From Candidatus Poribacteria bacterium (GTDB lineage: Bacteria > Poribacteria > WGA-4E > WGA-3G), in NCBI GenBank assembly GCA_965205015.1, contig OZ242029.1, positions 960,001 through 1,024,000 on the forward strand: a stretch of DNA of 64,000 bases, given 5' to 3'. The notes under the pieces were generated by a model. The model saw nothing but the letters and a program-made list of their open reading frames with translations. It was not told the origin of the DNA and made no database searches. A program made the translations under genes and the position numbers. This document shows, in pieces, positions 1-64,000 of the stretch; the stretch's first letter is position 1; the number at the start of each line of letters is the position of its first letter.

Positions 1-180
1 TCTGTCGGACCGGATACCCCGAACGACTTCCCACTGGCGATGGACATGATTGCCCAAGGACGCCTCGATGTGTCACCCATTATTACACACCATCTCCCCT
101 TTACAGAAGCACAACTCGGATTTGAGATGGCACTGAACCGAAAAGACGAGGCGATTAAGATCGTCTTCGACTATGAATAG
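1..180 (+). CDS. Zinc-binding (MDR family) dehydrogenase, C-terminal fragment (runs off window start)
   Basis: Frame 1 translates to SVGPDTPNDFPLAMDMIAQGRLDVSPIITHHLPFTEAQLGFEMALNRKDEAIKIVFDYE*, a typical MDR C-terminus (ITH..P.....GF......IKIV). Not in ORF track. Confidence 0.8.
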   Translation, partial: SVGPDTPNDFPLAMDMIAQGRLDVSPIITHHLPFTEAQLGFEMALNRKDEAIKIVFDYE

Positions 181-201
181 TTATCAGTTAACCGACGACT
201 A
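178..201. repeat. Minimal copy of heptamer-arm intergenic palindrome family
   Basis: TAGTTATCAGTTAACCGACGACTA between two convergent stops; same TAGTT...ACTA ends as larger copies. Confidence 0.55.
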
Positions 202-1251
202 TTACAGCGGCAATTCAACGGGACGTCCTTCACGGCTGGACTGGTAGATAGCGAGGATAATCTCAACGGCTTTGCGTCCCTCGCGTCCATCAACGAGATG
301 CGAGGCATCGTGCTCAAGCCCATTAATGAGGTTTTCCATTTGTCGTCTATGATTGGCATGGTTAATGGCTCTGGGGTCGGATGCACCACCGCCGGTGTCT
401 GTCCTTTGGGCGAATTTCTCACGGATCTCCGCATCTTCAGGCAGTTCTGGGTCGAATTCCCAAGTTACAATGTCCTCTTCTGCTAAGATGACAGTCCCTT
501 TTGTGCCGGAGATTTCGGTTTTCTTGAGCATACCGGGAAAAGCGGCAGTTGTGCCCTCAATGACACCGAGTGCGCCGTTTTCAAATCGGAGCGCGGCGAC
601 AGCGGCATCTTCGACCTCTATTCGTTCATGCGCTAAGGTATCGGTAAACGCTTGCACAGATTTAACGGGTCCCATAAAATACTGGAGCAGATCAATGGCG
701 TGGATGGACTGGTTCATGAGAGCACCGCCGCCATCAAGATCCCACGTGCCTCGCCAGCCACCACTGTCGTAATACTCTTGGGAACGGTACCATTTGATGT
801 AGGCATCGCCCAAAGTCAACTTGCCGAACCGACCGCTCTCAATTGTGGATTTAACGAGTTGTGTACTTTCAGTGAAACGGGAATTGAAGATAGCACAGAG
901 CCGGACGCCCGATGCGTCGCACGCTTCAATAATCTGATCGCACCGCGGTAATGTGATTTCCAACGGTTTTTCAACGATGACGTGTTTACCGGCTTCCGCC
1001 GCGGCGACGGCGGGTTCCAAATGCGCACCGCTCGGCGTACAGACGCAGACGATATCAAGATCGTCCCGCTTGAGCATCTCCGCATAATCGGCGTAACTGT
1101 CAACGTTGTAACGATCAGTGAGCCGTTTGGCGTTTTCAGCATTTCGTGAACTGACTGCGACGAGTTGACCGTGTTCTAATTCAGAAATTGCGGCGGAATG
1201 AAAATCGGAAATCATTCCGCATCCAATAATACCAAATCCGTAAGTCTTCAT
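202..1251 (-). CDS. Gfo/Idh/MocA family oxidoreductase
   Basis: GIIGCGMI Rossmann motif, EKP motif, GGGALMNQSIHAID. Confidence 0.93.
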   Translation of the reverse strand: MKTYGFGIIGCGMISDFHSAAISELEHGQLVAVSSRNAENAKRLTDRYNVDSYADYAEMLKRDDLDIVCVCTPSGAHLEPAVAAAEAGKHVIVEKPLEITLPRCDQIIEACDASGVRLCAIFNSRFTESTQLVKSTIESGRFGKLTLGDAYIKWYRSQEYYDSGGWRGTWDLDGGGALMNQSIHAIDLLQYFMGPVKSVQAFTDTLAHERIEVEDAAVAALRFENGALGVIEGTTAAFPGMLKKTEISGTKGTVILAEEDIVTWEFDPELPEDAEIREKFAQRTDTGGGASDPRAINHANHRRQMENLINGLEHDASHLVDGREGRKAVEIILAIYQSSREGRPVELPL

Positions 1252-1311
1252 ATTTTTAACTATCGTCCCTTGCTATACGATCCGACCATAGGTCAGATCA
1301 TTGGAAAAATT

Positions 1312-1947
1312 ATGACTTCCAGCGAAAACCAAATTACAGAAAATCCACCTACAGAAGAAGAAGCAGAGCAGACACCCGGCAACAGAGCTTTCAGAATTGT
1401 CTGTATGACCTTTTGTCTTGCAGTGACAGTGCTATTCCTCTGGGTCTGGCACCACCAAACCCAATTCAATGATCACTACCGGAAAGCAACCTTTCTGATG
1501 CGCAACGGCGAAGCAAAACAGGCGATTGAAGCGTATCAGAAGGCGATTAAAAACAAGGCGCGCACCATCTTTTTCACCAAAGAACCGTCGGTTTACAATA
1601 ACCTTGGACAAGCCTATCTATACGACGGGCAATATGCTCCCGCCGTTGAGAACTTTAAAAAAGTGATTGTGATGGCACCGAATATTGCTGAAGGCTATGT
1701 TAATTTGACGACTGCCCATCTCCGGCAGAACCTCCCGACCGACGCGCGTGAGATATGCCTACACGCCCTCCAAATTTTTCCGAAGACTGCCCTACTTCAT
1801 TACAACCTGGCGTGTGCTTACGCATTGACGGGTGAGTCCCAAAAAGCGGTAGACTCGCTCAGGCAGGCGATAGATATCAACCCTGACCTCAAAGCACTCG
1901 CACAACAAGAGGGCGCGCTTAAGGGCATCGTGTCTGAACTTCCTTAA
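1312..1947 (+). CDS. Membrane-anchored TPR-repeat protein
   Basis: One TM helix then TPR motifs (YNNLGQAYL, HYNLACAYAL). Start moved to ATG 1312 because the longer ORF overlaps the divergent gene. Confidence 0.82.
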   Translation: MTSSENQITENPPTEEEAEQTPGNRAFRIVCMTFCLAVTVLFLWVWHHQTQFNDHYRKATFLMRNGEAKQAIEAYQKAIKNKARTIFFTKEPSVYNNLGQAYLYDGQYAPAVENFKKVIVMAPNIAEGYVNLTTAHLRQNLPTDAREICLHALQIFPKTALLHYNLACAYALTGESQKAVDSLRQAIDINPDLKALAQQEGALKGIVSELP

Positions 1948-1974
1948 ATCGAGAGGACTACAGGCAGCACGTAC

Positions 1975-2763
1975 TTAAATCTTCAACTTACCCCATACCG
2001 TTGCCAATTTACCGCGGACAGAAACATCAAGCGTATCCTTGACGATTTTCTGGAGATCCGCCTTAGAAAGCGGATAGTTGGCTAACATCAACTCATCGAT
2101 ACGTCCTTGAAAGAAACGCGGACAACACCCATTATTCTCACCACCGAACCGTAAGGGTTTATCCGCCCTGCTTAAACCCGGTCCCTTTTGTGCGATAGCG
2201 GTGCCATCAGATTCTCCATTGATATAGAAACGGGCTTCCTTCCCATCCCAGACAATGGCAACATGGTTCCACTCTTTCGCCTTCACCTTGCCATCAGAAA
2301 TATGGTAGCCGGGACTACTGGTCTCGTAGAAATAGTAAGCGAGCTTCCCGTCACCCGGTTCAATCTGTAAATAGTAGGTGTTCTTGTAGAAGATGGTGAA
2401 TTTGTTTTCCTGTCCACCCGCTGGGAGTTCATCAGGATAAACCCACGCCATCATCGTAATCGCTTCATCGATATCGATCTCATCGGAGTGTGCGACCTCT
2501 ATGAAATCGGCTTTACCGACCTCGCCAGCCATTTGCACAGCATCCCCCGAAATACCTTCAGCCCACTTTATATTACCCGTGAATTCACCGACCAAGCCAG
2601 CAGTTTCATCTTTAGCCTGTTTCCCTTTACCTTCATCGAAATGCCAGACATATAACTTCTCACCGAGTTGTTTTACGTTGCCTTTTCCGCCTGCAGCATC
2701 CCCCACTCGACAGAAAAACAAACTAAGAAAGATGCACAGCAGCATCAGGACCTGAGCTTTCAT
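1975..2763 (-). CDS. Exported LamG-like jellyroll protein with C-terminal LATVWGKLK motif
   Basis: Signal peptide, WHFDEG, WNHVAIVWDG..ARFYING, FQGRIDEL; SD AAGGAGG before ATG 2763. Confidence 0.88.
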   Translation of the reverse strand: MKAQVLMLLCIFLSLFFCRVGDAAGGKGNVKQLGEKLYVWHFDEGKGKQAKDETAGLVGEFTGNIKWAEGISGDAVQMAGEVGKADFIEVAHSDEIDIDEAITMMAWVYPDELPAGGQENKFTIFYKNTYYLQIEPGDGKLAYYFYETSSPGYHISDGKVKAKEWNHVAIVWDGKEARFYINGESDGTAIAQKGPGLSRADKPLRFGGENNGCCPRFFQGRIDELMLANYPLSKADLQKIVKDTLDVSVRGKLATVWGKLKI

Positions 2764-2793
2764 ACGTAATTCCTCCTTGTAGGATGAACAGAA

Positions 2794-2819
2794 GGGCGGG
2801 TACAAGAACCCGCCCTACA
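2794..2819. repeat. GTAG-type REP-like hairpin
   Basis: AGGGCGGGT-acaaga-ACCCGCCCT followed by AC (GTAG on minus strand); related hairpins near 17996-18018 and 21105-21129. Confidence 0.55.
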
Positions 2820-2886
2820 GCAAAATTTGGCAATGGGCAGGCATTCCAGTCCTACCCCTATAACAGAGGGTATCTATCGGCTTCCT

Positions 2887-3657
2887 TTACATCTTCAACT
2901 TACCCCATGTTGTGGCAAGCTTGTCGTTAGGCGATACAGCAAAGTAAACGCCGTTTTCCATATCTTGGTTAATTTCATCAACGGTAAGCGCGCGGTTGTA
3001 GATAGCGACTTCATCGACCAAGCCAACCATGCCGTCCAACCCCGTCTGTGCCTTGCCGATGCGAAAAACTACCTCAATGCTGTTAATTTTACCCTTCGGT
3101 GGCTCGAATTCAACATCTAATTCGCCATCAATATATTGGCGAATCATACCGCCATCGTAGGTAGACGAGACGTGGTGCCACTTCTCCAAATCGGGCTTAA
3201 TGGTCTGTTTATTTCGTGAACCTTTCCATCCACCGATGTTAATCCACGTCTCAATTTGTGGGGATCCGGTAAACTGCGCGCTCCATTGGAGGCAATAGCC
3301 GCCGACGTTCGCCCCGCTCCTGCGTCCCATCAGGTTAGAGTCACCTTGAGATTCTTCAGGGAAAAACCACGCCTGAATGGTGATTTCATCGGTAATGTCA
3401 AGTTCCGGGACTGCGTCAACCTCTACAAACTGCTGGTTATCTTCAAGATGCACAGCACCCCCAATTTTGCCATCTTTCGACCAGACTGCCCCCTCAAAAG
3501 TGCCTTCGATGTTATTGCCACTTACATCTGTCACCTTGCCACCCTCGTCTTCGTCGAAAGTGAAGTACAACATAAGTGCCTTGTCATCGTTTATTGCCCA
3601 CGCATTGACACTAAGACTGAGTGCAATGAGGCAAAAAACTGTGATAATCGGTTTCAT
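2887..3657 (-). CDS. Exported LamG-like jellyroll protein with C-terminal LATTWGKLK motif
   Basis: Signal peptide, YFTFDE, WHHVSSTYDG..IRQYIDG, GLVDEVAIYNRAL. Confidence 0.9.
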   Translation of the reverse strand: MKPIITVFCLIALSLSVNAWAINDDKALMLYFTFDEDEGGKVTDVSGNNIEGTFEGAVWSKDGKIGGAVHLEDNQQFVEVDAVPELDITDEITIQAWFFPEESQGDSNLMGRRSGANVGGYCLQWSAQFTGSPQIETWINIGGWKGSRNKQTIKPDLEKWHHVSSTYDGGMIRQYIDGELDVEFEPPKGKINSIEVVFRIGKAQTGLDGMVGLVDEVAIYNRALTVDEINQDMENGVYFAVSPNDKLATTWGKLKM

Positions 3658-3676
3658 AATAGCGAACTCCTTGTAT

Positions 3677-3764
3677 TGGCTATCGGCTGTCGGCTGTCGG
3701 CTGTCGGCTGTCAGTGAAGAGGTCTTTTAGTAAAATCTACCTCTTTGCCGACTGCTGATGGCTA
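3677..3764. repeat. Heptamer-arm intergenic palindrome
   Basis: GGCTATC + 4x GGCTGTC, inner stem AAGAGGT/ACCTCTT, right arm ending GATGGCTA. Confidence 0.8.
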
Positions 3765-3765
3765 T

Positions 3766-5400
3766 TTAGAAAGAAGAAATCTGAATTTCCTTCGCCGTAA
3801 TAAACTCAAGCAGGGCAGGAACGCCTTCTTGGGTTTTCTGAATGCCACGCTGAATAGCCGGAATAATCTGGTCAGGTGTTTCGACACGTTCGCCGTAGCC
3901 ACCGAACGCCTTCGCCATATCTGCGTAGTGACCAGAGATGTCTGTGCTACGGAATTTTTCGGTAGACACAGGCATGATCGGAATCTCGATCGCCATAGAG
4001 AAATTGTTGAAAAGCACCGACAAAATCGGGATTCTTTCCCGAACAGCCGTCTCAAAATCCATCCCAGTAAAGCCGATAGCGGCATCACCCCAGACGTTAA
4101 CACAGAGTGCATCCGGTCTGGCGAGTTTCGCACCCATGGCGAGTCCGAGACCGTAACCGAGCTGCGTCGTCTTGCCCCAACCGATATAGGTGAGCGGCGC
4201 CACAGACTGCCAGAAGGGGGACATTTGGTCGCGCGGACTTCCCGCATCGTGCGTAATAATCGTGTTCTTGACATCGACAGTGTGCAGAAGATCCGAGATG
4301 ACGCGATACGGTGTCATCGGCACCTCATCCGAGGTGAGTTTCGCCTTCCACTGGTCAAGCCATTCCGCTTTAACCGCGCTAATTTCTCCAGTGACGGCAG
4401 CCGTTCGCTCTTCGGATGCCCCGTTAGAACGATCGCGGACGGCTTCTACCAAACCATCTAAAATCAAACCCGCATCGCCGACAAGAGCAGTCTCAACGGG
4501 AACGTCTTTGTTGATGTCCGCTGGATCTAATGTCGCGTGAATCACCCGTTTTCCATCGGGAATCCTGACCCCGAAGCCGGTTCGAGTGAAACTGCACCCG
4601 ATACCCAAAATCAGATCCGCTTTTTGGAGGAAGTGATGCACCGGTTTCGGGATCGCCCGTCCACCGGATCCCAATGCTAACGGATGGTCTTCCGGAAACG
4701 CACTTTTGCCCCCCAAACTCGTTGTTACGGGTGCCCCGAGCAGCTCCGCCAATTCTTTCAAAGAATCCCAAGCTTGGGCGTAATGCACACCTTGGCCCGC
4801 GTAGATGACAGGACACTCGGCATCCAGCAGCGCTTCTGCAGCGGTTTCAATCGACGCGCTGTCAGGTCCGTAGCGGACAGTGGGTACCGGTGCCGGATCA
4901 AAGGAATCAGAAATCTCTTCACCAAATAGATCCGAGGGGAACTCAACGAGTGCGGGGCGCGGTCTACCGTTCCGAACTTGGGTAAACGCACGCCGCATCG
5001 CCTCCGGAACAGCTTCAGGCATCGTGACCTGCTCACACGACTTCGTTACGTGCCGATAATTCAGAGCAGAATTGAAATTCGGCTGGATTTGTGTTACGCT
5101 CCGAGAATAGCCACCCGGCAAGACCACAATCGGTGCAGAGTCACCATAGGCTTGGGCGACACCGCCGAAGGCGTTTTCGGACCCGGGACCGCTCTGCATA
5201 CAGAACACGCCAATCTTTTCGCCAGAGGTTATCCGGCTCATCGCATCTGCCATGTGGAGTCCAATCCGTTCCTGTCTAACGATAATCGGACGGATGTCCA
5301 ATTTCGCCGCCGCTTCGATGATCGGGTTCACGGGATACGCAAACAGATATTCCACTCCCTCTGCTTTCAGAACTTTTGCAACTGCATCAACAACTTTCAT
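3766..5400 (-). CDS. Thiamine pyrophosphate-dependent enzyme (acetolactate synthase-like family)
   Basis: RQE catalytic Glu region, GPG, TPP-binding GDAA...NN motif. Confidence 0.9.
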   Translation of the reverse strand: MKVVDAVAKVLKAEGVEYLFAYPVNPIIEAAAKLDIRPIIVRQERIGLHMADAMSRITSGEKIGVFCMQSGPGSENAFGGVAQAYGDSAPIVVLPGGYSRSVTQIQPNFNSALNYRHVTKSCEQVTMPEAVPEAMRRAFTQVRNGRPRPALVEFPSDLFGEEISDSFDPAPVPTVRYGPDSASIETAAEALLDAECPVIYAGQGVHYAQAWDSLKELAELLGAPVTTSLGGKSAFPEDHPLALGSGGRAIPKPVHHFLQKADLILGIGCSFTRTGFGVRIPDGKRVIHATLDPADINKDVPVETALVGDAGLILDGLVEAVRDRSNGASEERTAAVTGEISAVKAEWLDQWKAKLTSDEVPMTPYRVISDLLHTVDVKNTIITHDAGSPRDQMSPFWQSVAPLTYIGWGKTTQLGYGLGLAMGAKLARPDALCVNVWGDAAIGFTGMDFETAVRERIPILSVLFNNFSMAIEIPIMPVSTEKFRSTDISGHYADMAKAFGGYGERVETPDQIIPAIQRGIQKTQEGVPALLEFITAKEIQISSF

Positions 5401-5423
5401 AATTTTTGAATGTTCCTTTTTTC

Positions 5424-5545
5424 GGGCTGTCGGCAGTCAGCAATCAGTCGTCGGTTAAGGGTTTGTGGCAGTCGCGTTTTGCGTGAATTCCACAAGCCTG
5501 CCTTTAACCGATAACCGATAACCGATAACCGATAACCGATAACTA
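5424..5545. repeat. Heptamer-arm intergenic palindrome
   Basis: Left arm GGCTGTC/GGCAGTC/AGCAATC/AGTCGTC-GGTTAA; right arm TTAACCGATA with 5x ACCGATA ending ACTA, which supplies the stop of the adjacent PhyH gene. Confidence 0.85.
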
Positions 5546-6358
5546 TTTGGCATTAGGACTCGTAGGCACCCCGTCATCCATCACAAGTGGAAAATGGTCG
5601 CCTGCTAATTTATCACCATCATTGACGGTGACAAAGGGTTTCATCACATGGTTTCCGCTGGCGTCGTATAGCGTTTCGCCGGTCATATAATGCACCGCAA
5701 TCGCACGCCGAGGACTATCGCTCGCGTTGTCGTGCGACCCGTGCCATGTCAAGGAATGATGGTAATGGACATGACCTTTCGGCACCGGGCAAAGCTCCAC
5801 CCCCAATTCATACGCCTCAAAGCGATCCGGCATCGAATCGATGTCTTTAACGGAATGTAGGAACGCAATCTGATCGCCCCAATGATAGGAACCCGGAACC
5901 ATACGCATACATCCATTACTTTTATCAACATCATCCAACGCAACCCACGCACTTACCTGACTCGTTTTCGGGGTAAGGATTGGCCAATAGGGCGAATCCT
6001 GATGCCACATGTTGACACCACCGACTTTCGGCGGTTTGTACTGGATCTGATCGTGCCAGACGCGCAACTCCGTTGCTGACATCAGCTGTCCAACCTCTTC
6101 CACAATAATCGGATTGTGAACGAGTCGGTGATAGGCTGGACTCGCTTCCCAAATATTAACGACCTGCCAGACGGGACTCTCCTCTCTACCGCCAAGGTTG
6201 GCGATGTGTACCGGTTGGGGAACATCGGTTTTCTCGTAATCCTCAATAACGCGTGCCAATTCCGCGCGCAGCTCCTCAACCTGTTCATCACTTAACACAC
6301 GGTTACCGAGGAGAAAACCTTTTTCACGAAATGTGTCAACCTGGGTTTGATTGAGCAT
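5543..6358 (-). CDS. Phytanoyl-CoA dioxygenase (PhyH) family Fe(II)/2OG dioxygenase
   Basis: WHQD, distal H in TWHGS, RRAIAVHY. Confidence 0.92.
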   Translation of the reverse strand: MLNQTQVDTFREKGFLLGNRVLSDEQVEELRAELARVIEDYEKTDVPQPVHIANLGGREESPVWQVVNIWEASPAYHRLVHNPIIVEEVGQLMSATELRVWHDQIQYKPPKVGGVNMWHQDSPYWPILTPKTSQVSAWVALDDVDKSNGCMRMVPGSYHWGDQIAFLHSVKDIDSMPDRFEAYELGVELCPVPKGHVHYHHSLTWHGSHDNASDSPRRAIAVHYMTGETLYDASGNHVMKPFVTVNDGDKLAGDHFPLVMDDGVPTSPNAK

Positions 6359-6447
6359 ATTTTTTTAATTTTCCTTGCGGATAAGTAAAGTAGATTAGAA
6401 CTTTGACGTGCCTTTCTCTAGAGCCGCCCTCCACTACGTTACAGGCT
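6359..6447 (-). repeat. Conserved ~90-nt leader repeat ending CCGCAAGGAAAATTAAAAAAAT-ATG
   Basis: Homologous to 31657-31742 (distal block 20/24 identical, same spacing), 42633-42710 and 44079-44165. Confidence 0.75.
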
Positions 6448-6493
6448 TAGTTTTTGGAATTCACTTAATTCTCGTCGCGCTTATAGAAAATAT

Positions 6494-7306
6494 CTATATG
6501 TTAGCTTTCGTCGGCGCCCCATCATCCATTACAAGCGGAAAATGGTGACCCGCCAATTTATCACCACCCTTGACGGTAACAAAACGTTTCATAATGTGAG
6601 TGCCATCCACATCGTAAAGGGTTTCACCCGTCATATAATGCACCGCAATCGCACGCCGAGGACCCTCACTGGTGTTGTCATGCGATCCGTGCCACGTTAA
6701 GGCGTGATGATAATGGACATGCCCTTTTGGCACCGGGCAGAGTTCTACCTCCAATGCGTTACCTTCAAATTGATCCGGCATTGAATCGATGTCTGGGACC
6801 TCGCGCAAAAACGGCATCTGACTCCCCCAATGATAGGAGCCACGGACCATTCGCATACACCCGTTGCTTTCATCGACATCGTCCAACGCAACCCAAGCCG
6901 ATACCTGACTTGTTTTCGGGGTGAGAATACCCCACAACGGTGAGTCCTGATGCCAACGATTGACACCACCGACTTGCGGCGGCTTGTATTGGATCTGGTC
7001 ATGCCAAACACGCAACTCCGTCGCCGACATGAGCTGTCCGATCTCTTCCACAATCGTCGGGTTGTGAATCAGTCGGTGATAGGCAGAACTCGCTTCCCAA
7101 ATATTAACGATCTGCCAAACTGGACTCTCTTCCTTACCGCCGAGATTGGCGATACGCACCGGCTGTGGAACTTCGTCTTTCTCATAATCATCAATAACGC
7201 GTGCCAATTCTTCACGCAGCTCCTCAACCTGTTCATCACTTAAAACACGGTTACCGAGGAGAAAGCCTTTCTCACGAAATGTGTCAACCTGAGTTTGATT
7301 AAGCAT
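6494..7306 (-). CDS. PhyH family dioxygenase, tandem paralog of 5543-6358
   Basis: Near-identical N-terminus, WHQD...HGS...RRAIAVHY. Confidence 0.92.
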   Translation of the reverse strand: MLNQTQVDTFREKGFLLGNRVLSDEQVEELREELARVIDDYEKDEVPQPVRIANLGGKEESPVWQIVNIWEASSAYHRLIHNPTIVEEIGQLMSATELRVWHDQIQYKPPQVGGVNRWHQDSPLWGILTPKTSQVSAWVALDDVDESNGCMRMVRGSYHWGSQMPFLREVPDIDSMPDQFEGNALEVELCPVPKGHVHYHHALTWHGSHDNTSEGPRRAIAVHYMTGETLYDVDGTHIMKRFVTVKGGDKLAGHHFPLVMDDGAPTKANI

Positions 7307-7328
7307 ATTTTTTTAATGTTCCTTTTTA

Positions 7329-7446
7329 GGGCTGTCAGTTTTCAGTTATCGGTTTTCAGTTAAGAGATATCCGTTTAACAAAAACCTCTTGTAACTGATA
7401 ACCGAAAGGTGTTTCGTAGAAAAACCGCACCAAAAACTGACAACTA
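7329..7446. repeat. Heptamer-arm intergenic palindrome
   Basis: GCTGTC AGTTTTC AGTTATC GGTTTTC AGTTAAGAG ... CTCTTGTAACTGATAACCGA ... AACTGACAACTA. Confidence 0.8.
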
Positions 7447-7466
7447 TTCCGCTATCATTTTTTCCT

Positions 7467-8501
7467 TTAGGCACCAACGATTCTATCTCTGAGTTCCACC
7501 CACTCTTCATCGCTGAGTTTTGGGGGCCATGCAATCCGTTCGCCAATCAGTGCGGAGCGATACGCCGCCATAATTAGATCAAACCCAAGCAGCGCATACT
7601 CTAACCTATTGCGATGCGGTTGATTTTCGTCATCAAGCCATGTCGCAACCGCCTGTGTAAAGTCGCGCTGTCCGAACTTGTCATCTTCGCCGAAGTGGGT
7701 TTCCTCAACAAAATGCTCTGCCATACCGTCAAACTGATAGCCCCATGAACCGTTTTCTCGCCACCACATTCTGCCTTTCGTCCCCCAAAAATCGAGGTTG
7801 CACCGCGGATTACTGCCAGGGAAATCAATGGTTCCGAACGCTGTCCGTGCGGACTCAAAAAAGACGCGGGCACCGTTCTCGAAGGTATAAATCGCCATTA
7901 AATCTTCCGGGCATTGCCGATGCGGAATGTGATAGGTTTCTGCCCCCTGAACAGCACCCCACACGTGCGTAATTGGAATGTCTTTAAGGGCAAATAACAC
8001 GACGTCCATCAAGTGCGTATCCATATCGGTAATGTCGCCCTCGGTGCAGGCACGAATGAAGTGTATGTCGCCGAGACTATCGTCAGCAAAAAACTCCAGA
8101 AGCTTCTCAGCGAAGGGCAGATATCGTCGTTGATGATTGACGATAATCTTCAAATCCGTCTTCTCATACGCCGCAGCGAGTGCCTCTGCCTCGCTGGGTC
8201 TGAGCGCAAGCGGTTTCTCTATCACCAATGCTTTAACACCCGCTTCAGCAGCAGGTTCTACCCAGATATGCCGTGGCACTGTCGGTTCTGTGACGGCATG
8301 GACAATATCGGGTTTCTCCTTTTCCAGCATCTCAACGTAATCTGTATACCCCGGGACGTTCAGTTCTTCCACCGCTGCTTTTAAACGTTCCTCGTCAATC
8401 TCGCAGATGGCAATTACCTTCATATTTTCGATACCTTCATAACGTCGGGCATGGTGTACACCCCGCCTTCCGCCAACGATCCCAGTTCGATACATCGCCA
8501 T
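7467..8501 (-). CDS. Gfo/Idh/MocA family oxidoreductase
   Basis: N-terminal Rossmann (GIVGG), IEKP, NHQRRY, THLMD. Confidence 0.88.
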   Translation of the reverse strand: MAMYRTGIVGGRRGVHHARRYEGIENMKVIAICEIDEERLKAAVEELNVPGYTDYVEMLEKEKPDIVHAVTEPTVPRHIWVEPAAEAGVKALVIEKPLALRPSEAEALAAAYEKTDLKIIVNHQRRYLPFAEKLLEFFADDSLGDIHFIRACTEGDITDMDTHLMDVVLFALKDIPITHVWGAVQGAETYHIPHRQCPEDLMAIYTFENGARVFFESARTAFGTIDFPGSNPRCNLDFWGTKGRMWWRENGSWGYQFDGMAEHFVEETHFGEDDKFGQRDFTQAVATWLDDENQPHRNRLEYALLGFDLIMAAYRSALIGERIAWPPKLSDEEWVELRDRIVGA

Positions 8502-8700
8502 AATGTGCCTCCTCGTTGAAGCGTGCAGTTCGCAGGTCTCCGAAATTTGCTATTATATTAGCACGCGCACAAATTTGTGTCAACCGTTTGATTTGGAAGT
8601 CCAGAAGCATTTTGTCGTCATGTTTCTCTATTGTCAAATTCGTGCGCTTGTGATACAATACAACGCATTAAAGCGAAAATACCTCTCACAGGAGCGCTAC

Positions 8701-9828
8701 ATGAAGATTGATAAGATTGAGTCGTTTTTTATCAGAAACGGCTACGTGATTCGGATTTATACAGATACAGGCATCAGCGGTGTGGGACAGACCGCGTGTT
8801 GGGGATATCCAGAAGCCGTTGATAGCATCATCAACACCTTTAAAAAACACCTCATCGGTCAAAATCCTCTGCGGATTGAGCATCACTGGCAATACCTCTA
8901 CCGCATGGGACCGTTTCGTGGGACGGCGTTGAGCGGTGCCATTAGTGCTGTGGACATCGCCTTATGGGACATCAAGGGCAAACATTTCGATGTACCGATC
9001 TGGGAACTGTTAGGTGGAAACTGTCGCGATAAAATTCGATTGCACCTCCTCGGCGGCGGAAGCACACCCGAAACGATGTACGAGGCAGCAAAAGCCGCTG
9101 TCGAAGAAGGCTTCACAGCACTCAAGTTTGACCCAGTGGTCGGCGGTTTCCAAGACATGACCGTCGATAGACTCGTCAAGACAGCCCGTGACATCGTCGC
9201 TGCTGCGCGTGAAGGCGGCGGACCCGATCTGGATCTGATTGTTGAAGTACACCGGAAACTGACACCGATGAACGGCATTGTCTTAGAATCCGCACTGGCA
9301 CCTTTCAACCTCTATTTCATCGAAGATCCAATTCAGATAGATACGATTACAACGCAAGCGGAATTAGCGAAACGGATGACAACCCCGCTCGCTATCGGCG
9401 AACGCAATGTAAGCATATGGGAATTCCGTGAACTCTTGGAAGCAGGCGGACCGCAATACGTTCGTCCGGATCTCGGTTTAGCAGGCGGTATAACACATTG
9501 CAAGAAAATCGCGGCACTTGCCGAAGCGTATCATAGTGCTGTCGTTACGCACAACTTCCTCGGACCCCTCATTACTGCCGCTTCGCTTCACTTAGACACA
9601 AGCATCCCGAACTTCATCACACAGGAATATACGAAAGGCGACGAATCCGAAGACTTCGCCGTATACAAAGTCGCGTATCAGCGAGAAGGCGGCTACATCC
9701 CGATCCCTGAAACTCCGGGCTTGGGCATCGAACTTGACGACAGTTTAATCGAGAAAAACCCGTATCAACCGATGAACACCGGCACGACCCCTTTGCGTGA
9801 AGACGGCTCTGTCGCTTATGCGGTATAA
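8701..9828 (+). CDS. Mandelate racemase/muconate lactonizing (enolase superfamily) enzyme, galactonate dehydratase-like
   Basis: SAVDIALWDIKGK, KFD, EVH, IEDP, GER, PGLGIE; SD AGGAG before ATG 8701. Confidence 0.88.
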   Translation: MKIDKIESFFIRNGYVIRIYTDTGISGVGQTACWGYPEAVDSIINTFKKHLIGQNPLRIEHHWQYLYRMGPFRGTALSGAISAVDIALWDIKGKHFDVPIWELLGGNCRDKIRLHLLGGGSTPETMYEAAKAAVEEGFTALKFDPVVGGFQDMTVDRLVKTARDIVAAAREGGGPDLDLIVEVHRKLTPMNGIVLESALAPFNLYFIEDPIQIDTITTQAELAKRMTTPLAIGERNVSIWEFRELLEAGGPQYVRPDLGLAGGITHCKKIAALAEAYHSAVVTHNFLGPLITAASLHLDTSIPNFITQEYTKGDESEDFAVYKVAYQREGGYIPIPETPGLGIELDDSLIEKNPYQPMNTGTTPLREDGSVAYAV

Positions 9829-9830
9829 AA

Positions 9831-9976
9831 TAGTTTTCAGTTATCAGTTATCGGTGAAAGAGGGTGCCGATGACGGTAACATAACTTCAAAAGAAAGGAG
9901 CCGGTTGGAATTTGTCAGAAGACTCTCACATTACGGAAGACGTAACCGACAACTGACGACTGACAACTGACAACTA
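9831..9976. repeat. Heptamer-arm intergenic palindrome
   Basis: TAGTTTTC AGTTATC AGTTATC GG ... ACCGACA ACTGACG ACTGACA ACTGACA ACTA. Confidence 0.82.
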
Positions 9977-9983
9977 CTAAAAA

Positions 9984-10784
9984 ATGAATGCTGATGAAAA
10001 ATATCTATTTGATCTGAACGGTTACCTCGTTGTCAAGAATGTGCTAACACCCGAAGAGGTAGCAATCGCCAACGAAGCAATCGATAGACATAGCGAGCAA
10101 GGACGCATCCGTCCACGCGAACAGGCACTCGACGGCGGCTCCGCGGAATTAAAAGGTGAGCAGGGCAGAGGCGAACTCGGCGGTATGCTCAATTGGGAGG
10201 AACCGTGGTGTAATCCGTTCCGACACATGCTTGCACACCCGACACTCGTCCCGTATCTGAATGTAATATTGGGAAAAGGGTTCCGGATGGATCATCAGAT
10301 GTTCCTGCTTTCAATGGACAAGGGTGCAGAGGGGCATACGTTCCATGGATCCTCCGGTCCTGGCTTCGATCCGAACCAATACTATATTTTCCGTGACGGA
10401 CGCATGCACAACGGCCTGACTGTCGCCACATTCCAATTGACGGATGTACCACCCGGAGTCGGTGGATTAATCGTTATACCCGGAAGCCATAAGAGCAACT
10501 ACCCGTGCCCGAAGAAGATGCGGCTCTACCAGGAACACCAAGAGCATATCCGACAGCTCGTCTGCAACGCCGGCGATGTCATGATTTTCACAGAGGCAGT
10601 AACACACGGAACACTGCCGTGGACTGCTGAGCATCCGCGGCGTTCTATCTTAACCCGGTATACCGCAGGCAACATGGCGTATGTCCCTGCCTATGAAATA
10701 CCGGAATGGGCGAATGAGCGACAGCGTGCTGTCATGGAACCCCCCTATCATTCACGATTAAATCGTCCCACCTTGGAGGTGTAG
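9984..10784 (+). CDS. PhyH-like Fe(II)/2OG enzyme with non-canonical H-G-S metal motif
   Basis: FDLNGYLVV start, IPGSHK, AGDV.IF.EA.THG, RRSIL; H121-G-S instead of HxD. Confidence 0.85.
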   Translation: MNADEKYLFDLNGYLVVKNVLTPEEVAIANEAIDRHSEQGRIRPREQALDGGSAELKGEQGRGELGGMLNWEEPWCNPFRHMLAHPTLVPYLNVILGKGFRMDHQMFLLSMDKGAEGHTFHGSSGPGFDPNQYYIFRDGRMHNGLTVATFQLTDVPPGVGGLIVIPGSHKSNYPCPKKMRLYQEHQEHIRQLVCNAGDVMIFTEAVTHGTLPWTAEHPRRSILTRYTAGNMAYVPAYEIPEWANERQRAVMEPPYHSRLNRPTLEV

Positions 10785-10892
10785 GAAGGTTTTTAATTGA
10801 TGGGATCCTGGCCTGCGCTCCGCTTACACGCAAGTTTCTGGTGAGGTCGCAACTGAAATCTCATGCTGTTCAACCATAAGGAAAATTAAAAA

Positions 10893-11693
10893 ATGAATGC
10901 TGATGAAAAATATCTATTCGATCTGAACGGTTATCTTATTATCAAGAACGTGCTAACACCTGAAGAGGTAGCACTCGCGAATGCAGCAATTGATAAACAT
11001 AGTGACCAAGCACGCATTCGTCCACGCGATCAGACGCTCGATGGCGGCTCCGCAGAACTGAAAGGCGAACAGGGGAGAGGTGAACTCGGCGGCATGCTCG
11101 GATGGGAAGAGCCGTGGTGTAATCCGTTCCGACACATGCTCGCGCATCCGACACTCGTCCCCTACCTGAACGAGATACTCGGAAAAGGCTTCCGTATGGA
11201 TCATCAGATGTTCCTGCTTTCAATGGACCAAGGCGCGGAGGGCTTCATTTTCCATGGATCTTCCGGTCCTGGCTTTGATCCGAACCAATACTATATTTTC
11301 CGCGATGGACGTATGCACAACGGTTTGACTGTTGTAACGTTCCAGTTAACCGATGTGCCACCGGGAGCAGGTGGGTTAATCGTTATACCCGGAAGCCATA
11401 AGAGCAACTATCCGTGTCCACAAAAGATGCGGCTTTACCAAGAACACCAGGAGCATATCCGACAGCTCGTCTGCAACGCCGGCGATGTAGCAATCTTCAC
11501 GGAGGCGGTGACACACGGAACGCTGCCGTGGACTGCTGAACATCCGCGGCGTTCTATCTTAACCCGTTACACCGCAGGTAATATGGCGTATGTCCCCGCC
11601 TATGAAATACCGGAATGGGCAAATGAACGCCAACGCGCTGTGATGGAACCCCCTTATCATTCGCGATTAAATCGTCCCGTATTAGAAACGTAG
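10893..11693 (+). CDS. PhyH-like enzyme, tandem near-identical paralog of 9984-10784
   Basis: Same length (266 aa), almost identical sequence. Confidence 0.85.
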   Translation: MNADEKYLFDLNGYLIIKNVLTPEEVALANAAIDKHSDQARIRPRDQTLDGGSAELKGEQGRGELGGMLGWEEPWCNPFRHMLAHPTLVPYLNEILGKGFRMDHQMFLLSMDQGAEGFIFHGSSGPGFDPNQYYIFRDGRMHNGLTVVTFQLTDVPPGAGGLIVIPGSHKSNYPCPQKMRLYQEHQEHIRQLVCNAGDVAIFTEAVTHGTLPWTAEHPRRSILTRYTAGNMAYVPAYEIPEWANERQRAVMEPPYHSRLNRPVLET

Positions 11694-11708
11694 GAAGGAA
11701 TAGCTGAT

Positions 11709-12788
11709 ATGTCTACTTCAACGAGTGCAATCCTGGGTCTCATTTTTTTAGGACTCGCGAATGCCTCCGTTTTTTTAATGTTTAAGTTATGGGGTTACCC
11801 ATTCGACAAAGAGACACGGACGAGTGCCGCGCCCCCCTCCTTGATGCTGCTTCACCGGCTCATCGGCTATGCGTATGCGATACTCTATGTCTTTATGATG
11901 TGGCACATGGTGCCACGCTTGTGGAATTACCAAGTCGAGCTACCACCTCGAACCGTAGCACACCTGATGCTCGGTATCACCATCGGCGTGTTAATCCTCG
12001 TCAAGATTGCCATCCTTCGGTTTTTCCGGCACTTTGAGGAATCCATGCCGTATATCGGGACGACCCTGCTGATTTGCACCTATCTACTGATTGGATTGTC
12101 GGTGCCGTTTACATTCCGAGAAGCAGCATTGCGAACACAGACAATGGCATTCAGTGAAGAAGGTATCGCTCGAACCCGTAAGTTGCTTGAAACCGCCGGA
12201 TTGCCAGCCGAAGCACCGCTCGACCAACTCGCATCAAAGCGAAAATTGCGGGAGGGTCAACACGTCCTACAGCGTAAATGCGTTGTCTGTCACGATCTAC
12301 GCACCATTCTCGCAAAACCACGTATTCCGACGGACTGGGTCCGTCTCGTCAACCGCATGGCGATAAAACCGATGATCGGCGAACCCATTCACACAGAAGA
12401 GGAATGGACAGTCTCGGCGTATCTTATCGCGATTACACCGGATATTCAAACCTCGGCCCGGCAACAACGTCAAGAACAGATGCGCGCCGATGAGGCAAAG
12501 GCAGCCGCCCAAATTGCAACTTTCACGCTGGGAATAGATGCAGAAGCTGAAATGGATACAACGGATACAGCAGAAACCGACACCTATGACGCAGTAGAAG
12601 CGCAAGCCCTCTTTGAGGACAGATGCTCTCAATGTCATCCCATCACCGATATTGAAGACTATCCACCTCGCTCTGAAGAAGAGACAATCGAGCTCATAAC
12701 ACGGATGATAGAGATCGGGCTTTACCTTGAAGAGGAAGAGATTGCATTGATTACACGCTATATCAACGCACATTATTTGGAAGAGTAA
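11709..12788 (+). CDS. Membrane protein with 4 N-terminal TM helices and two c-type heme motifs
   Basis: CVVCH and CSQCH; hydrophobic N-terminal third with His in TM segments. Confidence 0.8.
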   Translation: MSTSTSAILGLIFLGLANASVFLMFKLWGYPFDKETRTSAAPPSLMLLHRLIGYAYAILYVFMMWHMVPRLWNYQVELPPRTVAHLMLGITIGVLILVKIAILRFFRHFEESMPYIGTTLLICTYLLIGLSVPFTFREAALRTQTMAFSEEGIARTRKLLETAGLPAEAPLDQLASKRKLREGQHVLQRKCVVCHDLRTILAKPRIPTDWVRLVNRMAIKPMIGEPIHTEEEWTVSAYLIAITPDIQTSARQQRQEQMRADEAKAAAQIATFTLGIDAEAEMDTTDTAETDTYDAVEAQALFEDRCSQCHPITDIEDYPPRSEEETIELITRMIEIGLYLEEEEIALITRYINAHYLEE

Positions 12789-12789
12789 A

Positions 12790-12916
12790 TAGTTTGCAGT
12801 GCGGGTTGCTACGCAACCCTTTCAGTTTGCCTCACAGTGAGAGTTATCAGGCACAAGAAACTGCCCTTAAACGAAAATCTCTTAACTGGAAACTGAAGAC
12901 TGATAACTGTTAACTA
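12790..12916. repeat. Heptamer-arm intergenic palindrome between convergent genes
   Basis: TAGTTTGCAG ... AACTGGA AACTGAA GACTGAT AACTGTT AACTA; internal hairpin GGGTTGC-tac-GCAACCC. Confidence 0.7.
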
Positions 12917-13744
12917 CTATAACCGAATCTTCTTGAATTCCTCAATCTGTGCCGTAATCGCGCGTTCCGTCGGGAGACGCTCGGCACTTGACGCACCGTA
13001 GAACCCCACGACCCCTTCGGTATTCTCCAGAACGTAGGTTGCGTCCTCTGGCTCAGCGATCGGACCGCCGTGACAGATAACGAGAATCTCTGGGTTAACC
13101 CCTTTTGCGGCATCGTGAATGGCTTGCACCCGTTCGGCGGCATCCGCAAGCGTGAGAGCGGTTTGCGCACCGATAGACCCCTTCGTTGTCAACCCCATGT
13201 GTGCGACGAGGATATCCGCACCCGCATCCGCCATCTGCTCTGCCTCGGTTTCGTTGAAGGCATACGGCGTGGTGAGCATTCCCATCTGATGCGCCGTCCG
13301 AATCATCTCCACCTCAGGTCCGTATCCCATATCGGTCTCCTCGAGCAGCTGGCGAAACGTGCCGTCAATCAGACCCACCGTCGGGAAGTTTTGAACCCCA
13401 GAAAACCCGATCGCATCTATCTGACCTAAGAAGACATCCATCAAACGAAATGGATCCGTCCCACAGACCCCCGCGAGAACGGGTGTGTCCGGGACGACGG
13501 GTAGCACTTCGCTCGCCATCTCAACGACAATCTGGTTCGCATCGCCGTAGGGCATCATACCTGCCAGTGAACCCCTGCCCGCCATTCTGAATCTGCCAGA
13601 GTTATAGATAATAATCAAGTCAATACCACCCGCTGCTTCGCACTTTGCGGAGATACCCGTGCCAGCACCCGCTCCAATGATGGGCTTACCTGCGTCAATA
13701 TTGTTGCGCAGTTGCGCCAAAATTTCTTCGCGTTTGAATTTCAT
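12917..13744 (-). CDS. Phosphoenolpyruvate hydrolase-like / TIM-barrel signal transduction family protein
   Basis: [47 protein letters not shown]. Confidence 0.9.
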
Positions 13745-13869
13745 GAGTCGTTATCCCTTGCGTATGATAATTAGATATAGTATACTACACCTATTATAGC
13801 AAAATATTAGATCGTGTGTAACATTTTTGATATCCTTCAGATTTCTATTCCTTCATAAAGGCAACACGC

Positions 13870-15570
13870 ATGACCTTATACCGTTTTTGGCGAGGTAGCG
13901 GTGGCACATCTGAAAATGCGCCTGCCGACTACTTCCTACATCGTTGTAAAAAGTTACGATATAGAAATTCAGTACGCCCTGGCTTGGTAAGCCTTTTTGT
14001 TGTATTCACAGGTATCTTTTGCCTTTCTGCAGAGGCTTACATAAAAGGCCCTTGGCTATGGATGATTGCCAAAGGTGCAGATATAGATAACGATCAGTTG
14101 GCTGTCGCAAGTAAGGGCACGGTCACTGAAAACCTTGTCGCCGCATACGGTGTAAACGAAGGAGATAGCGTAGGACAGTTGCAATGGACACGCGGGCGGA
14201 TTTTCCCAGAAATCGACTGCTTATTCTGGCAGTGGGGCTGCTACTCGGATAATGTTAACAGGGTCGTCAATAGGATAGGGTTGAGCAACGACCGGGGGTT
14301 GAATCGCCATTCTGCGTACGCTTTAATTAACATCCGCTCCTCGCGAGAACGCAGAAACGTCGCGATGGGGGTCGGGAGTGATGACGCTGTTAAAGTTTGG
14401 CTCAACGGTCAAGTGGTCCATATAAACAGGGTGGACAGAGCCACAACGGGCATTCAAGACCTATTTCGCGTCAATCTGAAAGTCGGGGACAACCTTCTCC
14501 TCGTTAAAGTAAGCGATAATCTATGGAATTGGGGGATGTTCTTCGATATCTATCTTGAGAAGGACGATTTTAGCACCGCTCTCCCTATGAGGACTTCCGA
14601 TACTTCCCTCGCTATACACCTGTTTCAAAAATACAGTGCCACGCTCCAAGATCCGGAGATTCAGAAAGTGTTTCCGACTGTATTGACGCGGTTTCAAGAA
14701 CCGGAGATACAAGCTCTTTTGACCCCTTTTACAATAAACACTGTTGCTGAGAATCCAGACATCCTCACACAGTTCGGTGTGTCGGAGAAAACGATAAGGT
14801 TCATTAAAGGAAATGCCGGTGTCCGCGCGATGCTCCGCGATCCAGACTTTCAAACGTTGTTGCAAAATCGGAATGCTTTATCAGAATTCGCGGCACTCGT
14901 TACTGGCGAGGAACTTACCGTTCTTCCTAAAGAACGCTCTTTAGCTGCAGATGTTGATGGAAACGGAGCTGTAAATATCCTGGACCTCGTGCGCATTGCA
15001 ACGCGCGTAGGTCGAACAGGTCCTGATCCTGCGGATGTGAACCGTGATGGCACCGTTAATATTCGTGATATTGTCTTGGCTGCAGCCTTAATGGGTACGG
15101 AAGCAGCCGCCCCTTCTGCTTTTGCTGGGATAGGAGCAGCCCCCAGTCACCCGCCCCTACGCCCTGAAGACATCCAACTTTGGCTGACACAAATCCAACG
15201 CGTTGACTTGCGCGATCCGACCTTCCAAAGAGGGGTAAGAGTCCTAAAGCACCTGATGGAGATGTTGACACCGAAAAAGACAGGACTTCTGCCCAATTAT
15301 CCCAATCCATTCAACCCTGAAACATGGATACCGTATCAACTCTCTAAACCTGCTGATGTTACAGTGACTATCTATGCCGCGAACGGCACTTTGGTCCGCA
15401 CCTTGGTGTTAGGACATCAACCCGCGGGTATATACCAGAACCGTAGTCGTGCAGCACACTGGGACGGCAAAAACGAATTCGGTGAGCCTGTAGCGAGTGG
15501 GGTCTATTTCTATACACTCAAGGTCTCTGGGGAATTCACTGCCACTCGCAAAATGTTCATACGGAAGTAG
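13870..15570 (+). CDS. Exported protein: N-terminal beta domain, dockerin-like EF-hand pair, C-terminal FlgD-Ig/T9SS-type CTD
   Basis: GSDDAVKVWLNG; DVDGNGAVNILDL and DVNRDGTVNIRDI; NYPNPFNPETWIPY...SGVYFY. True start may be downstream. Confidence 0.82.
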   Translation: MTLYRFWRGSGGTSENAPADYFLHRCKKLRYRNSVRPGLVSLFVVFTGIFCLSAEAYIKGPWLWMIAKGADIDNDQLAVASKGTVTENLVAAYGVNEGDSVGQLQWTRGRIFPEIDCLFWQWGCYSDNVNRVVNRIGLSNDRGLNRHSAYALINIRSSRERRNVAMGVGSDDAVKVWLNGQVVHINRVDRATTGIQDLFRVNLKVGDNLLLVKVSDNLWNWGMFFDIYLEKDDFSTALPMRTSDTSLAIHLFQKYSATLQDPEIQKVFPTVLTRFQEPEIQALLTPFTINTVAENPDILTQFGVSEKTIRFIKGNAGVRAMLRDPDFQTLLQNRNALSEFAALVTGEELTVLPKERSLAADVDGNGAVNILDLVRIATRVGRTGPDPADVNRDGTVNIRDIVLAAALMGTEAAAPSAFAGIGAAPSHPPLRPEDIQLWLTQIQRVDLRDPTFQRGVRVLKHLMEMLTPKKTGLLPNYPNPFNPETWIPYQLSKPADVTVTIYAANGTLVRTLVLGHQPAGIYQNRSRAAHWDGKNEFGEPVASGVYFYTLKVSGEFTATRKMFIRK

Positions 15571-15999
15571 CGAGCAGCTGTCAGCGAAGGGCATCGTTTT
15601 GTCTGAGTCTCAGATTGACACAGATTACACAGATGAATGCGGATTCTCTTTCCTCTATAGGAGCAACTTTCCCCACGCGACCGTATCCCTGTATACACGT
15701 ATACACCTTTATCAGACCTTCTATGAAAAACGACTTGGCGTCACTAAACACACAAAATTCTTTTTTCCCGTGATGTAACGTTTTGCCTGAAAATTGTGTC
15801 TTTAATAGAGTAAGTTCAACTTAAGGATTCAGAGAAGTTCGAGACGGCATTTCTATCTATCGCTAATTTGATAACAGATATATTCCCACAGTATGCGTCT
15901 TGGTATTGTGTCTCACTTTCGTTCAATTGAATCTACACTAGGAACCAATTGCTTATACCGAGCTCGCGTTAATATATACCCAAAAAAGGGGACCCTCTC

Positions 16000-17988
16000 A
16001 TGAAAAATACACTGACTTTCATTTTAGTGATTGGACTGGCGATATGTGTTATTCCTCAAAACACCATCGCACAAGACCCACAGGATTTGTATTTACGGTA
16101 CTTACCCAAAGGTGTGAAAGCACGGCACGGCAAAGGTACGTTAACAGGACAGATCGCGAGTTCCGCTGATGGAAAACGTTTAGCCGTCGCGTGTAGCATC
16201 GGTATTTGGATGTATGACGTAGAAACGAGCAAAATACTTAATCTGCTGACAGGGCATACGGATTGGGTATGGAGCGTAGCGTTTAGCCCAGATGGGAAGA
16301 TGTTGGCAAGCACAAGTGAAGACCGCACCGTCCGTTTATGGAATGCACAGACAGGTGCTGAACTTCGGACGCTGCAAGGACATGAAGAATTTACCACAAG
16401 CGTAGCATTCAGTCCGGACGGGAAGATGCTGGCAAGTGGCAGTGTAGACGAGACCATCCGACTCTGGGATGTAACAACCGGCACAAATCTTCGGGTGCTG
16501 GCAGCGCATGAACATGGTGTCACAAGCGTAGCGTTTAGTCCGGATGGAGAGATACTGGCAAGTTCGGGTTCAGACAACACCGTGCGGCTGTGGGATGCAC
16601 AAACGGGAAATCCTGTTCGGACGCTAACAGGGAATCAGGGATATGTTTATACCGTAGTATTCAGTCCGGATGGGAAGATACTCGCGAGTGCCTGTCAGGA
16701 TCAAAGCGTGCGTTTGTGGAATGCACAGACGGGTGAGACGCTTCAGACGTTGACTGGGCATAGTGGTATTGTTGAAAATATCGCGTTCAGTCCGGATGGG
16801 AAGATACTCGCGAGTACAAGTACCGACAAGACCATCCGTCTATGGGATGTGCAGACAGGGACACAGCTGCGGGTGTTGTCCGGGCATGAATGGGGTAGCG
16901 AGCGCGTTATATTTAGCCCAGATGGGAAAACGCTGATGAGTGGTAGCACGGACGACACCGTGCGGCTGTGGGATGTGGAAACCGGTAAAGAACTTCGAAA
17001 GATAGTAGAGCATACGATGATGGATGTACATAGTCTGGCATTCAGTCCGGATGGAAAAACACTGGCTGGTGGCACTTGGGATAATACCGTTTATTTTTGG
17101 AATGCACAGACGGGGGAACCCCTTCCGCCGCTGGAAAGCGATATCTACCTTAGAGCAAACGTCGCCTTCAGTCCGGATGGAAAAACACTCGCAAGTAGCG
17201 GTTGGGACAAGACCGTGAAATTGTGGGATATAAAAACAGGTGCAGAACTGCCGCCGTTGGTGAAGCATGATACAGATGTCACAACCCTTGCCTTCAGTCC
17301 GGATGGAAAAACACTGGCGAGCGCAAGTCGTCAAAACACCATCTATTTGTGGGATAGGCAAACACGGAAACCTATACGTATGATGTCAAAACATCAAAAA
17401 TTGCCTACTCCCGAAGAGATACAAAAGCTGCGTGATCGAATGCTAAAAGGTGATAAGGAAGCAGCTCAAAAACTACGTAAAAGTCTACTCACGGCGTTAG
17501 ATCCCGAGGAACATGTCTATTACATAGCGTTCAGTCCGGACAGTTCACTGTTAGCAAGCGCGAGTGATGACGAGATTGTACGTGTATGGAATGTGCAGAC
17601 GGGTACCCTTCGTTTTATTTTAGACAAACACAGTGATTCTGTAAATTACGTCGCATTCAGTCCGGATGGAAAGATACTGGCGAGTTGCAGTACCGACCAG
17701 ACCGTGCGTTTCTGGAATTCAGGGTCTGGTGAACTGATTCGGACGATAGAAGCGCATCAGGGACATGTTTATAGCATCGCGTTCAGTCCGGATGGAAAGA
17801 TACTGGCAAGTTCGGGTTTGGACCAAGCTATTCGTCTGTGGGATGTGGAAACTGGCATACATCTTCGGACACTGGATGCACATCGGTCGGGTGTTCTTGA
17901 AATAGTGTTCAGTCCGGACGGAAAGACACTGGCGAGTACGAGTTGGAATAGTGTCGTGTTGTTGTGGGATCTCTTGGTTGATAATTAG
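16000..17988 (+). CDS. Exported WD40-repeat protein (about 14 blades)
   Basis: Signal peptide; repeated GH...VAFSPDG..LAS.S.D.TVRLWD units. Confidence 0.92.
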   Translation: MKNTLTFILVIGLAICVIPQNTIAQDPQDLYLRYLPKGVKARHGKGTLTGQIASSADGKRLAVACSIGIWMYDVETSKILNLLTGHTDWVWSVAFSPDGKMLASTSEDRTVRLWNAQTGAELRTLQGHEEFTTSVAFSPDGKMLASGSVDETIRLWDVTTGTNLRVLAAHEHGVTSVAFSPDGEILASSGSDNTVRLWDAQTGNPVRTLTGNQGYVYTVVFSPDGKILASACQDQSVRLWNAQTGETLQTLTGHSGIVENIAFSPDGKILASTSTDKTIRLWDVQTGTQLRVLSGHEWGSERVIFSPDGKTLMSGSTDDTVRLWDVETGKELRKIVEHTMMDVHSLAFSPDGKTLAGGTWDNTVYFWNAQTGEPLPPLESDIYLRANVAFSPDGKTLASSGWDKTVKLWDIKTGAELPPLVKHDTDVTTLAFSPDGKTLASASRQNTIYLWDRQTRKPIRMMSKHQKLPTPEEIQKLRDRMLKGDKEAAQKLRKSLLTALDPEEHVYYIAFSPDSSLLASASDDEIVRVWNVQTGTLRFILDKHSDSVNYVAFSPDGKILASCSTDQTVRFWNSGSGELIRTIEAHQGHVYSIAFSPDGKILASSGLDQAIRLWDVETGIHLRTLDAHRSGVLEIVFSPDGKTLASTSWNSVVLLWDLLVDN

Positions 17989-18022
17989 GAGTGGGCGGGT
18001 CCAGGGACCCGCTCTTACATTT

Positions 18023-19198
18023 TTACCGCCGGGCATGCTGCGATTCCGCGGGTGCGCGGTATTCAACATTGAGATGCGGTGTTTCCAATCTCACATGTCC
18101 TTGAAGGCGCGAAGTCAAACAACTCTCCAGAGCACCACTCACCAATAAGGTTCGTTCCGCTGGGTACGGTGCGATACCCGTCTCAAAAAGTTCCTCAATC
18201 TTGGCGATAAGACAGGCAGAATAGGTAACGTTCGGAGTTGGCGTTAAGAAGAATTGCGTGGACACTGGCACCGATTCGTTTTTCAACTGCGCAGCGAAGC
18301 AGTAATCCCGGACTGCACCGTTAAGCATCAAAAGTGTCGCCCTCAACCCATCGTTATATTCAAGGCAATAGGCGGACGGGTTCTCAACGAGCCGGTAGAT
18401 TTCACCATTACGGATCATATCCTGTGTTCTCCCGTCTTCATCCGTTAAACCGCACGGTGTATCGCTTCGGGAGAGCGCGGCTTCCAGCAGTTGATATGAC
18501 CAGCGTCCGTCCTCGCCTGCCTTCCAGACTTCCTCACCATCTATTAATTGGACAGCGGCGACCCCGGTCTCACCACCCTTTCGGCGTTCTATCATACATT
18601 GCATCGCCTCCAAGGCGTGATAATCCATAGGATCCGAGCCTCCAACGCCTACCATGAGCGCCTCCTCTATCTCACACGCTAACGGCAATTCCACATCTGG
18701 CAACCGCCATGTAACAGGTAGAGACGAACCCGCAAGCACCCCAAAACCGAGGCGGTGGCCATCGTCCACCATCTCCTTCGCTTTCTCAAAACTATAGGAG
18801 AGGTGCTTGTCGTTGAAGATAGGCACGGCACGTCCATCTTCCTCAAAGACCTTGACGCACTCTTTGAAAAACTCATAACGTGGATATAGCACCTGACTTT
18901 TTTCATTGGTAGGATAATCGCCGTGTTCACCGATCGAAAGCACCGCATCTACAGCAAGTTCATCGCCACCACACCGGAGTGCTTCGGCGATAGTGGGATA
19001 CACAGAAAATCCGAACTCTCTGGCACGGTCCAGGCTTTGGTCCCCCTCCGGCTTCTGGTCAACGAACAATGAGACGACTTTTATATCGGGACGATGCCAT
19101 CTGCCCTGTTTCGGGTAACCAACGAGAAAACGATCTGCAAAATGTTGCGCATGCGATAGGTAACGGTAGATAGTCGTGATAACTGCGATCCGCTTCAT
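18023..19198 (-). CDS. Conserved hypothetical protein (Rossmann-like N-terminus), paralog of 19203-20396
   Basis: Shared motifs GEHG.YP.NEK, FNDKHLS, AGSSLPVTWR, ERR.GGE.GV; SD GGAGG before ATG 19198. Confidence 0.8.
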   Translation of the reverse strand: MKRIAVITTIYRYLSHAQHFADRFLVGYPKQGRWHRPDIKVVSLFVDQKPEGDQSLDRAREFGFSVYPTIAEALRCGGDELAVDAVLSIGEHGDYPTNEKSQVLYPRYEFFKECVKVFEEDGRAVPIFNDKHLSYSFEKAKEMVDDGHRLGFGVLAGSSLPVTWRLPDVELPLACEIEEALMVGVGGSDPMDYHALEAMQCMIERRKGGETGVAAVQLIDGEEVWKAGEDGRWSYQLLEAALSRSDTPCGLTDEDGRTQDMIRNGEIYRLVENPSAYCLEYNDGLRATLLMLNGAVRDYCFAAQLKNESVPVSTQFFLTPTPNVTYSACLIAKIEELFETGIAPYPAERTLLVSGALESCLTSRLQGHVRLETPHLNVEYRAPAESQHARR

Positions 19199-19202
19199 AG
19201 CC

Positions 19203-20396
19203 TCATGTCCTCCAGAAGGTTGAATCTTTTGTTGGCTGATATGCAATGTCCAAATGAGGGGTCTCCTGCTTCGTACTTTCGGCGAAGAGGCTATCAACCC
19301 CTGCTGCAACAAGTCCTGTCGTCAACAAGGTACGTTCAACGGGATAGGTTGCCTCACCCGTCAGGAACATCTTCTCGATATTGTTAACCAGCGGCGAAAA
19401 GAAGTTCGCCAACGTCGTCCGTGCGGGTGGCATCGGAAGATACATCTGTGTTGAAAGAATCTCGTCGCTTGATCCGATATAAGCGGCAAAATTGAAATCT
19501 TGCACCAAACCATTCATCAAGATCATGGTAGATTTAAGTCCGTCATTGTGTTCATACTGATACGCTATCGGGTCTTTCACAATCTCTTTTAACTCATCAA
19601 GATTTGGAAACGGATTGTTAAACCCAGAACGTGCCGGTGTAAGTGTATGACTCCGACAGAGCGCCGTCTCAAAGAGTTCTCGCGACCAGAGCTTAGTGTG
19701 ATGTGCTTCCCAGAACGCATCGCCGCGATACGCCTGTAGCCATTTGACACCACTTTCACCACCTTCGCGCCGTTCTACCATACACTGTAAGGTTTCCAAG
19801 GCGTGGAAGTCATAACTGTCCACACCCCCATAGCCGACACAGACTGCCTCAGAGATCGGTACACCGAGCGGCATGTCGATTGATGGTGTGCGCCACGTAA
19901 CCGGTAAGGACGAGCCTGCCATAAACGCAAAGCCCATAGACTCGGAGATATCGTACATCTCGCGCGCCCACTCCCAGTTCCATGAGAGATGTTTGTCGTT
20001 AAAGGTCGGCACGCCGCGCCCACTCTTTTCATAGACCTCAGCGATTTGCATGAAGTGTTCATAGCGTGGATAAAGACGTTGCCCCTTCTCGTTGGTGGGA
20101 TATTCGCCGTGTTCCCCGATAATCAGGACCCCGTCGACCGCAAGTTCTTCACCGCCGAGGGTGAGTGCCTCCGCAATTGTGGGGTAACCCTTCATTGTCG
20201 GGAAACGCTCCAGACGTTCACGACTGAGGTCATTGTCCTTGACCTGTTCGACGAAGAGAGAGACGAGATCCATCGGTGGGTGATGATGTCGGCTATTCCA
20301 TCCGTAACCTTCCAAGAACCGATCGACGATGTGCTGCGTGTGCGAGTATTTGTGATAAATCGTCGCAATTGCTGCGATTTTCGGTCGTTTTTCCAT
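19203..20396 (-). CDS. Conserved hypothetical protein, paralog of 18023-19198
   Basis: 397-aa ORF with the same motifs, 4 nt upstream of its partner. Confidence 0.82.
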   Translation of the reverse strand: MEKRPKIAAIATIYHKYSHTQHIVDRFLEGYGWNSRHHHPPMDLVSLFVEQVKDNDLSRERLERFPTMKGYPTIAEALTLGGEELAVDGVLIIGEHGEYPTNEKGQRLYPRYEHFMQIAEVYEKSGRGVPTFNDKHLSWNWEWAREMYDISESMGFAFMAGSSLPVTWRTPSIDMPLGVPISEAVCVGYGGVDSYDFHALETLQCMVERREGGESGVKWLQAYRGDAFWEAHHTKLWSRELFETALCRSHTLTPARSGFNNPFPNLDELKEIVKDPIAYQYEHNDGLKSTMILMNGLVQDFNFAAYIGSSDEILSTQMYLPMPPARTTLANFFSPLVNNIEKMFLTGEATYPVERTLLTTGLVAAGVDSLFAESTKQETPHLDIAYQPTKDSTFWRT

Positions 20397-20552
20397 GCGC
20401 TCTCCTTTTTTTATTTTTCTACCGGTACATTACTTTTTATCTCCCTCTTTCTTGAGTTCTCCCCAGCGTCTCGGAAGTTTGTCTTGTGGGTTCACCGCCA
20501 GAAAACCGGGGTCATACGCCGCAACGCTCTGCTCCTTTTTTCAGAAACCTAT

Positions 20553-21083
20553 CTACGGCGAGGGTATCGTAGAATCGACATTCAGCGGTTTCTCTATTAG
20601 CACAACCGGTGCCTGACAACAATCGCAATTCCCCGGGGCAACTGCTCGGATGTAGCATATATCGCAGTAGTAATAGAGCTCGTGTATCACACCATCTTTG
20701 ACAGAATAAAACCGGATAACTTCCAATAGTTGCGTGTTGGGAAAGACGCGACCGTTGAGAATCAGATCTTTCTCATGGAGCTGTTCATCCACAAAGAGTG
20801 CCTCCGCCAGCGATGTCGGTAAAAGCGTATAGTATCCTTCATCCTCGGTCTTGACCCCGTATAGACGATCGCGGGTTTTAAAGAGTTCTACGGCATAGTG
20901 CGTGTGCATCTCCTCCGCCAAGCAGACGATTTTGCCTCGGAGTTCAACGTTTTGCGGTTTCTCTTTTGGTGTAGATTGCAAGCCAAAATCTGCTGCCTGA
21001 GGATCGGTTGCCGGTTTGGCACCACTCATCAGAAAAACCAGAATAACGAAAAATGGGGATAATCGTTTGAAATTACGCATCAC
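20553..21083 (-). CDS. Exported hypothetical protein with Cys-rich C-terminal metal-binding motif
   Basis: Signal-like N-terminus; YYYCDIC...PGNCDCC. GTG start with AAGGAG SD. Confidence 0.72.
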   Translation of the reverse strand: MMRNFKRLSPFFVILVFLMSGAKPATDPQAADFGLQSTPKEKPQNVELRGKIVCLAEEMHTHYAVELFKTRDRLYGVKTEDEGYYTLLPTSLAEALFVDEQLHEKDLILNGRVFPNTQLLEVIRFYSVKDGVIHELYYYCDICYIRAVAPGNCDCCQAPVVLIEKPLNVDSTIPSP

Positions 21084-21124
21084 TTATCTCCTTTTCGGCT
21101 GTTACGGCACACGGCGTGTGCCTA

Positions 21125-22000
21125 CTACCTTACAGAAGTTGCCCACCGATTTGGACCAGGACCGGGCTGATGTTCATCACGAACGCGCTTAAATTCCTCA
21201 GGCGTCGTAACAACATCCTCGGGATGCAACCGACTCCGCGCGAGAAAGCCTGCTTCCGGTTGATAGCCGGTCGGTTTCGACGCATCTTGATAGCGGGAAT
21301 CAACACTCCATCGGACCTGGTGACTGACATTCGGAATGGAGCGGTGCGGGGTCAGATTGGTAAGTAGAAGTATGCTGCCAAACTTGACAGGGACCACTAC
21401 CGGATCAACTTCGGGCAATTCGTCCTGTGGAATTTCAAGATAGAAACGTTCAGAGTGACGATGCCGGAAAACACCATCCCGATGGGCATGCGGGATGACT
21501 TCCAAACATCCGTTCTCCACGGTAGCATCTATCAATGGAATCCAAATTGTGAGCTGCAAGACAGAATCGCATTTAGGTTCCATATAGCCAGCGTCCTGAT
21601 GCCACGGGACGAGCGTCCGATCGTGTTCAGGGAGTTTCGGACGCACCCGATATGCTGGGTGACACATAATCTCCGGTCCAACGAGCGACTCGGCAAGGTC
21701 AAGCAACTTCGGATGACTAAGTAGATCAAAGAGTGCCGGTCCCGTGTGTGCACCACTGAACACCTTCTGGAACACGACCGGCGACTGCGCCGTAATTTTT
21801 GCCAAACGGGTGTCAAACCCTTCCGTTTTGAATTCGGAGTCAATTTCACCGTCCGCGTAGAGTTCCGATGCGCCAGTGTCGACAATTTCCTCAAACTCTG
21901 CGATCAGTGGGTTCAGGTCGTCCGGTGCCAAGGCATCTTCGATGAGTAGATAGCCGTTTTCATTAAAATCGTGGATTTGCGAATTGGTTAATGCTTTCAT
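21125..22000 (-). CDS. PhyH family dioxygenase
   Basis: F.ENGYL, PWHQDAG, NGCLEVIP, PHRS, RWSVD.RY; start at MKALT. Confidence 0.9.
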   Translation of the reverse strand: MKALTNSQIHDFNENGYLLIEDALAPDDLNPLIAEFEEIVDTGASELYADGEIDSEFKTEGFDTRLAKITAQSPVVFQKVFSGAHTGPALFDLLSHPKLLDLAESLVGPEIMCHPAYRVRPKLPEHDRTLVPWHQDAGYMEPKCDSVLQLTIWIPLIDATVENGCLEVIPHAHRDGVFRHRHSERFYLEIPQDELPEVDPVVVPVKFGSILLLTNLTPHRSIPNVSHQVRWSVDSRYQDASKPTGYQPEAGFLARSRLHPEDVVTTPEEFKRVRDEHQPGPGPNRWATSVR

Positions 22001-22405
22001 AATTTTTATAAGAGGGTTTTGCTTTATTGCGTTGTTCTTCGTTGACGAACCCATTTTTGATGAAGTGTGAGTGCTGACATCTTTGACAGTTCATCGTCTG
22101 TGCCTCCTGAAGCCAGCGTTCTTTTTTTATGAGGATACCAGATCAATTGATATGCGTCAAGTGAAAAATTAGTTTGATTTTTTTGATATTTTTTTTAAAT
22201 TTGTTATTCTTTAGACGAATACAATTGGATGTGATATATTAGTGTTGGTTGGGGAAACACCCAAGCAAAAATGCCGTACTGTATCGTCGAAAAAAGACGT
22301 GAAACCCAATAATTTCTTAAAATTGAATGGTTCTAACAAAAAGTTAACGTTAACGGGAATTTGACTTGTAAAATCCTATTACACCGCTAAAAGGAGAAAA
22401 TTCTA

Positions 22406-24916
22406 ATGAAAAAAATGCTGCTTTCTATATTTCTAACGCATATTATCGTTTCAACACTTTTGCTATCAAACGCCTTTGCACAAGACGACACAACGTGGTA
22501 CCTACCCGAAGGTGCCAAAGCCCGGTTCGGTAAAGGTAGTGTGGCGGAGATAAAGTATTCCCCAGATGGTGCCCGTTTAGCAGTTGCGAGTGGTATCGGT
22601 ATTTGGCTTTATGATGCGGAGACCTATCAAGCGTTATCCCTACTCACAGGGCATACGCGTCCGGTTATTAGCGTAGCATTCAGTCCAGATGGGAAGATGC
22701 TTGCAAGTGGGAGTGAGGATCGCACGGTCCGTTTATGGGATGCGTTGACAGGTGAACAAAAACAGACACTCACAGGGCATGCGCATTGGGTCGCTAGTGT
22801 AGCGTTCAGTCCAGATGGGCAGACCCTCGCAAGTGGCAGTTGGGATAAGACGGTCCGTTTATGGGATGCGTTGACAGGTGAACACAAGCAAACACTCACA
22901 GGACATACGTATGCGGTCTATAGTGTAGCGTTCAGTCCAGATGGGCAGACCCTCGCAAGTGGCAGTGACGACACGGTCCATTTATGGGATGCGTTGACGG
23001 GTGAACAAAAACAGACACTCACAGGGCATATGCGTTCTTTGAGGAGCGTAGCGTTCAGTCCAGATGGGCAGACCCTCGCAAGTGGGGATTGGTACGGCGT
23101 GACCAATTTATGGGATGCGTTGACAGGTGAACACAAGCAAACAGCCACAGGTGGTCGGTGTTGGGTCGTTAGCGAAGTATCGTTCAGTCCGGATGGAGGG
23201 ACACTCGCAAGTGCGGGAGGTTTTGTGCGCGGTGCTATCGATTTATGGGATGCGTTGACAGGTGGATATAAGCAAACACTCACAGGGCATATAAGTACGG
23301 TCTATAGTGTAGCGTTCAGTCCCGATGGGCAAACCCTCGCAAGTAGTGCTGCGGATGGTACGATTCGTTTCTGGGATGCGTTGACAGGTGAACACAAGCA
23401 AACACTCACAGGACATACGTATGAGGTCTATAATGTAGCGTTCAGTCCAGATGGCAAGACGCTTGCAAGTACAAACTACACGACTATCCGTTTATGGGAT
23501 GCATTGACGGGTGAACAAAAACAGACACTCATAGGGGATATAAATTTTTTGGACACCGTAGCGTTCAGTCCCGATGGGCAAATCCTCGCAAGTGGGGATC
23601 GTAGTCGCATTGTGTTTTTGTGGGATGTGTTGACGGGTGAACGAAAACAAATACCCGCACCAATACTCACAGAGCATCTAAGTACGACCCGTAGTGTAGC
23701 GTTCAGTCCCGATGGGCAAACCCTCGCAAGTAGCAGTGGGGATAAGACGGTCCGTTTATGGGATGTGTTGACGGGTGAACAAAAACAGACACTCACAGGA
23801 CATACGCATGCGGTCCATAATGTAGCGTTCAGTCCCGATGGGCAAACCCTCGCAAGTGGCAGTGGGGATAAGACGGTCCGTTTATGGGATGTGTTGACGG
23901 GTGAACAAAAACAAATACTCACAGGGCATACAAGTTCGCTCCTTAGTGTAGCGTTCAGTCCCGATGGGCAAACCCTCGCAAGTGGCAGTGGGGATAAGAC
24001 GGTCCGTTTATGGGATGTGTTGACGGGTGAACAAAAGCAAACACTCACAGGGCATATAAGTACGGTCTATAGTGTAGCGTTCAGTCCCGATGGGCAAACC
24101 CTCGCAAGTAGCGGTTATGTTAGGATTCGTTTATGGGATGTGTTGACGGGTGAACCAAAACAAATACTCACAGGGCATACACGTACGGTCCTTAGTGTAG
24201 CGTTCAGTCCCGATGGGCAAACCCTCGCAAGTGGCAGTGAGGATGGCACTGTGCTTTTGTGGGATGTTACGCCTTTTTCCACAAAGCCTGATTCCGTGTA
24301 TCCTGTATGGGATGTAAATGAGGATGGTCAAATCAACATATTGGATTTGGTTGCTGTGGCACAAAACCTCGAAAAACCTTTAACAGTGAACCCACGGGCA
24401 GATGTGAACAGTGATAATAGTATCAATATTTTAGACTTAGTGCTTGTCTCGCAACATTTGGGCGGATCAACACGTGCTGCTCCTACAAGTATTGTCAGAT
24501 TAGATCTTGACCCGGTACGCGTTGAAGGGTGGTTAGCACTGGCGCGGATTGAAAACGACGGTTCTTTAGCATTCCGACAAGGTATAGCGAATCTGGAACG
24601 GCTTTTAGCATCGCTGATCCCGGAAGAAACAGGACTCTTGCCAAACTACCCCAATCCCTTCAACCCGGAAACGTGGATACCGTATCAGTTGGCAAAATTT
24701 ACAGCGGTTAGCATCTCTATTTATGCTGCCAATGGGCACTTGGTTCGGAGGTTAGACTTAGGGCATCAACCTGCGGGTTTATATAAATCACGTAGCCGTG
24801 CAGCGTATTGGGATGGTAAAAACGATCTCGGTGAGCCTATTGCGAGCGGCGTGTATTTCTATTCATTTACTGCTGGGGATTTCACCGCAACGCGGAAGAT
24901 GCTGATACGGAAATAG
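22406..24916 (+). CDS. Exported WD40-repeat protein with dockerin-like domain and FlgD-Ig/T9SS-type CTD
   Basis: About 14 near-identical ~126-nt repeats; DVNEDGQINILDL; NYPNPFNPETWIPY. Confidence 0.92.
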   Translation: MKKMLLSIFLTHIIVSTLLLSNAFAQDDTTWYLPEGAKARFGKGSVAEIKYSPDGARLAVASGIGIWLYDAETYQALSLLTGHTRPVISVAFSPDGKMLASGSEDRTVRLWDALTGEQKQTLTGHAHWVASVAFSPDGQTLASGSWDKTVRLWDALTGEHKQTLTGHTYAVYSVAFSPDGQTLASGSDDTVHLWDALTGEQKQTLTGHMRSLRSVAFSPDGQTLASGDWYGVTNLWDALTGEHKQTATGGRCWVVSEVSFSPDGGTLASAGGFVRGAIDLWDALTGGYKQTLTGHISTVYSVAFSPDGQTLASSAADGTIRFWDALTGEHKQTLTGHTYEVYNVAFSPDGKTLASTNYTTIRLWDALTGEQKQTLIGDINFLDTVAFSPDGQILASGDRSRIVFLWDVLTGERKQIPAPILTEHLSTTRSVAFSPDGQTLASSSGDKTVRLWDVLTGEQKQTLTGHTHAVHNVAFSPDGQTLASGSGDKTVRLWDVLTGEQKQILTGHTSSLLSVAFSPDGQTLASGSGDKTVRLWDVLTGEQKQTLTGHISTVYSVAFSPDGQTLASSGYVRIRLWDVLTGEPKQILTGHTRTVLSVAFSPDGQTLASGSEDGTVLLWDVTPFSTKPDSVYPVWDVNEDGQINILDLVAVAQNLEKPLTVNPRADVNSDNSINILDLVLVSQHLGGSTRAAPTSIVRLDLDPVRVEGWLALARIENDGSLAFRQGIANLERLLASLIPEETGLLPNYPNPFNPETWIPYQLAKFTAVSISIYAANGHLVRRLDLGHQPAGLYKSRSRAAYWDGKNDLGEPIASGVYFYSFTAGDFTATRKMLIRK

Positions 24917-25052
24917 TATCATATGACCATAGGAGTGCTGGGATGCTGATGTCTATTAGCTTCCCAGCGATCACTGATGAGTGGAAATGATGTGCTTGCA
25001 GGCACATTTGCTTGAAGTATAACAATACGGGTAAGGGGTGTCAACCCTATTT

Positions 25053-25910
25053 TCAACGGATCTGCTCCTTTTTTACTAAGTTTTCATCCATGGTTTTGAG
25101 TTGATCCTCTGGAATGAGGTCGAGATATTGAGTAATAACGCGTCTCGAAAGTCGTGTAATCTGTGAGATTTCGTCAATATCTGCGGTCGCTCTGCGAACG
25201 ACTTTCACCGACTCATAATCCCGGATGTATCGGTCAACAGCCTCCTTGGAGTGCTTGGTCTTGGCAGCAATAGTTGGGGTGAGATACCCTTGAAGATAGA
25301 GGGTGATGATCTCTCTCTTGTGGGTAATCGCCCCCGATAGGTCGTGGATATTGCCCCGAGTGGGTAAGATGTCTCCTGTGGTTCTCTGCCATTCATTGAC
25401 GTAGTCCTGGACGACAGCATCACAGACATTGAGCAAAACTGCCAAGTCGAGTTGCGTCAATAAGGCGCCCTGGTCATAAGCTTGATGACACCAGCGGACC
25501 AAGCGATTGATCCGGAGTTGCCGGGAGGTAAACCCGTTGCGAAACGATTCAACATCCTCTGTAGCAAGATAGGTCAGGAGGATGGGTTTCATACGGGTCT
25601 TGATGATCGCTTTGCCTCTTTCTGGGTATTCATCAATCGGCACCGCCATCCAGACGAGTTGTCCATAGCGGAGGTATCGCTCCTCGGGGAGTTCGTCGCC
25701 CGTGGCAAGTTTCTCCAAAGGGAGGGTAATGACGAAATACTCCTCAACAGTCTTGAGGATATCCTCAACAATAGCAGTCGCAGTGACTTCGCCTTTATCA
25801 TACCCGTAGTCATTCAAAAAGCGATGGATGAGCAACTGTCGTAGGGATTTATCGTTGATGCGTCTGAACTTCTTCTCGTTGATTTGCGTGCGCGTCAAAG
25901 GCTTGCTCAT
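25053..25910 (-). CDS. DUF1670-like HTH-containing protein
   Basis: AYDQGALLTQLDLAVLL, PTRGNIHDLSGAITHK, TKHSKEAVDRYIRDY match the DUF1670 pattern as I recall it. Confidence 0.8.
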   Translation of the reverse strand: MSKPLTRTQINEKKFRRINDKSLRQLLIHRFLNDYGYDKGEVTATAIVEDILKTVEEYFVITLPLEKLATGDELPEERYLRYGQLVWMAVPIDEYPERGKAIIKTRMKPILLTYLATEDVESFRNGFTSRQLRINRLVRWCHQAYDQGALLTQLDLAVLLNVCDAVVQDYVNEWQRTTGDILPTRGNIHDLSGAITHKREIITLYLQGYLTPTIAAKTKHSKEAVDRYIRDYESVKVVRRATADIDEISQITRLSRRVITQYLDLIPEDQLKTMDENLVKKEQIR

Positions 25911-26707
25911 CGGAGATCCCCCTTTTTTTCCTCCATGGGTTCGGGGTGAAGCAGCTGGGTCATGCGATCGGTGTCTTGGTATTGCTCATACAGCGAGAGA
26001 TACTCGCGAATGAGGCGGTCCGAGAGGTGGGTGATCAGGCGTATCTGTCCCCTCGGGAAGTCTTGGTGATGGAGCGTGGCGACCTGTGTGAAGTCTCTGA
26101 GGTAGCGGTAGATGGCGCGTTCGGAGTGGTTGGTCTTTTGCTCAATCTCGGTGAAGGTGTAGTCCTTGAAATACAAATCGAGAATCTGCGTCTTGTGAGA
26201 CAGTCCCGGTCCCATGTCGTGTTTCGCCCCGCGCGTCATGACGAAATACCCGTCCTGCTTCAAGGCGCGGATGTCGCGTTTGACGTTTGCCGGACTCGTG
26301 GTGAGTAAGATGGCTAAATCTTCATAACTCAGCAAGGCGTCTTGGTCATAAGCCTCTTTGGTCAATCGCAGGATGCGGTGGCGTCTGAGGCCTGCCAGAC
26401 CATAACTCGCTAAGACTTCGAAGTCTTCTTCGACCTCATTGAGCGTCAGTCGACAGGAGACTTTCTTCGCTAAAGCGATGTGTTTCCCTGCGGGTTCTTC
26501 GGCAGCGACCGCCTCGTAGCAGATCTGTCCTGAGGTAAGTTGGATATCGGCGTGTTGTTCGAAGTAGGTAGAAATCTGCTTATAGTAGGCTTCGGCCATT
26601 ATAGGTGCCAGATGAAAGTCTGCGGCGATCTTCTGAATGATAGCAGCTCTGGCGTTCTTGGATTCGAGGCGTTTGATACCGTAGGCGGTATCTTTCTTAG
26701 GATTCAT
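25907..26707 (-). CDS. DUF1670-like HTH-containing protein (upstream paralog)
   Basis: AYDQDALLSYEDLAILL, TRGAKHDMGPGLSHK, TNHSERAIYRYLRDF; GGAGG SD before ATG 26707; ATGA overlap with downstream paralog. Confidence 0.8.
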   Translation of the reverse strand: MNPKKDTAYGIKRLESKNARAAIIQKIAADFHLAPIMAEAYYKQISTYFEQHADIQLTSGQICYEAVAAEEPAGKHIALAKKVSCRLTLNEVEEDFEVLASYGLAGLRRHRILRLTKEAYDQDALLSYEDLAILLTTSPANVKRDIRALKQDGYFVMTRGAKHDMGPGLSHKTQILDLYFKDYTFTEIEQKTNHSERAIYRYLRDFTQVATLHHQDFPRGQIRLITHLSDRLIREYLSLYEQYQDTDRMTQLLHPEPMEEKKGDLR

Positions 26708-26954
26708 AGTGACCTCCATGAGGTGAGTCTTGGTGATGAAAATACATCTACCTGTTAGGTGAACTCATACTATCAGTATAAATCCTATGGTCATTTGATA
26801 CAAACTATAAGTAGATACAAAGTGTATTTGTCGTCTATTATATTTATTTTCTCCGAGTGCCCGGTAGGTCGCTCGGACAGTAGTCTGCTCGTTAGGTTTC
26901 ACTGTGTTTAACCCAACCTGCTTAATTGACAACTATGGTGCGGTTAGATGAAGT

Positions 26955-27380
26955 TTAAAAATTAACTTGGACCAATTCAACCAGAATGCCATCTGGGTCC
27001 CTCGCGCACGCAACGCCCACTGCGTCCGGTGCGCCTATAGGTTCAGACAGAAATTCAACACCGTTCTGTTTTAAGGCTTCGACGGTTCCCTGAATATCTT
27101 CTACAAAAAAGGTAAGCCAGCGGACACCCGCTGCGAATTCACCCGTGGGTGTCGGCGGAGGCGATTCAATATCCATGAGTTTGATAAGTGTGTTACCGGC
27201 TTTAAGCCGGACCTGACGAAAACCTGTCGGCGCAAGCCCTACACCGCGGGCAAGGTCATCTGGAATTTCCAACTCCAGCACGATCTCCAGCCCCAATTTG
27301 TTGTGATAGAAGTCCAGCGAGGCTTCAAAGTCGCTACAGGTAATAGCAATGTCAATAGTGGGATGCGATAGGTTTAGCAC
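26955..27380 (-). CDS. VOC/glyoxalase family protein
   Basis: DFEASLDFY...LG, RDPDGILVELVQ. Confidence 0.88.
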   Translation of the reverse strand: MLNLSHPTIDIAITCSDFEASLDFYHNKLGLEIVLELEIPDDLARGVGLAPTGFRQVRLKAGNTLIKLMDIESPPPTPTGEFAAGVRWLTFFVEDIQGTVEALKQNGVEFLSEPIGAPDAVGVACARDPDGILVELVQVNF

Positions 27381-27386
27381 GAATTT

Positions 27387-29219
27387 CTAACCTCCAGTCA
27401 GAACGAAGATTGCTTCTCGAAATTGACCGAGTGGACGTGTGTCATAGGTAATGTCCACTGGAACGACAATTCTCTTTCCCAAAGCGTCACGACGTATCGG
27501 TATTGGAACGGAAAAATCGATGTGACCATCTGATCGCGCTGGAATCGTTGCTTCCGCCGGGGGAAGCTCCATATTCCATGCGCTCGGAAGAATCGGTTGG
27601 GCAATTGCCGTACATGGTTCAGACGAATGATTCGTTATCTCCACGCTTAGCTGTGCCGTTTCCCCAAGTGCGATCTCCTGTTCATAAGGATAACACCGGA
27701 TCCAATGTTCATCCATGCCGTAATTGGCGTGGTCCCAAGGGAAAAGGGCAGTATAGCATTTTTCACGTTCGGCAAGTATGTCCAGCATACACTGAATCTC
27801 AGCGTCAGTAAAATCAAAGGCTGGATCGACATGACAATTAAAGATATGCGTCGGTTCGAGCTGCTGAATACGCCGCAGACATTTCTCGTAACCGACATCT
27901 TTGCCGAGCAAATTCCGATTTCCGGAACAATAGTCGTCTATTCCCGCCATTGTGAAGGAGTCACCTGCAAAAAACATCCGAACACCGCGTCCCTCAACGA
28001 GAAGTCCACCGTGATAATAGGTCTGTCCCGGGAAATGGTATGCCGTCATTGTGAACTCATTCCACTGCCAAGAGTCCGCATCACGGGTAATGCGATCCAC
28101 TCGGGTAACCGAAGGTGAAATACAGGGAAGCCGGAAACCGATTGGATTTGTGATGACACGTGCGACAACCGAATCCGTTATCGTTTCACACGGGAAAGTT
28201 GTCTGAAATTCAGGGATAGCATCAACGTGATCGTCGTGGTAGTGCGTCACCCAAAACTGGGTGACCTCTGAAATTTCGCCGTCTGCTTGCAGCTGTTGGA
28301 TCTGTTTGATAACATTCGGTGAGCCGCAATCCATCACGAATGCTTCACCGTTTTCGGAAATAATCATCCACGTTGTGCCGAAATGACGCAGGAATTCGGG
28401 GGGTGGCTTGCCTTCTCGGATAGGCATGTGTCCCGCGCGTCCCTCAAATTCAGCAAAGAGTTTCGGGAAATAGTGCCGGAGGGCGGAGATTGAGACGTAT
28501 CTATCGTAACAGTGTGCTAACTGCTGTAGGAGCGAATCGATTGCCCTGTCTGGGTTGTTCATAACAACACCGTGCGTGGGAATAAGTGCCGTTGGCGATA
28601 CCCGACGGACTTTCTCAAGACTCCCAGTGAGTTCATCGCGTGCACCGAGAAATCCGTGATAGTCGCTCGTTTGCTGTCCTTTTTGTAAACTGTAGAGTTC
28701 CCACAACTGCCCCTCGTCATAAATGAGATCGCCGGAGAAGGCGAATCGCTCCCCATCAACATCAACGAGATAAGTGACGCTTCCATCGGTATGCCCTGGT
28801 GTTTCAAGGACTGTCAAGGCTGCCGGACCCCATTCAAACTGCACACCGTCGGCATACGTATCCGTCCCAGGGACAGCATTGGCGAGCATGAGATTGTGAG
28901 GGTGATAATTATAGAGATGCCATCGATATTGCGGATCGTTCCAAAAGGTCTCAACCTCGCCAAACCACGCCGCCTCTTTCGCTGGAACGCCGACGCGAAC
29001 ATTATCAGGCATTCGGAAGCCTGCAGTGTTATCTCGATGGTGATGCGTAAACAGAATCTGTTCAACGTCAGTGATCCCGATTTCCGCGAGTGTGGTACAG
29101 AGAGTAGTGCCACTCGGATCAATGAGGAGTGCGCGGCCGCCATCCCGGAGAATACCTGTGTTGACATGCCCGTGATGAACGTATAGGTGATGGCTGAGTT
29201 GAGAAAAGCGAGATTGCAC
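27387..29219 (-). CDS. Tandem metallo-beta-lactamase-fold hydrolase
   Basis: THHHRDN, TPGHTDG, FSGD, second THYHDDH; start taken at GTG 29219 to avoid overlap with relE. Confidence 0.82.
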   Translation of the reverse strand: MQSRFSQLSHHLYVHHGHVNTGILRDGGRALLIDPSGTTLCTTLAEIGITDVEQILFTHHHRDNTAGFRMPDNVRVGVPAKEAAWFGEVETFWNDPQYRWHLYNYHPHNLMLANAVPGTDTYADGVQFEWGPAALTVLETPGHTDGSVTYLVDVDGERFAFSGDLIYDEGQLWELYSLQKGQQTSDYHGFLGARDELTGSLEKVRRVSPTALIPTHGVVMNNPDRAIDSLLQQLAHCYDRYVSISALRHYFPKLFAEFEGRAGHMPIREGKPPPEFLRHFGTTWMIISENGEAFVMDCGSPNVIKQIQQLQADGEISEVTQFWVTHYHDDHVDAIPEFQTTFPCETITDSVVARVITNPIGFRLPCISPSVTRVDRITRDADSWQWNEFTMTAYHFPGQTYYHGGLLVEGRGVRMFFAGDSFTMAGIDDYCSGNRNLLGKDVGYEKCLRRIQQLEPTHIFNCHVDPAFDFTDAEIQCMLDILAEREKCYTALFPWDHANYGMDEHWIRCYPYEQEIALGETAQLSVEITNHSSEPCTAIAQPILPSAWNMELPPAEATIPARSDGHIDFSVPIPIRRDALGKRIVVPVDITYDTRPLGQFREAIFVLTGG

Positions 29220-29223
29220 TGTA

Positions 29224-29490
29224 TCAAAAATCCTTATAGGCGACTGAACGGTGCCGAATTCGGGAAACTTCAATCGTTTGCGTTTGTCTGTCAAAGGTAT
29301 AGATAATCCGGTATATATCAGCAACTCGTAAACTAAACTGCCCTCTGTATCTACCTTTTAGTGCCCTATGTGGATATGTTTCGCAAATGTCACATAACCG
29401 CTCAAGTTTGTTGAGAACTTGCGCTTGAATGTTCGTACTCAAACGTCGCAGATCCCGTCTTGCATTTGAGGTCAGTCTCAATTCATACAT
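29224..29490 (-). CDS. relE: RelE/ParE family toxin
   Basis: 88 aa, basic; ARRDLRRL, LKG....FSLRV..YRIIY, I.HRS..YK. Confidence 0.85.
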   Translation of the reverse strand: MYELRLTSNARRDLRRLSTNIQAQVLNKLERLCDICETYPHRALKGRYRGQFSLRVADIYRIIYTFDRQTQTIEVSRIRHRSVAYKDF

Positions 29491-30182
29491 TTCAAGTTTA
29501 TTCCAAGTTCTTTGGCAACCTCCTCAAGCGTAAACATCTTACCGCCAGATTTTATGTACGCTTCTTCTCGTTTGAGTTCTTCAATGAATTCAGGACGCAA
29601 TTCCAGTCCTTCGTCCGGGTCATAATCATAATCCTCAAGAAACTGCTCAAGTTCCAGATAGCAGACAAAAAACTCCCAGAATTCCGAGCGTACCTGTGTT
29701 ATGATTTCACTTGTTTGTCCCATATTTATTAACTTAACGAGTCGTTCCCGTGAGGCAAAAAGTTTTAGATTTGTGACGCTATCTACAAAAGCACGGAAGT
29801 CAGTAATTGACAACTCGGTAACCTTTATTTCTGGCTGCGGGTCGGTGAGGAGTGCTCCACCCATTTTTCGGGCGATGCGTCCGTCGGGCGATGTCTTCCG
29901 AACTGATTCAACTTTAGCTACACGGTGTCTCAGATGGACGAATATATCTTGGGTCTCCAATACGGAAAGGACATAATTCTCGTGATATTCCAACCCGAAT
30001 GCTAAACCACAGTAACCGTTGAAAAATTCACGGAACTCGCGTTCAAGTGATTCGTGGGAATTATCCGTCGCAAGTAATGCAATTAGTTTTTCACGAGATG
30101 TAAAGAGCAAACCATCTACAATTTGTTCACGGAGCCAATCACGAAACTGCTCCGGTGTCATGTCCCTTATTTCTCTTATCAT
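29478..30182 (-). CDS. Putative antitoxin, unusually long with internal duplication
   Basis: Acidic C-terminus DPDEGLELRPEFIEEL...TLEEVAKELG overlaps the relE start; start at MIREIRD. Confidence 0.68.
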   Translation of the reverse strand: MIREIRDMTPEQFRDWLREQIVDGLLFTSREKLIALLATDNSHESLEREFREFFNGYCGLAFGLEYHENYVLSVLETQDIFVHLRHRVAKVESVRKTSPDGRIARKMGGALLTDPQPEIKVTELSITDFRAFVDSVTNLKLFASRERLVKLINMGQTSEIITQVRSEFWEFFVCYLELEQFLEDYDYDPDEGLELRPEFIEELKREEAYIKSGGKMFTLEEVAKELGINLKCMN

Positions 30183-30267
30183 TTTGGGTTCTCCCGTTAT
30201 ACAAAAACGGCAGGTGCGACCTGAAACCTTTCGGCTAAAGTCCGAATGTGTGTGACCGTGCCAAAGG

Positions 30268-31656
30268 CTATGCTTCTGCGAATTGTGGTCTGCCGAGGGC
30301 ATCCGTTCTGCCTTGGCGTTTATAGTGAGGCAAGTGTCCACCTGCATCCGCCAAGATCCGCTCTTTTGCAAGGGCGATCCGATCGGCACCTTGGTCAGCG
30401 ATGTTATGCTGACAGGCGACATCTGCTTCAAGGTCAAAGAGCCGGACATCCTGATCGAAGTCGACGCTGGAGAAATACCAACTCCTCGCATCCTTATACC
30501 AAACGGAGTTGACATAGCGACAGGTCAGGTATTCGCGCGACGTCCAACCGCCTTCCCCTTCAACGATCGGAAGCAAACTCTGTCCTTGAATCTCGCCAGC
30601 GGGTTCAACCTGGCTTGCTGCCATAACGGTGGCAGGCACATCAAGCGTATAAACGAATTCATCGCAAGTTGTGCCAGCGTTTACGCCAGACGGGTGACTC
30701 ACCATCATAGGAATATCCATCGTGCCGGGGTACATAAAGTTCGCCGGTTTTCCAGTGGCTTTGTCCGGATTCTCTGCGAAGTTCGTGCCGTGGTCTGCGA
30801 GGAAAATGATGAGTGTGTTCTCACGTAGTCCAAGCCGATCAATGGTATCTACCAACCTGCCAAACCAAGTATCCACAAGCGTTACCAAGCCAGCGTAGTT
30901 GGCTTTAACGCTCGGCAACCGTTCCTCAAGTTCCGCATCGTTGAGTGAACCGTAGGGGAGGTTGAGACAGATAGGTTCGCGGTCTTCGCGCTTACCGTAG
31001 AGATCGTAGTAGTGGATGGGTGCTTCCCACGTTTCGTGGGGCGTGAAACTATCTACATAAAGATAAAACGGCGTATTCTGATGATTGTGTTCAACGAATT
31101 CAATTGCGGAGCGGAATAACCTCGCAGCGTGCCACATCTCCTCTGGACGTTCAGGCTGGACGTTCACAATATGGGCACGGATACGTTCCGGATTGCCTCG
31201 ATAGCGGGACACCAGCGCAGGATCGGCGTGAGCAGCCCCGCGGTACCTGTCTTCGGCTTGACCTCTGACGAATTCCCACTGTCGGAATCCACGCGTGAAA
31301 TTCATGCCCGGCACAAAATAGTGTGGTACATCGGCGAAGAAGCCGGTATGATACCCGTTCTGGACAAGCGATTCAGCAATCGCGGGTTCATCGGAAGACA
31401 TGGGCTGCCAACCCGGAGTATAAACGTTGTCCCAGGGCACAGGGGTATAGGCACTGAATGGATAGGCACGTCTACCGGTGTGTAAAGTGCGGCGCGTTGG
31501 GATCGTCGGTAAGCATTCTGGGTGCGCGTTCGTAAATCTGACGCTCTGTTCGGCAAATCTCGCTAAATTTGGCGTATGGATCCAATCGTTGCCATAAGGA
31601 CTGAGATATGCGGTTCGTAATGTATCCGAAACAACGACGACTATGTTCCAACTCAT
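30268..31656 (-). CDS. Sulfatase/alkaline-phosphatase superfamily hydrolase with Thr at the nucleophile position
   Basis: DTLR, TPNL, TIPTRRTLHTGR, PHE, ADHG. Confidence 0.85.
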   Translation of the reverse strand: MSWNIVVVVSDTLRTAYLSPYGNDWIHTPNLARFAEQSVRFTNAHPECLPTIPTRRTLHTGRRAYPFSAYTPVPWDNVYTPGWQPMSSDEPAIAESLVQNGYHTGFFADVPHYFVPGMNFTRGFRQWEFVRGQAEDRYRGAAHADPALVSRYRGNPERIRAHIVNVQPERPEEMWHAARLFRSAIEFVEHNHQNTPFYLYVDSFTPHETWEAPIHYYDLYGKREDREPICLNLPYGSLNDAELEERLPSVKANYAGLVTLVDTWFGRLVDTIDRLGLRENTLIIFLADHGTNFAENPDKATGKPANFMYPGTMDIPMMVSHPSGVNAGTTCDEFVYTLDVPATVMAASQVEPAGEIQGQSLLPIVEGEGGWTSREYLTCRYVNSVWYKDARSWYFSSVDFDQDVRLFDLEADVACQHNIADQGADRIALAKERILADAGGHLPHYKRQGRTDALGRPQFAEA

Positions 31657-31742
31657 TTTTTAATTTTCCTTGCGGTTCGGTTAGGTGAGTTCTGGTTAAT
31701 TAGTTCTTTTCCGTAGATCCGCCTTCCACTATGTTCCAAGCT
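31657..31742 (-). repeat. Conserved ~90-nt leader repeat
   Basis: Ends CCGCAAGGAAAATTAAAAA-ATG; homologous to 6359-6447. Confidence 0.75.
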
Positions 31743-32061
31743 ACACGCTTTGGTTATTGGTAGATGCGGAATAATCGAAAACGAGGACATCCTCAACAAG
31801 TGGGCGGATGTGTTCGCCCGCGACTTGGCGGTGAAAGGGGTGTGGCAGATACGCGTCACGTGCCGCTTCGTCTGTAAAACGCACGATAAAACCGTATGCG
31901 TATCCCTGGCTTTTACCTTCAGGACTGTTGTTCGTGCCAGCAGTTATGGATTCAATGCCGGGAATTTCATCAGCCATTCCCAATAGGGCATTGGACAAAG
32001 TTTCCAACTGCCCCGCGGTAACATCCGATTTTAACTTCAGTAGAACGATGTGTTCAACCAT
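31741..32061 (-). CDS. Dabb (stress-responsive A/B barrel) family protein
   Basis: MVEHIVLLK, IPGI, G.N.SPE, Y..HP.H, LVFDY; GGAGG SD. Confidence 0.88.
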   Translation of the reverse strand: MVEHIVLLKLKSDVTAGQLETLSNALLGMADEIPGIESITAGTNNSPEGKSQGYAYGFIVRFTDEAARDAYLPHPFHRQVAGEHIRPLVEDVLVFDYSASTNNQSV

Positions 32062-32316
32062 TCTTTTAATTATGACCTCCTGGGCTGCCCTCCACTCTGT
32101 TCCGGGCAGGTTTTCGGTTAATTCGCGCCTGGGTCGGGACCTTTTAAGTCTCAAGAGAAGAACTTTAAAAACGGGACGATCCCCTTCTGGCTCCGCGCAA
32201 ATTCATTTTGTTTGGTAAATTGAGAAAAATTATTATATAATCATAAGTATGACACAAATGTTGTTTTTTTTCAAGTTTCAAGAGGTTCGCAAACGCATGA
32301 CAAAGGAGTATAAAAA

Positions 32317-32907
32317 ATGAAACTGACTTATGTTTGTATTGCAGCACTCTGTATCGCAGTTGCACTAAGTGCCTTCGCTGCCGATCCAGTAGTCGTCACA
32401 GAAATCAAGGATAACAAGGGCGGGATTTATAAAGCCGTCGAGTTGGAAGAGGGTGGAAAATTTTTCCACGATAGGGACTATACGATTACGAATATCCCGA
32501 AAGACTTTCTTGGACTCACACAAGTCTCTACGTCAGCAGACTGCCCGGGCGGACAGGAATACCGACTCACATTTGAAATCGACCGGCCGGCTTATATCTA
32601 CCAAGCCTGGGATAGCCGACATACACGTCCGGAAGACCGCGGACAGGATCCGAAAGGCTGGTTCACAAAGGGATATACGGATACCGAAGAAATCCTCATG
32701 TTGGATGCGCCACACGCTCCAACCGAGTATTTTATCTACAAATCCAATGAACCGCATCCGAAAGGAATGGTGGAATTGCTCGGTATTGATGAAGTCATCG
32801 GAGACCCGGTCCTCATGTGGACGATCTTCCTCGAAGAAGGTGTGCTTCCGGTTGACCCAGCTGGAAGTCTAACGACAACGTGGGGTGAAATCAAATCGGA
32901 TCAGTAG
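32317..32907 (+). CDS. Exported hypothetical protein with C-terminal LTTTWGEIK motif
   Basis: Signal peptide, AAGGAG SD, non-LamG body. Confidence 0.8.
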   Translation: MKLTYVCIAALCIAVALSAFAADPVVVTEIKDNKGGIYKAVELEEGGKFFHDRDYTITNIPKDFLGLTQVSTSADCPGGQEYRLTFEIDRPAYIYQAWDSRHTRPEDRGQDPKGWFTKGYTDTEEILMLDAPHAPTEYFIYKSNEPHPKGMVELLGIDEVIGDPVLMWTIFLEEGVLPVDPAGSLTTTWGEIKSDQ

Positions 32908-32930
32908 TGCTATCAGTCAAACCACATTGT

Positions 32931-32962
32931 AAAACAAGCGGGCTTCTCAGCCCGCTTGTTTT
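32931..32962. terminator. Bidirectional rho-independent terminator
   Basis: AAAACAAGCGGGCT-tctc-AGCCCGCTTGTTTT perfect stem with T/A tails between convergent genes. Confidence 0.88.
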
Positions 32963-33061
32963 ATTTATGGATTCGATATAAAATTTTTGCGGATGGCACG
33001 ATCCTCCTCCGGGATTGGGAGAAAATCATCACCAAACCCCGTGCCAGTAAACCGGAAAAAA

Positions 33062-33415
33062 TTAATAGATAATACACACACCACCGGCACAGGCACTCCC
33101 TGGCTTCTGCGTCACATCACCAGCGACACTGTCAGCCTCGCCTGCCTCAAACTCAGCAACGATCGACAGCGTTTCCGCTGCCGGCTCGGATAGACTGAGT
33201 TGGAGTGTATCACTCTGCGTGAAAGTCACCGTGCATCCTGTCATCTGAAAAAGGGCAATCAAGATGCAGAAGAGAACGAAAATGGCTTTCGGAACCCCTC
33301 GGAACCCCTCGGAACTCTTCAAGAAAGAGGTTTTCTGGTGAAGTGATATCTCTGGCCGATCACGACGCAAGCCGCGTGTGGACTTGCGGGACAATGCTAT
33401 AAAAATGTGTTTCAT
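33062..33415 (-). CDS. Small putative lipoprotein ending CAGGVC
   Basis: Starts 2 nt after the DUF362 stop; hydrophobic stretch then MTGC lipobox-like; start uncertain. Confidence 0.55.
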   Translation of the reverse strand: MKHIFIALSRKSTRGLRRDRPEISLHQKTSFLKSSEGFRGVPKAIFVLFCILIALFQMTGCTVTFTQSDTLQLSLSEPAAETLSIVAEFEAGEADSVAGDVTQKPGSACAGGVCIIY

Positions 33416-33417
33416 TG

Positions 33418-34545
33418 TTAAACCTCAATGCTCCGAAGCTCGGCTTGGTCAAGTGTATTTGTGCCTAAACCGAGCCCACTTGCTGTGTTGATATGGTTTG
33501 CTAATTTAGATACGGAATCCAACTCCATCTCCTCGCGCTTCTGGTTGACAGTCTGAAGGACAAGGACATCGAGAAGCACTGGATCTGTACTGACAAAGAG
33601 ACTGTTATATTTCCACGTGCTTTCGGCGTGATATGTCGGTCCTCGATCAAAAGAGGCGACCAACCCATCAACGATATTCAGGACAAGTTTATCCTTTAAA
33701 ACTTTATGCTCCAGAATCTCAGCGATAGCCGGGTTGCAATAAATCGGCTTTGCATGGAACCGACGTGTGTTATCAACACTGCCAAACGCGAGGTTCTTTA
33801 AACACCCACTGACACCCGCCATTTCATGGTGTTTCAAAACAGGAACATTAATCAATACATCAACATGCTGCGTAACGATTCGGGAATACCGGGAGCGAGT
33901 GCTTTCGTTCTCTCGGCGGTTAACACTGTCTTTTTCACTCTCGTAAAACACCTCGTCATCATACCCAATCCCCTCTGTGTCAGAGGCAAAAGTCTGCACT
34001 TCCCCCTCGTCTTGCTTGATGGGGTACCCAGCGTTCAAGAGGTGGCTTTCAAATCGGTCCCAGATAATAATTTGTTTTTTGAGAACACCCGCGCCGTATA
34101 CCCCCTCAACGATCTTATCAACAATGATAGGATGTGTGCTGAGTTCTGGTCCACCGAGTGGGTTAATTTTTATGCCAACGATGTCGTCGGGTAGGACAAT
34201 ATCCCGCCACGCTTCTTTCGCGGAGGCACGTCCAGTGAACTTCATCATCGCCTGATCGAGTAATTCACTGACAGCATCTTCATCGAGCCGATCGCCATCC
34301 CAGACGTTTTCACTGACAGCCTCAACAACAGGCGTCAGGGGTGTTGTTGTCGTGGTATCGGGCTGTGACTGCCCACTACTCAGCTGCGCGAACGCCGGAA
34401 GTGCACTCAGCGCGCCACCGATGCCGCCAACACCCGTAGCAAGCCGGGTTAAGAATTGTCGGCGGTCAAGTGCATCTCGGTGCCGCGCAGCTTCTTCGCT
34501 GTCGGCGATAATCTCTTCTATAACGGTGTCGCAAGGTTTCATCAA
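33418..34545 (-). CDS. Tat-exported DUF362 domain protein
   Basis: DRRQFL twin-arginine; VGIKIN, INVPVLKHH, SGCLKNL, DPVLLD. Confidence 0.85.
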   Translation of the reverse strand: MMKPCDTVIEEIIADSEEAARHRDALDRRQFLTRLATGVGGIGGALSALPAFAQLSSGQSQPDTTTTTPLTPVVEAVSENVWDGDRLDEDAVSELLDQAMMKFTGRASAKEAWRDIVLPDDIVGIKINPLGGPELSTHPIIVDKIVEGVYGAGVLKKQIIIWDRFESHLLNAGYPIKQDEGEVQTFASDTEGIGYDDEVFYESEKDSVNRRENESTRSRYSRIVTQHVDVLINVPVLKHHEMAGVSGCLKNLAFGSVDNTRRFHAKPIYCNPAIAEILEHKVLKDKLVLNIVDGLVASFDRGPTYHAESTWKYNSLFVSTDPVLLDVLVLQTVNQKREEMELDSVSKLANHINTASGLGLGTNTLDQAELRSIEV

Positions 34546-35723
34546 AGTTTCCCCAATTCCGTGAGAATCTGTGCTGTCGGCACACGGACAGCTACCCCGT
34601 CAATGGATTTCCAAGCGACTGTTCCGTCCTTACGAAGGACATAGGATGCAGGACGGGCTATCCTGTCGTTACCAGGATCCAAGACGTTGTAGGCATTGAT
34701 TACCGCTCTGTCCTTATCCGAGAGGACAGGGAATTCAAGTCCACTGCCTTGGACTGTCTTTTTGGTATCGCCTTCATCATCGGAACTGATAGCGATGAGT
34801 TCCGCGCCTGCCGCCCGAATTTTAGCATAGTTTTTTTGCAACTCTCCGAGTTGTCCTCTACAGAACGGTCACCAGCCGCCGCGGTAAAATACAAGCACTA
34901 CGTTCTTGTTTCCGACAGAATCAGCGAGTGCGTGCAATTTGCCATCACTATCCGGTAGTTCAAAGGCGGGTGCCTGACTTTCGAGACTCAAGCCTTGCCC
35001 CGGATCCAACTTCTCCGGTTCAGCCCGCCGAGTCAGTCGAACCCGTAGTTCCAATGTTTCCGCCGCAGGTATCGGATGCACGGGAACTTCGGTCTCTTCG
35101 TAACCCACATGTGCGATTGATAAGGTAAAGGCTTGCTCGACAGGGAGATTTTCAAAGGTGAAAACACCTGCTCCTGTTGTCAACGCCTCGTAAACTTTCC
35201 CGGCTTTCTCAGTGAGTTGGAGATGGACTTGAGAAATTGGGGCACCTGTCGCTGCGTCGGTTAGAATCCCCTGTAGATGCGAGACGGGTTGATCCAATAC
35301 CACCAGTGCGATTTTATCGAGTGAGATGCTCTGGTCGGCTGTGATGGTAACGTTCAGTTCCGTTGTTTGGTAACCCTTCGCTGAAATTTGGAGGGTGTAG
35401 TCTCCAAATTCAGTTTCCTTAAGACGATAAGTTCCAACCTCGCCTAAACTTGTGGTAGAGAGTTCGCCTTGAAACCCATCCACGGTCGCTCCTTTTGTGT
35501 ACCCTTTTGCAAATTCCATTTGCGCTATGAGTCGTCCTGCTTTTAACACCCGTACGTAGATGGTTTCGTCTCCGATTAATTCAATTTCGCCAGAGAACGC
35601 GCCTGTTGCTACGGTTTCAACCGTCAATGTATCTCCCGTCTCCTCAAGGGGGTTCTCTGTTCCACAATTTAACCCAGTGAGTAGCAAGAGTGCTAAAGCG
35701 AGACCTGCTTGTATCTGTTTCAT
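34542..35723 (-). CDS. Selenoprotein: lipoprotein with carboxypeptidase-regulatory-like domains fused to AhpC/TSA peroxiredoxin-like domain (UxxC)
   Basis: ORFs 34869-35723 and 34542-34841 are in frame; TGA 34869-34871 reads FYRGGW-U-PFCRGQL; 393 aa total. Confidence 0.85.
34839..34853 (-). promoter_or_regulatory. Candidate bacterial SECIS hairpin
   Basis: CAACTC-GGA-GAGTTG stem-loop 15 nt downstream of the in-frame UGA, G-containing loop. Confidence 0.65.
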
Positions 35724-35733
35724 TCTTTTGCCC

Positions 35734-36531
35734 CTATTGGCGTTTAATTCTGCCCCACGTCGTTGTCAACTTGTTCACGGGTTCAACCGCCGCGGCGGTT
35801 TCAACCCCGTTCTCCATAAGAAATTTCATATCTTCCTCTTCCAAAGCAACATTGAAGAGGGCAACATCGTCAATAATACCTTCAGTATATCGATCATAAT
35901 GTCGTGCGATGTGAAATACGCCTTCGCCGGTGCCGTATCCATCTTTTTTGTTGAAATCAATCTCGGCTTCCATCTCGCCATCCACCCATATTGAGGACTT
36001 GCCGCTGGAAGCATCCGCTCGTCCCGCGATGAAGTGCCACTTCTCGTCGGCGATAACAGTGGTGCCGTGGCAAGGGAAACTTGTTGACGCGCTATCGCGC
36101 AAATACAGACTCACGGTGTTCTTGGTTCCATTGTCCCAAAGAAGATACCACGGCAATACTTGCGATGTATCCTCATAGTTTTTACCGACGAGTGAGCCGC
36201 CAACCTTACTACCCTTGTAATAGAGGGTGATCGTGAACGAGACACCCGCCTTAAACCCGACAGTGTCTGAGTGCGGAACTTCAACCCAATTGCTGGCACC
36301 ATCAAATTCAAGTGCTTTTCCAAATTTCCCATCTACCCATTTTGCGCCGTGAATTTCACCATCGTTTCCGTGCTCTGACGAATCGGTGGCAACCCCACCT
36401 TTCCCTTCATCAAAAAGCCACATTCCCGTGATACTCTTTGGGTCAATCTCAGCAAAACTGGGGAGTGCCACGAATAAAAAGACCACCATAAAACTCGCGA
36501 GCGTTATTCGCACATTTTTAACTAAAAACAT
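35734..36531 (-). CDS. Exported LamG-like protein with C-terminal LTTTWGRIK motif
   Basis: WLFDEG, GKFGKALEFDG, WHFIAG, GIIDDVALFN. Confidence 0.9.
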   Translation of the reverse strand: MFLVKNVRITLASFMVVFLFVALPSFAEIDPKSITGMWLFDEGKGGVATDSSEHGNDGEIHGAKWVDGKFGKALEFDGASNWVEVPHSDTVGFKAGVSFTITLYYKGSKVGGSLVGKNYEDTSQVLPWYLLWDNGTKNTVSLYLRDSASTSFPCHGTTVIADEKWHFIAGRADASSGKSSIWVDGEMEAEIDFNKKDGYGTGEGVFHIARHYDRYTEGIIDDVALFNVALEEEDMKFLMENGVETAAAVEPVNKLTTTWGRIKRQ

Positions 36532-36819
36532 TAGCGTTCCTCCTTAGAACATCCGTCAGTTCACAACATAGAGGTGCAATTTTTATGCCATTCCATTTTC
36601 CATCTCAAGCGTGAGACTTCGCACGAAATGGGACAATTCTCGTCTCAGCGTGCACAAAAAGGGGCAATTGCGAACGGCTGAAATATCAGATACGCGTTCT
36701 CACTTCTATAGTATACCATTGATGGTAGCATTCTGTCAAATCGAAACGAACGTCACTTACCCCCATTTTTTTTCGAGAGTAGATTGTAGTTGATGCCATC
36801 AGGTTTGTATGCGAGAAAG

Positions 36820-37965
36820 TCAGTTTCCAAGGGTTTCCCAAGGCGGATCGCCCCTGGAATGTATCTGCGTGAAAAAGGAGATGAGAAAATGTTGGTTCCA
36901 TAAGTCGGTGAGCACGCGTTTGATAATAGTAATAACAGAAAAAGTTTTTCTGTTATTACTATTATGTGCCTTCTGCCAGTGTGTAGAGGCGACCTTCTCA
37001 TAACTGATAAACACCAATCCATAAGCCAAGCAGGCACACAGCCAGAGAACATCCAGACGCGTTTGTGTCGGTTTTTTCAAGACGAGTTTGCCAAAGCCGA
37101 AGCACGACTTTATATCTCGGAACCCGTGTTCAATCTGCATGCGTCTTTTGTAGCAGTGATGTATCTGATGTCCACTGAGGCGATTTGAGATAAGATACAT
37201 CGGGTCTTTAAAGGCACCGTCTCTGAGGATATAAAGTTGAAGCGGTATCTGCTCCTGCGACTGATAAAGGATATACGGATACCAGCCCGCTTCAAGGTCA
37301 TCAAGTTTCTTCAGACTCCCATCATGCCTGATACCGACATGCCTCGCAACACGCATCACGAACGCAATATCCCGTGCCTTGAGAAACTTGATGACGTATC
37401 GCGCACGCCCAAAACCACGGTCAAACACCAGAACAGGTCGTTGTTGATGCCGCGACACGACCCCTAAAGCCTCTTGATAAACATGAACACAGAAGTATTG
37501 GATGATTTCATTATGACTCTTATAGATACCCTCGTGAAGCTGTTGATCGCTATAGATGAACCAAAAGACAGGGATCGCACGATGCCGAAACGGGATCGAA
37601 ACAACAAGTGCTTTCCACCCGGCAATCAGAGACGTCTCATCAACGAGCAAATACAGATGAGCGTTGGCATCCTTGGAAAACCAACCTACAACCGACACAA
37701 ACCAAGCACGTTTCAGCGCATCCACAGGCAACGGGGTGTCAAGGAAACGCAGAAACCTTTTCTGTTTCGACTTTTCCCGCTTGACGACGAGCGACAAACG
37801 CGACGCAATTTCATTGATCCGAAACGTCGGGGCAACACTGATCGCTATCAAGACCAACACCAGATTCCGAAAAACCGGTTTTTTCATACCAACAGACTTG
37901 AAGATTTCTCCAAAACGTGCTATCATTGTTTCTGGATTTACCCGTTTTGGGTATCTCTTTTTCAT
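36820..37965 (-). CDS. IS4-family DDE transposase
   Basis: LVDET, FDRGF, Y-2-R-3-E-6-K signature (YKRRMQIEHGFRDIK). Confidence 0.92.
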   Translation of the reverse strand: MKKRYPKRVNPETMIARFGEIFKSVGMKKPVFRNLVLVLIAISVAPTFRINEIASRLSLVVKREKSKQKRFLRFLDTPLPVDALKRAWFVSVVGWFSKDANAHLYLLVDETSLIAGWKALVVSIPFRHRAIPVFWFIYSDQQLHEGIYKSHNEIIQYFCVHVYQEALGVVSRHQQRPVLVFDRGFGRARYVIKFLKARDIAFVMRVARHVGIRHDGSLKKLDDLEAGWYPYILYQSQEQIPLQLYILRDGAFKDPMYLISNRLSGHQIHHCYKRRMQIEHGFRDIKSCFGFGKLVLKKPTQTRLDVLWLCACLAYGLVFISYEKVASTHWQKAHNSNNRKTFSVITIIKRVLTDLWNQHFLISFFTQIHSRGDPPWETLGN

Positions 37966-38029
37966 AAAATACCTCCTTACATGTTTTGTAAACTCGATTA
38001 CAAACGGTTGCCGTAAGGAGGTATTTTAT
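37964..38029 (-). promoter_or_regulatory. RBS-sequestering hairpin of transposase mRNA
   Basis: 17-bp perfect inverted repeat ATAAAATACCTCCTTAC / GTAAGGAGGTATTTTAT covering the SD and part of the ATG. Confidence 0.78.
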
Positions 38030-38149
38030 CATAAACCCACTGACTTTCTCACACTTTTTACAACAAAAACCTTTCACCACAAACCTTCAGAAAAAAATGG
38101 GGGTAAGTGACGAAACGAACAGGTCTATTTCGGATTTCATGCGTCAGTT

Positions 38150-39046
38150 TCAACGCGATCTTGCCTTGATCTGTCCCCATGTAGTGGTTAGAGAGGTACC
38201 CCGAGGATTAACAGCAAGCGCACCGCTGGTAGTTGCGCCGTTCATCCCGATTAGCGTCTTACCGTTTCCTGATGCATCTCGAAAGCGGTCTGCCCCTGCT
38301 GGCTCATCAAAATTCCATAGCGCCAAGGTGTGTTCATCACTCTCGAAACGATGGGGCGGATCGAAGGGTGTAATGCCTTTCTTAGCAGGTAAGTCATATC
38401 GAGCGATATTTGAAAATCTTATCGCATCAATTTCGCCATGAAAGTAAGTCGTTTGGGATAACATTATGCCGTCTCTATTGACTCGGATTCCAATTTTATG
38501 AAAGCCCCCGACAAAGAAATTTTTATATTCTTCAGCCCAATTGAGCTCCGCAGCCACTCGATCCACCAAAGGAAACCGTGTTTGAAGGATGCGATTGTTG
38601 TATGCGAAGTTAAATGCGCCATCTTTGAAAATGACTGCCAGATAGTTCCATCGATCTTTCTCCACTTCAACGTCAAGTGTTATCACGCCTTTAACTTTTC
38701 CTTCAAGATGCGCCACGCCATAACAACAGAGTTGATTCTTATCAAGGTTACAATCCTGAGTATTTGAGGTCAACCCGAAGGCAACTTGCTGGCTGAGAAT
38801 GAGATTCCTCTCTGTGAGATTATCCCTTCCACGCTTGGGTCCAGACTTCGGATAGAACCATACCTCGGCGGTAAAATCAAGGGTGTTTGCCGGGATCAAA
38901 TATCCGTGTTCGACAAATGAAAGTATCGCATAGTCATCATCACCATCCAGTACCAAGACACCATCGGAAGGCTTGAAGGAAAAAACAGGCAGAACCAAGT
39001 TGAATAATAGTGCAGTGCCGAGTAGAAACCTAAAGTTAATAACCAT
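38150..39046 (-). CDS. Exported LamG-like protein with C-terminal LTTTWGQIK motif
   Basis: LDGDDDY, FTAEVW, FHGEIDAIRFS..ARY, LALWNFDE. Confidence 0.85.
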   Translation of the reverse strand: MVINFRFLLGTALLFNLVLPVFSFKPSDGVLVLDGDDDYAILSFVEHGYLIPANTLDFTAEVWFYPKSGPKRGRDNLTERNLILSQQVAFGLTSNTQDCNLDKNQLCCYGVAHLEGKVKGVITLDVEVEKDRWNYLAVIFKDGAFNFAYNNRILQTRFPLVDRVAAELNWAEEYKNFFVGGFHKIGIRVNRDGIMLSQTTYFHGEIDAIRFSNIARYDLPAKKGITPFDPPHRFESDEHTLALWNFDEPAGADRFRDASGNGKTLIGMNGATTSGALAVNPRGTSLTTTWGQIKARSR

Positions 39047-39361
39047 GAAAATCCGCCTCCTATCGAAAACAACCGCACCTCAGTTCAGGAACTATTAATG
39101 TTATGGTGTGTTCACGCTTTCATATGATACAGTCGTAACTTTAGTTGCTGCATACCATAATTATCTTCAAGTTCTCCTTCATACACGGACACGGTAAACT
39201 TGCTAATTAGAGGTTCATTGTAAATCCCATTGATTGACAAAGAGACCCTGTTTTTGATAAAATGGTCTTGCCTTACCATACAACTCAGACTCTAAGGAGA
39301 CAGACGGACGAAAAACACAAATCGCTTCCCCTATTTCACTATTAAACGCTCGCGATGCCTC

Positions 39362-40225
39362 TTGTTAATGCTAATTTTGTTGCTAAATGGATCGGTTAAC
39401 GCGGCATTTGAGAATATCGAACTCATGGCGGGACCCGCGGGGATGGGAAGTGCGTACTCGGCAGCAACGCAGGATACCAGCGCACTGATATGGAATCCCG
39501 CAGGTTTGGCACGATTACGGACTCCCGAAATCGGTGTCAGTTACCTCGATCTGCACGGTGTATTAGGTTACAGTTTTGTCGGCGTGGCACACCCGATTCG
39601 GAAAGGACACACCCTCGGCGCAGCACTCCTAAACTCAAGTGACACAGAAGGCATCTCTCAAGAACGGATTGTGCTGTTGTCGCTCGCAACCCGTATATGG
39701 AAGAGACTGCATATCGGTATGAATGCGAAGTATTTTAGCACTTCGGTCAATCTGGAGCAGATACCGTTAGGGCGTGGGACAGGATGGGGCACCGATCTCG
39801 GCATCCAGTATGACTTTATGAGGGAAATCGTTAGAATCGGGATAGTCCTCCCGAACCTGTTCTCGAATCTGTCGTATCGTCGACTTGAAAAAACGACTTC
39901 CAAGAACACCTACAGCGAGTCACTTCTACGTGAATGGCGTATCGGTGCTGCGGTAAGCGTCAATTTCGGCGCAGGGGCACCCTACAGACAACTGGAGACT
40001 GTGTTAGCAGCTTTTGAGATCGCTAACGGTGTCCCGCTTATCGGATGCGAGTACCGGAGTGATATAAGATACGGTGAATTTGCGCTGCGGTTGGGATGGC
40101 GTTTCGGCGATGGACTCACTGCTGGATTCGGCTACCAGCGCGGTAATATCGGGTTAGATTACGCCTTCGTGAACGAGAGATACGGTTCCCAAACCTCACT
40201 GTTCTCAGTCCGACTGTTCTATTGA
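39362..40225 (+). CDS. Outer-membrane beta-barrel, PorV/PorQ (FadL-like) family
   Basis: GMGSAYSA, WNPAGLA, C-terminal G.GY....DYAF...S.RLFY; start uncertain. Confidence 0.7.
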   Translation: MLMLILLLNGSVNAAFENIELMAGPAGMGSAYSAATQDTSALIWNPAGLARLRTPEIGVSYLDLHGVLGYSFVGVAHPIRKGHTLGAALLNSSDTEGISQERIVLLSLATRIWKRLHIGMNAKYFSTSVNLEQIPLGRGTGWGTDLGIQYDFMREIVRIGIVLPNLFSNLSYRRLEKTTSKNTYSESLLREWRIGAAVSVNFGAGAPYRQLETVLAAFEIANGVPLIGCEYRSDIRYGEFALRLGWRFGDGLTAGFGYQRGNIGLDYAFVNERYGSQTSLFSVRLFY

Positions 40226-40316
40226 TTTTTGGATGGGGTTGAGGGTAAACTATCCACAGCAAAATCCATGAGGGTCAGAACCCATCTTGTGATTATCCCA
40301 AAAAGGAGGCGACACA

Positions 40317-40565
40317 ATGGAAAAATCAACGATTATTCAAGAAATTATCCAGCGATTAGACAAACTCACACCTATGCAACAGAAACAAATTTTGAATTCT
40401 GTTCTCTCTTTTTTAGGGGAACCGATAAGAGGCACACCGGGAAAGGAACTGCTTAAATTTGTAGGTACAATCTCGAAGGAAGACTTGGAAATCATGAAGC
40501 AGACAATTGAGGAAGGATGTGGAATGGCATCGTTATCGCAAGGACAGCATACCAAAAAGCGTTGA
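40317..40565 (+). CDS. Putative antitoxin (copy 1)
   Basis: Paralog of 40652-40876 (PGK.LL.F.GTISKEDLEIMKQ.IEEGC); AAGGAGG SD. Confidence 0.7.
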   Translation: MEKSTIIQEIIQRLDKLTPMQQKQILNSVLSFLGEPIRGTPGKELLKFVGTISKEDLEIMKQTIEEGCGMASLSQGQHTKKR

Positions 40566-40651
40566 TTTTCTTATACGACCTATGATAAAATTCTTTCAAG
40601 AGATTGGTAGGCACAGAAACCCCAGCCCCTAATCGAAAAGGAGGCGACACA

Positions 40652-40876
40652 ATGGACAATTTAAAGACAGAACTTTTGGAACAGATAGAAAAACTCACTC
40701 CCCTGCAACAGAAACAGGTTTTGGATTTTGCGTTAGAACTTTCGGGTGAACTGTCAAAACGTTACCCGGGAAAAAATCTGCTTCAATTCGCTGGTACGAT
40801 TTCAAAGGAAGATTTAGAAATAATGAAACAAGCAATTGAGGAAGGGTGTGAGCAGATTGATGAATCAGAATGGTAG
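40652..40876 (+). CDS. Putative VapB-type antitoxin (copy 2)
   Basis: AAGGAGG SD; acidic tail overlaps vapC start. Confidence 0.78.
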   Translation: MDNLKTELLEQIEKLTPLQQKQVLDFALELSGELSKRYPGKNLLQFAGTISKEDLEIMKQAIEEGCEQIDESEW

Positions 40877-41255
40877 ATATCTGCTTGACACGAATATCGT
40901 TATTGCTCTGTTTTCCGAAGAAGTAAGGGTACAAGAGAAAGTGAGAGAGGTCGCAGTTGTAGCATCGGCTCCACCTATAATCGGTGAACTTCGCTATGGT
41001 GCCCAAAAATCTGACAAAGTCTCGGAGAACCTCCACAGAATTAACAGGTTCGTGCAACAAAATGCTTTCTTTCCTTGTGATTTAGAGACAGCACAGTGGT
41101 ACGGAATCATCAAAGACGAGTTGCGTCGGAAGGGCCGCCCTATCCCAAACAACGACCTCTGGATCGCATCAATTGCCTTACAATATGACTTGATTCTTGT
41201 CACACGAGACTCACATTTTGATCAAGTAGAATCTCTACAGACAGAATACTGGTAA
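40860..41255 (+). CDS. vapC: VapC PIN-domain toxin
   Basis: LLDTN, GEL, GRPIPNNDLWIA, LVTRD.HF. Confidence 0.92.
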   Translation: MNQNGRYLLDTNIVIALFSEEVRVQEKVREVAVVASAPPIIGELRYGAQKSDKVSENLHRINRFVQQNAFFPCDLETAQWYGIIKDELRRKGRPIPNNDLWIASIALQYDLILVTRDSHFDQVESLQTEYW

Positions 41256-41258
41256 CTC

Positions 41259-42632
41259 CTACACCAATAACAGATACGGGTCTTGAATATAACTGGAGAC
41301 TGTTTGTAGGAACTGCGCTGCAGGGGCACCATCTACCACACGGTGATCGAATGTCAAACTCAGCGTCAGCATGCTCCGAACAACAATTTCATCGTCGTGA
41401 ACGACCGGTTTCTTCAGAATCCGTCCCACCCCAAGAATAGCACTCTCCGGTGGATTGATAATAGGTGTGAACGCGTCAATCCCGAAGTTTCCGAGATTTG
41501 TAATCGTAAAGGTGCCCCCTTGAAGTTCACCAGGTGTCAGTTGATTACTGCGCGCCCGCTCTGCGAAACCTCTCACCTGTTCAGAAATTTCGGATAACCG
41601 CTCCTTGTCGGCATTTCTGACGACAGGGACTACCAATCCGTCTTCCAATGCGACTGCCACACCGATGTTAATTTCCGGCAATAGATGAATGCCTTCGTCT
41701 ATGAGTGTTGCGTTGAGGCGCGGATGTTCCCCCAAAGCGTTTGCGACGACTTTAACGAGCAGATCGGTATAGGTGAGACTTACCTCTCTCGTCTGTAACT
41801 TATCGTTGAGCATCCCACGGAGTTCGACGAAAGCCGTTGCGTCAACCTCTGTGTGGAGTGTGACGCTGGCGTTGGTTTGAAGACTCAGGGTCATCCGCTC
41901 TGCGATAATTTCACGGATGCCACCCATAGGAATAACCTCTGTCTCCTGTTGAAGAACAGGGGTCTCTATAACGGGGGCTTCAGCGACGGCTGCGCTCGCT
42001 TGTAAGACATCGTCACGGACGATTCTGCCCTCGGGTCCTGAACCGACAATTGAAACCAGATCGACGCCATGTTCTTTCGCCAATCGCCGGGCAAGCGGTG
42101 ATGCCTTAAGCCGGGTGGTTTCTTCGATCGGCGCCGGTCCTCTCAAGTCAATATATCGCTGGACATCGCTTTCAAGGATACGTCCGCCGGGTCCCGAGGC
42201 TTTGACTTCGGTCAAGTCAATAGCGAGTTTTTCGGCGAGTTGACGTGCCGCTGGCGAGGCTTTTGGTGCGACAGCCGTCGTCGGTGGCGTTGCCTTCGGT
42301 TGCGCGGGTTGTACTGACGCTTGCGGTTCCGGCGGGGTGTCCACTTCAACGGGTTCGGGGGGCGTGTCCACCTCAACGCGTGCCACTTCCTCTCCGGGTG
42401 CGCCGATAATCGCTAACAGGGCATTGACAGGAACATTGGCGCCTTCCTCAGCAAACAATTGCGCGATGACACCATCAGTAGGGCATTCTTGTTCATGGAC
42501 GACCTTATCGGTTTCAATCTCTAACAAAGGCTGTCCTTGTGTGACGGTATCGCCCTCCTTCACCAGCCATTTCCCGATTTTCCCTTTGGTCATTGTCTGA
42601 TCCATCTGAAGCATTCTTAATTCAACTGCCAT
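41259..42632 (-). CDS. 2-oxoacid dehydrogenase E2, dihydrolipoamide acyltransferase
   Basis: Lipoyl domain ETDKV, two subunit-binding domains, DHRVVDG. Confidence 0.92.
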   Translation of the reverse strand: MAVELRMLQMDQTMTKGKIGKWLVKEGDTVTQGQPLLEIETDKVVHEQECPTDGVIAQLFAEEGANVPVNALLAIIGAPGEEVARVEVDTPPEPVEVDTPPEPQASVQPAQPKATPPTTAVAPKASPAARQLAEKLAIDLTEVKASGPGGRILESDVQRYIDLRGPAPIEETTRLKASPLARRLAKEHGVDLVSIVGSGPEGRIVRDDVLQASAAVAEAPVIETPVLQQETEVIPMGGIREIIAERMTLSLQTNASVTLHTEVDATAFVELRGMLNDKLQTREVSLTYTDLLVKVVANALGEHPRLNATLIDEGIHLLPEINIGVAVALEDGLVVPVVRNADKERLSEISEQVRGFAERARSNQLTPGELQGGTFTITNLGNFGIDAFTPIINPPESAILGVGRILKKPVVHDDEIVVRSMLTLSLTFDHRVVDGAPAAQFLQTVSSYIQDPYLLLV

Positions 42633-42710
42633 ATTTTAATTTTCCTTGCGGTTCGATAAGATTCGTTCTACGAGAATGATCTTCTCCGTATACCCACCCA
42701 GTGCGATATC
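42633..42710 (-). repeat. Conserved leader repeat
   Basis: CCGCAAGGAAAATTAAAAT-ATG; closely matches 44079-44165. Confidence 0.72.
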
Positions 42711-43014
42711 ATGAGTGCGCCTCAATCAATTCAATCAACAATTCAACATTCGCATCTTTTTCCAGAATAAGTGCAAATTTATGGTATTCGTCGCCCTTAA
42801 AAATCGCCTGAATAAAGGGACTAAACGCTATTAAGAGTTGACTCCCCAAAAAGTTAAGTGGCTTACCGGTCTCTAAAAAAAGAATTGCGGGCGCGGTTAA
42901 ACCGCGCCGTACAATCCACGTTGCCGCCTTTTCAAGCAGGACGTGTTGCTCGGATTCAGGAATATCTTCAAGGACGCGTGGTATTTCAGGATTTGGATTG
43001 AACACAACGAGCAC
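42709..43014 (-). CDS. Conserved hypothetical protein
   Basis: PAILFLE..KPL.FLGSQ motif, GTG start with AAGGAG SD. Confidence 0.72.
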   Translation of the reverse strand: MLVVFNPNPEIPRVLEDIPESEQHVLLEKAATWIVRRGLTAPAILFLETGKPLNFLGSQLLIAFSPFIQAIFKGDEYHKFALILEKDANVELLIELIEAHS

Positions 43015-43037
43015 CTAACTCCTTGCAATACACACCC

Positions 43038-44078
43038 TTAAATCTCTAAATCGCTCAAGTAATCGGCAATCTGCTTGGGTTGACCATCGAGGGTGGTCTC
43101 CATCGCGGCAATGACAAGCACGAAACTTTTGATATTGTCCTCAATCCGCGTATCAGAAGGTTCGCCACCATCAAGCCAATTCAGGAATTCATCAAAGAGA
43201 TGCTGATGTGCCTGATACGGAATTCCGGGTGCCTCGTAGACTTCGGTCTCTCCACCAACACGGTGGATCGTCATCTGGTTGCCGCCTGCGATTTCCACAG
43301 CACCCTCCTCAAACTCAGCGCGATAGTGTTCATGGTTCCAACAATTGACGATACCCGCCGATGAACTGTTGCCTTCATAAGAGGTATGGACCCCATTATC
43401 CATCCGCATCACATAGAAACCGCTGGAGTAATGTTGGAAACTCGACCATTCGGGATTCCATCCAAACCCGATCAAAGTCTCACAATCGCCTCCTGAGAGG
43501 AACCGAAGCATGTCAAGATGATGGACGGAACCTTCAAAAAGCAGCCCGAAATCCATATCGTGCCGCCACGCCTTGCCCCACGAAAGATAACGCCGGTAAT
43601 CACACGCGTATCTTCCTACAATGTGTTGAAGCCGTCCCAACCTGCCCTCATCGCGGATACGAATCAACTCCTGTTTATTGTCTGCATAACGATAATTTTG
43701 AATAATAGCACACGGCAATCCTGTTTTTTGGGCGGTGTGCACCATCGCTTTTGCTGCGTCTAAGGTGTCCGCGATCGGCTTTTCACAGATAACAGGCATC
43801 CCATTTTCCATAGCAGCTATTGCCGCAGGACTATGAAATTGCGGTGGAACAGCAATGCCACAGAAATCAGCCTTGACTTCTGCACAGGCCTCGTTAAAGT
43901 CCGTGAAGAGCTGTGAGGTGCCGAGCCCCAATGCCTCCCCCTGCGCTGTGAGCACATCTGTACTCACATCCGCTAAACCAACGATTTCGATCCGGTCGCC
44001 GAAATTATTCGTGAAATTGTTAATCCAGCCACCCGCCATGCCACTTCCACCAATCATTAAACACGTTCGTTTTGCCAT
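43038..44078 (-). CDS. Gfo/Idh/MocA family oxidoreductase
   Basis: IGGSGMA, CEKP, QNYRY, HHLD. Confidence 0.9.
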   Translation of the reverse strand: MAKRTCLMIGGSGMAGGWINNFTNNFGDRIEIVGLADVSTDVLTAQGEALGLGTSQLFTDFNEACAEVKADFCGIAVPPQFHSPAAIAAMENGMPVICEKPIADTLDAAKAMVHTAQKTGLPCAIIQNYRYADNKQELIRIRDEGRLGRLQHIVGRYACDYRRYLSWGKAWRHDMDFGLLFEGSVHHLDMLRFLSGGDCETLIGFGWNPEWSSFQHYSSGFYVMRMDNGVHTSYEGNSSSAGIVNCWNHEHYRAEFEEGAVEIAGGNQMTIHRVGGETEVYEAPGIPYQAHQHLFDEFLNWLDGGEPSDTRIEDNIKSFVLVIAAMETTLDGQPKQIADYLSDLEI

Positions 44079-44165
44079 ATTTTTAATTTTCCTTGCGGCT
44101 CAATAAGGCTGGTTTTATCGGAACGATCTCCTCCGTATATCCAGCCCGGCGCGATGCTTGGGCTT
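44079..44165 (-). repeat. Conserved leader repeat
   Basis: CCGCAAGGAAAATTAAAAAT-ATG; homologous to the other copies. Confidence 0.72.
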
Positions 44166-44235
44166 ACGCGCTCTGTTTAATTCCTAATTCTTGGATAATA
44201 ATAAAAATAAAAACACATTATGCTTGAGGGCACCC

Positions 44236-44748
44236 CTACGAAGCAGATTTCTGCATGAGTTTACCTCGTAAGACGTAATCGTCTTTGCCGCCTCGGACGC
44301 GTTCAAGTTCCGCTTCGGTAGCCTCACGGCGCACTTTTGCTGGGACTCCCATCGCAACGGCACCCGGTGGGATTTCCTGTCCTTCGCGGACAAGCGTCCC
44401 AGCCGCGACGATGGCATTTTCGCCAATCACTGAACCCGTTAAAAGAATCGCTCCCATGCCGATCAGTGCCCCGTCCCCAATAGTGCAACTATGGAGGATA
44501 GCACCGTGCCCGATCGTAACGTCATCACCGATGAGACACGGAATCTCTTTATCCATATGTATTACCGCACCGTCCTGAACGTTAGTACGACATCCAATTC
44601 GGATCGGTTCTAAATCCCCGCGGACCACACTGTTAAACCAGATGCTCGATTCTTCCCCAATTGTTACATCGCCAATAATCATCGCCCCCGGAGCGACGAA
44701 CACAGACGGATGTACGTTCGGTGTTATGCCTTCATACTCTATCAACAT
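44236..44748 (-). CDS. Gamma carbonic anhydrase family hexapeptide protein
   Basis: IGDVTIG, RGD, NVQDG..IH, IGH...H.C. Confidence 0.92.
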   Translation of the reverse strand: MLIEYEGITPNVHPSVFVAPGAMIIGDVTIGEESSIWFNSVVRGDLEPIRIGCRTNVQDGAVIHMDKEIPCLIGDDVTIGHGAILHSCTIGDGALIGMGAILLTGSVIGENAIVAAGTLVREGQEIPPGAVAMGVPAKVRREATEAELERVRGGKDDYVLRGKLMQKSAS

Positions 44749-44887
44749 ATTTTTAACTGTTGGCTGGTGACTGCTTACCACTAAGTCCTAAGCAGGTGGT
44801 TGATCGTCCCGTACGGGTTCTCTATAGCAGTGCAGCCGCTCCTTTCTCAACTGTTGGCTGGTGACTGTTCGGTCAGCAACACCAAGA

Positions 44888-46561
44888 TTAAAAAAACTGC
44901 TGCGCAACTAACAACTTACGGAGATTTCCTATTCCCCATCTATAAGATATTGCGAATATACCCGCAAGGAGGATTACCAATCCAACAAACGCGATGAGAC
45001 TCTCCATATACCATGCTATCACCAACGCAAGAACAAGTGTCACATCAATAATGAGCGTTACTGTGAATGTCAAAACCCGCAAGATCGGCTTCGTCTGATA
45101 TGTCAATTCCGCCATCCACGGCAAAGTTCCAATCGCTGTATTCAAGGCACACGCCGTCGGAAGTGTTAAGATAGGCGTTAGCATCACTGGCATCCAAGCA
45201 TCCCTCGGAATTTGGAGCAGACCAACAGCAAATAGAGACCAGAATTCAGCATAAACTAATGCACAGAGCAGCGCAGCCATGAATTTACTCGTGAACACCA
45301 ACCCTGGCGTAACAGGGGCGGCTCTCAGCATCCACCATGTCTTCGCCTCATCTCGAAAACCGTTACAACTGATACCGAAGGTAATAAGCATACTATAAAG
45401 AACTATCTGCACAGTAAGAACCAGTCCAGCGTTCGCATCCGCACTGCTTTCCTGCACGAGTAAGATCGCGATGTGAACTACCAAAAACAGTGTGAGCATC
45501 ACAATGGCAATTAACCGTCCACTATGCCTTACGAAAATAAGAAAGTCCTTTAGCATCATAGATCGTATCTTACCACGTCCAAGTGTCCCTCGTATGCGTT
45601 CCAAACGCGATCCCTTAGACTGGCGGAAGTCTATAGAGGTTTGCGGGACAATAGTACTCCGCACGGATTTACGCTTGGAAACCTTCAACTGCCGAATATT
45701 TTCCCAACCGCGCTGATAAATCAGTTGTGCGACGAGCGTTGCCATTCCGGCAGCGACGAGACTGCCTCCAATACCTCCCAGTACCCACCTCAACCGGACA
45801 CCTATTGTGGATTCAGTCACCCAACCCAACAGAAGCTTCCCAATCCATTCGTGTGGATACCATGAAGCAGTCGTATCCGTCGTCCTCCCGGAAACCCAAT
45901 CGAGCAAAAATTGCTTTATGTGGATCGGTTCAAACTCGAAAAACAGTGTTAACGATAACAGAAAACCTACTGTTACGCCGATTGCAGTGCCAAGGACCTT
46001 GAGTGTCGCGAGAAGCCATCCTGACGAAAAGAAACGCGCAATCAACATCACGCCGATGGTAACATAACTTGCAATCATTATTAGAAGACACAAGCATACT
46101 GGAAACAGTATAGCGTAAAAATGCCACGGTAATTCAAATATCAGACCGAACGCTACCCACGGAGGTCCTAAAAAACAGAGGATACTCAGAAAGCGGGTGA
46201 TCGTGAGATGAATGAGCTTATATCCGAAAATCGCGATCGGTTGAATCGGTGCCGCGTGTAGCAATGCGGTGTTCGGTGCTTCATACAAACTTTTCAGCGA
46301 ACTCTCCATCAATTCCTTGGCAACGACGATAATCCCGAAGATCATGAATCCATTAATTACACCCAGCAGAAGTGCCGGCTCCGCCTCAGTGAGTCGTAAA
46401 TGTGTGAAGAGAGAGTTCCCCAACACCGATAGGGCAACGATAAAAACGAGATAACCGACACCCTTTAAAGCGGCTTTTCGCCACGCTTCCCCACCGCGCC
46501 TCAGACCATTTAACCACCCTTGCAAATCCGCTCTTAACAGAATTATCACATTTTTTGACAT
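44888..46561 (-). CDS. Putative ABC transporter permease
   Basis: Multi-TM protein downstream of ABC ATPase; LLHAAPI and MLRAAPV duplicated motifs. Confidence 0.8.
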   Translation of the reverse strand: MSKNVIILLRADLQGWLNGLRRGGEAWRKAALKGVGYLVFIVALSVLGNSLFTHLRLTEAEPALLLGVINGFMIFGIIVVAKELMESSLKSLYEAPNTALLHAAPIQPIAIFGYKLIHLTITRFLSILCFLGPPWVAFGLIFELPWHFYAILFPVCLCLLIMIASYVTIGVMLIARFFSSGWLLATLKVLGTAIGVTVGFLLSLTLFFEFEPIHIKQFLLDWVSGRTTDTTASWYPHEWIGKLLLGWVTESTIGVRLRWVLGGIGGSLVAAGMATLVAQLIYQRGWENIRQLKVSKRKSVRSTIVPQTSIDFRQSKGSRLERIRGTLGRGKIRSMMLKDFLIFVRHSGRLIAIVMLTLFLVVHIAILLVQESSADANAGLVLTVQIVLYSMLITFGISCNGFRDEAKTWWMLRAAPVTPGLVFTSKFMAALLCALVYAEFWSLFAVGLLQIPRDAWMPVMLTPILTLPTACALNTAIGTLPWMAELTYQTKPILRVLTFTVTLIIDVTLVLALVIAWYMESLIAFVGLVILLAGIFAISYRWGIGNLRKLLVAQQFF

Positions 46562-46702
46562 TTTTTAACTATCGGCTGATGACTGCCCTCCAAATGTAAA
46601 GCAAAACAAATTATGCCATTTAAGGCATAACTTCATTTCGGGCAGGTAGTTGATCTTCTCAAAGAGATATATTAGAGGCGCACAGTTCCTACTACAAGCA
46701 AT

Positions 46703-47461
46703 TCAAACATCCGCTGTAAGATCGAGAAAAATATCCTCGAGCGTCTCTGTTCCATCCTGACTGATATCAACAGGTCGTCCGTGACAGTCTTGATTTTTCT
46801 GCTGCAATTCCGCAAGGGTTCCCACAGCAATAAGTTGCCCCCTATTGATAATACCGACTCTATCACAAATACGTTCGGCAATTTCAAGAATGTGTGTTGT
46901 CATAAATACAGTGGAGCCGCGCTCACAACGTTCGCGCAAGATTTCCCTGACAGTGCGGGCACTCCTCGGATCCAAGCCACTGGTCGGTTCATCAAGGAAA
47001 AGAATTTGCGGGTGATGCACAAGGACCGAGATGAGCAGGATTTTCTTCTGCATGCCGTAAGAATACCCCTTGATTTGATCGTCAGCAGCATCGGTAAGCT
47101 CGAGTTGCTCCAGTAGCATACCCATCTCATTTTCAGCTTGTGCTGGTGGCACTTCATACAAATCCGCTATCATCCGGACAAACTGCCTACCGCTCAATGC
47201 TTCATAAAGTTGAGGCGTATCGGGCATCAGTCCAAGAATTGCTTTTGCCTGCAAGCTCTGCTTCTGAATGTCATAACCGCCAAGCGTTGCAGTGCCAGAT
47301 GTCGGACGGAGTAAACCCGTGAGCATATTGATTGTCGTCGTCTTCCCTGCTCCATTCGGTCCAAGGAACCCGAATATCTCACCGGCATCCACCTCAAGCG
47401 TCAATGCATCTACAGCACACAATTTACCGAAATATTTCGTCAAACTTAAGGTTTTAATCAT
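46703..47461 (-). CDS. ABC transporter ATP-binding protein
   Basis: GPNGAGKT, YSYGM, LDEPTSGLD. Confidence 0.95.
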   Translation of the reverse strand: MIKTLSLTKYFGKLCAVDALTLEVDAGEIFGFLGPNGAGKTTTINMLTGLLRPTSGTATLGGYDIQKQSLQAKAILGLMPDTPQLYEALSGRQFVRMIADLYEVPPAQAENEMGMLLEQLELTDAADDQIKGYSYGMQKKILLISVLVHHPQILFLDEPTSGLDPRSARTVREILRERCERGSTVFMTTHILEIAERICDRVGIINRGQLIAVGTLAELQQKNQDCHGRPVDISQDGTETLEDIFLDLTADV

Positions 47462-48138
47462 TTGCGACTACTGCCTAAGACATCACTTTTAAGTTCTGCA
47501 AGCACCCGGTCGAGGTTAGCATCATCCGTGCGTTTTTTCAGATCAGCGGCATCGCGGCGATTTCGGTTTTCCCAAATTTCCGCCTCTTCTTCCGCCGATT
47601 TCAATTTTTGTTCAGACTGTGCTAAAGCAGTGGAGATCGCTTTTTCCGCTGTTGCGATTAATTTATAGAGTTTCGAGCGCGTCCCCGCTTGTTTCTGACG
47701 GTGGGATAGGTTTTCAGCGTGCCGCGCTGCACTTTGGAATTGCTGATAAAATTCGTGAAGTGCTGTTTTGAGGGTCTTTACGACCGCTGTCTGAGCAGCA
47801 ATTTGACGCTTATAACCGTCTGCCAGGTTCAGATGGTGTTGTCTGCGTCGTTGCGCTTCGCTTGCGCGTGCTGTGTCCTGATTCTGCAAAGCAGTGTTAG
47901 CCTTTTCACTCCACATGTTCGCTGTATCAACAGCCTCCTGATAAGCGCGTTTGAGTCTCTCTTCCTCTGCGATCACTATTGCCACCAGATCTTTTGCCTC
48001 ATCAAGTCGCACTTTCATGTCAACAACGGCTTTATCAAGCAGCGATTCGGCACCGTCCACCGCTTCCAGAAACTGGTTTATGTTTTTTCGAATCTGTTCT
48101 GAAATCTCCCTAAATCTTTTCATCATCATCGCCTCCAT
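47458..48138 (-). CDS. pspA: PspA/IM30 family protein
   Basis: Coiled coil of about 220 aa with PspA-like pattern (W..KA..AL......A..A, LAELK). Confidence 0.72.
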   Translation of the reverse strand: MEAMMMKRFREISEQIRKNINQFLEAVDGAESLLDKAVVDMKVRLDEAKDLVAIVIAEEERLKRAYQEAVDTANMWSEKANTALQNQDTARASEAQRRRQHHLNLADGYKRQIAAQTAVVKTLKTALHEFYQQFQSAARHAENLSHRQKQAGTRSKLYKLIATAEKAISTALAQSEQKLKSAEEEAEIWENRNRRDAADLKKRTDDANLDRVLAELKSDVLGSSRK

Positions 48139-48392
48139 CGTTCCATTATATCCAGTGTGCCGAGAAAATCAAGCGTAAACTTTTATCTTCATGAAAATCT
48201 AACCCTCCTCTGTGCCTATCGCCACAATGTAGCCGTCCCTCTTATTAGAAACATTGGGCTGAAAAAAGATAGTCAAAGAAACAATTTCCGACTTTTGGAC
48301 GGAACGAGGAAATCAGATACCGCTATTTTATCTGAGACGGACACAATGTTCCGTAATCAGCATTGACGAATTCTATGAAATAAAGTGCCAAC

Positions 48393-48959
48393 TTATCCAT
48401 GATGCCGCGCTTCTGTAAACTGGCGAAGTATTGTGATAGCGTCTGAAGGTCTACCCTCCTGTGGGGTCAACCAGACCTGAGGAGCATTCGGTTTCACCTC
48501 TAGCCATGCAGTATCCGTGCCCTGACTTCCTCCATGTTGCGACCCTATCCCACCAGATGCCCATTGTCCTAATATCATCTCTTTGGATAGGACCCAACAG
48601 TGAACATCATAGGGACTAAGCCCCAAACAAATGACAATATCGTAAACTTGATCTCTCAATTGCTGAAACTTATAGATACCACTCTTCCATAGGGTTGAAG
48701 ATTTTATCTCAACTCGCAATCCATTAATGATACGGTCAGCCTCGGAATCTGGAGAAGATGTAACATCAAAATTCTGTTCTATACACCATTGCTCTATAAG
48801 TTGTTCACCAACTTTCCCTCTTGTTCTGGAGGGTAAATCTTTAATCCAAGCGAATGGGCTTCCCACCCAGTCTGAATTATAATTTCTGTATTCGCTACGT
48901 AAGTTTGCAGCAATAGTGACTATTTCTCTCACATCAGAGTCAAACTGAAGATTTTCCAT
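48393..48959 (-). CDS. Putative PD-(D/E)xK restriction endonuclease
   Basis: GKVGE...ADRIING.RVEIK; AT-rich; TAATG coupling to the methyltransferase. Confidence 0.7.
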   Translation of the reverse strand: MENLQFDSDVREIVTIAANLRSEYRNYNSDWVGSPFAWIKDLPSRTRGKVGEQLIEQWCIEQNFDVTSSPDSEADRIINGLRVEIKSSTLWKSGIYKFQQLRDQVYDIVICLGLSPYDVHCWVLSKEMILGQWASGGIGSQHGGSQGTDTAWLEVKPNAPQVWLTPQEGRPSDAITILRQFTEARHHG

Positions 48960-49834
48960 TAGATTACCTCCATCAATGCATTACAGTCAACGTTGACAAG
49001 CTCTATTCCATAAAATGCCAACCTATCCATAATAATTTTGATTCCCGGTATATTATTGTCAATTAAAATTGAGGATCGATTGTGCAGTGCTGCAGACTCA
49101 CCGAGTGTGCCACTGCCAGCAAAAAAGTCTAAAAGGGTATCACCGGGTGAAGAATGCACCTTGACAATACGATTGAGAATCCCGAGTGGTTTTTGCGTTG
49201 GGTAGCCGGTTTTTTCACCACCATTAGTGGCAACAATGGTATGCCACCAAACATCGGTCGGCGTTTTACCGCGCGCTGCTTTTGCCTTGCCGACTAATCC
49301 GGGTGCCATATACGGAATTCTGTCCATTTCATCAAAATTGAAGGTGTAGTGCTCCGGCGTTTTGGCATACCATAAAATATTATCGTGTTTGGCGGGCCAC
49401 CTCGACTTGGGTCTCCCACCGTAATCGTAAGCCCAAATAATCTCATTGACGAAAGCTTCGCGTCCGAAAATCTCATCAAGCATTACCTTACAATAATGCA
49501 CTTCGCGATAATCGATATGGAGGAAGAAACTGCCGTGCGGATGAAGCACACGATACGCTTCTTCAAACCGAGGTCGCAAAAACTGCAAATAGGCATCCGA
49601 ACTCTCAAACTTATCGGTGTAATGCGTGGTTTTACCTGTGAGGGTTCGATATGTGTTACCTTGGAAGCCGACCCGATCGCCATCGGTATCCAGTTCGACC
49701 TGGATCTCCGTACGCTTTTGGAGCTTTCCCGTGTTAAACGGCGGATCAATATAAATCAGATTGATGCTTTCATCAGGCACATACTTTTGAAGAATTTCGA
49801 GGTTATCGCCGTAATAAAGTTGATGCTTAGACAT
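48959..49834 (-). CDS. N6A/N4C DNA methyltransferase (beta class)
   Basis: DPPF before DFFAGSGT, YPTQKP. Confidence 0.93.
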   Translation of the reverse strand: MSKHQLYYGDNLEILQKYVPDESINLIYIDPPFNTGKLQKRTEIQVELDTDGDRVGFQGNTYRTLTGKTTHYTDKFESSDAYLQFLRPRFEEAYRVLHPHGSFFLHIDYREVHYCKVMLDEIFGREAFVNEIIWAYDYGGRPKSRWPAKHDNILWYAKTPEHYTFNFDEMDRIPYMAPGLVGKAKAARGKTPTDVWWHTIVATNGGEKTGYPTQKPLGILNRIVKVHSSPGDTLLDFFAGSGTLGESAALHNRSSILIDNNIPGIKIIMDRLAFYGIELVNVDCNALMEVI

Positions 49835-50093
49835 TTGATCTCCTATTCTGTATACAATCAGGTATGAGCGATATTCTTCACTGCCAAAGGCAAAAAGGAA
49901 TTAATTCCAGTTCTCAACACCGCTTACGATCTTTTTTCATCGCCTCCAGCAACATTATACCAGCGTTAGGGCAATATATCAAGATTATGTTCACGAACGT
50001 TTTGTGCACATGAGATTTTTCTTGACTCCACAAAATTTTTCGTGTAAAATTTTAAGAGCGGTATTGTCAGACTTATAAAGAGACGAGAACCTC

Positions 50094-51872
50094 ATGCGCA
50101 TTCTGAATCTGAATCGTAAACTCAAAAGTGCAAAACGTTTGCCAGAGATCGTTAGCATCTTTGCGAGACACGGCTTCGGACATATCATCTCTCAAATTTT
50201 TGAGCGAGGACGGACACGTCGTTTCAGACTCAAAAGCGTGTTCACGCCGAAGGCGAGAGAAGATACCCATTCCCAGAAACCGAGGTGGTGGGGTTTCCGA
50301 AATGTGAGGAAGGATTCAGATGTAAATACTTCAGGGACACTCTTATCCGTTCCGGAGCGTTTGCGACTTGCGTTTGAAGAGTTGGGACCAACGTTCGTTA
50401 AGTTAGGGCAAGTTCTTAGCACTCGAGTGGATATTCTCTCTGAACTCGTCGGACAAGAAGAAGCCTTGACGTGGAGCACCGAATTCCAGAAATTGCAACG
50501 ACACGCACAGCCGTTCGATTTCTCAGAGGTTCGCACCACCATTGAACAGGAATTTGAATTGCCGCTTGAGAAGGTCTTCTTAACCTACGAACAACAACCA
50601 TTCGCGGCGGCTTCAATCGCGCAGGTGCACGCAGCAACGTTAGAAACAGGTGAGCCGGTAGTCGTTAAAGTCCAACGCCCACGTGTGGCAACGATCATTC
50701 AGACGGACCTCAATCTATTGATGGAGTTAGCAGAGCGGCTTGAGAATAGAGACCCAGAGATGCATCTCTTCAAACCGACTGAGCTCGTCCGAGAGTTCTC
50801 ACGCTCAATTCGGAAAGAGATCGATTTTACAATTGAAGCCGCGAATACAGATGCTTTCTATCAGAGGTTCGCAACGTCGCCAAAGGTGAAAATTCCCAGA
50901 GTCTATTGGGAATTCACGAATCGCCGTGTTTTGACTTTGGAACGGATCGATGGCGTGCCAATTAACGCAATCGCTCAATTGGATGAGATGGGGTTCGATC
51001 GGACGGAACTCGCTGAGACGCTCGTGGAAATGTTCTACACACAGGTGCTGAACGATGGCTTTTTCCACGCGGATCCGCATCCAGGAAATATTTTCGTTTT
51101 AGAGGACGGACGGATCGGACTGGTAGACTTCGGCATGGTGGGTAGAATCAGCAACGATATGCTGCGGCATATCTGTAATTGGCTGAGCGCAGTGTTAACC
51201 AAAGACGTAGATGGGGTCGTTAGAAGTTACATCCGAATGGGAATTTTGGGGGACGGAACAGACATCGCAGCGTTAAAGTTAGAAATGCACGATTTCTTAG
51301 AGCGCCATTTCAATATGCCACCAAGTAGACTCCGTCTCGGTGAGGTAATTCACGAAGTTTTTAATGCATCGCTGCGCCACCAAATTCATGTGCCGCCAGC
51401 CTTTCTAATGCTCGGTAAGACTGTTGCAACAGTTGAATCGGTTGTGATGAAACTGAATCCTGATTTCGATATTTTGAAATTCAGTCAACCGTATATTGCG
51501 CAATTTCTCGTCCAAAATTTTGGAAGCAAACGGTGGGAGCGACAGATAGCAGATTCTATGGAAGATTTCACGGAATTGGTCCGCGATACACCGCTTCAAC
51601 TGCATCGTATTCTGCAAAAACTACAACGAGGTTCTCTTAAATTTGAACTTGAGCATCTGAGCCTTGAAGCGGTGATTAAGGTATTTGACCGTGTCGTCAA
51701 TCGGATCGCTTTTAGTCTCATCATTGCCTCACTGATTGTAGGCTCATCGATCATCCTACAAGTCGCTGAAATCTGGGAATGGAAGTTTTTTCTTGGGATT
51801 ATGGGGTATTTGACAGCAACCTTCTTTGGATTCGGATTGGTAATCTCTATTTTGCGTTCGGGTCGGTTCTAA
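50094..51872 (+). CDS. AarF/UbiB (ABC1) family kinase-like protein
   Basis: LGPTFVKLGQ, AASIAQVH, VKVQRP, HADPHPGN, DFG. Confidence 0.93.
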   Translation: MRILNLNRKLKSAKRLPEIVSIFARHGFGHIISQIFERGRTRRFRLKSVFTPKAREDTHSQKPRWWGFRNVRKDSDVNTSGTLLSVPERLRLAFEELGPTFVKLGQVLSTRVDILSELVGQEEALTWSTEFQKLQRHAQPFDFSEVRTTIEQEFELPLEKVFLTYEQQPFAAASIAQVHAATLETGEPVVVKVQRPRVATIIQTDLNLLMELAERLENRDPEMHLFKPTELVREFSRSIRKEIDFTIEAANTDAFYQRFATSPKVKIPRVYWEFTNRRVLTLERIDGVPINAIAQLDEMGFDRTELAETLVEMFYTQVLNDGFFHADPHPGNIFVLEDGRIGLVDFGMVGRISNDMLRHICNWLSAVLTKDVDGVVRSYIRMGILGDGTDIAALKLEMHDFLERHFNMPPSRLRLGEVIHEVFNASLRHQIHVPPAFLMLGKTVATVESVVMKLNPDFDILKFSQPYIAQFLVQNFGSKRWERQIADSMEDFTELVRDTPLQLHRILQKLQRGSLKFELEHLSLEAVIKVFDRVVNRIAFSLIIASLIVGSSIILQVAEIWEWKFFLGIMGYLTATFFGFGLVISILRSGRF

Positions 51873-51931
51873 TTTTTTAATTTATGGCATTCCGTGGGGC
51901 GTTTCTTTAGCCCAGGAGCAATCGTTTAAAA

Positions 51932-52378
51932 ATGGCAATTCTACTCGGATTAGATGTTGGTGATACACGTATTGGTGTTGCGCTCAGCGACGTGCTCGGT
52001 ATTGCGGCACACCCATTGTGTACACTCACCCGAAAAAACCGGAAGGTTGATTTAATTGCTATCTCGGATCTCGTTTCCATCCACAAGGTGGAATGTATCG
52101 TCATCGGTCTGCCTATCTCTCTTGACGGCTCTATCGGCACGCAGGCGGAGAAGGTCCAGAAGTTTGCGGAACGCCTGAAACATGTAATTGACATTCCGAT
52201 TGAATTTCAGGATGAACGTTTTACAACCGCTGAAGCAGAAGAGATTTTGCGTGAACTTAATAAAGACACAAAAGCACAGAAAGAACTTATTGACGAGGTG
52301 GCAGCGGTAATTATTCTCAAAGACTATTTAAATAGCAAACGGGAGGTGGATCCCACAGCCCCTACAGAGGATTCCTAA
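51932..52378 (+). CDS. ruvX: YqgF/RuvX pre-16S rRNA nuclease
   Basis: LGLDVG..RIGVA.SD, GLP, DERFTT. Confidence 0.93.
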   Translation: MAILLGLDVGDTRIGVALSDVLGIAAHPLCTLTRKNRKVDLIAISDLVSIHKVECIVIGLPISLDGSIGTQAEKVQKFAERLKHVIDIPIEFQDERFTTAEAEEILRELNKDTKAQKELIDEVAAVIILKDYLNSKREVDPTAPTEDS

Positions 52379-52401
52379 TCTTTCGATTCGGATATGTCAA
52401 G

Positions 52402-53565
52402 ATGTTACGAGGAACTCTCCAACAACTATTACGAAAATACAGGGGGTCTGCACAAACAGAACCGAGAGCTGAAGGGTCTTCAGAAAGTCCACACGGTCTT
52501 TCACCATCTGTCCAATCACCGAAGCGTCAAGATTCCTCTCTCTCAACAACACGAAAAATTAAGATAGGCATACTAACGCTCTGCTGTCTTGGTGTTCTCT
52601 GCCTCATTATCTTGCTGATTGGGGTATCCCTAACGCGACCCCCTACATCGTCAGGAGAAGTTGTCAATTTTGACGTGCCAGTAGGGAGCAGTTCTCGGGC
52701 AATAGCAAAGCGATTAATTGAACAAAAGTTGATACGCAGCGAACACGCCTTTCGTTTAGCCGTCCGATATAGAGGGACTGGTAAACGCCTACAAGCTGGA
52801 ACCTATGTGTTACAGCGGAACATGTCCCTGTGGGCTCTTCTTGATGCCCTTGAAAAGGGGCAAGTTACGCTTGTGAGTTGGACGGTGCCAGAGGGTTTAA
52901 CGACAGCCGCTATTGCTCAACTTTGGGAAACGAGCGGCTTTGGGACAGCCGAGGCATTCCGGAAAGCCTCTGAATCCCAGCATTTATTGGAGCGGTATGG
53001 GCTTACAGACAAAACTGCGGAAGGTTATCTTTTTCCGAATACCTACAAATTCGCAAAAGGCACAACAACTGAGAAAGTTGTTGAGATGATGCTTGATGAA
53101 TTTAAACAGCAATGGACGGAAAAATTTGACGAGGCGGCAGAAAATTTAGGGCGTACCCGTCACGAAATTGTAACGCTCGCCTCTATCATTGAAAAGGAAG
53201 CACAATCTGATCTGGAACGTCCCCGCATTTCAAGTGTCTTCCATAACCGGCTCACACGCAAGTGGAAACTTCAGGCGGATCCAACGGTGCTTTATGCCTT
53301 AGGGAACCCAGAAAGCCCCTTAAGGAAAGCCGACCTACAGGTGGATTCGCCTTATAACACGTATAAATACAAGGGTTTACCCCCTGGTCCTATTACGAAT
53401 CCAGGTATTGATTCAATTGTAGCCGCACTGCGCCCCGAAAAAACAGACTATCTCTACTTCGTGGCGGTAGGCGATGGAAAGCACCACTTTTCAAAGACGC
53501 TTTCAGAACACAATCGAATGATACGAAAAATCCGGCGTGCTTCTCGTAAGCATGTTCCGCAGTGA
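52402..53565 (+). CDS. mltG: Endolytic transglycosylase MltG
   Basis: EGYLFPNTY, ASIIEKE, LQADPT, SPYNTY...GLPPGPI. Confidence 0.94.
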   Translation: MLRGTLQQLLRKYRGSAQTEPRAEGSSESPHGLSPSVQSPKRQDSSLSTTRKIKIGILTLCCLGVLCLIILLIGVSLTRPPTSSGEVVNFDVPVGSSSRAIAKRLIEQKLIRSEHAFRLAVRYRGTGKRLQAGTYVLQRNMSLWALLDALEKGQVTLVSWTVPEGLTTAAIAQLWETSGFGTAEAFRKASESQHLLERYGLTDKTAEGYLFPNTYKFAKGTTTEKVVEMMLDEFKQQWTEKFDEAAENLGRTRHEIVTLASIIEKEAQSDLERPRISSVFHNRLTRKWKLQADPTVLYALGNPESPLRKADLQVDSPYNTYKYKGLPPGPITNPGIDSIVAALRPEKTDYLYFVAVGDGKHHFSKTLSEHNRMIRKIRRASRKHVPQ

Positions 53566-53715
53566 TAACAAAACAGCGGTCGGTTCTCTATCGGCAGTCA
53601 CTCAGATGGCACGGTGGACAGGTGAAAAGATGGGGACTCAAGTCGAAGAACCCTCCGTCTTCCATCCGAAAACGCAAGCCCCAACGGGGCGAAATGTGCA
53701 TAGGAATAAAAGCGA

Positions 53716-55002
53716 ATGGCAAAAGCTGATTCACAGCAAACAATTCAAAATGAAATAACAATGACAGGAAAAGGGTTAATGTTAGGGGAACCTGTGACAT
53801 TAACCTTGAAACCCGCCCCCGCAGATTCCGGTATCGTTTTTCGACGGGTGGATATCGCCGGTGCCCCAGAAGTGAAGGTATGTCAGGAAAACTGGGCAGA
53901 TATTCTGCCTCGATGTACCAGTTTACGCAGCGGTGATACAACCGTTAGTAGCGTCGAACACATCCTCTCAGCACTCGGGGGTCTCGGCGTTGACAACGCG
54001 ACAGTGGAACTTGACGCATCAGAACCCCCTGGGCTTGATGGGAGTGCGGTGCCATACGTCGAAAACATTCAAGCAGCCGGACTTGTTCAACAGGATACAC
54101 CACGGAAGTTTATTGAAGTCCGAGAGCCGTTTGCGCTTTCTGTAGCGGATAAGCAACTCGTGTTGCTACCTGCCGACGCGTTAGAGGTAACATTCGTTTA
54201 CGCGCATCCGCAGACGAAACCACAAACAATGACCCTTCAAATAACCCCAGAATCATACGCCTCCGACATCGCGCCAGCGCGGAGCTTCTGTTTTGAAAAT
54301 GAAATTGAAGCACTACAAGCCCTCGGTATTGGGAAAGGGGCAAACTACGATAACGTCGTTGTTATCAATGCCGAAGGTGAATCCAGCACACCCCTACGGT
54401 TTGAAGACGAGTTTGTCCGACATAAAATCCTTGATCTGATTGGGGATCTCTATTTAGCCGGACATATGCCGAAGGCACATGTTCTCGCGATGCGAACTGG
54501 ACATATGTTTCACGCGGAATTTGTGCAAGCGCTCGCCGAGGCGGACTATCTTCAACAGGCCCCTGTTCAAGAACCGATTGAGGTAATGGATATCTATGAA
54601 GTGTTGCCGCACCGGCATCCGATGTGCATGGTTGATAGAGTTATTGAATACGAAAGTAAAAAGCGCGCCGTAGGCATCAAGAACGTGACTTATAACGAAC
54701 CGATTTTTGAAGGACATTTCCCGACGCGCCCCGTGATGCCTGGCGTGCTACAAATTGAAGCACTCGCACAACTCGCCGCATGGCTCGTGCTGCGAGACAT
54801 CGGTAAGGAAGGTGAACTTGGCTATTTTCGCTCAATCAACAAGGCAACGTTCCGACGCGCTGTCATTCCGGGGGACCAACTCCGATTGGAAATAGAGGTC
54901 GCCCAACTACGGAGCAGAATTGCTCGCATTGAAGGTCGCGTTTACGTAGAAGACAAACTCGCTACAGAGGCAGAACTGTCAATCGTATTGGCCTCTGTCT
55001 GA
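53716..55002 (+). CDS. lpxC: Bifunctional LpxC-FabZ fusion
   Basis: VEH..SA, ARSF, RHKILD (LpxC); LPHRHP, GHFP..PVMPGVLQIEA (FabZ). Confidence 0.93.
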   Translation: MAKADSQQTIQNEITMTGKGLMLGEPVTLTLKPAPADSGIVFRRVDIAGAPEVKVCQENWADILPRCTSLRSGDTTVSSVEHILSALGGLGVDNATVELDASEPPGLDGSAVPYVENIQAAGLVQQDTPRKFIEVREPFALSVADKQLVLLPADALEVTFVYAHPQTKPQTMTLQITPESYASDIAPARSFCFENEIEALQALGIGKGANYDNVVVINAEGESSTPLRFEDEFVRHKILDLIGDLYLAGHMPKAHVLAMRTGHMFHAEFVQALAEADYLQQAPVQEPIEVMDIYEVLPHRHPMCMVDRVIEYESKKRAVGIKNVTYNEPIFEGHFPTRPVMPGVLQIEALAQLAAWLVLRDIGKEGELGYFRSINKATFRRAVIPGDQLRLEIEVAQLRSRIARIEGRVYVEDKLATEAELSIVLASV

Positions 55003-55006
55003 TTTA

Positions 55007-55147
55007 TGGTTGTCAGTTATCAGTTGTCAGTTGTCAGTTAAGACAGGTAGCACGGACAATTGTTTGCAACTGCCATAAGCCTCTCTTTAACTGATAACTG
55101 AAAGGATTTTTTACGGCGTAAAAAATCCGACTGACTGCTGATAACTA
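55007..55147. repeat. Heptamer-arm intergenic palindrome
   Basis: GGTTGTC AGTTATC AGTTGTC AGTTGTC AGTTAAG ... TTAACTGATAACTGA ... CTGATAACTA. Confidence 0.82.
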
Positions 55148-55165
55148 TTAAACGGAGGGACATCT

Positions 55166-55984
55166 GTGCTAGAAACCAATATTCACCCTACGGCTATTAT
55201 CTCTCCAAAAGCAACGCTGGAAGAAGGGGTTAAGATTGGCCCCTACAGTCTTGTCGGTGAAGATGTCCATATAGGGCGCGGCACCGTGATCGGTCCCCAC
55301 GTTCAGATTGAAAAATGGACAACTATCGGAGAAGAATGCAAAATCTTCTTCGGGGCTACCATCGGTAACGAATCCAAAGATCTGAAGTACGGGGGTTGGC
55401 GGAGTTACGTGAAAATCGGGAATCGCAATATACTACGCGAATACGTCTCCATCTCCAGGTCATCCTTTGAAGAGGAAGCAACTATCGTTGGGGACAATAA
55501 TTTGCTGATGAATTGGGTTAACCTCGCACATGATACCATTGTTGGCAATAGAACAATCATGGCAAACTTCGTCTCGCTTGCAGGGCATGTCGTGATTGAA
55601 GATGATGTCCGACTGGGGGCGCATGCGGCACTGCACCAATACGTGCGCGTAGGCAAAATGGCAATGGCAGGCGGTTTCTCAAAAATTGTGCAGGATATCC
55701 CACCCTTTGCCCTCTCCGCCGGACAACCAGCGCGGGTCCGGGACCTCAACCGTATCGGTATCCGAACATCGCGGATTAACCCTTTATCACAGCTCACACC
55801 GGAAGCACTCGCGGCACTAAAAAAGGCGTTCCGCATCCTGTTCCGCTCAGGGCTACCCCTCAAACACGCAGTCACAAGAGTCAGAGAAACACTTGAACCA
55901 ACCCCAGAAGTCGAATATTTACTTAAATTTATAGAAACTTCCAAACGTGGCATAGGATTTAGTCAACCGAATCGCACGCCTTAA
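55166..55984 (+). CDS. lpxA: UDP-N-acetylglucosamine O-acyltransferase
   Basis: IHPTAII, hexapeptide repeats, AHD, LAGHV, HQ, QDIPP. Confidence 0.92.
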   Translation: MLETNIHPTAIISPKATLEEGVKIGPYSLVGEDVHIGRGTVIGPHVQIEKWTTIGEECKIFFGATIGNESKDLKYGGWRSYVKIGNRNILREYVSISRSSFEEEATIVGDNNLLMNWVNLAHDTIVGNRTIMANFVSLAGHVVIEDDVRLGAHAALHQYVRVGKMAMAGGFSKIVQDIPPFALSAGQPARVRDLNRIGIRTSRINPLSQLTPEALAALKKAFRILFRSGLPLKHAVTRVRETLEPTPEVEYLLKFIETSKRGIGFSQPNRTP

Positions 55985-56114
55985 CGGTTTTTTCCGAGGC
56001 ACGAGCGAGGTGATACCCCTGTTCGGTCTTCGCGAAAACCTGTGTGGAATATTGTCCTGTAAGCCTTTATAGGCTCGCACAAGGAGCACAAGGCGAAAGC
56101 CTGATAATCAAAAA

Positions 56115-56918
56115 ATGGAAAAATTGGGTATTATTGCAGGCGCAGGTGAACTACCAGTGCTATTAGCACGTGCCGCTGTTGCCCATGAACGACACCCCGT
56201 TATCATCCAAATCACCAAGTCCGACGCGCAACGCTTTGCCGGAATCGAATGCGAACTCCATACTTATGGGGTGGGCCAGATTCAAAGGATCGCCCGAACA
56301 CTTCTCAACTCAGGCGTGAAAGAGGTTGTGATCATCGGGAAAGTCGAAAAAAACATCCTCCTTCGCCCCTTCCAAATTGATACGACCACCATTAAAATTC
56401 TCGTACAGAACCGACGCGAAAAACCTGCCGTAATCGTTAACGCAGCACTTAACTATCTCGAATCCGCCGGACTTACCATTCTCACCCAAGATCAGTACCT
56501 CCAACACCTTCTCCCACAGCCCAGCGTTTTAACAACTCGACAACCGACCGCGAATCAATGGACAGATATTGAACTCGGTATCAGTATCGCTCGCCAGATA
56601 GCAAACATGGATATCGGGCAAACGGTTGTCGTTAAGAACCAGATTGTCCTTGCCATGGAAGCCATTGAAGGGACAGATGTGACCATTGAGAGGGGAGGAA
56701 AGTTGGGAAAGCAGGGAGTCGTCGTCGCGAAAGCCGCCGCTGAGAACCACGATTTTCGTATTGATGTGCCGACGGTGGGAATGCAAACGCTTGAAGTGCT
56801 ACATCAAGTTAAAGCGAGTGTGTTAGCAGTGGAAGCGCGACGAACATTTGTAATGGATACCGATGTGCTCATTCAGCAAGCAGACCGGTGGAAGATCGCA
56901 ATTGTTGCTGTAAAATAA
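56115..56918 (+). CDS. lpxI: UDP-2,3-diacylglucosamine diphosphatase LpxI
   Basis: GIIAGAGELP, DIGQTVVV, EAIEGTD, D.R.DVPTVG. Confidence 0.92.
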   Translation: MEKLGIIAGAGELPVLLARAAVAHERHPVIIQITKSDAQRFAGIECELHTYGVGQIQRIARTLLNSGVKEVVIIGKVEKNILLRPFQIDTTTIKILVQNRREKPAVIVNAALNYLESAGLTILTQDQYLQHLLPQPSVLTTRQPTANQWTDIELGISIARQIANMDIGQTVVVKNQIVLAMEAIEGTDVTIERGGKLGKQGVVVAKAAAENHDFRIDVPTVGMQTLEVLHQVKASVLAVEARRTFVMDTDVLIQQADRWKIAIVAVK

Positions 56919-57001
56919 AAAAAGACGGAGGCATTGTCCCGCAAGTTCCCTCTATAGGAAACCTGCGCGCGCTAACGCCGCCGCCTTTCCAAAGACGCTG
57001 G

Positions 57002-57235
57002 CTATGCCGCCGCGTCCATTGCGACTGTTATCTGCTCCGTCGTCGGAAACTGTCCGGTTTCTAACTTTGAATAGAGCAGTGTCCCGTTCAACGAGACTTC
57101 AAAAGCCCCACCACTGCCGGGGATCAGATCAACCGTTTTAACCGCCGCACCATATTTCTGTTTCAAGGCATCTGCCAAACTGGCTGCCCGTGGTTGGTAG
57201 TTTCAGGCGGTGCAGTATTCGATTCTCACTTCCAT
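57002..57235 (-). CDS. SelW/SelT/SelH (Rdx family) selenoprotein, CxxU
   Basis: MEVRIEYCTA-U-NYQPRAASLA...PGSGGAFEV..NG.LLYSKLETGQFP, 77 aa; GAGGAGG SD; TGA at 57203-57205. Missing from ORF track. Confidence 0.9.
57167..57188 (-). promoter_or_regulatory. Candidate SECIS hairpin
   Basis: GGCA-GCCA-GTT-TGGC-AGA-TGCC starting 14 nt after the UGA. Confidence 0.55.
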
Positions 57236-57490
57236 GGAAATTGTTCCTCCTCATTAATTTTGACATTGCCTGTCATCATAAATCCAATCGTCTCTTATGA
57301 AATTTTACAACAAACATTGCAAAATTGCAAGTTTTTTCTTCCTCCACAAATTAGTGAAGATTGGCATGGATTTTGCTACATTTTCGTGTAAATACTCGCT
57401 CCGTTTGCAGAAACGAAATTGTAAAGTATACACCACCACCGTGCTGAGCCTAACTCACCAATGCGAAGCCAGTAAACAGGTGTTCAAATT

Positions 57491-58291
57491 ATGAACAGGT
57501 CTATCCAATTTCTGAACAAGTTTGTATCTCTATCTATCTGTGTTCATTTGATAGGCGTTGCCATCGCAGCCTTATCCATCGTTGGGACAGTAGATAAACA
57601 CGGCGATGCGATTGTCGCTGAATTTGTCTCGTTCCCAGAGACGACACATAAACGCGAGCCGCGTCGAAACCTCAAAGTGCCAGCATTAACACAGCCAGAT
57701 TTCATCCGCTCACAGCCACAGCGGATTCGGACGATTTCAGAAGTCGTACACACACCACAAAGTCAGACACAACTCGTTGTTGATACGCTCCCGGTTTCGA
57801 CTGTTCATCAGGCAACACCGACAGAAATTGGAATAGACGGTGCGAAAACATTTCAGGGTAGTTTACCGTTTCGGGCACCGGATCGTAGCTCACAGCCGAT
57901 CCGTCTGACCTCCAAACGGATACCCCGTCCAGAGTGGACCTTGATACCAACCGTCATTGCAAGCGCTGAAGCCTCCGAACTTCCATCCGTGCCAGCACTG
58001 CAGGACGAACCAATACAAGATGCCCGGTTCTTCCGTAAAGTCGATCCGATATATCCCGAATCTGCCCGTCTTTCCCACAAGGAGGGACTCGTTGTGCTTG
58101 AAGCGACAATCGGTACAGATGGCATAGCGAGAAACATCAAAGTTATCAAGGTAATTGAGATTAGCGGATTAGGGTGTGAAGAGGCGGCAATTACGGCACT
58201 CAAAGCGTCCCGATTCGTGCCAGCGAAACGGGGCAAAGAAGTTGTCAGTCAGCGTCTCCGTATTCCGTACCGCTTCCAGTTTAAAAGTTAG
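57491..58291 (+). CDS. tonB: TonB family energy transducer
   Basis: N-terminal TM with S...H, Pro-rich linker, P.YPESAR....EG.V, F.PA..G, IPYRF. Confidence 0.85.
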   Translation: MNRSIQFLNKFVSLSICVHLIGVAIAALSIVGTVDKHGDAIVAEFVSFPETTHKREPRRNLKVPALTQPDFIRSQPQRIRTISEVVHTPQSQTQLVVDTLPVSTVHQATPTEIGIDGAKTFQGSLPFRAPDRSSQPIRLTSKRIPRPEWTLIPTVIASAEASELPSVPALQDEPIQDARFFRKVDPIYPESARLSHKEGLVVLEATIGTDGIARNIKVIKVIEISGLGCEEAAITALKASRFVPAKRGKEVVSQRLRIPYRFQFKS

Positions 58292-58451
58292 TCACCCTCT
58301 TAGCAATTCCCACCCAACGTCGTCAACGCTATCTGCGGTCCTCTTGTGTCAAGACAAAAATACTTGCACTATCAACACATCCCATCTATAATCTTCACTA
58401 CCGAATTCAATGATATGGAGATTATTTCCGTCACTTCCAAGGAGACAAACT

Positions 58452-59201
58452 ATGGACATTCGACTTAACGACAAGGTGGCTGTGATTACTGGGGCATCTA
58501 CCGGTATTGGTGCCGCAACCGCGATTGAATATGCTAAAGCAGGCGCGAAAGTCGTCTTAGGCGACATCAATGAAGAAGACGCTCAAAAAACACTCAATAC
58601 AATTGTTGAGGTAGGTGGGATTGCTAAGTTTCAACGTACCGATGTCACCATCGAAACTGAAGTAGTGGCTTTGATGGAAATCGCTGATAAGGAATACGGT
58701 GGGATCGATACCTTGGTAACTTCCGCAGGTGTTCTGCGTGGACCGAGTGTCCGCATTGATGATTTTGAAGCTGCAACTTTCGATTCAGTTATCGACGTGA
58801 ATCTCAAAGGCACTTTTTACGCGCTCAAACATGCTGTCCCAATAATGAAACGAGGTGGCGGTGTTATTCTGTGTATCGCCTCTGGTGCCGGGGTTCGCGG
58901 TGGCAGTTCCTCAGTTGCTTACGCGTCCAGCAAAGGGGGGGTCAATGGTCTTGTAATGACGGTAGAAAATCAGGTGGCGTCAATGAACATCCGTATGCAT
59001 ACTATCTGCCCTGGCGGACTCGCAACCCCCCTCAAACTCGGACAGATCGCAGAATCGGCGAAGCGAGATGGACAAGATCCAGATGCGGCGGTTGCGAATG
59101 CCCGGAACTCACTTGGTGATCCAGCGGGGGTCGCGCGCGTCCTTACATTTCTCGCGTCTGATGCAGGCTCATACACCCGCGGGCAGATTTTCACCAGGTG
59201 A
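58452..59201 (+). CDS. SDR family oxidoreductase
   Basis: TGASTGIG, YASSK; AAGGAG SD before ATG 58452. Confidence 0.92.
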   Translation: MDIRLNDKVAVITGASTGIGAATAIEYAKAGAKVVLGDINEEDAQKTLNTIVEVGGIAKFQRTDVTIETEVVALMEIADKEYGGIDTLVTSAGVLRGPSVRIDDFEAATFDSVIDVNLKGTFYALKHAVPIMKRGGGVILCIASGAGVRGGSSSVAYASSKGGVNGLVMTVENQVASMNIRMHTICPGGLATPLKLGQIAESAKRDGQDPDAAVANARNSLGDPAGVARVLTFLASDAGSYTRGQIFTR

Positions 59202-59218
59202 AACCTTACAGCGTGGTC

Positions 59219-59605
59219 CTATAAAGAAAAAGCGTAGTCAAAGTTGAGCCACAAACTTTTTGAATAACGGTAGAAGAAAACGGGAAAGATCGCGGAAAAG
59301 AGTGCCCACACACTTAAATTAATGTAGAAAGGAATAGAAATCAACGTCTCAAATAAGAAATAACTTGGAAAAGCGATGAGGACCGTCGCGCCATAATTGA
59401 GGTACATCGCACCGATAAAGTAACCCGATTCTCGTTCAAACTTCAAATCACATACTGCACAGTGGGTAAACATCCTGAAATACGTTTGAAACAGCGCGCC
59501 TTCACCACACTGTGGACATTTCAGTTGAAAACTACGTCGCAGAATCCTACTGAGGTTTTTAATTATACCTTGGGGCGTCATAGCACAGAAGGGTTCGTGA
59601 AACAC
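59219..59605 (-). CDS. DUF983-like membrane protein
   Basis: CPQCGEG.LF...C..C..KFERE.G, two TM helices; start uncertain. Confidence 0.78.
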   Translation of the reverse strand: MFHEPFCAMTPQGIIKNLSRILRRSFQLKCPQCGEGALFQTYFRMFTHCAVCDLKFERESGYFIGAMYLNYGATVLIAFPSYFLFETLISIPFYINLSVWALFSAIFPVFFYRYSKSLWLNFDYAFSL

Positions 59606-59632
59606 CTTACCTAATAATTAAAAAATGATTCG

Positions 59633-60313
59633 TTAATAGGTGTTGTTATCCCAAAAGACCTTGAAGGTTCGAAGGAGTATTTTAAAATCGTTCCAGAAAG
59701 ATAGATTCTCAATGTACTCCAAATCAACAGGGATGCCATCTCGGATCGCTCCTTGTCGACGTGGACTTAGCTGCCAAAGACCTGTCATCCCTGGACGGAC
59801 GAGGTGGCGTTGATTTTCCCAGGGTTCATAATGTTCGGCAAGAAAAGGCATTTCTGGACGCGGACCCACCAGACTCATCTCACCTTTTAGCACATTGAAA
59901 AGTTGGGGCAACTCATCCAAACTCGTTTTACGGAGCCATTTGCCGATCAGTGTAATGCGCTTGTCATCAATCGCACCAGGTTTCTCGGAATAGGACGGCG
60001 TATCCGCATGGAGACTCCGAAACTTGTGGATAACAAAGAGTTCGTTGTTTAAACCGACCCGCTTGTGTGAGAAAAAGACAGCACCGCGTGAAGTGAGCTT
60101 AATGAGCATGGCAATCAACGCCATTAGAGGGGCAAAGATGATGATAAGAAAAAATGCGGCAATAGCATCAAACAAATGTTTGCCACGCGTTGCGTAGAAA
60201 GAGGAGAGTCGTTCCACAAGAGTCCCTGTTTTTGATATTTTTGGCGAAGCTTGCAAGCCAGTTCCGCTTGCATCTTTTCCTATCTGGTCTATGATTCTTG
60301 ATAGGAATGGCAT
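59633..60313 (-). CDS. Bacterial sugar transferase (priming glycosyltransferase)
   Basis: KFRSL, LRKTSLDELPQL.NVL.GEMSLVGPRP. Confidence 0.93.
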   Translation of the reverse strand: MPFLSRIIDQIGKDASGTGLQASPKISKTGTLVERLSSFYATRGKHLFDAIAAFFLIIIFAPLMALIAMLIKLTSRGAVFFSHKRVGLNNELFVIHKFRSLHADTPSYSEKPGAIDDKRITLIGKWLRKTSLDELPQLFNVLKGEMSLVGPRPEMPFLAEHYEPWENQRHLVRPGMTGLWQLSPRRQGAIRDGIPVDLEYIENLSFWNDFKILLRTFKVFWDNNTY

Positions 60314-60315
60314 GG

Positions 60316-61434
60316 TTAAGTCCTCTGGAGCTTTTCAAAAACATCAAGATATTGCTGTGCTATGTTTTCCCAATTAAATCGTTTTCGGATCTGTTCCGGT
60401 GCGCGCTGCCGGAAATCCTCAACCTGTTCGGGATTTTGTTCCAACATCTGAATTTTTTCTGTAAGCGACGCGAGGTTTTTATCAAAAAGCACTCCATAAC
60501 GCCCACCTTCCAGCACTTCATCGTTGAAGGGCGTATTCAGTGCGAGAATGCAGTTGGAAAACCCTAACGCCTTTAGAATAGAAGGATTAATGCCACCGAA
60601 CTGGTGTCCATGGACGTAGGCAAAGCAGTGATGGTGCAGTTCTTTAATATGCTCGGAACTGTCAATATGTCCAAGAAACCTGACGTTCTCGTTCGCAATG
60701 CTTTTTAACTTCGAGAGAAATTCGTTTTCGAGTTTGTTGCCTTTGTAATCAGCGCCCCCGGCTATCGCGAGTTGTTTTCGGCTCTTTGAAGCAACGAACG
60801 CCTCTAAAATGAGGTCGGCATTGTTATCTGGAACGAGTCGACTGGCAATAAGATAATAATTCCGGGGTTCAAGTCCATAGGTCTCGAGAATTTCTGGATG
60901 TTCCGACGGCTCAATATTCGCGCCATAAGCGATATAGGTAGTTTCTGCGCCTAATTCCTCAAGATAGAGGCGCTTCATTTCAGAGGCATCCGTAATAACA
61001 ATTGGAAACGCTGCTGTCGCCATCTTTGCCGCCCACTTGAAGTAAAGGGCACCAAGCCCTTTCCATTTTGGACGGAGCCATTCCATTCCATCAACGTTGA
61101 TAACAGCGGTTTTGCCCGCGATACGGAAGAACCATCCGAACGGACCATTGCCGGCGTTCCATGTCAAAATGACATCAGATGCGGCAACCGAAGCGTGTAG
61201 CGTTGCGAGAAAACTGTGGCTCAGGGTACTGAACATCTTATGCTCTATGCTTGGCAAATAAACGAGCTTGATGCCCCTCCATTCCGCAGGTCTCTCCTGG
61301 AAAAGTGCCTTCCGGCAGTAGACGATAACTTCATGACCGGCTTCTACCCAGCGGGGGGCAAGTTCACCCATGATAGTCTCAAGTCCACTGTAGGTAGCGG
61401 GGAGCCCGCGTATTCCCAACACCCGAATCCTCAT
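60316..61434 (-). CDS. GT4-type glycosyltransferase (DUF1972-like N-terminus)
   Basis: GIRGLPA.YSG.ET, NVDG.EW.R.KW, GG.NPS.L.AL. Confidence 0.88.
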   Translation of the reverse strand: MRIRVLGIRGLPATYSGLETIMGELAPRWVEAGHEVIVYCRKALFQERPAEWRGIKLVYLPSIEHKMFSTLSHSFLATLHASVAASDVILTWNAGNGPFGWFFRIAGKTAVINVDGMEWLRPKWKGLGALYFKWAAKMATAAFPIVITDASEMKRLYLEELGAETTYIAYGANIEPSEHPEILETYGLEPRNYYLIASRLVPDNNADLILEAFVASKSRKQLAIAGGADYKGNKLENEFLSKLKSIANENVRFLGHIDSSEHIKELHHHCFAYVHGHQFGGINPSILKALGFSNCILALNTPFNDEVLEGGRYGVLFDKNLASLTEKIQMLEQNPEQVEDFRQRAPEQIRKRFNWENIAQQYLDVFEKLQRT

Positions 61435-61564
61435 TTTTCTACTTTTCCTTATATATTATACCCATCTTAGGCGTAAAAGTCCAATTTGTTTTTACGATCG
61501 GGAACCCATCGGCAATGCTTCGTATCCTTTGATGATTGGAACGGTACAAATCTTCATTTTTTTC

Positions 61565-63358
61565 CTACGGAAACCGGTAGAGGAATTTGGCTTCAATTTC
61601 ATTCGCATTTTCGCGGACCTCCGGACGATTTCCCAAGTTCCGTCTCCACACGCGCGCCCACTCTGCATAGAGTGAATAATGTCCAATAACAACCCAATTA
61701 GCCCCGACTGAAAGACGATGCTCACTCTCTGTGACACCAGATAACGGGGTCCAAACGTCGTCTCTTGGGGCATCAGCGGGATGCTCCTTGTCAATATTAC
61801 CGGACCCGTGGCGTTCCAATTCGTAACCGAAAGTCGTTTCAAGTCTATCCGTCCACCGGCGACGTAGTTCTATCCATAGATTATCAGCATCAGAACCGAT
61901 CTGATGCCCAATGGGTGTGGTGAAGTGTTTGTAAACATTCACAGGGTTTACGTGCGTATATGCGTATTGGTTTATAAAGGCGTATTCAGCATGAAAGTCG
62001 GTATCTGCGATGCCAAAAGGGTCTGTTAGATAGATACCGCCGAGGATACCAAATTTCGTATCCCAATGCTTAAAATTCGCTGCCGGGTTCCCATCATCCA
62101 CCATCAGTTCGCCATAAATTTCAAAATCGTCCACAAGGCGAAGCCGCATATCAACACTCATAAGGACATTGTCCCCACTGCCGGGGACGCGCCCATCTGC
62201 CCGTGAAATCGGTTGCTCGTTAATCAGGTAAATATTGACTGGGTTCAGATACCCGGGTTCAAAACGATCGCCGTAGACGACGACTTCAGAGAGGCCAAAA
62301 CCGAACCTATTCCAGAAGTATCCCTCAACCCTATGTCCTGAAATATACTTATCATTGATGTCCTCCGCCATATCCTCCAATACACCCGTGAATGCAGTGA
62401 AGGTGACGGGTTCGTAAGTGGCTTGGAACTTAATCATGTCCATGGCGAGTGGATTTTTGGAGACTAAAAGGCTGTCATGATAGCCAGGTCCCCACTGAAG
62501 TGTATCCTGTCCAAGCTGCAGCTCAAACCACGGCAAGTCAAACTTCAGATAGGCGTTAATAGCAGTCCGATTCTTGAGTCCACCCTCCAATTGCCTAATT
62601 TTCGTTTCATCAGGAAAGAAATCATCAAAAAATTCACCGTAGACAAACCTATGTGCGATATCAGTCGTAAAGGCGAACGTTTCTCCCACCTGTCCATAGA
62701 GATGTGGATAGAAGGTGGTAACATGCATGTTTCCTTCAGTGGGCTGTTCCTCCGACAGATTATCAACAAGATGAGCGATAACACGTTGCGAGGCTCTCAA
62801 GTCGAAAGAGAAACGATAGTTTTTACCCGTCATTGTCATGAGGTGCAATCGTCGGTTTTCGGACGGGCTATGTTTTTTCGTATCAGGGTCAGAACCCCCT
62901 CCTACATCGTTTTCTATAACCTGTTTCGGATGAATAAACCCCTCCCATGCTTCGCGGTAAAAGGTCAATAGCGTATTTAGCCGGTCTTGATCAATGGCAC
63001 TCAATGCGATTTCGCCGTTTTTCTGTTTCCGATCCACCTCTAACAGATAAGACACAACCTGTTTACGAGTGAGCGGTAATGAACCGCGCCGTATGCCGGG
63101 CAAAACCCGCTTATTAAGTAAACGATGCACAAAGCGATAGGTTTCACGATTAAAGTCTGACAAGTCCGGATTGAGCGGAACATTGATGAGCGAGGCAGCC
63201 CATGTCGTTGAGGCAGCTAAGACTAACACTGAAATACAGAGAATTAGCAGCTTTCTAACGATGGACCTTCTCGCATCATTTCCGTTCGTTTCATGATGGT
63301 GTCTGATCACGTCGCAACTGGCTTTGGAATTTGTACGTTTTTTTTCAAGAATCTTCAT
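61565..63358 (-). CDS. wzi: Capsule assembly Wzi family outer-membrane protein
   Basis: WGPG...SLL.S.N, GHR.E, SE.VVYG, YGELMVDD; start probably downstream of the annotated one. Confidence 0.72.
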   Translation of the reverse strand: MKILEKKRTNSKASCDVIRHHHETNGNDARRSIVRKLLILCISVLVLAASTTWAASLINVPLNPDLSDFNRETYRFVHRLLNKRVLPGIRRGSLPLTRKQVVSYLLEVDRKQKNGEIALSAIDQDRLNTLLTFYREAWEGFIHPKQVIENDVGGGSDPDTKKHSPSENRRLHLMTMTGKNYRFSFDLRASQRVIAHLVDNLSEEQPTEGNMHVTTFYPHLYGQVGETFAFTTDIAHRFVYGEFFDDFFPDETKIRQLEGGLKNRTAINAYLKFDLPWFELQLGQDTLQWGPGYHDSLLVSKNPLAMDMIKFQATYEPVTFTAFTGVLEDMAEDINDKYISGHRVEGYFWNRFGFGLSEVVVYGDRFEPGYLNPVNIYLINEQPISRADGRVPGSGDNVLMSVDMRLRLVDDFEIYGELMVDDGNPAANFKHWDTKFGILGGIYLTDPFGIADTDFHAEYAFINQYAYTHVNPVNVYKHFTTPIGHQIGSDADNLWIELRRRWTDRLETTFGYELERHGSGNIDKEHPADAPRDDVWTPLSGVTESEHRLSVGANWVVIGHYSLYAEWARVWRRNLGNRPEVRENANEIEAKFLYRFP

Positions 63359-63999
63359 TTTAAAATCACCATTTGGCGTGTGGCTTTAATGTGTCCTGCC
63401 TGAAGCGTATAAAAGTAAACGCCACTTGCCACAGGTTCACCGACAGCATTCCGACCATCCCAATACGCCGCACGCGATCGCGTCCGATAAGTGCCAGCAC
63501 TTTGAAATCCGAGCGATAACCGACGGACAGATTCACCTTCTACGTTATAGATGTGAATCTCAACATCCGAACCTTCCGCCAAATCGTACGGGATCCACGT
63601 CTCAGGATTAAATGGATTCGGATAATTTACCAGAAGCACTGTTTCCTTGGGTATTGCCGTATTTATGAGACGCTCTAAGGCAGCAATGCCCTGTTGAAAA
63701 GCAAGGGAACCGTCATTCGCGCCCCGCGCTTCAGTCAGCCACTGTTCCACTAAGTCAAAATGCTCCGTTAAGGTTTCGGGGTTCCAAACCTCTCCCACAA
63801 GCGATGGGGCAGCAGGCGTACTGGATTCACCGAAATGCCCAGCAACCAGAATCAAGTCAAGAATGTTAACTTTACCATCCTTGTTCACGTCAACTTTCGG
63901 GTGTGCCGGCGTTTCCTCACCAATACTGCTTGAAATTAGGACGAGATCCCGGATATCAACGACCCCATCGTTATTTATATCCCAAGGTAATGTACGCGG
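63355..63999 (-). CDS. Dockerin-like + FlgD-Ig/T9SS-type CTD protein, C-terminal part (runs off window end)
   Basis: WDINNDGVVDIRDL, DVNKDGKVNILDL, NYPNPFNPETWIPY; frame open to window edge. Confidence 0.88.
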   Translation of the reverse strand, partial: PRTLPWDINNDGVVDIRDLVLISSSIGEETPAHPKVDVNKDGKVNILDLILVAGHFGESSTPAAPSLVGEVWNPETLTEHFDLVEQWLTEARGANDGSLAFQQGIAALERLINTAIPKETVLLVNYPNPFNPETWIPYDLAEGSDVEIHIYNVEGESVRRLSLGFQSAGTYRTRSRAAYWDGRNAVGEPVASGVYFYTLQAGHIKATRQMVILK

Positions 64000-64000
64000 A

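Follow-up and report, generated by a model that had tools for sequence, protein, structure and literature searches.

A 1.9-kb insertion sequence of Poribacteria, probably autonomous, encodes only a pair of DUF1670 paralogues and inserts at the ends of sorting-domain genes

A 1.9-kb element of sponge-associated Poribacteria inserts exactly at the last codon of genes for secretion-tagged proteins and rebuilds the stop codon there. The machinery that mobilises it is probably undescribed, since the element encodes nothing but two related DNA-binding proteins with no assigned function. It is present in multiple copies and has been recently mobile; we regard it as an insertion sequence that is active, probably autonomous and of a family not yet described, with the DUF1670 paralogues A and B as its sole proteins. 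All element coordinates (Table 1) are positions in the window, the whole 64-kb stretch of DNA that was analysed.

Table 1. Features of the element and its target gene in the window
Feature	Position	Strand	Remarks
Target gene, 836-aa WD40-repeat protein	22406..24916	+	Final ~90 residues (about 24647-24913) form a T9SS type A sorting / FlgD-Ig-like C-terminal domain
Gene-side AA dinucleotide	24911..24912	+	Joined to element ATAG, yields AAA TAG, the WD40 gene's new Lys-stop
Insertion sequence proper	24913..26808	-	1,896 bp, with ATAG...CTAT as termini and minus-strand genes; from 72 aligned copies in differing flanks and empty sites
Near-end (gene-proximal) terminal inverted repeat	24913..24934	+	ATAG + TATCATATGACCATAGGA
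Candidate hairpin GCTGGGA...TCCCAGC	24937..24968	-	Downstream of the outward promoter
Internal segment GATGCTGATGTCTATTAG	24942..24959	+	Resembles the target end GATGCTGATACGGAAATAG (24898-24916); conserved in aligned copies
Predicted sigma-70-type promoter	25016..25044	-	Near-consensus TTGACA-17-TATACT, TG before the -10
ORF B (P0001), 285 aa, DUF1670 paralogue B	25053..25910	-	Start overlaps the stop of A (ATGA)
ORF A (P0002), 270 aa, DUF1670 paralogue A	25907..26719	-	
Far-end terminal inverted repeat	26783..26808	-	ATAG + TTTG + TATCAAATGACCATAGGA; 4 nt inserted compared with the near-end arm
AAG TAG, original last Lys codon and stop of the WD40 gene	26809..26814	+	Now at the far junction; its AA (26809-26810) is the second dinucleotide copy

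Copies, ends and insertion site

The inverted repeats of the element (22 and 26 nt) differ by a 4-nt indel; over 19 nt, their arms (24916-24934 and 26783-26801) show 95% complementarity. The core pattern occurs at two places only in the window, both at the element ends, and two matches were reached in 0 of 100 shuffles, so that the terminal repeat described in an earlier note on this DNA is genuine. In five genomes, pairs of the core lie almost exclusively 1.8-2.1 kb apart, and no larger element with other cargo sharing the core was found there.

A total of 123 relatives were found, from which the best 80 loci were kept for copy comparison; 79 of these 80 are titled Poribacteria, with up to about 20 per genome, and relatives with 81-92% protein identity to the window element are multi-copy in Poribacteria genomes. 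These best 80 of 123 hold 72 complete copies, with both ends present and unrelated far-side flanks, and within-genome identity reaches 100% in five of seven genome groups. Of 41 genomes sampled from the phylum, 12 contained PF07900, mostly an even number of times. At the point where locus L009 carries the element, the empty site L090 reads CTG AAG TAA (flanks 96% and 84% identical, 5-nt overlap); a second comparison sets the empty L123 and L125 against the occupied L007. An internally deleted copy of 441 bp is located at a sorting-domain gene end. Both ORFs are full length in 57 of the 72 copies, and substitutions are 4-7 times commoner at third than at second codon positions. The further copies and empty alleles that the earlier note had suggested looking for thus exist, and bear out its claim of a mobile unit encoding just the DUF1670 pair. 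They also refute a non-mobile, conserved pair of transcription regulators adjoining sorting-domain genes: the proteins do resemble HTH regulators, but the unrelated far flanks of the bounded copies, the identical copies at separate loci, the empty sites and the patchy presence over genomes leave this reading with next to no probability.

Insertion is site- and orientation-specific at ...AA/RTAR (the slash marking the junction), nearly always at the last lysine codon and stop of a sorting-domain gene. In the translated flanks we read a T9SS type A sorting-domain peptide at the end of 64 of the 71, with the element at its last lysine codon, and a Lys-stop ending is still present in five of the other seven target genes; orientation relative to the target is one and the same in all copies. 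The C-terminal domain of the WD40 protein matches FlgD_ig with 35.8 bits (cut-off 27) and TIGR04183 with 33.1 bits (cut-off 23). Because the terminal A-TAG of the element completes the lysine codon and supplies a stop, the target gene still ends in Lys-stop and is undamaged. The two positions of the gene-side AA are A in 69 and 71 of 71 sites, and those of the far-junction AA in 71 and 69 of 71, with the far-junction pattern AA-R-T-A-R. The dinucleotide represents a duplication of 2 bp or else the 2-bp core of a crossover, and could equally be a target duplication made by an unrecognised host-supplied nuclease.

Several details of the earlier note change accordingly. The 72 copies and the two occupied-versus-empty comparisons place the ends at 24913 and 26808, three and seven bases away from those it had assigned (24916-26801, 1,886 bp). 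Its statement that there is no target-site duplication does not hold as worded, AA flanking both ends, with duplication and crossover core both fitting. Deletion had been expected to leave CGG AAA TAA; precise removal gives CGG AAG TAG, the last six bases being the original Lys-stop. The host TGATAC that it had paired with element GTATCA as a dyad is present at 24903-24908, but is not general among sites (position -6: A in 26, T in 33; position -5: C in 40 of 71).

The DUF1670 pair

ORFs A and B match DUF1670 in Pfam (P0001, E 1e-61; P0002, E 7.5e-60) and are, as first described, two translationally coupled paralogues, with 29% mutual identity. The tree separates an A clade from a B clade with 99/97 support, three lineages branch alike in both, and fused proteins of 521, 532 and 932 aa occur. 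A and B have thus evolved together as a single, ancient unit. Two metagenomic lineages, about 30% identical in protein, also have it: the pair occurs in 20 of 20 loci covering both genes and sits inside repeated units of 1.8-2.0 kb with related inverted repeats, so the search for such repeats around DUF1670 pairs elsewhere, also proposed earlier, was positive. One lineage, ~30% identical in protein, has the ends ATAGTGCCAYRTGACC / GGTCAGGTGGCACTAT in the same format as the window element; the third has a repeated 1.78-kb unit in differing flanks, and the terminal-repeat core CA-N2-3-TGAC is common to all three lineages. The wider family occurs across many phyla of Bacteria and Archaea, and the control genome, Methanosarcina acetivorans, also matches.

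Across 74 aligned family members, H197, H220 and Y228 (P0001 numbering) never vary, confirming the strong conservation of the His, His and Tyr motifs, and the same holds for a paralogue-A-led alignment (58 rows, including 15 further A-type ORFs); conservation of P183, G186, D190, G192 and K198 is 90% or higher in the 74. The AlphaFold model, confident at pLDDT 87, consists of a small N-terminal domain and three helix-turn-helix domains (residues 128-285), and places H197 at the start of helix 1, H220 in the turn and Y228 in the recognition helix of the second HTH. Fold searches returned HTH and winged-HTH proteins only, barely covering the N-terminal domain (1-125), and Foldseek gave nothing at E <= 0.001. 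Pfam recognised HTH families alone in all 74 members, NCBIfam gave no IS-family match and a profile search of PDB sequences nothing relevant. In agreement with the earlier note, no known transposase family is detectable in the pair: sequence libraries and fold search, the latter barely covering residues 1-125, gave no sign of a DDE, HUH, serine or tyrosine recombinase.

That note had likened R...H...H-x7-Y in the two proteins to the active site of a tyrosine recombinase, with A and B as a heteromeric enzyme and exchange at the att-like dyad. Such an enzyme would suit the invariant H197, H220 and Y228, the highly conserved R185 and K198 of both paralogues and an insertion that looks conservative, is site- and orientation-specific and leaves almost no duplication, but the analogy is unsupported because the H...H-x7-Y motif, though invariant, falls in the second HTH, modelled as a canonical three-helix one. 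Neither tyrosine recombinases nor type IB topoisomerases matched above unrelated rows in the suggested structural comparison (1a41: Z 4.9, rmsd 4.9 Å, level with the unrelated rows around it). Tyrosine recombinases have a 6-8 bp overlap; here the junctions share 2 bp only, and the dyad is missing at most sites. We consider this reading very improbable.

Judging from the model, the invariant His, His and Tyr could merely read the conserved repeat sequence and not do chemistry. The pair might then be a DNA-recognition module for ends and target, with chemistry by a recruited host or trans-acting nuclease or recombinase, as in Xer-dependent integrative elements. The HTH-type domains, the only ones recognised, the location of the invariant residues in one of them and a repeat core conserved along with these residues across lineages, as DNA-reading residues would predict, make this a tentative possibility; the host partner, though, would need a near-universal distribution because the DUF1670 family spans so many phyla, the repeats occur in no second element type in the five genomes, and dozens of different gene ends were entered, not one chromosomal site.

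Outward promoter and proposed mechanism

The predicted promoter, a sequence match at 11 of 12 consensus positions, begins just past the ORF B stop and is directed outward through the near-end repeat into the WD40 gene antisense; its string was matched in every copy with both ends, one match (L065) being false. Loosely by analogy with the bridge and seeker RNAs of IS110/IS1111, it could drive a small RNA that guides the DUF1670 pair towards sorting-domain genes with similar ends, spanning the near-end repeat and the complement of the target-like segment, with read-through adding the antisense of the current flank. Besides the promoter in the copies, the conserved internal segment, which has GATGCTGAT and a TAG-ended tail in common with the target end, favours such guidance, as do single-sequence folds more stable than shuffles in four of seven cases (z -2.7 to -3.9). 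The hairpin is plausible, not proven: 85% of its cells are paired with almost no covariation (a double change in one pair only). Against RNA guidance, RNAalifold did not arrive at a consensus structure (-1.44 kcal/mol, with 0 compensatory pairs), Rfam gave no match, and P0138-group elements have just about 25-35 nt past ORF B, too short for such an RNA inside the element; we therefore think it unlikely.

Our preferred explanation, which we hold to be evenly poised, is a new IS family that uses its DUF1670 pair as recombination machinery, acting at AA via a joined-ends form. A and B would work jointly: the three HTH-type domains of each protein may bind the element's bipartite terminal repeats, bring its ends together and recognise the target, whereupon strands would be broken and joined with a 2-bp offset at AA. 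The catalytic centre most likely lies within the pair itself, candidates being the residues kept in both paralogues, namely the invariant His, His and Tyr, and further the Arg, Asp and Lys, whose conservation reaches 90% or more in one or both alignments. Movement would involve a joined-ends (circular) form of the element, where the conserved, strong predicted outward promoter would read over the junction into the A-B operon. Excised or circular forms were not found in assembled contigs of public runs, nor the joined-ends sequence in the five genomes searched.

Comparison with known systems

Like IS630 / Tc1-mariner elements, the DUF1670 element is short and has terminal inverted repeats, a 2-bp sequence at both junctions and a putative end-binding module of tandem HTH domains; weak Pfam matches to HTH_23, HTH_28 and HTH_29 (25-31 of 74 members) and weak Foldseek rows to Pax paired domains were obtained. 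It differs in its two separate paralogous proteins, in which no DDE/RNase H-like domain was detected, in its dinucleotide (AA, not TA) and in its strictly single orientation at one gene-end motif. For IS607 and other serine-recombinase elements, the identical 2-bp junction core would suit a 2-bp staggered crossover, and there is a weak likeness to resolvases at the level of the HTH (HTH_7 in 4 of 74; Tn3 resolvase HTH, Z 4.8), but Pfam and fold searches detected no resolvase catalytic domain in the pair.

The HUH single-strand transposases of IS200/IS605 likewise insert in one orientation beside a short specific motif with essentially no duplication. The ends of those elements are subterminal hairpins, whereas the inverted repeats here reach the tips, and no HUH/Y1 domain was detected in the pair. 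Integrative elements that target the 3' ends of genes, such as tRNA genes, carry a replacement end, use tyrosine or serine integrases and have one attachment site. The DUF1670 element also brings a copy of the displaced terminus (A-TAG) and leaves its target gene intact, but it is a 1.9-kb IS spread over dozens of paralogous gene ends.

REP-targeting ISs have repeated sequences as their targets. The IS1202 subgroup (bioRxiv 10.1101/2022.12.17.520857) abuts XerCD sites. Both resemble the DUF1670 element in targeting a repeated, conserved family of genomic sequences, and differ from it in that it hits the end of a coding sequence (the T9SS sorting domain) with unrelated proteins. IS110 / IS1111 elements combine a DEDD transposase with a bridge or seeker RNA (bioRxiv 10.1101/2024.04.26.591405). 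Like the DUF1670 element, they insert at a specific site and in a specific orientation, with duplication small or absent, and have a promoter close to one end as well as a non-coding end of some size; the DUF1670 element is set apart by having no DEDD transposase, by true terminal repeats that extend to the tips and by an RNA structure that is unsupported.

Ends, empty sites and target of the element

The 19-nt inverted repeat reported in the earlier note is real: it occurs at two places only in the 64-kb window, and two matches were obtained in 0 of 100 shuffles. Between its arms lie ORF A (P0002) and ORF B (P0001), which overlap through ATGA and encode paralogues that are 29% identical, each a full-length DUF1670 protein (Pfam PF07900; 208.4 and 202.5 bits for the pair, curated cut-off 25 bits). 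The adjoining WD40 protein ends in a T9SS type A sorting domain (TIGR04183, 33.1 bits, cut-off 23), a region that also matches FlgD_ig (35.8 bits, cut-off 27). A second sorting-domain gene end in the window (~15525-15572), reading ...CGGAAGTAG, is unoccupied. Just 3′ of a minus-strand glyoxalase-family gene, positions 26912-26971 form a small dispersed repeat with numerous further occurrences in related genomes, up to 14 short matches in one of them (82-95% identity).

Coordinates of the element, its genes and its junctions in the window
Feature	Position	Strand	Details
WD40-protein gene	22406-24916	plus	upstream of element; 836 aa
Element	24913-26808	DUF1670 genes on minus	termini ATAG...CTAT
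AA dinucleotide	24911-24912 and 26809-26810		both junctions
Outward promoter	25016-25044	minus	TTGACA-17-TATACT, TG before -10; 11/12 consensus matches
ORF B	25053-25910	minus	285 aa; DUF1670, E 1e-61
ORF A	25907-26719	minus	270 aa; DUF1670, E 7.5e-60
AAG TAG, original gene end	26809-26814		displaced to far junction

The exact ends were set by comparing occupied with empty sites. The flanks of the occupied locus L009 match locus L090 of a related genome at 96% and 84% identity, and the two flank alignments overlap by 5 nt in L090, which therefore lacks the element. In gene orientation the empty site reads ...GATTCTG AAG TAA TTTGCG..., one junction of L009 reads ...GATTCTG AA-ATAG TATCA... and the other ...GATACAAACTAT-AA G TAA TTTGCG.... 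Occupied L007 shows the same geometry against the empty loci L123 and L125, with more diverged flanks. Empty sites, which the earlier note had proposed to seek, are thus represented in relatives, and the comparisons place the element between ATAG and CTAT with AA on both sides. The insertion point lies inside the last Lys codon, and the element's own A-TAG recreates the Lys-stop. BLAST of the element and its flanks against the best 80 loci from relatives gave similarity beginning ~12 nt outside the right end first proposed (26801); at the other side similarity often runs on into the flank.

Across 71 sites, the two gene-side junction positions are A in 69/71 and 71/71, and those of the far side in 71/71 and 69/71. 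The statement that there is no target-site duplication accordingly has to give way to a short AA that flanks the element at each end in 69-71 of these 71 sites, which fits a DDE mechanism without being specific to one. The att-like dyad TGATAC/GTATCA seen at the left junction is not general across these sites. Past AA the sites follow RTAR, with G in 47 and A in 22 at the first position, T in 68 at the second, A in 64 at the third, and A in 46 and G in 23 at the fourth; further out the sequence is random. Upstream, the target follows the pattern AARATGNTNAT-N4-AA.

The protein-level target was read by translating the 90 codons upstream of each insertion, the 71 flanks being judged by eye. Sixty-four of them, including six truncated remnants, end in a sorting-domain peptide (...ASGxYFYxL...TRKMxIxK), and Lys-stop is still terminal in five of the other seven; L001 and L021 have one odd flank in common. 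Every copy has the same orientation, in which the DUF1670 genes and the target gene converge. Sorting-domain ends that lack the element in these loci are mostly AAGTAR, whereas occupied ends are always AAATAG, as expected if A-TAG comes from the element.

For the window's own site, no empty allele was found in the five relatives searched: the WD40 gene and the element (22007-26963) are missing as a block from the orthologous region, where the neighbours corresponding to 21141-22006 and 26964-29221 lie ~130 bp apart. Searches with L010 and L005 likewise yielded no orthologous site. L013 (~52-110) carries a fusion of a sorting-domain gene end with the final 7 nt of the element's far end (...GAAGATGTTGATAC-AAACTAT-AAATAA), an arrangement that looks as if direct TTGATAC repeats had been the ends of a deletion and that may be an excision footprint.

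Copies in Poribacteria and other DUF1670 lineages

All copy counts come from relatives, in which protein B was searched against one genome per species. Relatives of B are encoded in 123 stretches, of which the best 80 loci were kept, many from the same genome; 79 of these are titled Poribacteria, with identities of 81-92%. Copies beyond the window, for which the earlier note had proposed a search, are numerous: 72 are bounded by both ends, measure 1.8-2.1 kb and have unrelated far flanks. Copies within one genome reach 100% identity in 5 of 7 genome groups, both ORFs are full length in 57 of the 72 (our count), and differences between copies are 4-7 times commoner at third than at second codon positions. 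The repeat core occurs 7-19 times per strand in five genomes, against 0-1 for a reversed control, and its matches pair almost only at 1.8-2.1 kb, with some solo remnants. Of 41 genomes sampled from the phylum, 12 gave PF07900 matches, and the number per genome is mostly even; the control genome of Methanosarcina acetivorans gave a match as well. On this evidence the element clearly moves, has done so recently and inserts with precision.

No larger element with other cargo between the same terminal repeats was found in the five genomes, tblastn with P0001 gave no match on plasmids, and two scans of viral contigs with distant DUF1670 members gave none. At a sorting-domain gene end in L126 (G044:C3:93300-95400, ~821-1259) lies a 441-bp (~0.43-kb) internally deleted, MITE-like derivative made of 151 nt of the near (gene-proximal) end and 293 nt of the far end, and L127 (G047:C1:2962000-2967500) carries three solo near-end remnants of 32-73 nt within 4 kb. 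Different copies share one flank and not the other in L027/L028, L039/L045 and L040/L045, which suggests rearrangement by recombination between copies or assembly ambiguity at repeats.

A metagenome scan with a member ~30% identical to B gave 26 loci, and in all 20 that cover both genes A lies directly upstream of B, overlapping it or at most ~280 bp away. Inverted repeats around DUF1670 pairs elsewhere, a further check set out in the earlier note, were found, with a related end format: one other lineage has ends ATAGTGCCAYRTGACC and GGTCAGGTGGCACTAT, of the same format as ATAGTATCAAATGACC in the window element, and a second consists of a 1.78-kb unit that shows 82-97% identity among contigs whose flanks differ and that ends in a palindrome containing TGTCAAATGACA. 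The element type is not confined to Poribacteria. A tree built from 13 proteins of each paralogue splits A from B (support 99/97), with an identical branching order of the three lineages in its two halves; the duplication thus predates the three lineages, and A and B have travelled together since.

In the DUF1670 elements of the P0138 group, the 3′ ends (L097-L113, L121, L122; e.g. L105:5620-5660) carry 5-6 hypervariable nt between the inner repeat (...GGCACTAT) and the outer tip (A/G)TTTAAT; several copies agree in all of the 40 nt inward of this stretch, and the 5′ end does not vary (ATTAAATATRT-ATAG...). A palindromic ATTAAA...TTTAAT target for this group was considered and dropped, as no unoccupied ATTAAA-N6-16-TTTAAT occurs in 86.5 kb of flanks.

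DUF1670 proteins and the non-coding end

DUF1670 is widespread: a scan of 1.84 billion representatives gave 1,021 clusters (counted at 50% identity) at E ≤ 0.001, of which 546 pass E ≤ 1e-10 and 60 pass E ≤ 1e-30, and the ESM Atlas includes clusters of several bacterial phyla and of methanogens. Natural fusions (P0014, 932 aa; P0069, 532 aa; P0116, 521 aa) hold two or three DUF1670 units per polypeptide. In 74 aligned members H197, H220 and Y228 (P0001 numbering) are invariant, and conservation is 90% or more at G83, L112, R139, A144, Q147, L151, P183, G186, D190, G192, K198 and Y262. These His, His and Tyr residues do not vary either in a 58-row alignment headed by paralogue A, which consists of P0002, 15 other A-type ORFs of the three lineages and 42 representatives of the B search.

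The AlphaFold model of P0001 reached pLDDT 87 with the 74-row alignment (36 from the single sequence). Residues 1-125 form three helices and two strands, followed by a winged helix-turn-helix (HTH; 128-192), a second HTH (193-245) and a third, helical HTH-like unit (245-285). Within the second HTH, H197 falls at the beginning of helix 1, H220 in the turn and Y228 in the recognition helix (helix 3). The R...H...H-x7-Y motif singled out in the earlier note is hence real and invariant but part of this HTH in the model, and the proposed tyrosine-recombinase catalytic set on its own fold was not borne out, the conserved residues mapping instead to the three-helix HTH.

Foldseek of the model against the PDB returned nothing at E ≤ 0.001. 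A structural search against representatives gave HTH and winged-HTH proteins only (top Z 5.8), among them NiaR, sigma region 4, DesR, resolvase HTH and the Topo VI-A winged helix, with the N-terminal domain barely sampled. The 25 most frequent of the 84 Pfam families matched by the 74 members, whole proteins being searched, are all of DUF1670 or HTH type (HTH_23 in 31, HTH_29 in 31, HTH_28 in 25), with no DDE family among them. Neither the NCBI family models, which we take to include the IS families, nor PADLOC gave an informative match; PHROGs gave weak regulator matches, to A only. The family profile met only a ‘CAP repeat’ chain among PDB sequences (E 9e-4), nothing relevant, and residues 1-126 gave no usable match in the ESM Atlas. 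The predicted complex of A with B scored a median of 0.26 (mark 0.32), a value that speaks neither for nor against their association.

Directly after the ORF B stop, the outward promoter reads through the near-end repeat, and a promoter-like string is found in every copy with both ends, one of these matches being false. The region it would transcribe (24913-25009) contains hairpins and a target-like segment (24942-24959), and the 100-135 nt 3′ of the promoter fold into two hairpins, one at the 5′ side and one of the form GCUGGGA...UCCCAGC; four of the seven sequences folded have z-scores between -2.7 and -3.9. RNAalifold gave no consensus structure for this region, pair counting, for which a single one of the sequences supplied the structure, showed 85% pairing with almost no covariation, and Rfam had no match in the whole window. 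In the simplest reading, the promoter would drive transcription of A and B once the ends are joined; we regard a guide or antisense RNA as less likely, and target choice guided by such an RNA as improbable. A candidate far-end operon promoter (TTGTAT-17-TATACT) inside the repeat is absent from the promoter-scan output and was given no weight.

Putative mechanism and known systems

Taken together, the bipartite repeats and the target would be bound by a heteromer of A and B, DNA would be broken and joined with a 2-bp offset at AA, and the element would pass through an intermediate with joined ends. A search for circular or joined-end junctions, as the earlier note had envisaged, was negative in the material covered: no excision or joined-end joint is present in the assembled Logan contigs of X1, X2, X4 and X5, four of 22 public sequencing runs, a form of data in which rare forms cannot appear, and the joined-ends pattern is absent from five genomes. 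A 5.9-kb contig of X1 spans 24894-27900 in the occupied form.

As to the catalytic agent, the element encodes only the DUF1670 pair, and no partner element with the same ends occurs in five genomes. We give close to an even chance to the pair itself, counting within this the very improbable case that it works in the manner of a tyrosine recombinase. That catalysis is done by a recruited host enzyme is rather unlikely; the HTH-only structural matches are compatible with proteins that bind DNA for such a partner. We tentatively propose, as a possible reading of the pair's own role, that the A/B heteromer represents an undescribed transposase or recombinase class, essentially HTH-built, with a centre of His/His/Tyr and conserved Arg, Asp and Lys and with 2-bp-offset, orientation-specific insertion.

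Few enzyme classes are known to mobilise DNA. DUF1670 would stand either for a new recombinase chemistry or for an undescribed way in which an element that transposes to many sites makes use of a host enzyme; both options are testable in a system of two genes and 1.9 kb. If the proposed class holds, the many DUF1670 genes of Bacteria and Archaea (1,021 clusters) would point to a large family of site-specific insertion sequences that has so far been overlooked. A widespread DUF would gain a function, and repeat-driven assembly breaks and rearrangements in Poribacteria genomes would be accounted for. The insertion logic (one orientation, a defined motif, the last codon and stop rebuilt) would be relevant to programmable, non-disruptive DNA insertion. 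Neither DUF1670 nor PF07900 was found as a term in the literature searched, supplementary tables aside, and topical searches of abstracts revealed no such element.

Tyrosine recombinases and type IB topoisomerases share an R-K-H-R-H/W-Y catalytic set, and tyrosine recombinases use a 6-8 bp crossover region common to both partners, whereas the junctions and empty site of this element have only AA in common. No Phage_integrase match was found in the 74 members at E ≤ 0.1, and the best type IB topoisomerase match (1a41, vaccinia topoisomerase; Z 4.9, rmsd 4.9 Å) tied with unrelated structures, in a search that barely sampled the N-terminal 125 residues. On the question of a DDE/RNase H-like fold, the P0001 model has only two short strands. 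For serine recombinases there was no Resolvase domain match and only the resolvase HTH (Z 4.8); for HUH enzymes (IS200/IS605, IS91), no Y1_Tnp or Rep family match and no such fold among the structural matches; and for IS110/IS1111, no DEDD transposase encoded in the element, no Rfam match and no consensus RNA structure. The element behaves as a site-specific IS and shares single traits with several systems: terminal repeats, a 2-bp repeat and putative end-binding by tandem HTHs with IS630/Tc1, site and orientation specificity with IS110/IS1111, a 2-bp core with IS607, and restoration of the gene end with integrative elements that rebuild their target genes, while the defining protein feature of none of these was detected. 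We place it outside the known IS families, as an element whose putative catalyst is the DUF1670 pair.
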